Shown: piece by piece, positions 1 to 64,000 of the stretch
Layout: each line of letters starts with the position of its first letter
How positions within the stretch are numbered: the first letter of the stretch is position 1
Notes under the pieces: generated by a model
Databases searched by the model: none
Told to the model about the DNA's origin: nothing
What the model saw: the letters and a program-made list of their open reading frames with translations, nothing else
Assembly: GCA_043228905.1 (NCBI GenBank)
Contig: JBHGNT010000015.1
Span: 16,864,001 to 16,928,000 of the forward strand
Direction: 5' to 3'
Source of the DNA: Azolla caroliniana
Taxonomy: Eukaryota > Plantae > Polypodiophyta
DNA: 64,000 bases
Translations under genes and position numbers: made by a program

Positions 1-2280
1 TTTTTTTGTATGATATTTAATATAGACAAGTTTTTATGCTTGAATAGTATAGTTGATGACTTATAATAAAGTGATATTTTGTTCAATTAAGGGGAAACTC
101 TCATTTAATCACAATACTTGTAAGCTTGATCAACATCCCCTCTTGGGCACATCTTTACATTATGAAGTTTACCTGCCTTTTCTATAATGTGAATAACGTG
201 CAATTTAGAAGATTTTTGTGAGGATGTTTGCAAATTCGTCTTCAAAATGTTATACTTCAACCGTACAATCACTTTTCACAACCATAATGACAATAGCCTT
301 CTATATGTGTGGCCTTAGCATGAAAAGTTATATTTTTCTCCAACATTATTGAGCTTGTATTATATCCCAATATTTGAATGGCATTTGAACAAGAACTCTA
401 AGGTCTTTTGACAATATATCCATCCACGCAATCGATAGGATGCTCGTACAAAAACATTGTATTCAAATTATATTTAGTTTAAAGTAATAGTCGATTATTT
501 CCTTTACATTATTGCATAACTAAACCAACACACAATTCCACTTCCCCTTCTATTTATGCTTTTTCTTCTATCCAACTATTGTAATGATCTTCACTCCGAT
601 GATACATTTGATGCATACATAGAAACTATGCATATTAGTTGTCCTTTGAACAATATATTAACCATGAGTATCTCTTATCACGATTTGTGGTTGATAAGTA
701 CCTCAAATAAATATTGATCTTGAAAATCATCTACATTTATCTTTTCTTTGCATGATTGATTATCCTTCATACCAAAATCAGACCCAACATGTTTCTCTCA
801 TTATTCTTAGTTGCACATTAAACATCCCATTGAACCAAAACCAAAGTATCCCACAATTCCTGCATTTTAAAGTGTAACAAATCCCTTGTACATTCCATGT
901 TGTCGCCTTTGCTCGTTATTAATCTCTTGAGAACTCAACTTGTCCCTCTCTCTACTCATGCATTTTTAAGTGTAACAAATCCCTTGTACATTCCATGTTG
1001 TCGCCTTCGCTCATTATTAATCTCTTGAGATCTCAACTAATGATGTTGTTGCTAATTCTAAGAACAAATTCCCCAAAATCACATAATAACTAAATAGAAA
1101 ATTTGTTGAATGTTGTATTTGTATTTGTTTATCGTAAGGCAAACATATCCTCCGTTGTTGGTGAAAAGATGACTTCATTAAGGAAGGTATTTAGATGCCT
1201 GAATGTAGAATCCACTAAATGGTTTTGTTTCTCTCTTTTACACTCTACTCAAACACCTAAATAAAATTGCGTTGCATATATTATTGGTACCCATAACCTT
1301 TGCTCATCCATGAACTCATTACCTTTCCCCCTTTTCCTTGATGATAACTTGATTGTCCCGCCTCCATATCCTTCTTCTAAACGTCCAAATATCCCATTTT
1401 TAATACATTGTATTGTTTCTATTGATGCATCGATTATTACACTACCATTTCAAGTGGAGGATTGTCGATGCTTATCACCTTGTGCAAACATCCACCATAA
1501 TTTGACCCAGTTCACCACATTGAAAGTATTGTCATGTAAACATACCCCATTTAAAGCAAATATATGTATGATGCATCCCAAATGGACATATCCTTGACGA
1601 AGTACGTTGTTATCTTCCAATATTCTAAAGAATACATATCCAATCTCGAATTCATGTGTTCAAGGCACCAAAAATCTCTCTGACCTACCCATTGTCAACT
1701 TTTACAATCATGTGATTGAGATGTCACATTTTATTTCCACCACACATGACATTCTCACTTAGAGGTTTCTTAATACTCTGGTAAAGTCATAAAGGGCATC
1801 ACATTTACAATACTTCTCTCAAATAACAAAAACAATTGGTTGATTAGCTCATCTCTTTGTTCATGGGACATTGAAAGCACCTCAAAAACTCTATGAGAAG
1901 TAGCATAAATGTCCTAAACACTAGCTTCTAACAAGTCTTTATGCAACTATTGTTTAACCCAATAAGGCGATGATATGTCTACACATTAAAACAATATCAT
2001 ACCTCTATTAAAAAAGTTTCGAAAAAAAACGATCATAAGACATCCTTGGTATCTATCTTCACATCTAATCAAATAGATACTTTGTCTCTTTGTGTTGTTC
2101 CTTTAAAGCTTTCTCCTGATGTTACTTGTTTCTATAAATCCATCTCTCCCTTCCCCCCTCACGAGTCACCCACAACCCACATACCTAATATCACATTGTT
2201 AACATTGAATTTTAATTATTTGAGGTTTACCAAATTTCTCTTCATACAATCTTCAATATAAGAGAGCTACGATAAATGCT
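1..2280 (-). mobile_element. Highly degenerate Ty1/copia LTR retrotransposon remnant
   Basis: Minus strand ~375-270 reads QILGYNTSSIMLEKNITFHAKATHIEGYCHYGCEK, resembling copia RNase H (CDNQSAI.LAKNP.FHARTKHIE..YHF.REK). PPT-like AAGAGGGGA (144-136) is followed by TGTTGA at 135. WILHSG (WILDSG protease-like) lies near 1215-1195. Many stops; right boundary approximate. Confidence 0.6.
861..1038. repeat. Tandem duplication, ~98 bp x 2
   Basis: TGCATTTT.AAGTGTAACAAATCCCTTGTACATTCCATGTTGTCGCC...TCTCTTGAGA.CTCAACT occurs at ~861 and ~959. Confidence 0.85.
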
Positions 2281-2593
2281 TCTATTTACATATTGATTGT
2301 TTATATATCATGTATTGGTTAGGTTATTAATATCTTACTATACAATGCAATTTTCTACAACACAAAGGTGCTAAACAATGATAAAATTATGGCAAAAAAA
2401 TACAAACTAATGGAATCCCCCAAATTGGCACCCAATTCCCAAAATGGCACTGAAACAAAATTTCCAAAATGTCTTAAGTTAATGCTTGCTACGATTGATT
2501 GCTTAACGAGTACTTTTTCTTTCATTAGTTAAATGGGTTAACTTTCATGTTTTTTTGAATCTTAATTCCACAAATGTAATATGAGTAGTTGAT

Positions 2594-2803
2594 ATGCTAG
2601 ATATCAACTTGGATATGCTCATTGGAATCACTCTAGTTTATATGTATGCAACATGTGGAAGTTTATCAAATGCATATAAATTGTTCGATGGGTTGAGATT
2701 CCTCAATGTAGGTGCCGATCACAAGGCTTTACATGAAGGCATGCTCGTACATGCTGAAATCATGTCTTACACAAGACAGGATGGGGAAGTATTTTGTAGT
2801 TGA
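2594..2803 (+). pseudogene. PLS-class pentatricopeptide repeat (PPR) gene fragment
   Basis: DMLIGITLVYMYATCGSLSNAYKLFDGL and ALHEGMLVHAEI match PLS PPR motifs (LV.MY.KCG.L..A..VFD; ..G..IHA.I). Only about two partial motifs are present. Confidence 0.65.
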
Positions 2804-3689
2804 TATGCTTTTTAAAACTAACGGAAGGATATGTTTTCTGGGAAAAAACAAAATAAAAAAATATGAGTAGTTGCCAATTAGTTAACAATGATTTGCTTCA
2901 TCAATAATATCACTCAAGCAATTGATAATTAAAAATGAGCATTTGTTCATGAATCTTTTCGAGTTACTTGCAATTCCGATTAAAAATTTTAGATGATAAA
3001 TTGAAGGGTCCTTGCAAAAATTAAACGGTGATTTCTCCTCCAAATCAATGAAAAAGTCATGCGCAACAAAAAACAAAGTTGTTGCAAAGGAGGTCCATGC
3101 TAGTTAATAGATCCCCAATTGTCCTTTATTTCTTCAAATGCCACCCCAAAATCATTATTTCTCTAAATGACCTAGTCAATCCTTTAGTAAAAGTAAAAAA
3201 GATGACGAATCAATTGTATTTAACTTGCAACCTGCAAAACCTTACCCACCCATGACATACAACCATGTTAGATATAACCAAACGACCCTAAATTGATCCT
3301 CAAGGGAGAGGAAAGAGGATGAATGTACTACATATACTTGCAACCTACAAAAACTTTCCAACATCTAACAAATGAGCGCTTGATATACAAGCCAATGTGC
3401 TCCTCCATGTAATGGAGCTATTGGGGTATATTGGATCCCCAAAAAAAGAGAGATGGATTGATTGCATAATATACATTCACCTCATTAATGCTTGACATGC
3501 GAGAAACTAGTATCCCATGCATGACCGGTTTGCTCAGCCTCATCATTTAGATAGTGTTGGGATCGCGTTTGTGTGTGCGCATGTCGAATCAACAATCTCT
3601 TAGTGGGCATGCTCGTTGGCCCTCCCCACCCACCCCTCGAGGAGGTAGGTCGCTTGTCCGAGTTAGCTACCTCCCATACGACGCACTCG

Positions 3690-3826
3690 GGTAAGGTTAT
3701 CCAATGGAAACCAGAAGGTCATGGGTTCAACCCCCCCCTACATTCCATAGTGGCATCAACTAAAATTATGAGAATATGTATGAAGTAAATGAAGAGGTGA
3801 GAAAATTGGGCTTTGAACCCAAGACC
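3690..3826 (+). repeat. Dispersed short repeat (SINE/MITE-like), copy 1
   Basis: GGTAAGGTTATCCAATGGA...GGGTTCAACCCC..TACATTCCATAGTGGCATC...GAGGTGAGAAAATTGGGCTTTGAACCCAAGA matches the reverse complement of 28853-28983. Confidence 0.7.
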
Positions 3827-3885
3827 TAGGACTATTTAGTAAGTAGTCTAGCAACTTCCTACACTATAGCAGTCTATAAGTAATA

Positions 3886-4231
3886 GAGAAGAGAGAGAGA
3901 GAGAGAGAGAGCTTTGCATGAAATAACAGAAAAGGAAAGGGTCATTTTTGTAAATTATGGAAACCCCCTCTCTCTCTAAAGTGAAGGGCTATTTTTGTAA
4001 ATGATGGAAACCCCGTCTCTCGTTTTTATGATTAACCCTTCTCTCTCAAGAATTTCTTCTTCTTTATTCTTCTTCTTCTTCTTCTTCTTTTGTTGTTGTT
4101 TTCCCGTCCACACTCAGAGAGAGAAAGAGAGAGAGAGAGACACACACACACACACACATACACACTCGCTCAGACCCGCCATGTCCACGCCCATTTCTTC
4201 TCTTTCTTCTTCTTCTTCTTCTTCTTCTTCT
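3886..4231. repeat. Microsatellite cluster (GA)n, (TTC)n, (AG)n(AC)n in UBP12 promoter/5' UTR
   Basis: Visible runs at ~3886-3911, 4066-4089, 4116-4165 and 4196-4231. Confidence 0.9.
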
Positions 4232-4239
4232 GCCTCGTG

Positions 4240-17648
<13,409 letters not shown>

Positions 17649-20404
17649 TCAGACAGTTGTACTTGTAGTGATGTAATTCATGGAGGTTACATCAGACAGT
17701 TCGAAAGATTCATATGCTTCCATCAGATCAGTAAGAGAATTGTATATTGGTATTTTTGAAATATTGATGTTAACATACAGATGACATTGTCATCTGAGGA
17801 CCACAAGTAGAGTTTTGTTTCCAATGCAGTTGGGGATGTGCTCATGATGGGGGTGAGAAGTAGTACATATGCACATCTATGATGGCCTACTGTCTATAAT
17901 ACCAGCACAATTGATAAAGTGGCCCCCTTCTTTTATTCGGCAAGATGAAGGGTACTTCTTTGCAGTCCTGGTAGCACTTCCAGGCATGCAGGTTTTTTGT
18001 GGAATTGTTACGGCATGATTGCTCATTTTGGAAAATGGTAAGGCACAATCCTTAATTAGTGTTATCTCTTTTTCCTCCACAATGCTGTCAGTGGCACAAC
18101 TTTGAGGCAATCATTGTCTAGCATTTTTGTTTGCTAGAAACTCCCAAGGGTTTCTGTATATTTTATTTTTACACTAGTGTAATATTGTGCCTGTAAATGA
18201 ACGGTCAAACTTGATATTTCCATGGAATAGCCATTATGATGGCTATTTTATCCTGTTAACCTGATCCGGTGATAAAGCCTTTATTTTGAGGCTTGAATTT
18301 TTGTGCATTATTTTTGCATGTCTTCTCAGGTGCTATTCATCTGTAAACTGCTGCAGATCCTCATTACTTTTAATATTATTGGTTACCATCCTTAATTTGT
18401 CTAAGGCATCTAAAGTCAAATAATAATTCTTAAGTGTGCATGATTCACCATTTTGATTGAAAAGAAACATTAGAGCCCGTGATTGGTGCAGTGTATGGGG
18501 GCATGGGTTATGTTGCTAATCTGGCTTTGAGATCAGACTGTCAAGATCAAGTCATAACCAGAAACATTAAATATTAGATATTCAACATTACTAGATAATA
18601 GATTAAGTGTTTACAAATGAAGGGAACAACACGTTTCATGCACGGGTATGATCTCCCACGCAATCAACCATTTCTGTTTTCAACTGCTTGCTTTATGATT
18701 AAATGCTCTCACTCCACTCGAAATGCTAGCTGTAATGAGTGGACACTTCTAAGAAAATGGTGGCAAGGGGAAGCTGGGTGTTCATTATAAGGAAAAAACC
18801 ATCTTTGTTCCCCAATACTAGGTCTCCATTGTAGTGGTTTGCAGAGTTGTCTTGAAATTTCTATCAAGTTTTCTTTCTTTGTAGTTTTTTTACTGTAAAT
18901 AGTGCTGTATTTAATCACAAAGGACTACCAAAGACGGTAGATTTACTGCCTATCTGCGCTATGGACTGTTATATTGTGGTTGATGGACTGTTATATTGTG
19001 GTTGATGCAACCAACAAATTTGATGTCTTTAGGTGATAAAAATCTCAAGATTTCTGACAGCAAGAATTACCAAAGTGACCTACCACATATTCCAACTCTG
19101 CCTGGGTTTACTTTGAAATGTTGCTTGTAAAAACAGAATTCTCTTAGTAGCCATATGAGCTACGACCATTCAGATTCAGATTGTGGCACCTCCCTATCTC
19201 TTTGCAGTATGTGATTCCATGCCGAAGACGTATGTTCTTCTATAGTGTAATCACAATGATATTCATTGTCCCTTTAGACCACCACGGTAACTTAGCCATA
19301 GAAAACATTTTATAGTTTACCTCTTTTAGATGCAAGTGTAATGGACAGTGCTATGATTTTCAACTAAAATCGCACTCCAATTGTTCCATAGATTCATTGA
19401 ATATGGCATGCATGTATAATGTAAACAATAATTTATTAACGTTCATCTCGTCTGACCTACAAATAGAAAATTTATGCATGAAGAATCAATTTAGTTTGTA
19501 GTTCTTTCTAGCTCCATGTCATGCCTCCACTTGTCTTACCTTTGTTAAAATCCCTATCAACTATGGTAGTATTGGTATCATTTATTGATAAAACTAAACT
19601 TTGAAGATACAAATGATAATATAAACACCAAGAAGTTGCTGACAAGAAGGTGATCTAGCTCCCACACTCCTAGTCGGCATATACCTTCTTTACAAGATGG
19701 AGGGTAGCTCTACGAAAATTGAGAGTAGACTAATCACATGCAAGAAAGGAAGTTGCAATAAAGCAAAGAGTTTTGCAAAACAATAACAAAGAATCACTTA
19801 TTGTTGAAAACAAAAGCACAAAAGGAAGACAGTGAGTGCATTATATTTACTCCTCACACTAGAACATATATCATTAAGTTGTATTAGGAGAATTTGTTAT
19901 ATACCTCATTCAGATTAAAATTGTCCCCTTAAAAAACTACACAAAATTTCAACAAACTATTGCTACAGTAAACGTTCTAGTCTGAATCTAATCTCAAACA
20001 TTATGGGGTGGTTGCAAACAATCACCTTGTCCCATTATGGACATGTAGGTTTGTAAACAGGATATGTTGATGTTACCACATGTTATCAGACCTCATATAT
20101 TGCATAAACATTAGAGTACCAAGCCAAGCTAGTGAAATTTTGATTCAGGTTTCACGACCTTAATAATCACACACTCATCTTTATTATTGGGTGAGGTTTA
20201 GGACTTTTCAACAAGGCCACACAAAGGCAGGCAGTTGTGAAGATGCAAAAAGGAGAAGATTCCGAGGAGAGACAAATTTGCATGGAATCCTTTGGTTAGA
20301 ACTTCTAGAACAGTGTTCGCATCTCAAACTTCATAGCGCAGAAAGCTCAGGTTTCCCTGGAGGAAAATGTATAAATCACTAGAATAGTGTAAATGTCATG
20401 AACT

Positions 20405-23400
20405 TCATAAAGCTGAAAGCTCGGGTTCTCCAGAGGGAACTTCTAGGTCATCTTCTTCAGGATTGATCTCTTCTTCTTCAAGAACACTGGCTAACCCATA
20501 TTTACCCTTCTTGGGCATCTGAGGAACCGGTGGCTTTGGAAGCAAACCAGCAATAAAGAAAATACGCCTTACAGTGTCTGAAGGTTGTGCCCCCACAGAC
20601 AGCCAATATCTACCAGATAAAAGGAGCATAAATAGTATTGTCACTTTTATCTACAAAGAATGGTTTTAACACTCAGAGCAAAAAACAAAAAATATTAGAT
20701 ACTGGAATGATGCCTGACTGGACCAAAGGTCAGGGAACTTACTTTGCTCTTTCAAAGTTCAGTGCAATTCTCTTGTGTCCATCCTTACCTGTAAAAATAA
20801 GACATTACCCAGACATTGCTTTTATTTCTTGCTACAAGAGTCCTATAAACACAATTTGTTACTCATTATAAACGAAGAAGTATATAAGTCTTTCCCAAAC
20901 ACTAACATAGGCAGTACTTAAGTGCAATAATGTATAACCCAGAAGAGGTAAATAAAGGATCTCTGATTTCTGCCTTATCATATGTCATCAATAGCATGTG
21001 GCTAGCACTTGGGTCTTCAAATCGACTTACACACCTAGAATCTACCTATTTCACAATCTAAGTAGGGTAAAACTGTCACTTACCATAGTTGCTATGACTA
21101 AGTGAACAACAAAATTATAAGCTATAGCTATATGCATCACCTATTATTATATCAAAATTTGTGCCATGCTACCTATGTATGTCCTTTATCATAATATCAC
21201 GTTATTAATACTGATTGGTACACTAACCTAATTTGAAAAGTTCTTAACTGGAGTAGGTTGTAGTATGGGAAAATGGAAAGAATAGAATGAAAGATAGTAT
21301 CTCTCTTGTAACCATTAAATTTTTAGTTATAGCATGACAATATAACCTAAAGGAACCAAAAAACGGCTTCACACTTTATACAGAAACAAAAAGCATGCCA
21401 TGTCATGCTTCAGCTTACAATTACACTCATCAATGCATAATTGCAGCATTTTCCACCATCCCTTGTCTTCAAGCTATAATGATCTATTTTGTTAGCTCTG
21501 GCAGGAAAATCTAGCACCATAGACGAACTAGAACTTGCCACTTTCCCTATCATGCTTTAACTTGCAATTACACCCAGCAATGTTATAATTACTTCATTTC
21601 ATTCCATCCCTTTCCCTAAAGCTATAACGATTTGCTGCACAATTAAGGGAAACTAGTGGTATCATGATTTTCATATACAAAAAAGCTAAAAACATGGCAT
21701 TCTCAACATATTTTCCCCTATCTACTGTCCATCTCAACTTGCAATCACACCAAACAATGCTATAATTTCATCATCTTGTTCCATCCTTGACCAAAAGCTA
21801 TATCCATAAGTTCATTGGCCTATCTATAGAGGTTAAGAAAATATTTTCTCTCTAATATCTATATCTATAAAGATTTTGCTGCACAGGTCAGGGAAAGTGA
21901 AGGTATAATGATTTGTACATGCCAGAACATAAGAAAACATTACATTTCCAACATATTTTCCCTTATTTAAACTGGTAAATGTTTAGTTTGTTTCTCTTTT
22001 CATAACCAAATCCAACCATTATCACACACTTTGGCAAAACTTCAATGCTATGGAAATATTTTCGTCTCAATCCGGCCTATGATGGATGATGTACAGATAT
22101 TGCTCTTCCAATTAAGCCCCATAAAGGGCAAAGTATGCAGTGTAGCATGCAGCCTTTAAGTATTTTACTCATTTCATTTCACTTCTTTCATTATTCCCAT
22201 CGTCAATAATTTCTGTGGTAACCTCCTGTTGGGTATTCTTGGCCATTTTAGTCTATTAACATAGTATCATGAAACGAAAACAGACATTTTTCATGATGTT
22301 TCCTAGAAGAGGAAAAAACATCTCTTTGGGTACTAAAGAAGTACTAAATTAAGAGTAATTTTCAAAACAACATCCTTCTCTGCATTCTCCCTTAGATCCT
22401 GCAAGTGAAGTGGGATATCTACTCCATCATACAAGTGAATCTTATAGCTTCAGTCCATTACAGAGGATCATTTAGAGCTAAATCATCTAGTAGTAGACTT
22501 GTCATTGAGGATCAAACATCTTTTTCATTCTCTTCTATGAGAAACTAACTACAAAGACAAAGATATAGACGTCTTCATGGGGAGAGAGATGATGATGAAT
22601 TAGATTGGGAGTTCAATCTTGTATCCATTTAGATAAATTGGCAAAATGCCAACTTGAATTAAATGAGAATGTTTGATGTAAGATGAATTTATTCAGCAAT
22701 CGAAGTGCATTAGATGTATATTCTTTTTCACTCAATAGGAATGCTTTCATAGTTTTTTAACAAAGAAAAAGTTTAGTTTTATCACTCTGCTTCCTCATTT
22801 TGGAAACTTGGAACTCATCCCATTCCCTTTTCCCCCACTTCCTTTTTTACAGGTTATACAATATGCTATTACAAATTTTCTTTTGTTCGTTCGTTATAAT
22901 GTAGATTCTAGTGAAATTCGTACACATAAAAGTCAGTTCATATTTAAATATACTTGGAAAGGTTTTGAACAGAAAATAGAATAAACCACTTCTTATGCTC
23001 TAACCTGTTGTGTTAACTCTACAAAAAAGCTAGCCAAGAGATGAACTCATTCATCCCACATCATTTCTCCAACTACTATCACACTAAAGCATAGTAGCTT
23101 TCTATATTCAGGGTAGTAGTAGTCCCAGTTGAAACTCAGATGTAGTGGTCCTGGGCAACCAAAACGTGCAAAGATCCACAAATATCTAGGTGTATAGGTG
23201 GGTGTTTTTGTAAGGATATGTCTTTGTAGACCTTACATGTTTTTCTATGTTTTTGTAGTGCCTATCTTATATTTTATAAGCCTACCTGGTGATCATATTC
23301 CTCTAACATCATCAAGTTTCTTCCCTTTCTATGTATAGTACAAAACCTCCCTGGCCAATCTCATTAGGTAATCTATCTTCGGCTTTGGGTTGCTCCTCTA

Positions 23401-24603
23401 CTTCTAGCTTACTAGCAGTAGCCTATGTGCCTCACATTATCTATAGGTTAGTACTACATCTAGATGAACTTTTTATACACCACCTGTAATCCTATAGGTT
23501 TCGAACAGTTAAGGATATGTTTTTGTAGACCTTACATGTTTTTCTACGTTTTTGCATGCCTATCTTATATTTTTATAAGTCTACCTGGTGATTATATTCC
23601 TCTAACATCATCGAGTTTCTTCCATTTCTGTGTATCGTACAAAACCTACCTGCCCAATCTCACTAGTTAATCTATCTTCACCTTTGGGTTGCTCCTCTAC
23701 TTCTAGCTTACTAGCAGTAGCCTATGGGCCTCACATTATCTATAGGTTAGATACTACATCTAGATTAACTGTTTATACACCACCTGTAATCCTAGGGCAA
23801 TATTTAAAAAGTTATCCCATTTCGCCACCTTGCTAGATTACATGATCAAAGGATCACGTAGAACTAAGAGATTGAGAAACCTTCGCTTGGAAAAGAATTC
23901 TAAGTAGACGTAATAGAGATAATGTAGCTTAAATCACTACATGTCCTGGTCTTCAATTGTTGCCTTCATCTAAACTCAGTTAAAATATTACATGTTTCTC
24001 TTCATAAAATCTAATTTTTCAGGAATTTATAAACGTACCTACACTTTTAACCAGATAAAAACATGAGAAAATTGCATTCCAAAATCAATGTACTTATCAA
24101 AGCCGGGAAATCTTCGCCTGATTTTGTTCATAACACTGGTTCATAATAAAAACAAAGGAAGTACTCCAAACATTTTCTTTATTTGCCCAAATTCCATTGG
24201 TTAACCCCCTCATGATAAATTTTATTGGCTCTTTTACGAGCTATATGATTGATTCATCCCCTTTTCTCTTTTATGAGTGTTGGCTGAGAGAATTTGGAGA
24301 AATAAGGAGAATTTAGTGGATATTTGAAGGAATGAAGGCATGATGGAGCAGTTGTTTCTGGCATAAGACTTTGTGTGTTTCTTTTCAAAGATTTCATGAA
24401 TATATCTATACATACATACATATACATAAATACATATATAGATATATGTATGTATGTAATTTTTCATATTTAATATCAATTTAGTGGATATTTGAAGGAA
24501 TGAAGGCATGATGGAGCAGTTGTTTCTGGCATAAGACTTTGTCTGTTTCTTTTCATAGATTTCATGAATATATCTATACATACATACATATATAAATAGA
24601 TAG

Positions 24604-24639
<36 letters not shown>

Positions 24640-24977
24640 TTTCATATTTAATATCAGTAGGAAACTATTTTGATTAATGAAAAAAAAATCATTTGTTCGC
24701 CCTAAATTTCTACTGCATTGATGAAAAATAGTATTCAATCATTTTTCTTTCAACAATCTGACCACTTCTAAAGACTTAAATCTGGGACAGGAGCAATAGG
24801 ACATAGAAATTAGAGTAAAGAAAGGATTTGACAAAGCATACCAGGTCTAGGATCATAGAAGCCGACTCTCTCTAAGAATTTCCCATCACGGGGGCAACGG
24901 CTATCAGCCGCATGGATGCGATAAAAAGGAGCATTCTTGCGACCAAATCTAGCTAGGCGGAGACGAACCACGCCCAT
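20405..24977 (-). CDS. RPS16: Nuclear-encoded organellar (mitochondrial/plastid-type) 30S ribosomal protein S16, 3 exons
   Basis: Exons 24977-24842 ([45 protein letters not shown]), 20788-20743 ([16 protein letters not shown]) and 20609-20405 ([16 protein letters not shown]...PELSAL*). GT-AG introns have compatible phases; bS16 family motifs are present. Confidence 0.92.
23211..23795. repeat. Intronic tandem duplication, ~299 bp x 2 (RPS16 intron 1)
   Basis: TAAGGATATGT.TTTGTAGACCTTACATG...ATACACCACCTGTAATCCTA at ~23211 and ~23510. Confidence 0.9.
24310..24656. repeat. Intronic tandem duplication, ~168 bp x 2 with (TATG)n (RPS16 intron 1)
   Basis: AATTTAGTGGATATTTGAAGGAATGAAGGC...TTTTCATATTTAATATCA at 24310 and 24478. 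Confidence 0.9.
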
Positions 24978-25129
24978 CTCTCGAAGCTTCTGCTCGTATC
25001 CTTCTACTTCTCTTTCTTTTCTGCTCCCTATTTCTTCTTCTTCTCCTCCTCCTCTTCTTCTTCTTCTTCTTCTTCCTCCTCCTCCTTCCTCTTCGTTTTC
25101 TGAGATATGGCGAAGCAAGCTCTGCTCAG

Positions 25130-25187
25130 AAACCCTAATCTGATGGGATGTTCAGCAAGCTCTGCATCGTAGCCGGCGGTAGGGTTT
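25130..25187. promoter_or_regulatory. Telo-box elements upstream of RPS16
   Basis: AAACCCTAA at 25130-25138 and TAGGGTTT at 25180-25187, 150-210 bp upstream of the ATG. Telo-boxes are typical of plant translation-machinery genes. Confidence 0.55.
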
Positions 25188-25284
25188 TTTGTGGGGGACA
25201 ACAAATTTCAAAATTCCCAAAATACCCTTCCCTTCATAAGTTTCAGAAATTCCTAAAAATACCCCTCCACTTCCTTCTCTTCTC

Positions 25285-28200
25285 TTTTTTTTTTGGGTAA
25301 AAGCACACAATTATATTAATTGTATGTAAAATCCACTTAGTTACAAGTTACAACACTTCTTAGTCTCCTCTACCTATCATATATGCCTATAGTAGGGAGA
25401 GGGGCGTTCTGTAATGCTATTATAAAACCTGAATATGCATTTGAGGAAAATGATCCCCACGTGTGCAAAATTTGTTTTCAATGGCAATGATCCTTGCAAC
25501 AATGGTATATCTTGCAATTCCTCCCAAATAAATCCATAATTTGGGGGATATACATAACCATCGCTTGGCATCTTCAAAATCCGACGACCTTTGAGATTCA
25601 TTATCAACCAAATCTTCCAAATGTACAATCCCTAGTCGAAATAAACGATTGAATTGAGATCTCAACTTCTCTTTCCCATGCCAAAACAGCACTCGAGAAG
25701 AAAATTACAATATTCTCGATCACTTGATGGTCCCCATTCAAGAAGAGATAATGCATCTTGCCACAATCTTACCAAATGTTGTCCACATACAGAATGTCGA
25801 ATATTTAGAGGAATACTTCCATCGAGTAATGACCACCATGATGCTTGAATCTTTGTTTTCCTGTGCACCAATCCTTCATGCTCCATAAAATATTGCATAA
25901 TAGATATCCATGGTTTATCTTCTTGACGTATATCTCGTAATAATGCAAATCTATGAGCCATCAAATGTCTTTCCAAATCCAATATTGTTGCACCACCTAA
26001 CCTTTTAGGAGTAGCCAAATGGTCCCATGAAATCCATGTAACTCCCATCATTTCTCCCTTCTGCCACAACATGAACCGAATAGGTTACAACATGTTTTGT
26101 AATGCCTTCTTAGTCCAAGGTAGTAAAGGTAAAAAATATAATAACATGGGTATCAAGATACATTGCACCACTTTGAGTCGTACATGAAAGGGTCATGATT
26201 GAGACTTCTAATACATTAATTTGTCCTTCAATTCACTACCAATCCAATCAATCAATTGAACATTTGTAACATCAACAACCAATGGATAACCCAAATGTTG
26301 ATAAATTGGTCCTCGTGTAATCACTAATCTTCGCCATCCCAAACATTCCAAATCACTCTCCGTACAAAAAATAAGGCGAGACTTCCTCCAATTGATATAC
26401 AACCCTGGAACCAAAGCAAATTGATCCCAAACTTCCATACTCCTTTCAAGATTTTCTTTTGAGGCTTGTAAAAACATAAAAGAATCATCAACCAATGTTT
26501 GTGCCACCAATTGTCCACCAGAAGGAAGATGCAAACCCACAATATCACCATCAGCCGCAAGATTTGACAACATTACTAATAAAGGATGTGTAACAATAGA
26601 AAATAACAATGGGCTTAGTGGACATCCTTGCCGCACGGATCTAGTAAGAAACACTTTCGGAGTAACTCCGCCATTAAGCATCACACGGGAGATTGCATTT
26701 TTCCCTAGCAAAAAGATAAGTCGACGCATACGAGGACCAAACCCCATATTATACATCACACCTGAGAGGAAAGACCAATTAACAAGATCATATGCTTTTT
26801 CAAAATCTAATTGCGCCATAACCATTTCTTGATGTGTATGTTGAGCATAATCAGTAGCCATTTGAACATTCAAAACATTATGCAATATATTTCTACCTGT
26901 AATAAAACCCTATTGAGATGGATGAATAACTTCTTCTCTCTTCTTTCTCTCTCTCTCTCTCTCTCTCATTTTCTTCTCTTTATGTGTGAATGGACTCTTA
27001 AGCATGCCAACATACTTCTTAAAAACATCATTTGTAACACCATCCCAACTAGGGATTTTACTATTTGGAAGGTGTAACAATACCTTTTCCACCTCAGCTT
27101 CTTCAAAATCAGGATCCAATTCTTGACAAATATTTGTATTCACGACACTCCCAATCACATTATGAAACTCTTGTCGTGCTTTCAACACATCCTCATTAAT
27201 AATCAACTCTGGCCCAATCAAATTCTTAAAATGAGTAATACATAACTCATAACCTTGATTGGGTCTACAACAATGTTATCCCCTATCTTAATTTGTACCA
27301 CATTTGAACGAGCATATGGTGGTCTTAATCCTTGAAAAAACATATGAGATTGTGATTGATTGTCTATAAATCCCTCCTTTAATTGACGTAGTATTGTCTG
27401 TTGATAACTTTGACTTGACAAATTCTTCACAATGTCCTGTACTTGAACTTGAACATCCAAAAGCTCTTCATCATGTGGATTATTAATCAATAGTACATTG
27501 CATCGCGTAAGAATATATGAAAACTTATCAATCAATTTCTTACGTCTTTTAGCATTAGCCATACCATACATACGGTGAATATCATTGATGTTTTGTAGTG
27601 TTGTATCCCATGCACGCCATCCTTTTGAAATAACTTGTTCTGAAAACATGCCCAAAAATTTGTTGCATATAGACATCAAATAAGGAATGTAATAATAACG
27701 AAGAATTAAACCTCAAAGGAACTCGATCAAGCAATGTTTTGTACATATCTACCCCATGTTTATTGAACTCAAAACATATGGGAAAATGATCTAATGTCAC
27801 AACCTCTTGCATAATTAACAATTTAAGCATCTCTGGCAAAAAGGGCTCATCATGCATAACATACATTAACCTACTCCATGTTTCCATATATTGCATAGAC
27901 TGAAATGTAAACCCAACCTCATCTTAATGCAACCATTTCCGTACATCCAACTTCAAAACCTCTGATGCCAAATTGTCCCAAACTGCTTGCTCAAGAGAAT
28001 TCGTGAAGTAGATTGTGAAGCATCAACACACATATTAAAATCGCCCATTAACAAACCAACACGGCCCACTAATAACCATGGATACATTGAAGATCATAAC
28101 TCAATGCGTTGATTAGCATTATTGGGTGCATAGATTCCTACCAACCATATCAAATCCTCAAAATACTTGACTTCCATCACGAAAAAAGTCCATATGTATC

Positions 28201-28570
28201 ATTATAGACTATATGTGGACAAAACAAATCATGAATAATCATGACAATCCATGAGTAATGATGTGATAACTGTCCTGCATAATATGCAGAATATCCACAC
28301 AAATGTAGCACAGATCCTAATAAATCATGACGCTTATGTTTAACTGTACATAAAACATCCCATTCTTTATCAAATAAAGTTTTCCATAATATATATTTCT
28401 TATGAGGAGAAGATGCCCCTCGCACATTCCATGATACTACTTTCATTTAGCACCTTTAGTAAGAACTTGTTGTTTATGAGCAAGTGTATTCATGAATGTA
28501 CTAACTAATTGTTCAAGAGTTGCATAAGGATTCGTGTGTACTACATCCCCTCCAACAGTATTAGGGTTTG
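25285..28570 (-). mobile_element. Degenerate L1-clade LINE (ORF2: APE endonuclease + reverse transcriptase), with poly(A) tail
   Basis: Endonuclease start MKVVSWNVRG (28446) and LDHFPI; RT motifs LDFEKAYD, RQGCPLSPLLF, LVDD, YQHLGYP; ISWDHLATPKRLGG. Poly-T on + at 25285-25294. Frameshifts, stops and a (CT)n-associated break near 26940. 5' boundary approximate. Confidence 0.9.
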
Positions 28571-28852
28571 ATGTCTCTCTCTCTCTGTCTTTCATTCGCT
28601 TCCTCTCAAGAATCCCTCTCAACTAACTGCCTTAACCTGCCTGGTTCACACCGTATCAATAATGCATCAAACACCATATCACATTTCAATATATCAGTGT
28701 AATTACATGTCAAAATGTACCAATCCGATCGACAACCTCCTACCTCTAAACAATTGACACGACCATTTGAGCCTGTGACCCAATGTTTTTTTACTCTCTC
28801 TCATCATAATTAGCTTACCCTAGTGGTAAATCCTTTACACTACTAGCATTAC

Positions 28853-28983
28853 ATCTTGGGTTCAAAACCTAATTTTCTCACCTCTCTATTACTTCATAGA
28901 TATATCTTATTTCACTAGATGCCACTATGGAATGTAGGGGTTGAACCCATATGATCTCCTAGTCTCCATTGGGCAACCTTACC
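28853..28983 (-). repeat. Dispersed short repeat (SINE/MITE-like), copy 2
   Basis: Reverse-complement match to 3690-3826. Confidence 0.7.
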
Positions 28984-29734
28984 AAAACTTCTAAATCTAA
29001 ATCTCTCTCTCTCTCTCTCTCTCTCTACATTTGCTTCATGATGTGTTGATAGATCTATCCACTTCAAGCTCTCTCTCGTCCATTTTTATTATAAGCATGG
29101 ACTTTAGCACATATGTGCATAAATAAATGTGTGTTCACACACAAAGGTGCATGATTGACATGGATATCTTACCATACCTTGGACCAACTCGTGGTGGAGT
29201 ATGCATCTAAGATCGATGACAACTATCACTACTATTTTTTTAGTCAAGCACTTAATTTTATGCACATGGTTAGATTTGATGTAAGTAAAGGTAACATTTA
29301 TATTATGGATTAACTAGTAATTACCTAGGATGTTGCAACCTCCTTATAGCTACCGCTAGACTAGCTAACAATATGTGTTGTTCCCTACCTCTATTGTGAG
29401 ACATCAAAGCCTAAGGTGATCTCATTTGTTGATACAAATGGGCGGGTTTTCATGGGTCTTCATTGCTCTTCACAATTTCAATGTACACAAGAAATATAAT
29501 CAAGAGGTTATAATAGGTAACTCGCTATAACAAGTGGAGTCTTGTAGGGTAGTTTCATAATCATGCATGAAAAAGCTCAAAAGATGACGATTCTGGAGAA
29601 TGAAACACACAGAGAAAATGCATGTTTTGTAGATAGGCGTTTTTGTAACATCAACTAATCTATCTATCTACCAATCCATCTATCAATCAACCAATCAATC
29701 TATATAGATATAGATATAGATAGATAGATAGATA

Positions 29735-29954
29735 TGTGTCACATTTTGGCACTTGACAAGGTGCCGAGTTTGCGTGGTAGATGGATCCAAGTTAGTAGCA
29801 GAATGCAGGGGAGATAGGTTTCTTTGTAACATCGACCAATCAATCTCTCTCTCTATAATATATAGATATAGATATAGTCTATATGTGTGTGTGTGTCACA
29901 TTTCGGCGCTTGACAAGGTGCCGAGTTTGCATGGTAGATGGATCCAAGTTAGTA
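29735..29954. repeat. Duplicated ~63-bp block (period ~157 bp) among (TAGA)/(TCAA) microsatellites upstream of FKBP15
   Basis: GTGTCACATTT.GGC.CTTGACAAGGTGCCGAGTTTGC.TGGTAGATGGATCCAAGTTAGTAG at ~29736 and ~29893. Confidence 0.85.
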
Positions 29955-30206
29955 GGAGACTGGTACAAAAACAAACATACACAAAACACACACAAGGGTA
30001 TTATTGTTATATTGTAAATCATAGCCTTAGGCCCTAGACGTAATAATGATGGAGAGGGGGGGCATTTATGTAAATATCCAAAACCGCTAGAAAGAAGAAG
30101 AAACAGAGCTTCATTTCATGATGTCGACAGTGCCTCCTGTCTTGAAAGCAGATCGATCGAGTCTCCGAAGACACACGGACGCAGACTCAGACGCAGAGAG
30201 ATTGCG

Positions 30207-32802
30207 ATGGCCCCCTCTCGATCACATTTGCTCTTATCTTTCCTATGCATAATAATCTCAACAATCCTTATCTCACAAGGTACGATTGCGCGAGACAGAA
30301 AGAAAACGGAGAGGGAGAGGGAGAGGGAGAAGGAGAAGGAGATGGAGAAGGAGAAGGAGAAAGGGGAGACAAAAGGCAGAGGAGAGAGGGAGAGATCCGT
30401 TAATTGAGAAAATTTTCTTACTTGCAGGCATCTCTAAGAAGCAGGAAGGTGAAGTCAAGGAACTGCAAATCGGAGTCAAGGTAAGAAGATTGCTGTTGTT
30501 ATCTCTAGACATGTATTTGTACTTGGGATTCGGCTCATTTCATCGACAAAACCTATGTGCTTACTCTCTTCTTTGAGCTAAATTTCAGTTTAAGCCTACA
30601 ACCTGTGAAATACAAGCTCACAAAGGAGACACTGTCAAAGTGCACTATAGGGTATGTCATTTTTTTCTGAACTCTATTCCACATAAGGTAATGCATTCAT
30701 GTTGGCGAGTTGATGTATTTATAGAGGCATCATTTGTTTATTTATGTGCAAACTCACACAGACATCTCTGGGATGGTGTTTTGTCGTATTAAAGAAATTT
30801 GTTTATCTTGTTTTACATCTAGGGTACCCTTATTGATGGAACGGAATTTGATTCAAGTTACCCTAGGGGTGACCCAATTGAATTTGAACTTGGAGCTGGT
30901 CATGTTATAAAAGGTTCATATCTTAAATTGATGTATCTATGAACAATTCATCTCATATACGCTGCATGTCAGTAAATTGACCCTTCTTTATTCTTAGGTT
31001 GGGATCAAGGACTTCTTGGCATGTGTGTTGGTGAGAAAAGAAAGTTGAAAATTCCTTCTAAATTGGGATATGGTGCTCAAGGATCCCCACCTACAATTCC
31101 AGGCAAGAAAGATCAGATCTTTGTGTGGTTACTAGCTGCATAGTTCTTTAGATAATTTGAAATTTTAATTCGTAACTTAGTTTGTGATGATTTGTTAAGT
31201 TTTTGTTTTCATTGTTAGAAGGCAATGGCTCTTTTTAGAACTTAGAATGCATGCCATTAAAACAAGATGGGTTGAATTCATAGCTCAAGGAATAATAGCT
31301 TGTTTTGTGTTATAATGTTCATTCTTGTTTATTTCACTTCCACTATCAAGTTCTGTTTTTCCTCTCTTAAAAATGTATCTCCATTCATTTCTTTGTAAAA
31401 TATATTCCCCAATAAGATGTCCATTACGAAAATTAGAACTTTTGTAAATTGTGTCATACCTTATGTGCATACTGCAAATCATTATCATGAGTGAACTTCA
31501 TAGTCTGAAACATTGGAGCTGCCTTCATGGGCAACTCACCATTATTCCAAGTTTCATGTCAGTATGCTTCAAAGATGAAGTCAAGCTCTATATTTGTTCC
31601 CATGATAGTGACGTTTTGGCAATTGATGAACTCAGAAAACCAAGTTATGCGAAAAACGAAATTGATTTAATCTTCAACATATGACAGATCCTTAGCCTAC
31701 ATGTGACAATTATAAGCTGTATCAACCCAAGATAATATCTAAAGTCCTTCAATGAAGTCTCCTAGGAAGAATGGTATCTGAAATGTATCTTGTGGGGTTC
31801 ATTATAGATGTATAGACAAAAACAGTGAAAACAAAAAAGCAGAGACCCAATAAAAGAAAATGTTATTAAAAAGTTGGAAAGAATTCCAAAATAGCCTTCA
31901 GTTCATCTTTACTTCCCCAAATACCCTTGGTGAATCTTGAAAGACCATATATATTTGCTATTTGAGTAATTATATTGTCAATTTGTTGCCTTTTTCTCAA
32001 TTATATGTACAATTTGAACAAGTATATGGTCAATTTATAACATTGTCTTCTTTTAAATGTGACATGGGACATTGAGGCAAAGGTATGGGAACTCATTGGC
32101 TATGCTTTTTTGGACTTGAACAACTTTTGGAGTAGTATCACACTTTGATAGAATGTCTTGCATTCTCAGGCTTGCTTTCAACATGTTGTCAATCCAGGGC
32201 TACTTCTTTAAACACCGTCCTCTCAAAATCACAATGCACACTCTTAATTGTAGCTTTCATTGGCAAAATTCTTGAACATCGAGAGTCACCACTATATTCC
32301 ACAGATACTATGTAAAAATGTTTCACATTTTTATCCCAGATGTCCCATAGATGTTATAATCTATCTGTCATTCAGGGATCTGACCAAGGGTGTCTGGGGA
32401 AGTAATGGAATTTGAGGGGAATTTTGGAGTTTTTGTCTATGCAGAATCGGTCAAACTTGATGTCTTTTTAATTTGCAGATGCGTAACAGGGGTCCAATTT
32501 CGTAAATCTGTCATATTTTGAAAGACACCTAAGGGATCATTTTGATAATGTATAGGAACAATTAAAGTTTGGCATTTGGCTAACACAACTCTTGGAGATC
32601 ATCTCTCAATGATGAGACACAAGTTCTCTTGAATTGATTGCATTTTTTCTATTAATTTGGTTAGAAAATATCTGCGGTATTTGTGTAATGATGTAAGTCC
32701 TTTTGACATTATATTGCAGGTGGTGCAACACTCATATTTGACACTGAATTGGTTGCTGTCAATGGCAAAACAGGCAGCAATGATGCAGAGAATGAATTGT
32801 AG
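30207..32802 (+). CDS. FKBP15: ER-luminal FK506-binding peptidyl-prolyl isomerase FKBP15, 6 exons
   Basis: Exons 30207-30279, 30428-30480, 30589-30651, 30823-30913, 30998-31102, 32720-32802. Signal peptide; [74 protein letters not shown]; C-terminal ENEL* (KDEL-like). Confidence 0.95.
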
Positions 32803-34024
32803 GTTAGATGGTATTCTATTGATAACCATATGGAGGTTCATTTTTGCCCTATGTGATTCAAGTACTCAACGTGATATAACAATAACGAGATAATATCAGA
32901 ACTTTCATATGTAGTCCTTCCATGTTGCGGGAAATGAAAAGAGTGACGATTCTAATTCTTCATTCTGGATGCAAATTTTTGAACGAATGTATTGAATTTT
33001 GTGTACTGGTAGGAAATATAGAAAGCTTAAGATCTCAGCAATGATGAACAAAATATCTGGAAATTGAGAACCTTGCACAGATTTGCCCGGTGATGTAGCA
33101 GCTTGATTCTCTTTGTATGAGGAAAGGGTAGGGTATTTTTCTTTCAAAACAGGCTCTATTTTACAGTGGTCATCTATAGAAAAGAGTTTTTGTGGAGAAA
33201 TGAAAAACTCTACTGAATCAACAGGACACAGCTCAAAGCAAATCGTAAAGACCAATCAAATGTGGAGAAATAGGAAACCAAGGCTGTCCCATGACTAAAT
33301 GTTTTGTGAATGCTGTGAGATTTATCTTCATCCTTCCCATCTCTTATTAAAAGCATAGATCTCTTAGTAAGCAAGATCTAAGTAATGCTTATAAAGAGAT
33401 ATTTAGGTTTACATCCCAAATCATATTTATTAGATGAGAGATATTACTACTGCTTAGACCTATGTTTTTTAGAATTGGTATAGATTGCTTACCGTTTTGG
33501 CCAAAGCTTTTGAGAAGTGAGGTATGTTGTTTATTATTTGGGTCTATGCTTTAGAACTGACATACACTGATATACTTTTAGATCTATGCGGTAAGCCAGC
33601 TGAGTCTGATTTGTAATATGGTCTCATGCGTGTTTGGGAATAAGTACAACCTTCTTCAGGAGGAGCTTCCAGGTTTTATGTTATGTTTTGAGACGCACTG
33701 AATCATCTTTTTGTAGCTGGGGATAAAAGTACAACTATTACTTTTGACAAGATTTGATGTCTTAGAGAGGATAAGAATAGAACTATTACTTTTGACAAGA
33801 TTTGATGTTTACATTTGGATAGCTTGATGTGGTCTGGCACAAACTGTCTATAAAGATACACTTTCTATATCTCATTTACTGAACATGCACTGAACAAAAC
33901 TAGAACATCTCACATTGGAAAGCAAAGTTTGTTGCACTCTAGTGTTGAGCAGGTGCCCGCTGAAATGTGTGGAATGAATATAGTTTTTTATTAAGCAAAT
34001 TACACATGTTGATTAGTGTGAACG

Positions 34025-34265
34025 GAAATCATATAAAGAGATACAAAATAATGAGCAAGGTATAATTTGGTAAAACATCAAGGTTTATAAATACAAATGA
34101 TTGCTATATGTAGATACTAAATAATAAAGTTAACCATAGCTCATAAAGAAATCATAAGAAGATACAAAATAATAAGCAAGGTGCAATTTCTTAAAGCATC
34201 AAGGTTTTAATAAACACAAATAATTACTACATGTAGAGATATATAGTTGACAATAGCTCATAAAA
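34025..34265. repeat. Tandem duplication, ~122 bp x 2
   Basis: GAAATCATA...GATACAAAATAAT.AGCAAGGT..AATTT...CATCAAGGTTT...ATAGCTCATAAA repeated. Confidence 0.75.
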
Positions 34266-35115
34266 ATAATCTGTGTTTCAGATATATAACTTTGGTTTCA
34301 TGTTTGAAACTATTATAAATCAAAATTAGTAAATACATTGAAGCTATTCACAAATCCATTCAACTATTTTCTTTACAACTGGATATACAATTATTTTCCA
34401 GAGCTTATTATCAAATCAGTTTCAGTTAAGATGCATCATGCTCAAACAATATGATCAATGTAATCACCAAATCTACATACAAGCACACTATTTCAATAAT
34501 GTTTGGGACCACTAAAAATCAAAAGCAGTACACATTTGTTCAACTATTTTAATTGGATATACAGTTTTTGTCAAAAGCTGTAAAAATCAGCAAATACAAT
34601 GTCATTTCAAAAGATGCACAATGCTCTGGACCAGTATCATCAATGTACCCAACAATTAACCACCATTATACAGAATGCACATTTTTGGTAAAAGGATGCA
34701 AAGCTGCATCACATTCAGTTGAAAAAGCTACATGTTATTGCTACCTTCAATACAAAATGCACATTCCTTGGGGATGCAAAATTGCATCTCATTTGTAAGC
34801 AGCAAATACTTGTTCACTTTATTTCTCAAAAGAGGCTGCAAAATAATGGTTCATGAAAAAAATCATATGATTCCTATCACTTGAATAAGTGCCCATCAAG
34901 GTAGAGGTCCTCTACTCCTGAGATTCTAGTGTAGGTTCCAATAATAGATTATATTTGTCGCAAATAATCATGATTATATAGCCTACCATGGCGAGAAAAC
35001 ACCATCCACCCAAGAACATTTACATAATAATGCCTCGAAAAAAATTCTAAAAAATGATCATGCCATGCAAATAAGAAGATTGATAACTTCAACAACACGT
35101 CCTTTTGGACTTTCA

Positions 35116-38100
35116 TCAAAATACAGGTGCAGCAGTCTGAGCTTTTATCCTCGGCTTTTCCACAACCACAGCTTGTGTTGTCAAAACCATTCCAGCAACT
35201 GAAGCAGCATTTTGCAATGCACATCTTGTGACCTTTGAAGGATCAATGACACCGGCTTCCAACAAGTTTTCATACTTGTCAGTCATTGCATTGTACCCAA
35301 TCTCCCAATCACTCTCGAGGAGCTTCTCAACAACAACAGCACCTTCTGTTCCTGCATTGTTAGCTATTAATGCTGCTGGTGCCAGTAAGGCCTGCAGCAA
35401 GGAAACAAAAACAATGTAGACAATGAGGTTAACAACTTAAATAATGCCAAGCTAAGAGCCACATATTCCTTTATGTTTATTTTAAAATCTGGTTTCATGT
35501 TTTACTGAACTTTGAAGGACTACTCTCTTTATGTTCTTAAATCCTTGGATGTTCATGAATGAGAAGCATTATAAGCGCATTGACCAGCCAGAATTCTTTG
35601 TTTACAGTAAAAAGAAGTCAGCTTTTAATCTAAAGATATTTTTACTTGTAACAGTATTATAATTGTATTTTTTATCTTCAGGTGGAGGAGAGAAAATGTA
35701 GATACATATATTCTCTATATCAAATTTTAGTTCTATGCAAGACTTTATTCAATAAAGTTGGGCTAGTCAAGTCTTGTAAAAAAGAGTAGTTGCCTAGAAT
35801 CTAAAGAACATTCTTTTAAACCATTCAGTTTTAGGAAGCTAGAGTAGAAAGACATTATTCTTTTGTTAGTCACATTGATGAGTTACACTAAACAGTTCTA
35901 ATCCTTATCAAGTTTCATAGACCATTTTGGACTTCCAGAGATGTTGATATATCTTTGTAATCTTTGTCAGGCCTCAGAGGCAATTGCGGTCTTTTAGAGA
36001 CATAAATATATCTTCTATAGACCATCATGTTCTAGAGACGTTGATATATCTTTGTCAAGTTTCATAGACAATTTTGGACTTCTAGAGACGTTGATATTCT
36101 TGTAATCTTTTTCAGGCCTCACAGGCAATTATGATCTTTATCAGGTCTCAGACGCCATCATGTTCTTGTAGATCTTCATCCAAAGTGAGTGCATGTTTTT
36201 TGTAATAAAATGCTCTTCATCTAAAATTTTAAGACATTCACCTTTTGCACTATATCAGCTCCAAGTTTCTCTTCTGGATCAGTTATAGTTTCCTTGATTG
36301 CTGGTACAGTGGCCGAAAGATGAACATATGCCGCCCCACCACCAGGTACAATCCCTTCCTCAATGGCAGCAAAAGTAGCATTTTTAGCATCTTCAATTCT
36401 TAACTTTCGATCTTCTAACTCTGTCTCTGTAGCTGCTCCCACCTACAGAAGAGCTTTCAATTCATTTTTTACTTGATAATGTGTCAAATCTATTTCAATC
36501 CAGCAAATCTCTAGAAAACATGTCTACCTTTATAACAGCCACTCCACCAGATAGCTTAGCAATTCTTTCAGATAGCTTTTCCGTATCATATACGGAGTCT
36601 GTTTCTGCAAGTTCACTCTTTATTTGGGCAATTCGAGCTTGAATGTCATCTTTTGTGGCAGCATCTGCGATAATGGTAGTTGAATCCTTGGTAACAGTAA
36701 CCTTCCGGGCTATCCCTAGCTGTTCAGTAGTGCTGTCTTCAGGTTTCAATCCAAGATCACTAGCTAGAAACTCAGCACCTGTAGGATAAAATAGTCATAT
36801 TTCATATCATATCATTTTAAACCAGATAAATATTAATAAACTTCTCGACCATGTTCAACATCACAACCATGCATATGACTTCATTGTATTTTTCAACCAC
36901 ATTTAATATCATAAAACTTTCATCCATACATAACATGGGCCAAGGCTTTGTAATATTAAAGAAACTAATTAATTATATAAGTAACACTAGAAACTTTACA
37001 TACCAGAAACATTAGAAATCTTACATACCAGTAACAATAGAAAGTTTTCATACCAGTAACTCCAGCAACAAGACTTCGTAATATCAACGAAAATTTTCAC
37101 ATCAGTAACAATAGTAGAAGGGTAATATCAAAACAAAACTTATCATGAGTAACAAGAGCCCTAAAGCTAGTAAAAACAACAAAACTTTTTCACCAGTAAC
37201 ATCAGTAATAAGGATTGGTAATATCAACAGAACTTTTCAAATAGTAACAGTAGAAACAATACTTTGTAACAATATAAAAAAGCAACAAGATTTTTCATAC
37301 CAGTAACAATAGCAATGTCTTGAAGGAGTGCCTTCCGCCTCTCTCCAAATCCCGGTGCTTTCAGAGCAGCTACATTGACTATACCACGTAACTTATTAAC
37401 CACCAGAGTTGCAAGGGCTTCTCCTGATACATCCTCAGCAATAATGACAAGTGGGGCATTGATTTGTGAAATCTTCTCTAAAATGGGCAATACATCCTTA
37501 ATGGTAGTTAATTTCTGGTCTGTTACAAGAATTCTAGCATTGTCATATTCCACTGTGAGTTTCTCCTGATTCGTTACAAATTGTGGAGAGATAAAACCCC
37601 TATCAATCTACACAAAACTTCCGCATTAAGTGTGTGATATAATACATGACTCTAGATCAATGGAAAAAACATGTATACCTACCTCCATACCCTCTTCAAC
37701 TGTGACTGATGTCTCAAAAGATGATGAAGACTCTATGGAAAGTACACCATCAGGGCCAACTTTGTCGATAGCATCAGCAATCATTATGCCAATGGAATCA
37801 TCATTGCCAGCAGATATGGCAGCAACAGCTGCAAAATGATGCAAAAGACTCAGCCATACAAATTTCAAAAGTAATAGAATTACAGGTTCAATTTAAAATT
37901 TCATGCTAAATTGTGAGTTTAACGGATGAATTTTCAATTTCAGATAAAATCTTCAATTCTATATAGTTTCTCTCAATTAGCTATATATGCATAGCTTAAT
38001 TACTCATATATTTCTTGCAGTTCTAGCTGTTTCATCCTTCTCTATTGCAAATTTTTAGACCCCAAATCCAAGTTTCCTAAAGGAGTTCAAAATGGGATGG

Positions 38101-40384
38101 GAACAACAAACTTATGCAAAAAAATCCACGGACCTCTTATATCCTCTCGACCTTTCACTGGCCGAGATGACTTCTTCAATTCTTCAACTAAGGACACGAC
38201 TGTCTTCTCTATTCCTTTTTTTATAGCGACTGGATTTGCACCAGAAGTCACAGTAAGAAGGCCTAAATTAATGAGCTCTCTAGCAAGGACAGAAGCAGTC
38301 GTCGTTCCATCTCCTGCTGAATCATTTGTTTTACTTGCCACCTGGGGAAACCCACGAGAATAATTACTTTCGACACCATTTGACAATCAAAACACAAGGT
38401 TCAAACACTGAGTGGATAAAGCTACATATTCGCGATAAACAAAACAAACAAATAAAGCATCTAAAACAGGATGTAATATCCATCTCAAAAGAGTGGAGAT
38501 ACCTCTCTGATAAGAGCAGCTCCAGCATTTTCTGCAGGATCAGGTAACTCGATCGCCCGTGCAATAGTTACTCCATCATTAATAACCTTAGGTGACCCAA
38601 ATTCATCTAGTACCACGTTGCGACCTTGAGAATCCCCCAAAAAACTCATAAGCTTCTAAGAAAGAAAGTCATATTTTAATGCAGTAGATAAGTGGCAGTA
38701 GAGCATTTAAAGATGAGCAGAGACATTCTTATGCTCATCACACATAAACACCATGGCATGCATCAAGAACATAATTTCTGAGTAAAATTTATCTCTCACA
38801 AAATTCTCATTATCCCTCTCATACAACCTCCTTTATCTCGCACATGCACACATCAAACATCTGCATGTCTGGTTCTCACTCTTCACTTCCTTTTTCCTTT
38901 TCCCTCCCTCTCTCTAGTAAACTGTGTCTTTATCAACGCAACCACATGCAAATACTTTCACTTTTCAGATGGCAGAAACTTCAGGCACTACGCGTGATTA
39001 ATGAATTTTCATGGTTAAATTTCAAGTGTAGAAAGACAGATTATTATTACTTACATAGACAAGTTAACATAACCAGTTGCACTCTTTGTCATTTTTTAGG
39101 GACATTCATATATATTGCTCTTTATGTCTCTCTTGTGAGATTCTCATCTCTCTGTTAAAGAGACTGTTTTCTTTGTCATGCTACAAATAGGATACTCTTA
39201 TTTACTTACTACGTCCAACAATTCGCCTATATTAAGGCACGACACACCACTTTAACAATTTATTGTTAGCAGAAAAATGCAACACGTTCAGAACTGTCTT
39301 CACCACATGCAAACAAATATGCATCCATGCAGGCTTCCAAGAAGTGTTAGCTCTTTGTCTTTCATCCACATATGTATGTACAAATATACATTCATACAGA
39401 CAAGCATGCATACATTCATATGCATATACTACATATGCTTATACATTCATTTGTATATGCATGCATGCATGCGCAAAACACACATTCACGTTTAGGCGAT
39501 ATGAAATCTTACATGTCAGAAACCACAAAGAAACCTAGATCCCCACAAAGAATCTATATAATGAATGAAATTAAAATCCCTACGAAGAGATTACACGATT
39601 GACACCCAGACACGCCAAAACATATTAATCCACATACATGCAGGCATTGAAGATTTATTGAGTAACTTATCACATACCTCGAGGGCCAAGAGTGACACCA
39701 ACCACATCTGCAAGTTTGTCAATACCGGCTTGTAAGGAAGCTCTTGATTTCTGATCGAAAACAATCTCCTTAGCACTTGCCCTCACTATGAGCCCAGATG
39801 GGCGATTCAAACCCGTCCTTGCAGAGGAATACAGATATGAATTCTTCCTTGCTTGCAAAGTCTTCCTCCTCTATATACACAAAATAAAAAAAATCAAATC
39901 AAATGCTTACCCGAAAACAAAAACAAAAACAAAATTTATTTATTTATTGAAACAATGGAAGCTCAGCATTGCACCAAACCAAAGAAAATTGAATCAATGG
40001 CAAAAAGAAGAAAAAGAACATGCTCGAGAGGGGAAATGGATGAAATGGAAGGATTGCAAAGTCTTCCTCCTCTATATACACAAAATAAAAAAAATCAAAT
40101 CAAATGCTTACCCGAAAACAAAAACAAAAACAAAAACAAAATTTATTTATTTTTTGAAACAATGGAAGCTCAGCATTGCACCAAACCAAAGAAAATTGAA
40201 TCAATGGCAAAAAGAAGAAAAAGAACATGCTCGAGAGGGGAAATGGAAGGATTGCATTGATGAAACCAAGAACCCAAAATCAGAAAGGGAGCCAAAAGAA
40301 AGATCAGAGATACACAGATACCTCTGTTGTGGAAGAAGAGAGAGAAGAGAGGATGCCATGACGGAGGAGGGCTTGGGCTGCCAT
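35116..40384 (-). CDS. CPN60A: Chloroplast chaperonin 60 subunit alpha (RuBisCO large-subunit binding protein alpha), 9 exons
   Basis: Exons 40384-40322, 39870-39678, 38624-38503, 38341-38134, 37828-37683, 37607-37301, 36778-36528, 36442-36242, 35391-35116. Ser/Arg-rich transit peptide, then [95 protein letters not shown] (alpha-type signatures). Confidence 0.95.
35904..36165. repeat. Degenerate intronic tandem repeats (CPN60A intron 8)
   Basis: TCAAGTTTCATAGAC.ATTTTGGACTTC.AGAGA.GTTGATAT...GTAATCTTT.TCAGGCCTCA.AGGCAATT at ~35907 and ~36054, with internal sub-repeats. Confidence 0.75.
39853..40256. repeat. Near-identical 201-bp tandem duplication spanning the CPN60A intron1/exon2 junction
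   Basis: TTGCAAAGTCTTCCTCCTCTATATACAC...GGGAAATGGA starts at 39853 and 40054; junction microhomology TTGCA. Confidence 0.95.
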
Positions 40385-40486
40385 GGTTGGGGGAATCTTC
40401 TTCGAGTGCAAATATGAAGAGAGAACTACATACAATTAGAGAACTATAAAAAGAGGGCTTTTCTGGGCTGGGGTTTTTCTTCAGCC

Positions 40487-40534
40487 TCTTCTTCTTCTTC
40501 TTCTTCTTCTTCTTCTTCTTCTTCTTCTTCTTCT
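40487..40534. repeat. (TTC)n microsatellite upstream of CPN60A
   Basis: About 16 TTC units visible directly. Confidence 0.9.
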
Positions 40535-41599
40535 TTCACACCTTGTCCTTTCATTGTGGGTTTTTTTGAAGAAGGGTTTTAGGGAGGGTTTACTAATCTA
40601 TCTCTTTCTTGGCATTTCTTCCTCTCGAAAAGCTCTTCGCTGTTTGAGTTGAGTTGCAATGATGTCGTATGACAAGTGAGAAGAAAATGATATGCTTCTC
40701 CCACATGTTTTGCTTAGCAAGAGACATCTGCGATGGATGGGTTGCATATGAATTCGCTAGCAATGTTTGTTTGTTTGTTTGTTTGTTTGTGTGTGTGTGT
40801 CTCTCATGTCACAAACTTGTCATTGCAATATATGTCGAGGGAGAGTGTGTGTATCCGCATGTGTGGGTTTAGGGCTTTTGTTGGTATCATTCAGTAGAGA
40901 GAGAGAGAGAGAGAGAGAGATTCCTTGTGTGTACGTGTGTGCTAGTGTAACATACTTTGCATCATGTGTGTGTGCGCTCATGCACCAACGTTCGTGAGAG
41001 TTTAGGGTTTACGGTGTTTGTGTGTGTGTGGGTGGGTGTGCACACTTAACACTAGGAAACTCTCTCTTGTAACTTGCAAACAATATGAATGCACTGATAA
41101 ATGCATGGTGCTTTTGACATGGAATTGATCAGCGAGTGGTTTTTTTTAACTACCATTACAACATCACATGGATCTAAGGTTTTTCATCGTAGTTTTAGCA
41201 AGCTCTTTTTAGATGTTTGGTTAATTACATGCGTCTTTGCAACCATATGCAACTTTTTTCATGGGTACAAAGTTTGGGCTTTGTTGGACACTTTAGATGC
41301 CTTGCGACCAAGTCCACTATGGTCAATCTACCATTTCCCATATGTGATCTTCCCAAAATCACTTTGGTTCTCTTTACATGCTCGTTATGTATCTTGTTGT
41401 AACTCAAGGCATCTCTCATATTTTATTTTTGTTCAATGTTTTTAATTCGTTGAGTACAAGACACCTCTAGGTTCATGTATTGTATGATGTATCCATTCTA
41501 TGGATTTCACCTCATTGTTAGGTTTCCGACCCTTGTAATATTGTGTAATATATATATAATATGACCTATGAGACCAAAAAATATTACATTTTCATGTAA

Positions 41600-42180
41600 T
41601 ATGTGTGAAAGTGAGTAACAACTCTCGATGTTCAAGAACTTTATGAATGAATTTTGCATGCAATAGAGAGTTCCCACTATGAGTGTGAGATAAATTCATG
41701 CAAGGATTGCATTTGGTCAAATATGTGTGGAAAGCATGGTCGAATGTGAGCAGAGCAAAGAAAGAGCATTGCATCAAAACGTCATACTCGTGCTCCCTAA
41801 CTTGTTTTGGGCAAGATGTGCATAGTCACCTAATCTCATCACTTGTGCCCCAACACCTCGTCTCACATCGATCGCAATGCATGTGAACTAAGTTGCAGGG
41901 AAGCAATGGTTTGGATCAAAGACAAGGGGATGGGTTCTAACATGTATAGAGGGATCTAATGATGCATCATGAAGCAAATGTGTTGCATCCCATCTTCCAA
42001 ACCATTTTTCCATATCTTGCATCCAATTGGAACTCAAAAATTTGATTTCATGTGTATTTTACATCATTTGGCTAGCTTCCCAAGTGAATTTAGGAAGTCG
42101 ATGCACGAGAGTGTTTTTTAACCTTAAGCATGTATTCAACAATCATTTCCATGGCCATGATCTCAAATGGAAGTGATATT
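41600..42180 (-). mobile_element. Possible decayed non-LTR (LINE) ORF2 C-terminal remnant
   Basis: Minus frame ~42112-41955 reads LVHRLPKFTWEASQMM*NTHEIKFLSSNWMQDMEKWFGRWDATHLLHD, with an RLPK motif like post-RT regions of RTE-like LINEs. Weak and from recall only. Confidence 0.3.
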
Positions 42181-42864
42181 GACTCAGACATAATGTAAAT
42201 AGCATTAGGAATGGTAAGTACTAGGTGGTAGGAATTAAAGGGGGGTTACTTTAAAGTCCCACACGCACATAAAGGAATGAAAGGGGGGGGGGGGGATCTC
42301 TAACACTGATCACGATGTAACGGTCTCCCCTTGTGCTATAAAAGGGGAGGCTTGAGCTTGTTTTAGGCATTCGGTTTTGGGAGGACGAAGTGTTGTCGGT
42401 TTGTGGGCCGAGCTCTCTCTCTCTCTCTCTCTCTTATGTATGATTAGGTAAGGAAGCCTCTGCTCGCGTAGGAAGCCCGTGAGCTCCCGACCAGAGGCTC
42501 TTGGATCTGTCTGTGAGTGTGTGTGTGCGGAGGGAAGGTGTGCTCCGAAGAACGCACAGCTCTGAAGCGGTCGAGCCCGGTTGTATTGTGCTTGCCTTAA
42601 TCTATTCGTTTCCATAGTTCGGGTCGATCTCATCTCGTGTCGGGTTTCATATCTATTTTTGTTTCTTTGTATCTATTTCCTCACTCTACCCGTGAACTAT
42701 GTGACGTGGTTTCTACTGCTAACCTATACATACACTATCCCGGTTCCGGTAACCGACCAGGCACGCCGTCGCGGTTGCTCTTCCTACTCCCTCTAACTCC
42801 TTGGTCCGAGACCCCCATGGTCCTGCTCGTTTCAACACATACTCGCGGAAAGCCACGACATCTT

Positions 42865-42880
42865 TGGTGAACCCGACGCG
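42865..42880 (+). promoter_or_regulatory. Primer-binding site complementary to tRNA-Trp 3' end
   Basis: TGGTGAACCCGACGCG versus the reverse complement of plant tRNA-Trp 3' end ...CACGUCGGGUUCACCA (15/16, recalled); 4 nt after the LTR end. Confidence 0.8.
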
Positions 42881-45800
42881 AAGGGGGTAGCAGAGGAGTC
42901 CGAAGATGAGAGGAAGCGAACTCGTTGAAGCAATGGCGGTGGTTGTAGACCACCTAGTTAACGCTCGCGAGGGCATGAGCACCCTTGATAGGGCCATAGA
43001 AGCGATGGTCGACAAGATAGACCTGTTTAATGGGAAAGATGCAACAAGCTACCTGGCGGCCTACAAGGCCGAGATGTTGATGAGGAATATTCCGAGGGAC
43101 ACATGACTGCTCGGATTTCCTCGGGTCGTAACGCCAAGCACCGAGGGATGACGGGGGTCAGTCGCGCGATCGGAGACCGCCATTCGACCAGAGGTGCATG
43201 TGGTGCGACGTTGTTGGCCACGTCCAGAGGGACTGTGCCGATTTCGCTGAGGCCCTTAAAGATAACGTGGTATACCTTTGGAATGGTCGGGTGCACGCCA
43301 ACGATACGCGGAGGGGCCTGGAGGTAAATACTAACCATGGTGGCATGGAAAGAATAATGGAGGAAGCTGCGGCTCGGAACGCCAAGGCCCTTCACAATTC
43401 GGTATCGATAGGGATCCGCATGGGCAAAGAAAGGGGCGTAGGCTACGGGAGCAATACCGGACTCTGGCCGCTCTTGCTAGAGGGCCTGTCCGGTTTGAGG
43501 CTAAGGAAGGAAGAGGCAGACCGCGCGGAGAAGTGGGTCCAAGAGGGAACCAAATGGAAGAAAAAATCGGCTTTGTGGAAGCTGCGTGCTAGAACTACGA
43601 AGTTCTGGTTGAAGATAAGCGGGCCGGGAAGGCCGGAGGGGCCGGACCTTCGAACCGGTACGAAATCGAGAGCGGGCCGAGAAAGGACGTCGTCGGTTCG
43701 GTTAACCGACAGGAAAAAGGGAAGGCAAAAACCCCAAATTTTTGGCTAGGCTCGGAAATAGAGCGGACAAGGGACCTGCATAAGGTTCTGGAGGAACGAA
43801 TCCTCGACAGCCGGGTGGAGCTCACCTTATGGGAGGTGTTGGGGATCGCGAAGAAGGAATTCCACGACTCTATCGTGGACGTAGTAAAAAGGAAGCGGCT
43901 CTCAACAGAGCCAGAACCGGAAAAGCCCATGGAGGTGAGAGCAACGCACATTGACGAGGTGGCCACAGAATATGAGTTCCTGGACAGCCACTACATGAAG
44001 CCACATTGGGCGAGGGCAACAACCGAGACCCCGGTCTGGATCGGGGACGTAAAGGAACCGGTGGTGGCATTGATTGACCATGGGTCTGAAATAAACCTAA
44101 TGTCCATGGACTTCTACAAGAAGGGTAAATGGCCGATCAATACGAAGCATGGGTGGAAGATATGCGCGGCGACCCGCGCTATGGATGAGCTTCACGGAGT
44201 GTGCCCAAACATCCGGGTGACGGTCGGGGATCTCGAGATCGATCAACACTTCTTCGTGCAGGAGACCTCCCATGCAGTGATTCTCGGCGAACCCTACATT
44301 ACGACAGCTCGAATGGAAACAAAGGTGCTAACAACGTTTCAACCTACGCTAGGTTGAAGAGTCAAGACGGTCGGCACTCCGTCTAGTTCTTGACGGTTCA
44401 GCCGAACCACGAGCGGAATCGGGACTCTCTCAGCGGCAAAGGTTGAGAGGATTATTAGAAAGGACTATCAAGACTTGGGCCTGCGGTAGTCCGGATGACC
44501 GGAGGTAACCCCACACTTGTACCATAAGTAGGAAACTTTGGTCCTCCGCTAATGGAGGTTGTACCATAACTGTCATCGATGGCCGGAAGAAGAAGCAGGG
44601 TTGAAAGACGCTTGAAGGCCTGTGGCGCCTTAGGCTCCGACGACGAGATCAGTAGCGTCGTGGACGCGGTCTCATTTGATGACACTCTCAAGGAGATCGC
44701 AAGGTTGGCCAAAGAGGACCTACGTGAAGATCGGATAATTCCGGTCGGTTCGGTCGAAATGTATGTCGGGCTGGATCGAACAACCCTAGTAACCACGAAG
44801 TACAAGATTGTGAAGCGGAAGGTGAGGCCAGTCGCGGCTCCCTTTCCAGAGGACAACTCGGAGCGGATGAAAGGGGTCGCGGCCAACCCAAGTTTACGAG
44901 ATCCGGCCAGCATAGGACACCTATTCACTAACGAGACGCTACAGGAGCTCAAGATCAGTGGGGGTGGCTTCCTACTACCCACGGAGGAAGACTAGTTTCG
45001 GAGGATGCTCGGAAGGCACGGGAAAGCCTTTGCACTCTCGCCGGGGGAGATCGGGTGCGTCGACCCGACGATCGTGAAGCCAATGGTGATCTTCACGGTA
45101 ACGCACGTACCGTGGAATCTCAAGCTGGTTTTGGTGTTGAGTGCTCACATACCGAAGTTGACGGAGTTGCTCAAACAGAAGATCGAGATGGGGATCCTCA
45201 AGCCCTCGAGCGCCCCATACTCGAATCGGTGGTTTACAGTGCCGAAGAAGAACGGCACGCTACGCTTCATTCAAGACATGTAGACGGTCAACAAGGTAAC
45301 CATTCGAAACGTAGGGATTGGGCCGACAATTGAAGAGTTTGCGGAGGCCTTCGTGGGGAGGTTGATCTACTCAGTCGACGACTTGTACTCCAGATATGAC
45401 CAGTTCCAGCTAGTCGTGGAGAGTAGGGATATCATGACGATGCGAACCCCTCTCGTCCTAGTTCGGATGTGTACCCTGCCACAAGGAGGGACCAACTCGG
45501 TGGCGCACATTGTTATTCCTTAGGGCCGGACAATGGCCTAACACAGGGTGTCTCCGGAAGACACTTCACCAAAGGGGTGTTACGGCGACATAACTTAAGA
45601 CACAACGATTAATTCGACTTAATTGGCTACTTAGCAATAAGGTATACACTTACTACACGCGTAAGATATAACAATTAATACAGAATGGTAATCAATACGT
45701 GAAGAAAAAACAAGAAGCTTACATTAATTCTCCGTTAAAGTTATACATTGTAACCGGGCCTTTATATAGGTCACCGGTGCTGCTTACGAAAACGGTGCCA

Positions 45801-45947
45801 ACCGACACCTGTTCGGAACCGGTCCGGATCCGAATCGGCATACCAATTCCGGTTCGTCTATAATCTACTTTACTTAATTAAAATATATTCTGAATAACCA
45901 TCCCTTTCACATTCTGGTCTTTGCACCTTTGTCGGCCGGGTAACACA

Positions 45948-45964
45948 TGGCACGCCTGTGGGAC
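45948..45964 (+). promoter_or_regulatory. Second PBS-like site (tRNA-Arg UCU 3' end) in the position where a PPT is expected
   Basis: TGGCACGCCTGTGGGAC, 2 nt from the left LTR. Its reverse complement GTCCCAC-AGGCGTGCCA resembles tRNA-Arg(UCU) ...GUCCCACCAGGCGUGCCA (recalled; 1-nt gap). Confidence 0.7.
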
Positions 45965-46539
45965 AGTACCTTGTACGTCGAATCCCACTATTCGACCCTT
46001 AGCCTTTTTTTTTTCCATAAAAAATATGCTCCATTGGTATTAAAATTAACAATGCCAAAGGCAATCTACAAATTGTACATAATAGTTTCCACTCCATAAG
46101 TATATATCGTAAAAAAAGGGACCAAATAAAGATGGCATTTGTTATGGCCTCTAAAAAACATCATGTTGCAGCCAACATTGGCTGAATGTGATTCCACATA
46201 TACTGAAGCTCTTTAGTATACCCATATTCAACCTATAAACAAATTCCTGGTTGTCCAATAGCTGTTCCCGTTCCTTGGCCTTTAATTTTCCTTTGTGAAT
46301 GTCCTTTTGTACCACTTAGGTAATACAAAACTGCTCTCTCCAATCAAGCCATTGAGGTAATCTGCTACTTCTTGGCCGTAGTCTTCTTCAAGCTGAAACT
46401 CAGAACAGCCATACATTGATTAGACCATAATCTCATCACAACCATGCTTCATTTAACCCACATCAGTCATGTCTCCGATTAACGTCATTGCCCAAAAACC
46501 CCAAAAATCTGTGATAAGAATAAAATCCGTCTAAAAATT

Positions 46540-47542
46540 CCTCACCCACTCGTGATGATTGGCTTCGACCCTCCCCACCATCTTCACTCATCCTCACCAC
46601 AAATATTTCTTCCTTTAGTCGACATCAGCCATCTCACCGATTAACCTGGTTCCAATGTCCACGCATATCCTGTATAATCAACAAAAACTTAGGTTAAAAC
46701 ATGTCCTCACCCACTCCTGCACATTGGCTTCGACCCTCCCCACCATCTTCACTCATCCTTAACACAATAATTCTTCATTCAGTCGACATCAGCAATCTCA
46801 CCAAATACCACGGTGGCAATGTCCACACATATCCTGTATTGATCAACACAAAATTAATAATGTAAACATTTCCTCACCCACTCGTTATAGTCGGCTTCAC
46901 CCTCCCCACCATCTTCACTCATCCTTAACACAGAAATTCTTCATACAGTCGACATCAGCCATCTCACCAATTAACACGGTGGCAATGTCCACGCATATCC
47001 TGTATTGATCAACACAAAATTAGTGTAAACATTTTCTCACCCACTCGTTATAGTCGGCTTCACCCTCCCCACCATCTTCACTCAACCTTATCACTTTCAC
47101 ACAGAAAATTTCTTCGTTCAATCCACATCAACCGTGTAGCCAATTATCGTCATGACCAATGTCCACGAAAAAACCTGTATCAATAACAAAACAGTTAATC
47201 TCAAAGTTTCCTCACTCATGATAGATGGCTTCGACCCCCCCGCCATCTTCCCTCATCCTTATCACAAAACAAGAAATTCTTCATTCAGTCCACGTCAGCC
47301 CTCTTGCCGATTAACATCTTGCACTGTTGACGAAAAACCTGTATTAAAAACAAAAATTAGTGTAAAAATTCCCCACCCACTCACGATTGTCGACTATGAC
47401 CCCGCCACCATACCCCATCCTTTTCTCTTACACATTCTTCCTTCTTTCCACATCAGCCCTCTCGTCGATTAGCTTGTTGCCAATGTCCGTGGAAAACCTG
47501 TATTTACAACACAAAAACAGTTTACACTTTCCTCACGCACTC
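46540..47542. repeat. Tandem array, ~165 bp x ~6, inside the non-autonomous element
   Basis: Unit starts CCTCACCCACTC at ~46540, 46705, 46872, 47035, 47210, 47371 and 47531; shared GGCTTCGACCCTCCCCACCATC, GTCGACATCAGCC and CAATGTCCAC..ATATCCTGTAT. Confidence 0.9.
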
Positions 47543-47545
47543 ATC

Positions 47546-48958
47546 CTAAACGGCTGTGTTCAATATAAATGGCGCTGGTGGCGGAAACAACCATCGAGGT
47601 GGAACATAATTCCACTTTACATCTTCCCCTGTTGCATCCAACAAAATAGGAATGGTTGACCAGACTCTTCTAAGTCGCTTTCTTTTCCGGTTAGGCCCAT
47701 TTCCACAACCCTTATAGCTATCATATTCACCTTTAACTATATTTACCAATAATTCCCAGAAAGATTTAACTTGATCCACAACATTAGTATCTTCATCATT
47801 ATATATTTTAGAACACCTTGCTTTCCAAATAATCCATAAGGCCAACGAGGAAATAACGTTCCAAACATAACACCTAGAAAAGAACTTGACTCCCTGCAAG
47901 GAGCTATTCGTAACGTACACCTGGAAACTTTTCACATGTAAAGTCAATGATGAATTATGATAATGATAAAAAACAGTTTCTTGATCCAACGTACCCCAAA
48001 AGATTGTACCCCACGTGAATTTAGTAGCCCTATACTTACGACTTAAAAGCCTAAGAATACGAGCCCAAAAACATTTGGCCGTAACACATTCCCAAAAAGC
48101 ATGATGTAATGTCTCATATGCCCAGCCACACCTACCACATGATCGATCAGGTATTGTTCCCCTCAATAAAGCTCCTACTGGCAATGCATAATGAATCATT
48201 AACCATCGAAAGTGCAATACCTTGTTCATACATTTAAGCAACCAAAGGTGTTTCCAAAACTTCAACATATATGTAGATGAGACATTACCTTCCTCCCAAT
48301 ATTTTTTTCCTGCCGGAATTGACTCTATCTCATTTAACAAAAACTTCCTACCCAGTGACACGGAATATGCAAAAAATGGAAGAACTTTCTCTTTCGTACT
48401 ATCAGACATTGGTAACTTCCAACCATAATCTAATGGATCCCACTGCAAATCAACAATTGGTCTAGAATTTAAAACCCATATATGAGATGAATACTTAGCA
48501 ATTAGTGGATTAGGATCTATAAATATCTTTTTTCCCAACCTAGCTATTACTCTCACTGGCAGCTGCCTGGCAGAAGACACAATTGAAGACTCCTCCTCCA
48601 CTACCAACAACCTACCATTATCGCAAACTTCATAAAAGTAAAGGCTACCATTTTGAGTATACAGACGAGCTCCTATTAGTATATTTAATCTCGAAAACAT
48701 ACCATACCAATTCAAACAATGACCAAAACTCAAAGTTGGTAATGTTACCTGATACACCGTTGACACTTGAGTTATCATAATGTTTGCCCCTCTGAAATTA
48801 GACACCCTACTCTTTTGGTCTTGCACTGAAGTCTGCAGGAAAGCAATCCAATCCGCAACCGTACGAGCTGGTCCATTATCCATTGCAGCCCAAGATAACC
48901 TAGGTCGTAAACCTAAGACACATGCCGCTTCATCAGTAAACAAAGGATTCCATAACAA
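47546..48958 (-). CDS. Uninterrupted 470-codon ORF: C-terminal part of an L1-LINE ORF2 (zf-RVT domain); no ATG at start
   Basis: PLLWNPLF; FWKHLW...KVLHFRWLMIHYALPVG...CGRCG..YETLHHAFWECVTAKCFW (zf-RVT: C-x2-C...H-x3-C); LWIIWKARCSKIYN. Starts at TTG after an in-frame TAG. Confidence 0.75.
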   Translation of the reverse strand: MLWNPLFTDEAACVLGLRPRLSWAAMDNGPARTVADWIAFLQTSVQDQKSRVSNFRGANIMITQVSTVYQVTLPTLSFGHCLNWYGMFSRLNILIGARLYTQNGSLYFYEVCDNGRLLVVEEESSIVSSARQLPVRVIARLGKKIFIDPNPLIAKYSSHIWVLNSRPIVDLQWDPLDYGWKLPMSDSTKEKVLPFFAYSVSLGRKFLLNEIESIPAGKKYWEEGNVSSTYMLKFWKHLWLLKCMNKVLHFRWLMIHYALPVGALLRGTIPDRSCGRCGWAYETLHHAFWECVTAKCFWARILRLLSRKYRATKFTWGTIFWGTLDQETVFYHYHNSSLTLHVKSFQVYVTNSSLQGVKFFSRCYVWNVISSLALWIIWKARCSKIYNDEDTNVVDQVKSFWELLVNIVKGEYDSYKGCGNGPNRKRKRLRRVWSTIPILLDATGEDVKWNYVPPRWLFPPPAPFILNTAV

Positions 48959-49455
48959 CGGCTATCCAAGATATCCAGAATACTCTGCTCCAGGGTATCC
49001 GATGGTTGTTCAGAACTCTGTTGTTGTTACTGCTATTGTGGCTGTTGTTGCTGTTGTGGTTGTGGCTCCTCCGACCGTTACTCCTGAGAGGGCGTCTGTT
49101 CGGCTCCCGGTACCGGTGGTTGTGGCGGTGATACCTCCTGGTTGCTCCGTGGTTCAATTTGCCGGACCGGTGGTGCTTGCCAATTTAACAAGTTATACTC
49201 ACACCGTTCCATTGTGTGACTTCTGGAGTGGCCGAGCAAGCATTGGGAACGCATGGTGCATTCCAACGCTGAATGTCTGGCATTCATGCATGTCGTACAC
49301 TAAACTGCTTGCCAGAAACAGAGGTCCTCTTCCGTTGGTAGTGCCCGCTGAAGGGCGCCCATGGTTAGCCATGAACTTGAGGTTTCCATTTCCCGAACTC
49401 GGTCGATCACTTGATCTATGTTGCTGGTGTGGAAATCAATAACAGTGCACTAAGG

Positions 49456-49476
49456 CGACCCCCATTGTGGTCGCCA
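49456..49476 (-). promoter_or_regulatory. Primer-binding site complementary to tRNA-Arg(UCG) 3' end
   Basis: Minus strand TGGCGACCACAATGGGGGTCG, 7 nt from the LTR end. The + strand CGACCCCCATTGTGGTCGCCA compares with tRNA-Arg(UCG) ...CGACUCCCACUGUGGUCGCCA (recalled). Confidence 0.8.
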
Positions 49477-49814
49477 AAAATTGTGTTATTCCTTAGGGCC
49501 GGATAATGGCCTAACACATGGTGTCTCCGGAAGACACTTCACCAAAGGGGTGTTACGGCGAGATAACTTAAGACACAACGATTAATTCGACTTAATTGGC
49601 TACTTAGCAATAAGGTATACACTTACTACACGCGTAAGATATAACAATTAATATAGAAAGGTAATCAATACGTGAAGATAAAACAAGAAGCTTACATTAA
49701 TTCTCCGTTAAAGTTATACATTGTAACCGGACCTTTATATAGGTCACCGGTGCTGCTTACAAAAACGGTGCCAACCGGTACCTGTTCGGATCCAGATCGG
49801 CATACCGATTCCGG

Positions 49815-50406
49815 TGTCGTGACGATTTTCGGCTACGGTGTGAAACCGAGTGAGACGAATAAACCAAGGATGTGCAACATTGCACATACACTTAGCAAAT
49901 AAGCCTCCTAAGGCCTAGTGGCACTTGAGTTCATACATAGGGGTGCAAGCAAGGTTTGAACCTTGCACCTCTAAGATACAAGATAATTGCCTTACCACTA
50001 GGACAACTATCATATAGTTGAGATTTTATGTATTTACTTTTCATATATGAATTATAGATGAAACAACCATTAGAAAACCATGTGCACAAAACCATGGTTT
50101 TAGCCCATGGTTTTGTGCATGTCACAAGCATGGAAAGACCTATAAAAGCCTCTACTTGAGCTTGTGTAAGGGGGGCTCAATATGTGATATCACCAACACC
50201 ATTATCATCGATATAATTATATTTGTCTTTATCTTCTTCATATTTTTCTACTTCTCAAGTGCACAATCTTTCTTCTTCTCAAGTAAACCAATTTCATCTA
50301 ATCTTACATTGATCGTCATCTCTTCAATAATTCTGCAAACATCCTCCCCAGACCAAGACCCCGGTGGTCACTCAAGTAGCACACGCACGCGCGAATCTTT
50401 GCGACA
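49815..50406 (+). mobile_element. Solo LTR 'C' (592 bp), gypsy-A-related, inserted in the LTR of the non-autonomous element
   Basis: Termini TGTCG...CGACA; 4-bp TSD CCGG (49811-49814 / 50407-50410); TATA CCTATAAAAG at ~50139; absent from the partner LTR. Confidence 0.88.
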
Positions 50407-50550
50407 CCGGTCCCTCTGTTCACTACATAATTATAATCTACTTTACTTAATTAAAATATATTCTGAATAACAATCCCTTTCACATTCTGGTCTCTGCACC
50501 TTTGTCGGCCTGGTAACACACATGGTGAATGCAATGAACAAGGTTTTGCA

Positions 50551-51262
50551 AGACTACATCTGTTGGGTGACAGGTCCCTCCGGATGGGAAGGGAGAAGAT
50601 CAGTGCTGATGAACAAACTCGGCCTCGGCCGAATCCGGATGAGGAGTACCTGGCTACGGAGAGCCGGATGGTGAAGACCCGGTATGAACCGGATGAGGAG
50701 TACCCAGCTACGGAGAGCCGGATGGTGAAGACCCGGTATGAACCGGATGAGGAGTACTCAGCTACGGAGAGCCGGATGGTGAAGACCCGGTATGAACCGG
50801 ATGAAGAGACATATTCGTAAATATGTTTTTTCTGAGAGCCCATCGAGGCTATATTTGTAAATAGCCGAAAAGTCATATTAGTATAAATATGACTTAGGGC
50901 AAATGTGTGTTGTAGTTGTTGTCATCTCCTTGTTGGTGCAAGAAGAAGAGAGAGCACGTAACAGTGTACAGACAGAGAAAGAGAGAAAGAGGTCGTTGCC
51001 TCTGTTGTAACCGCCGCCTGTGGCGAAGATCTGTGAGCACGAGGTCGTTGCCTTAGTGAACTCACTATTGTACATTCTTACATAGTGACAGTTTGCAGCC
51101 TGTGGGCTGCCGTGGTTTTTCCCTTAGTTTGGGGTTTTCCACGTAAACTTCCTGTGTATCTTCCTCTTCTTTGTGTCGTGTTTTATTGCCCGTTTTTCTG
51201 TGTATCATTCTAAGCTCGGTTGTGGCCGAGCGTTGCGCATAAGGAGCCTTGAGTTCCCGTCA
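50551..51262 (+). mobile_element. Solo LTR 'D' copy 1 (712 bp) with 54-bp tandem repeats, in RT of gypsy A
   Basis: TG...CA termini; TSD ACATC (50546-50550 / 51263-51267); host frame rejoins as QDYIPDITMPFLDD. 54-bp units at 50635, 50689, 50743, 50797. TATA GTATAAATA at ~50881. Confidence 0.92.
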
Positions 51263-53940
51263 ACATCCCAGACATCACCATGCCCTTCTTGGATGACATC
51301 CCGATCAAGGGATGTCCGGAGGAAGCGAAGTATGAATTGATCGGGCCCGATGGATGCCGGAGGTTTGTCGCGGACCACATCTCCGACTACGAGAAGATAC
51401 TACAAAAAGGCTTGAGGGCGCTCGGCTTACCTTCTCCGGGGAGAAGTCGTCTTTCGGACAATCTGAGATCCTAGTAGTGGGGCCCCTATGCGGGCCATAT
51501 GGCCGGAAACCGTCTCCGGCGAAAGTAGAGGCCATCTCCGTGATGGAGGAATGCGGGTCAGTCACGGAAGTCCGGCAATTCCTAGGAGCGTGCGTCTTCT
51601 ACCACATTTGGATCCCACACTATGCGCACCTTGCCGAGCCGCTCTACGAGTTGTTGAAGAAGGGTCGGAAGTTCGAATGGGGCGCAAAGCACACAGAGGC
51701 GGTCCGAAAACTGAAGGAGAGGCTGACGACAACATCCACTCTCCAAAAAGCGGTATACAAGGCGGAAACTCTGGTTTACGTAACGGTGGATACGAGTCCG
51801 ACCGGAATCGGGTGGGTGGTTAATCAGGAAGACGAGGACGACACACGGTTCCCCATCCGGTTCGGTGCGAAGGTGCTGAGCGAGCAGCAACAAGGATGGG
51901 TCCGGATGCGGCATGGACGAAAGGCTTATCAGTTCTTTCTACGGAACGGTTAGCTATGGAAGCACTCGAAGAGATGGACCGACACTCCACTCTAGGTGGT
52001 GGCGAAGAAGGAAGAGCAATCGATGCTCGTCTCAAAGTTCCACGAGAGCCCCTAGTCTGGACACCGGGGCACATGGGCCACGTTGGAGAAACTAAAGGAT
52101 AAGTATTGGTGGCCAAGGATGTATCAAGACATGCACAAGTTCATAACGACGTGCGAGAGTTGCCAAGTCCATTCCGAAGTCCGGCATCGAGAAGAGTTGC
52201 ACCCGACTTACCCATCGGCCATTCATTTCAAATGGATGGTCGACCTGGTGACAATGCCGATAGGGGTGGGGTAGATGAGGTACTTGGTGCTCGCTAGAGA
52301 AGACCTGACAAACCAGGTGGAAGGCCAATCGTTTACGAACAAGACGACCGCAGTTGTATGCTGGTTCCTGATTGAGGATGTAATTTGCCGGTACGGGTGT
52401 GTGGGTAAGATCATGGTCGAACGAGAGGAGCTGGATGCACTAGAAGCTAAGGTGTTCTTTGACCGACTAGGGGTCAAACTTTCCCTCACCACGGCGTACA
52501 ATCCGGAAGCCAACGGGGAGGTTGAGCGCAGGCACAGGCCGATCATGAAGGCCATAGTACGAGCATGCGAGGGTCGAGTAGGAAACTAGCCAAGCTTCCT
52601 ACCTTACGTACTGTGGGCCGACCGAACTACGCACAGTTCGGTAATCGGGTACATGCCGGTGGAGCAGACGATCTCGTCATGGATTGCGGTCGATTGGACA
52701 GAGGAGATGAGCCGAGAGGAGCTGTTGACGGCGTGAATCCGACAGATCGAGCAAAGACTAGAAGATGTCGAGCGAGCGACAACGAGAACAGAGGATGCGA
52801 GGAAGAGGGACAAGGCCCGGTTTGACCAGACGCGACTCCGATCGAGGAAGATTGTGGAAGGCGACTAGGTGCTGGTTTACGATAGCAACCTTGACAGTCA
52901 GCACCGGTTGACTCGGAAATTCGCACGACAGTGGTTTGGGCCCTATGTGGTGACAAGCACAAACAACAATGCCATGTACCACCTGGCGGAGCTCGACGGG
53001 ATGAGGCTCACGGTTCCGGTCGCGGGTAAATGGATCAAGGCCTTTAAGAAGAGACATGAAGTGGAATTGAATCCAAAGACCGGGGAAGGTATCGTCGGGA
53101 GCGAGGAGTCAGATGGGGACCAGACCAACAACGGATCGGGAGAAGATGAGTAAAGGCTGGGCCGGAATCTCCACCACTATAGTACTTGGCACATGCCAGA
53201 GGATGTGCAGTTTGGTGGGGGTGGATGTCTTGAAGGATTCCGGCCATAAAGAGAAACAGAGCAAAGTGCGCGCGAATAGGTGTTTGCACCGATGCACACA
53301 AATCAAGTATTATGTACAGATATTATCATGATATGGCAAGATTCGAACCCATGACCTTATGTTACATAGGTCAAGCTCTTTACCATTAAACTATATATTG
53401 TAATACGAAAGATATTGTTTTCATTTAAGTTTTACTATAGAAAATTGATGTATATTTCAGATTTCTCTTGAACATTCTAGAAACTTCAGGAGTACTCCCG
53501 AGAACACGGAGGCACAAAGCATTATTTCGAACCAAATCGATTCAACGCCAGTCTTAAGCCTCCTAGCCATCCTTGTATATTCTTTCACATAATATATCGT
53601 TGTCATCATCATTTTATCTCTCTCTCTCTCTCTCTCTCTCTCCTTCTCTCGAGTGTTCTACACAATCTTTTCCTCTTAGTACTAATTTCCTCTCTATCTC
53701 AATATTATTCTTGATAGACATAATGTAAATAACATTAGGACTGGTAAGTATAGGTGGTAGGAATTAAAGGGAGATACTTTAAAGTCCCACACGCATAGAA
53801 ACGAATGAAAGAGGGGGGGGGGGATCTCTGACACCGATCACAATGTAATGGTCTCTCCTTGTGCTATAAAAGGGGAGGCTTGAGCCTATTTTAGGCATCC
53901 GGTTTTGGGAGGACGAACTGTTGTCGGTTTGTGGGCCGAG

Positions 53941-53976
<36 letters not shown>

Positions 53977-54252
53977 TGTGTACAATTAGGTAAGGAAGCC
54001 TATGCTCACGTAGGAAGCCCGTGAGCTCTCGACCAGAGGCTCTTGGATCTGTCTGTGAGCGTGTGTGTGCGAAGCGAAGGTGTGCTTCGAAGAATGCACG
54101 ACTCTGCTATTGGCTGAGTCTGGTTGTATTGTGCTTGCCTTAATCTATTCGTTTCCATAGTTTGGGTCGATCTCATCTCGTGTCGGGTTTCATCTCTATT
54201 TTTGTTTTTTCATATTTGTTTCCTTGCTCTACCCGTGAACTGCGTGATGCGG

Positions 54253-56228
54253 TGTCGTGATGTGGCGTGCTCGAGAGTGGGAAAACCCGGCGAAAGGGGA
54301 GGGGTCAAAATGTGCATGTGCAATGTGTGTGCACACAAATTAATTGCACACATGAAAAAGAAAAGGCAGAAGAAAGGGTGGAAAGGATGCATAGAAGCCC
54401 GTGTAAAAAGTAAGAGAGAGGAGAGATAAAAAGTAGAGGGGAGATAGGCTAAGAATTTATAGAGATAGAATCGTATATTATATAAGAGAGAGTTAATGGC
54501 TAGTGGATAGTCACATTGACTTCTAGCTAGAGGTGCACGGTTTAGATCTATTCTTACAATGTAGCGTCATTTAAGGAATTTTATTCCTTTTTGCATTAAA
54601 GACGAAATTGGCGACCTCCCTTCCTTTTTTTCCTATAAAAGGAGGTCGAGGGGGCTCATTTAGGAGGACGTTTGGGGAGGAGGAGACTATCGCCATTTTT
54701 CTTTCGGAGCTCTTCATCTTCTTATTCACCACTTCTCTTCATCTCATACCCCTTCATCCCCCCATCGCCACGTGTTTGTCTTCTTCGCGTCGGCACTCGA
54801 AGTGCTTGTGAGCCCAAGCTTCGTTGGTTCAACATTGCTCCACCCCGTTCGTCGTTGCGAGCCTGTGTGCTCGTCGTTCGGGTGGTCATGGTTCGTTGGG
54901 ATTGGCATTTTGGTGGTGCTCGTGTGTTCATCTTCGTCGTGTTCGGATTTGCTCTTGTCTCTAAGGGCATTTAGTATTTATGTTTTGATTGAGCTTGTGG
55001 TTAACTATAAGTTGCCATTGTAATCAAACCCTATTTTATAAAGGGTCCTCTTGTGTTGGAATCGAACACGTATTTATCTCTTTGGTCGATATCATTCGTG
55101 TTTCTTTCTTTGTTCGTGTCTTCCTTGTACATTCGACCGCTTGTGACGAGGGAGCGTTTCGGGCGTGCCCATGCACCTCTCCTCCTCATAAAGACGTACG
55201 AGCATTTGTGCGTCTATTTGTGTCTTCCTTGTACGTTCGACCGTCTTGTGACGAGGGACCGTTTCGGGCTTGCCCATGCACCTCTCCTCCTCATAAAGGT
55301 GTACGAGCATTTTGTGTGTGTGTTTGTGTCTTCCTTGTACGTTCGATCGTCTTGTGACGAGGGACCGTTTCGGGCTTGCCCATGCACCTCTCCTCCTCAT
55401 AAAGGCGTACAAGCATTTGTGTGTGTGTTTGTGTCTTCCTTGTACGTTCATCCATCTTGTGACGAGGGAGCATTTCGGGCATGTCCATGCACCTCTCCTC
55501 CTCATAAAGACGTACGAGCATTTGTGCGTGTGTTTGTGTCTTCCTTGTAGGTTCAGCCGTCTTGTGACGAGGGACCGTTTCGGGCTTGCCCATGCACCTC
55601 TCCTCATCATAAAGGCGTACGAGCATTTTGTGCGTGTGTTTGTATCTTCCTTGTACGTTCGGCTGTCTCGTGACGAGGGAGCGTTCGGGCTTGCCCATGC
55701 ACCTCTCCTCCTCATAAAGGCATACAAGCATTTTGTGTGTGTGTTTGTGTCTTCCTTGTACGTTTGGTCGTCTTGTGACGAGGGAGCGTTTCGGGCGTGC
55801 CCATGCACCTCTCCTCCTCATAAAGGCATACGAGCATTTGTGCGTGTGTTTTGTGTCTTCCTCGTACGTTCGACGTCTTATGACAAGGGAGCGTTCGGGC
55901 GTGCCCATGCACCTCTCCTCCTCATAAAGACGTACGGGCATTCGTGTTTGTGTTATCGTCCCCTTGTGGGTTCATCTTGCGTGCTCATCTTGCTTGTACT
56001 CGTTTGATCACTTGGCTCGTGCGGTGATCTCGAAAGGTCGATGAGTCATGATCAACGAGAGCCACCGGCCTCACAAAACAAAGGGCAACGAGACCTTGCT
56101 CGAGAAGGGGTCAGGAAGTAGTATTGTCGTAAAGCAAACCTCGGGTCTTCTCTATCCCTTGAGTACTCCCTAATCCAAGACCCCCATGGTCCCGCCCAAG
56201 TAACACACTCGTGCGAAACTTCGCGACA
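54253..56228 (+). mobile_element. Solo LTR 'B' (1976 bp), gypsy-A-related, inserted in the 3' LTR of gypsy A
   Basis: Termini TGTCG...CGACA; 4-bp TSD GCGG/ACGG; the host LTR is continuous across it when compared with the 5' LTR; TATA CCTATAAAAGG at ~54632. Confidence 0.88.
55116..55942. repeat. Tandem array, ~105 bp x 8, each unit an imperfect hairpin
   Basis: Units start GTGTCTTCCTTGTAC at 55116, 55220, 55326, 55431, 55536, 55642, 55747 and 55853. Confidence 0.95.
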
Positions 56229-56382
56229 ACGGTTTCTACTGCGAACCTATACATACATTGTCCCGGTTCTGGTAACCGACCAAACATGTCGTCACGGTTG
56301 CTCTTCCTACCCCTCTGACTCCTTGGTTCGAGACCCCCGTGGTCCTGCCTGTTTCAACACATACTCACGGAAAGCCTCGACA

Positions 56383-57558
56383 GTGTGCCGACCCACTTCG
56401 TCCTCCATGCCCACGCCTCTGTGTACAACATCTGGATGTCCGATTGAGTGGTCCTCGACCCACTCGCGTGGTTTTCTTCGACCATCAGCATCGATTGCAT
56501 GTCAAAGAAGGACGGTGGGTTCTCCCTGGTGCAAATTGTCGTCCGGATTGGCCCATACCATTGTGTTAGACCACTGAGACAGATCTGGGCCATCTTGTCT
56601 TCGTTCACCATCACGTTGATGAACCCGAGCGCATCACAAATCTCCTTGATATTGGCGGTGTAGTCGGTAACCGACATGTGCCGTTGCCGGATACTATTTA
56701 GCACTTGCCAGAGTTGCAATTTCCGAGTCGTGGTACTTGCGGTGAAAATCTTCCGGAGATTTTCCCAGGCCTCCTTCGGTGACTTTGCGTCTCTGATGTA
56801 GCCGAGCATCTAGTCGTGCACACAGGATGCGAGACAATACAACACTTTGCTCGCTCCTTGCTCCGATGCCGGGAAGTCCTTGTGTGTCGAATCCGACATT
56901 GCTACATTTGCTCCTTCCACGTAGCTCCAGTATCCATGCCCCAATAGGTACTAATGCATTTTATACGACCAAGACGCATAGTTCCTTTAGCCGAGCTTTT
57001 CTGTAGGAAACGAGCTCACCATGCTTCTGTCCATATCTTTTGTCTGTTCTTTAGTGATGATTAGGGTTTGTCCATTTCGAGTGGTTGTTGGTAGCAAAGG
57101 TTCTCAATCCTCGTGCTCTGATACCATGTAAAGAATTGCATGCGAAAGCTTGTAGACAAACCGGCTTAGACGGATAACAATAGTAAACGAAAATGAAGGT
57201 TTAATGGATGCTTATACACAATACGCGGGAGAGACAAAGAGAGAGAGTAGAACATAACCCAATTCAAAATGATAATACTCTATACATACAAATGTCCTAC
57301 ATAACACTTTTTATACAAGTCCTTAAAAGGACCAACCGAAGTATTGACATGTACTTTAATGCTCATACGAGCGACTGACACTAACTCCAAGGAATATGCC
57401 TACTTACTAGGCTAAGATTGTAGGCCTCTAATGGCCTACCGGTTACAATCCGATCTGGCTCTTGGTTCCGAATACCTATCCGGTTCTCCGTTTCGGATAC
57501 CGATCCTTCTTCGTCTTATTCAGTAGATCCGGATCCGGTTGAACTTATCCGCTCAACA
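56383..57558 (-). mobile_element. Ty1/copia element 2: 5' LTR + tRNA-iMet PBS + truncated gag
   Basis: LTR 57558-57127; PBS TGGTATCAGAGC 57126-57115; gag from 57034 (MDRSMVSSFPTEKLG*RNYASWSYKM...YIRDAKSPKEAWENLRKIF), cut off by the 3' LTR of gypsy A. Confidence 0.85.
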
Positions 57559-60500
57559 TATGCCAACAAACTCCCTCATAAAAGGGCTACTATTTCCTAT
57601 GTATACAAATAACTAGGTTATCTCCCCTGTGAACCTAGATTACAAATCTAATCTATAGTTACAAGTATGCATACAAGATTGTCGACATTCAACAGAACCA
57701 ACAAAGGTAAGGTTTGTGTCTAGCCTAATTCAACTTATCTTTTGGATTGTGTGTTGTCTAGGTCGACATGTCTTAGTCGGACTAATCGACTTGTTTAGAT
57801 CAATTTACCTCTGAGTGGACTCGTTTGCTCAAATTGACTCATGTTTGATTCTGACACTTGATCTGCTTCCCTCTTGTGCTAGCTCCCGAGCTCCTCACTG
57901 GATCTTCAATCTGTCTTTGGCTTTATTCGATTGTCGATCATTTTCTCTCTAGTCGACATCCTCGCCGAGTGTTGCATCTTCATCCTCTTTGTATTACGAC
58001 TCTTTGGATTTTTTCTTCTTGGTTCGTCCGACCAGGTTAGTCTTTGTCTTCCCTTCTATTGTTGTTCATTTAGATTCTTTCTGCTCGGTCGCTTGTCGTA
58101 GTCCCATCATTGTCCTGAAGCATTGATAGACTATATTTCGAATGAGGTGTTATGCGCTCTAAGAGTCGCAATAGATGGTTGATTCGTCTTGTCACCGAGA
58201 AGTTGGCTGATAATCGATGCAACCATATGGCTTCCTTCGTTGCCTATGATGTTCCAGGTTGTGCACTCTTGAAGCTTCAACCTCCATGATACGACGCCGC
58301 CGCCATAGGTGAAAAGATAGCTTGATGTCGACTTCTGATTATTCGTATTTACGGCATAGTCTGAGTCGGTATAGCCTTCGACTTTGGTAAGAGTAGCCAA
58401 TCTGAAAGTCAGTTGTGCATCCTTGGTTCCTCTCATACACCTAGAGATGTGCGCGACAACCTCCCAATGTTTCCGTCCTAGGTTCAACATGTACGCCACA
58501 TGCAAGGTCAGGTTGGGTCGCCACCATTGCGTACACGATACTTCTTATGGCCGATGCATAGGGTATCTTTCCATTAAGCTTACTCTCCTCATCTGTTGAA
58601 GGAGAGTCTCTCTCTGATAGTCTGATCGATGTCGGTAGCGGAGTCGATGCTAGCTTCGAGTTCTCTATGTTGAAGTGCTTCAACACCTTAATAATGTAGT
58701 CAGACTAGGAGAGTAAGAGAGTCTTTGTCATCCGATTTCGTTCGATCCCCATGCCCAATATTTATCGGGCTTGTCTAAGTTCCTTTATCACAAATTTGTC
58801 ATGAAGGCTCCTCTTTAGTTCTCTGATCTCTGACCCCTACACCATGGGCAACGTCGCGTTGCGTCGCCACCATTGCATACATGATACTTCTTATGGCTAA
58901 TCCATAGGGTATCTTTCCATTGAGCTTACTCTCCTCATCTATCGAAGGAGAGTCTTTCTCTGATAGTCTGATCGATGTCAATAGCGGAGTTGATCCTAGC
59001 TTTGCGTTCTCCATGTTGAAGCGTTTCAACACCTTATGAATGTAGTCAGATTGGGAGAGTCAGAGAGTCTTTGACGTTTGATTTCACTCGATCTTCATGC
59101 CCAGTATGTGTCGAGCTTGTCTGAGTTCCTTCATCACCTCCACTTTTGTTCTCTGATCTCTACTCAATTACTCCCTACAATGAGCATGTCATTGACGTAT
59201 AGGATTTGATAGATACGGGACTCGTCGGTCAATTGCTGAATATACATACATGGGTCGGAGTCGGACCAGCGGTAGCCGAGCTGCCAAATGTAGGTATCAC
59301 ATTTCTAATACCACATCCTCGGCGCATGTTTTTAGCCATAAAGGATTTTCTTCGGTCGACATATGCGGTGACCTTCCTCCCCCGTTGTCGTGAAGCCTAT
59401 CGGTTGAGACATATGGATATCTTCTTCCAAGTCTCCGTGTAGGAATGTCGTCTTGACATCCAGTTGCTCGAGCTCTCGGTCTATAGTTGCTACAACCCCA
59501 AGTAAGAGTCGACGGGTGGTCATCTTGATTAATGATGAGAATATCTCATCATAGTCGACCCCATGTTCTTGTTTGAATCCCTTTGCGATGAGCCAAGCTT
59601 TGTATTTGGGCTTCTCTGAATTAGATACATATTTTTATTGAAATGCCCATTTGTAGGGCAACGATTTCCTTCCGGTTGGTAGTTCAACCAACTCCCATAT
59701 CGTGTTCGTATGTATTGAGTCCATCTCGGATCTCATGGCTTGTAGCGATGTGTTGGCGTCTGACATGTCTATAGCTTCCTTATAGGAGCTTGGTTTGCAT
59801 ACATTAGTGTAATTGGCATAGTCAAGGCCTGGTTGGAAGAATTTTGTTGGTCTTCGAACTTGTCCAGATCTCCTGGGTGTTGAGTTGATTGGTTCAGATC
59901 CTTTTATCATCAATGTTGGCTGATCGGCATTACTTGAACCTTCTTCAGGAGTCCTTTTGGATGTCTCGCCCCTGCAATAGGATTTCAACGATGTCAAATC
60001 ATCCTCCCCTTCTTCTAGATCGATTGAAAAAGGATTCAAGGACTTGGCCGAGTTGATTCAGCTTTTCGTCCCCTTAGACTTATTGGGGTTGATGGTCGGA
60101 TTGACTCTGTCTCTTTCGACCCAACACTTCTCGACTTTGCCTTTTTCGACTTTGGTTGATTTGGCTTTGCCTTGGTTGGCCAATTCGGCTCTTCTCAATC
60201 TTTTAGTCGAATCGATTTCGATTTCGACCAATGGACCTCTTGCCGATTCGGATTCGGCAGGGGGGTCGTTGGCTCAGTCGATTTCAACCATTTGTCGAAT
60301 CTCCGATCCTTATATGGCATCTCTGTCAATGTCAAAGGAAACCTTTTTCCCGATTTTCAGCTGAATTGGGTTGGAGTGTATTGAGTCTTCATTGAAGACT
60401 ACGTCACTACTCTAGATCAATTTCCGGTTCTCTGGGTCCCATTGGCGATTGCCAAAGTTCCCATTAGTCCCATAACTAAGAAATATACACTTAAGTGCAT

Positions 60501-62947
60501 GGGGTGCCAACTTGGTCCTTTTCTCCATGGGGATGAAGGTGTGGGATTTGCATCCAAATATAAGGAGCCTATCGTAGGTCGTTGTTTGCCAGACCATAAT
60601 GCATGTGGCACTTCAAGTCGTATTGCTCTTGACGACGACAGATTGATCAACTAGACTGTCATCTACAATGCTTTGGCCCAAAATTCCAGCTTCAGTCTGG
60701 ATTGTTGGAGCATTGCCATCACTCTCTCTTGGATCGTGCAATTGATCTGTTCTACCATACCATTATGCATGGGAGTATATGCAACGGTCTTTTGGTACCA
60801 GATCCCTTTGTCAGACAAGCATTTTTTGAAGGCTCAGGCGGTGTATTCACCTCCGTTGTCGGATTGAAGTGTCTTCACTCGGTATCCAAACCGGTTCTCC
60901 ACTTCAACTAGCTCGTGAGTGAAGACTTTGAGCGCTTTGTCTTTCGGCCTAATTGAATAGGCCCATACTTTCCAATTACAGTCATCTACGAATGTAATGA
61001 AGTACCGGGACCCCCCTAATGACCTTTGTAAGGATTGTTATACCATTCTTAGTAGAGAGAGTGTGAACTTCGGGTTTGTTTCCCGTAACGACAATGCTCG
61101 TAAAAGTCTATCTTCAACTGGAGCTTCGGGATGTAGTCGACCGCGATTAGTCAGTCCAGTCTGACTTGAGACATATGGCCGAGTCGGCCATGCCATAAGT
61201 TCGAGTCGGTCGATTCAGCTATTTTCACTGTGCCCTCTGGATTGATCCCCATTAATAAATACAAGTTGTTGTGCTTGCATCCGTTCCCGATTTTCATGTT
61301 TCTTGGGTTGATCATCCATGACAAATCGTTGAGAGTTGTTTAGTACTCGTCTTTAGCTAGCATGCCGATGGAGATTAGACTCCTTTTAAGCTCGGCTACA
61401 TGCCAGACATGGTGCAGGACGATCCTGCTATTTGGCAATTGAATTGGTACTTCGCCGATTCCGGCGATTTTGCATTTTTGCCCATTGCCGAGTTTGATAG
61501 TGTCATCGGCTCCGGTCGAATATTTCGAAAACCATTCGATATTTGGGGTCACGTGAAATGTGGCACCAGAGTCCAATAGCCACGTTCGTGTGTCCTGCAC
61601 ATTGTAAAGGACTTCTTCGATCATTGAGTCCTCCAAAGAGAGGATTTATCTAGATTGGGAGTCGGCAACATTGATTTGGTTGCTGACTAGAGAACAGTTT
61701 GAGTCGGAACGTCCTGAATTCCACTCAAATACACTCTCCTTTCTTTTAATTGACCAGCAGTCGGCAACATTGTGACCAACTTTTCTGCAGTGGGTGCAGA
61801 AATCACTTGGTCGACTATTCCTCAACTTCGACTGTTGTTGGTCTCCCCTCTTTCATGGTCGACTGGTGTTTCGACTTGTTCTCTCGGTCAACTTGGTCGA
61901 ATGGTGGGCTTCTGCCGACTCATCGATGGTGAGTCCCATCAATTCTCATCGAATGTCCTCAGTGAGGACTTCTCCAATCGTCTCATCTAGATTTAGATTT
62001 GAATAGTTGTTGGCAAAAGTCGTGTGGAATAGCTCCCAACTCATCGACAAGCTCGAAAGGAGGGCAAGGGCTTTAACTTCTTCTTCAAAGTTAATCCCTT
62101 GGGAGGAGAGTTCAAATAACACTCGACTGAAGGTGTTGATGTGAGAGGTTGTTGGATCCGTCTCTCTCATCTTCATGTTGAACAACTATCGAATTAACAT
62201 CAACTTGATGAGGAGGATTTCTCCTACTACACTTCATGTAGTTTCTCCCACAAAGAGAATGCAATCGTCTCCTTTGCCATACTAAAATAGACATTTTTGG
62301 CCAGGTGCATTCGAATGGTCAATTTGGCTATTTCATCCATAGATCGCAATTCTTTTGCAGACATTCAAGCCGGCTTGGTGTTATGCCGAATGACTTCAAT
62401 ATGTCGTCGGATGATGAGGACATCCTTCATCATTTCCTTCCAAAGGGCGAAGTTCTTCCCATCAAACTTCCTGTTGGGAGACAGGTCCCTCCGGATGGGA
62501 AGGGAGAAGAACAGTGCCGATGAACAAACTCGGCCGAGGCTGAAATCGGATGAGGAGTACTCGGCTACGGAGAGCCGGATGGTACAGACCCGGTGAAGAC
62601 TGGATGAGGAGTACCCGACTACGGAGAGCCGGATGATGCAGACCCGGTGAAGACCGGATGAGGAGTACCCGGCTACGAAGAGCCGGATGGTACAGACCCG
62701 GTGAAGACCGGATGAGGAGTACTCGGCTACGGAGAGCCGGATGGTACAGAACCGGTGAAGACCGGATGAGGAGTACCCGGCTACGGAGAACCGGATGAAG
62801 AGACATATTTGTAAATATGTTTCTGATAGTCCATCAAGGCTATATTTGTAAATAGCCGAAAAGTCATATTAGTATAAATATGACTTAGGGCAAAAATAGT
62901 TGTGGTTGTCATTTTTTGTTTTGCACGCCATAGAGAGTGCATAACTG

Positions 62948-62990
<43 letters not shown>

Positions 62991-63693
62991 GTCGTTGCCT
63001 CTGTTGTAATCGCCACTTGTGGCGAAGATCTATGAGCACGAGGTCGGTGCCTCAGTGAGCTCACTGTTGTATATTCTTACATAGTGACAGTTTGCAGCCT
63101 GTGGGCTGCCGTGGTTTTTACCCTAGTTTGGGGTTTTCCACGTAAACCTCCTGTGTATTCTCTTCTTCTTTGTGTCATGTTTTATTTCCCGTTTTCTGTG
63201 TATCATTCTAAGCTCGGTTGTGGCCGAGCGTTGCGCATAAGGAACGTTGAGTTCCCATCACTTCCATATTTCCACACTCGTGTTGAACTGTGTCGCCATT
63301 CTTTTATTGGAAGTAGATGTTTTTGACCTTGTCTTTTTCTCTCAACTAGATGACTTCTCTTCTTAGTTTTTCTGCTATTTGTCGTTACTAGACAACAAGG
63401 TCACTCTGATACCACTTGTTGTAATATGTTAAATGAAGAATATGATAAGGACCTGCAAGATAAAATGTGTACATCAAACAACATAGATATGCAATAGGAA
63501 GAAGAAGGAAAATAGAAGATAGACACAGATTTAGCTTCAATGGAAGTTCTCACTTTCTCTCTTCTTTGTAACTCTTTTCAAACCAAGACACACTTTACAA
63601 TGTTAGGTTTGAGCTTATATACTCAAGCCCTAACTAGAGAACGTGTTCACACTAAGGATACAAAGTGGAAGGAGTCAGCCTTTTATGGCAACA
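57559..63693 (-). mobile_element. Ty1/copia element 1 (degenerate gag-PR-INT-RT-RH)
   Basis: 5' LTR 63693-63417 (TGTTG...CAACA); PBS TGGTATCAGAG 63414-63404; gag ATG 63299 (MATQFNTSVEIWKFDGKNFALWKE); protease WLLDSGATFH; integrase region (IFGC..H...KRTKL); RT QLDVKTTFLHGDLEEDI, YVND; RNase H GYTDSDYA. PPT GAGGGAG is followed by TGTTGGCATA (57568-57559), a 9/10 match to the 5' LTR start. Confidence 0.88.
62472..63260 (+). mobile_element. Solo LTR 'D' copy 2 (789 bp) inserted in gag of copia 1
   Basis: TG...CA termini; TSD CTTCC (62467-62471 / 63261-63265); homologous to 50551-51262. 54-bp units at 62546, 62600, 62654, 62708, 62762. Confidence 0.92.
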
Positions 63694-64000
63694 ATTTTTT
63701 CAATTCTTGAACCTTTATGCTTTCTACATTCTTCTCTTAATTCATCACATGCATAATTGATGAGTTTGATACCACATACATCGACCCATGACTTTGTTGT
63801 GCATACATTTTTCATCTCGCTTACATCTTGGCTCATTGTCTTCTTTTAATGCTTCTTTTAACTCAATCTTATCAAGGCACTCGTTTGTTTCAAAAGAAGC
63901 TTTATTACATTCGTAGATATCGTCTTGAAGTTTTGCAACCATTTTCTTAAGAGTTCCTTCATTCTCAATGACAACAATTTGTTGCTTAGCATTCTCCCTC

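Follow-up and report, generated by a model that had tools for sequence, protein, structure and literature searches.

The locus and its retroelement

The window, that is, the whole 64-kb stretch of DNA analysed, contains an LTR retrotransposon with TG...CA LTRs in direct repeat and a TSD on either side (Table 1). Both LTRs have the form TGTTA...TAACA, and the left and right copies differ by about 3.5% substitutions and one 11-bp indel. The empty site was seen in contigs from three species as a joint 45505->50519, with 5013 letters skipped and 5 letters shared. The CACAT duplication and the paired LTRs described in an earlier note on this DNA agree with these coordinates and with the joint. Since the TSD is intact and the empty site was observed, the insertion was a unitary event, and the TSD and the empty-site joints fix the position of the LTR boundary.

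The earlier note had called the element complete, which could not be upheld: its gag is broken, a 5'-truncated LINE occupies most of its length and a foreign repeat splits the 5' LTR. The LINE carries an open reading frame with a zf-RVT domain at 47546-48958, a tail of 165-bp tandem repeats at about 46440-47560 and an A run at its terminus. The two flanks of this insertion were compared separately. The coverage by polyA RNA from a related species was confined to the LINE part, and no LTR-derived reads were present in the one RNA run examined. The internal DNA of the element itself amounts to about 580 bp, including the broken gag relic. The element is a small internal-deletion derivative, decayed and non-coding. 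We propose that it is an old non-autonomous deletion derivative from a lineage of Ty3/gypsy-type LTR retrotransposons, which would have inserted as one unit into another gypsy element, within the RT gene of the latter, and would have been struck later by the two other repeats.

Table 1. Features of the element in window coordinates (LTRs named in element sense)
Feature	Positions	Strand	Observation
TSD CACAT, left copy	45506..45510	.	5 letters common to the empty-site joint
3' LTR, 435 bp, minus-strand start TGTTACCCGG	45511..45945	-	
Spacer, 2 nt (TG in element sense), CCA to LTR	45946..45947	-	2 nt also in L127 (TG) and L137 (GA)
Module tail: tRNA-Arg(UCU) positions 59-76 with CCA, in sense, less one base	45948..45964	-	
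Module, upstream part: conserved 13-nt insert, then T-arm 5'-half-like GTGGGATTCGA	45965..45986	-	alignments with relatives; model R1, E 1e-15
Remnant of element 3' untranslated region, ending at the LINE joint	45987..46006	-	joint 46006->48964
LINE, 5'-truncated, secondary insertion	46007..48963	-	joint 46006->48964 in contigs of two runs
Internal DNA of the element 3' of gag: Q-rich relic and block CTGGATATCTTGGA, common to L127	48964..49086	-	
gag C-terminal relic, broken	49087..49470	-	phmmer, tblastn
Minus-strand primer-binding site TGGCGACCACAATGGGGGTCG, 21 nt	49456..49476	-	tRNA-Arg-type 3' end layout, by reading
Spacer CAATTTT, 7 nt, 5' LTR to primer site	49477..49483	-	CAATT in relatives
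5' LTR, split by a foreign 616-bp repeat insertion at 49816-50431	49484..50518	-	
TSD CACAT, right copy	50519..50523	.	5 letters common to the empty-site joint

The gag relic consists of the C-terminus alone and carries stops and frameshifts. It gave 48 matches by phmmer (best 1e-12) and 53 by tblastn, and gag homology reached an E value of 1e-41. These matches lie on the minus strand, which is therefore the sense strand, in accordance with the earlier reading. The relic contains a CX2CX4HX4C zinc knuckle at 49258-49299, such a knuckle being present in 3 of 3000 shuffles; a search for protein homologues with a 69-aa gag piece found none. The closest relative (L125, 77% nucleotide identity) has RVT_1 downstream, and the gag of another one (L135) matches PF03732. 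The element is of Ty3/gypsy type, as judged by gag homology to elements that also carry RT.

The 5' LTR, 7 nt and a 21-nt tRNA-type primer site make up an ordinary arrangement. The primer site had been described as following the LTR; it is present on the minus strand, separated from the LTR by the 7-nt spacer and not adjoining it. It reads TGG, discriminator, acceptor, T stem and T loop in this order, and is putatively of the tRNA-Arg type. Its first 10 nt are those of a vertebrate ERV9 primer site whose tRNA is disputed, Arg versus Trp (PMC4724089), and the search of papers for the primer-site string returned this vertebrate site only. tRNA-Arg is a common primer among plant non-chromovirus gypsy elements, and neither primer-site string occurs in the supplement of that study (PMC6317226). 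A contig reached through a more distant gag homologue, without DNA similarity to the window element (L126), has a site complementary to tRNA-Arg(UCU) at the ordinary 5' primer-site position, a placement which suggests that elements with such a gag can use tRNA-Arg(UCU) as a primer.

A tRNA-derived module at the 3' LTR

No polypurine tract (PPT) was found at the LTR borders, where 7/15 and 9/15 nucleotides are purines and the longest runs are 3 and 5; these counts bear out the absence of a PPT reported earlier. At the 3' LTR border (7/15) the longest purine run in the last 25 nt is 3. Two relatives, L127 and L137, likewise have no PPT at the 3' LTR. Purine-rich stretches are located approximately 45 nt upstream in the window element and in L127.

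The place of the PPT is taken by a module about 40 nt long that derives from tRNA-Arg(UCU); its CCA end is followed by 2 nt and then by the LTR. On the plus strand its tail reads TGGCACGCCTGTGGGAC, separated by CA from the left LTR. This 17-mer is unique in the window, where, with as many as 3 mismatches allowed, chance would yield 0.04 matches. A pattern of T loop and acceptor gave 120 metagenome matches, in which the named tRNAs were all tRNA-Arg (18/18); the 73-nt eukaryote-type tRNAs among these matches have the UCU anticodon, and the site corresponds to their positions 59-76 with CCA, minus one base. The reference consisted of such eukaryote-type tRNA-Arg(UCU) genes from metagenomes. The earlier description of a sense tRNA 3' end with CCA, 2 nt from the LTR, was thus correct as to the tail and its spacing, and has to be amended in that the copy is not perfect: CCCAC-AGG stands against CCCACCAGG, with one base missing and 11 contiguous matching bases including the CCA. 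The CCA of a tRNA is added after transcription, so a mature tRNA was the source of the copy.

The tRNA match of the tail ends exactly before A58. The part derived from the tRNA extends beyond these 17 nt, as upstream of the tail come the conserved 13-nt insert and a T-arm 5' half, and the module keeps tRNA positions from about 47 to 76 in addition to the insert. Upstream of the tail the resemblance to tRNA is marginal, with 69 of 2000 shuffles reaching an equal score. A tRNA gene or a tRNA-derived SINE was rejected: no tRNA cloverleaf was detected by ARAGORN in the window, nor by Rfam in 45400-50650 with an E cut-off of 10, and Rfam gave no other credible match in that interval. A conserved RNA hairpin was likewise unsupported: the module RNAs showed no consistent folding advantage over shuffles (z -0.85, -1.98 and +0.91), a result that makes a role in base pairing more likely than one in structure.

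The relatives were looked up via 12 short ENA contigs, and the 3' junction was reached only in L127 and L137, from public assemblies. The comparison of 3' junctions covers these two and the window element, all of them non-autonomous or gag-only (L127 and L135-L137 being gag-only). The gag of L127 and L137 is 61% and about 44% identical, respectively, and their LTRs are unalignable. Both nevertheless keep the module, the one-base shortfall relative to the tRNA and the distance of exactly 2 nt to the TGTT start of the LTR. Because such diverged elements carry the same module, shortfall and spacing, we read the module as a lineage feature and not a one-off rearrangement, the outcome which the earlier note had named as its refutation. 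The same note had considered replication from either transcript orientation; this was not borne out, as in all three elements the module lies downstream of gag in the sense orientation, with the LTR start next.

Neither the module signature nor model R1 marked a further site in the 64-kb window, and the model found no further module in the gag-relative contigs L121-L139. Neither the junction nor the primer site turned up in scans of viral contigs, and the 100 non-tRNA metagenome matches included 0 retroelement junctions. In three species the depth of the bin with the module was 3- to 17-fold or more above that of the LTR bins, and 23 contigs part from the element only past 45982. This excess and these late divergences indicate that the module is common to more families than the LTR.

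Possible initiation of the plus strand

The start of the plus strand defines the U3 boundary. From the sequence comparisons, the module most likely defines plus-strand initiation, its CCA end being placed exactly 2 nt before U3. It is possible, and we tentatively favour this reading, that these elements form a lineage without PPT in which a free tRNA-Arg(UCU) starts the plus strand at the module. In this model, the module would first be copied into minus-strand DNA. A free tRNA-Arg(UCU), expected to be a host tRNA ending in ...AGGCGTGCCA, would then anneal by its 3' end to the complementary DNA over 11 contiguous base pairs, and the reverse transcriptase would extend it into U3-R-U5. RNase H would strip the tRNA as it does at an ordinary primer site, leaving the canonical CA plus 2 nt end for the integrase. 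Since the element RNA has the same sense as the tRNA, a tRNA could pair here with nothing but the minus-strand DNA. The wider proposal, held with the same reserve, is that tRNAs may prime both strands, a tRNA-Arg on the RNA site and tRNA-Arg(UCU) on the inverted site in minus-strand DNA, the PPT being replaced. We found no description of a tRNA-tail module in the place of the PPT in the literature.

Some observations count against tRNA priming. With one base missing, the perfect duplex cannot exceed 11 bp in the window element and 9 bp in the relatives; tRNA pairing leaves the conserved 13-nt insert unexplained; and the 5' spacer of 5-7 nt means that 2-nt ends are not kept throughout the lineage.

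A cis-acting primer is a serious rival, if on the whole an unlikely one. The module within the element RNA would be spared by RNase H on the minus-strand DNA, be cut after the CCA and prime the plus strand as a mimic of the hybrid between a tRNA tail and its primer site, no free tRNA being involved. The DNA product is the same, so the missing PPT and the 2-nt distance to the LTR are explained equally well. A cis primer also accounts for the conservation of some 25 nt before the tail, among them the 13-nt insert that has nothing to do with tRNA pairing, and for the one-base-short tail tolerated in three families. PPTs, however, resist RNase H through helical features which the module, of mixed GC-rich sequence, does not have, and no RNA-DNA junction would guide the cut. 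In addition L134, if read correctly, has a different tRNA tail in the same place, a better fit to tRNA pairing than to the recognition of a single sequence. Taken together, the sequence data would fit the cis RNA primer and the tRNA primer about equally.

It is more doubtful that the module is an inherited relic, left by an old template switch or read-through event on a tRNA primer, and that the plus strand is primed otherwise, for example from a cryptic site or from the purine-rich stretch some 45 nt upstream; we hold this improbable. Reverse transcriptase on a tRNA primer normally halts at the A58/G59 boundary, and the 13-nt insert sits exactly there, resembling the scar of an aberrant event; the purine-rich stretches of the window element and L127 could supply the primer. 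A primer 45 nt upstream, however, would place the module within the LTR, and the module is outside it. Moreover, three families with unalignable LTRs and remaining non-coding DNA all have the U3 boundary 2 nt past the CCA, and a passive relic would be expected to drift in both sequence and spacing.

Very improbable, finally, is a wrong orientation (a plus-strand element for which the tRNA-Arg(UCU) site would be the ordinary primer site), a one-off rearrangement or chance motifs: the plus strand does offer a textbook geometry (LTR...CA, 2 nt, TGG) and an open frame of 159 codons through the internal part, equalled or exceeded in only 24 of 3000 shuffles, but this frame has no homologue in protein searches, the gag homology is on the minus strand, the module of L127 and L137 is in sense between gag and the LTR start, the intact TSD and the empty site mark a single-unit insertion and not a chimera, and the match statistics exclude chance motifs.

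Comparison with known systems

To our knowledge, PPT-primed synthesis of the plus strand is taken to be invariant among retroviruses and LTR retrotransposons, and annotation tools treat the PPT as a defining feature. tRNA priming of the plus strand, if true, would be a new solution to second-strand priming and a directly testable system. It would explain a possible mis-annotation or wrong orientation of such elements, both ends of which resemble primer sites, and tRNA-Arg(UCU), together with its 3' fragments, would become a candidate regulator of both replication steps.

The window element shares with canonical Ty3/gypsy elements the TG...CA LTRs, the 5-bp TSD, a site complementary to a tRNA close to the 5' LTR, and a CCHC knuckle in gag. 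The canonical elements have a PPT before the 3' LTR, whereas here a sense tRNA tail with CCA is present. For Ty3, Gabus et al. are said to have described in 1998 a bipartite primer-binding site, in which the 5' site and regions at the 3' end of the genome pair with the primer tRNA. Common to both is a tRNA-related sequence close to the 3' end of a gypsy-type genome; the Ty3 segments are tRNA-complementary and serve minus-strand initiation and transfer, whereas the RNA of the window element carries the tRNA in sense.

TRIM, LARD and TR-GAG elements are also short, without pol and reliant on autonomous partners, and are described with a PPT, unlike the window element. TRIMs have LTRs of about 100-250 bp and a non-coding internal part of about 100-300 bp, which the 435-bp LTR and the internal part of about 580 bp with its gag relic exceed. 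A TR-GAG needs an intact gag reading frame as its sole gene, and the gag here is C-terminal and broken; L127 and L135-L137 are nearer to this class. The Helenus TRIMs (Kojima 2024, PMC10886601) are non-autonomous LTR elements that also contain tRNA-derived sequence, a tRNA-like Pol III promoter inside the LTR, with a normal primer site and PPT between the LTRs. Membership in this group was rejected, ARAGORN and Rfam detecting no tRNA in the LTRs of the window element. Its tRNA piece is instead a 3' tail with CCA, placed outside the LTR at the position of the PPT.

Structure and setting of the element

The decayed retrotransposon at 45511–50518, which carries the tRNA-derived module before its 3' LTR, is flanked by CACAT at both outer ends of the LTR pair. 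In contigs from three related species, 45505 was connected to 50519, with 5013 bases left out and 5 letters in common. This joint represents the unoccupied insertion site in further copies of the host sequence, which is a gypsy reverse transcriptase (RT) gene. It indicates that the element integrated as a single unit with a 5-bp target site duplication, bearing out the earlier note on the paired TGTTA...TAACA LTRs and the CACAT duplication. The integration was not recent, since the two LTRs diverged by about 3.5% and one 11-bp indel.

The sense strand is the minus strand, as previously proposed, because the gag homology lies there. A 69-aa piece at 49078–49287(-) contained a CX2CX4HX4C knuckle, found in only 3 of 3000 shuffles. 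It retrieved 48 proteins among 1.84 billion representatives (best E 1e-12), which were gag C-termini with the double knuckle conserved, and 53 such proteins matched 49087–49470(-) by tblastn (E down to 1e-41). The closest relative, the contig L125 (77% nucleotide identity), contained a full gag upstream of the matching region and RVT_1 downstream of it. The gag matches and this layout indicate that the window element is derived by internal deletion, its primer-site region now joined to the gag C-terminus. A plus-strand frame of 159 codons (48966–49442), antisense to the relic and equalled in length by 24 of 3000 shuffles, had no match in homologue and Pfam searches and was taken as an antisense by-product. 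In LINE-free copies it would continue in frame (with 45947–46006, +) from an ATG overlapping the tRNA-tail site.

The description of the element as complete did not hold: with a LINE and a 616-bp insertion inside it, about 580 bp of its own interior are still present. The joint 46006 to 48964, present in contigs of two runs, implies that the LINE arrived later than the element itself. Its 470-aa ORF contained a zf-RVT domain, as is typical of the ORF2 tails of plant LINEs, and its 3' tail consisted of about seven 165-bp tandem repeats. PolyA RNA from a related species mapped only to the LINE part, with first mates on the plus strand; close relatives of this LINE are transcribed in that species. 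Many reads departed sharply from the window at 46246–46249, 46334 and 46389–46397, within the LINE. The 616-bp insertion showed a tRNA-SINE-like stretch on its minus strand, akin to one at ~53290–53400, and its TATA-box region looks like the LTR of the host element.

An LTR-like copy at 53716–54256, related to the host LTR, suggests that elements spaced about 11.5 kb apart are arranged in tandem or have recombined. The 54-bp repeats encode a repeated acidic peptide immediately downstream of the host RT segment. The pol fragment is internally duplicated (58502–58831 and 58848–59161), and no LTR or module was found near it.

The 5' side of the element has the ordinary arrangement. The primer site reads, in order, as TGG, the discriminator, a 7-nt acceptor, a 5-nt T stem and the beginning of the T loop, and relatives read TAACA CAATT TGGCA... 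at this junction. Its first 10 nt coincide with an ERV9 site of vertebrates whose assignment to tRNA-Arg or tRNA-Trp is contested. The site lies within a 7-bp inverted repeat, GGCGACC ... GGTCGCC (49455–49477), making self-folding possible.

Features of the window and 3' junctions of two relatives
Feature	Position	Strand	Remark
LTRs (direct repeats)	45511–45945 and 49484–50518		ends TGTTA...TAACA
Minus-strand primer site, 21 nt	49456–49476	minus	preceded by CAATTTT after 5' LTR
5'-truncated LINE	46007–48963	minus	terminal A run
Foreign high-copy insertion, 616 bp	49816–50431		inside right LTR
Host gypsy LTR	42186–42871		TATA box at ~42338
Host gypsy primer site TGGTGAACCCGACG	42865–42880		of tRNA-Trp-like appearance
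Host gypsy gag knuckle	43198–43240
54-bp tandem repeats	50635–50808 and 62471–62827		in both host copies
105-bp tandem repeat array	55111–55976		~8 copies, 87–90% alike; inside second host copy
Gypsy pol fragment	58266–59856	minus	38–48% identical to pol of contig L124
3' junction, relative	L127:1443–1496	gag sense	gag 61% identical; gag-only element
3' junction, relative	L137:764–817	gag sense	gag about 44% identical

The 3' junction in the window and in relatives

No purine tract adjoined the 3' LTR (7 purines in 15, longest run 3), in agreement with the earlier note. Metagenome contigs were searched with a T-loop, T-stem and acceptor pattern permitting the form of the window site. ARAGORN called a tRNA in 20 of the 120 matches, tRNA-Arg in all 18 nameable cases, and the eukaryote-type 73-nt genes among the matches were UCU. 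The window site corresponds to positions 59–76 and CCA of eukaryote-type tRNA-Arg(UCU), with one base absent; the tRNAs used for reference come from metagenomes and not from the host. The proposed tRNA-Arg(UCU) 3' end is imperfect, with 11 contiguous matching bases. The match of the tail stops exactly before A58, where reverse transcriptase usually halts when it copies a primer tRNA. No tRNA of the one-base-short form occurred among the metagenome pattern matches.

Alignment of the junctions of L127 and L137, two contigs reached through gag relatives, with window:45936–45990(-) gave 84% column identity; the LTRs and other non-coding parts of the three elements did not align. All three junctions contained the T-arm 5' half up to A58 (in L127, 12/12 positions agree with the tRNA), a common 13-nt insert and a one-base-short tail with the invariant end GGCGTGCCA, followed after exactly 2 nt (TG, TG, GA) by the LTR TGTT. 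The same shortfall in all three marks a lineage trait and not decay of the window copy, and the retention of module and gap rules out a one-off rearrangement. In each of the three species, read depth in the module bin was several-fold above that of the LTR bins. In addition, 23 contigs departed from the window only beyond 45982; the module is therefore present in more families than the LTR of the window element.

Initiation of the plus strand

The module most likely sets plus-strand initiation. The start of the plus strand determines the U3 boundary, and the strongest argument is that a primer whose last base is the A of CCA would yield the conserved CA + 2 nt end, the substrate of integrase. 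In the trans route, a free tRNA would anneal to the complementary minus-strand DNA. This route is favored by the contig L126, reached via a more distant gag homologue, where a tRNA-Arg(UCU)-complementary site (L126:255–285) occupies the ordinary 5' primer place, and by the module having no consistent RNA fold. The contig L134, possibly a collapsed or tandem assembly, may have the other Arg-type tail before an LTR, which would be a further point for the trans route.

In the cis route, a serious rival, the module RNA itself would remain as the primer; the conserved 13-nt insert and the tolerated one-base shortfall speak for it. Both routes yield the same DNA and cannot be told apart by sequence alone. 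A passive fossil with no priming role is unlikely, as the spacing is fixed across families whose LTRs cease to align.

In L134, one LTR has the Arg-type tail ...CGTGGTCGCCA + 5 nt at left and CAATT + TGGCACACCC... at right (L134:1133–1180, L134:2640–2670); should this contig represent a collapsed element, it has the two tRNA identities the other way round from the window element. L126 has a second, different LTR beginning TGTTACCCG (L126:1694–2190), preceded by a degenerate T-arm-like stretch with no CCA + 2-nt junction; the same junction occurs in four contigs.

Text searches of literature largely outside subscription journals turned up no account of a tRNA tail occupying the polypurine tract (PPT) position. 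According to a plant survey (PMC6317226), most elements possess a primer site and a PPT. Helenus, as described in PMC10886601, differs in having its tRNA-like sequence within the LTRs and a normal PPT.
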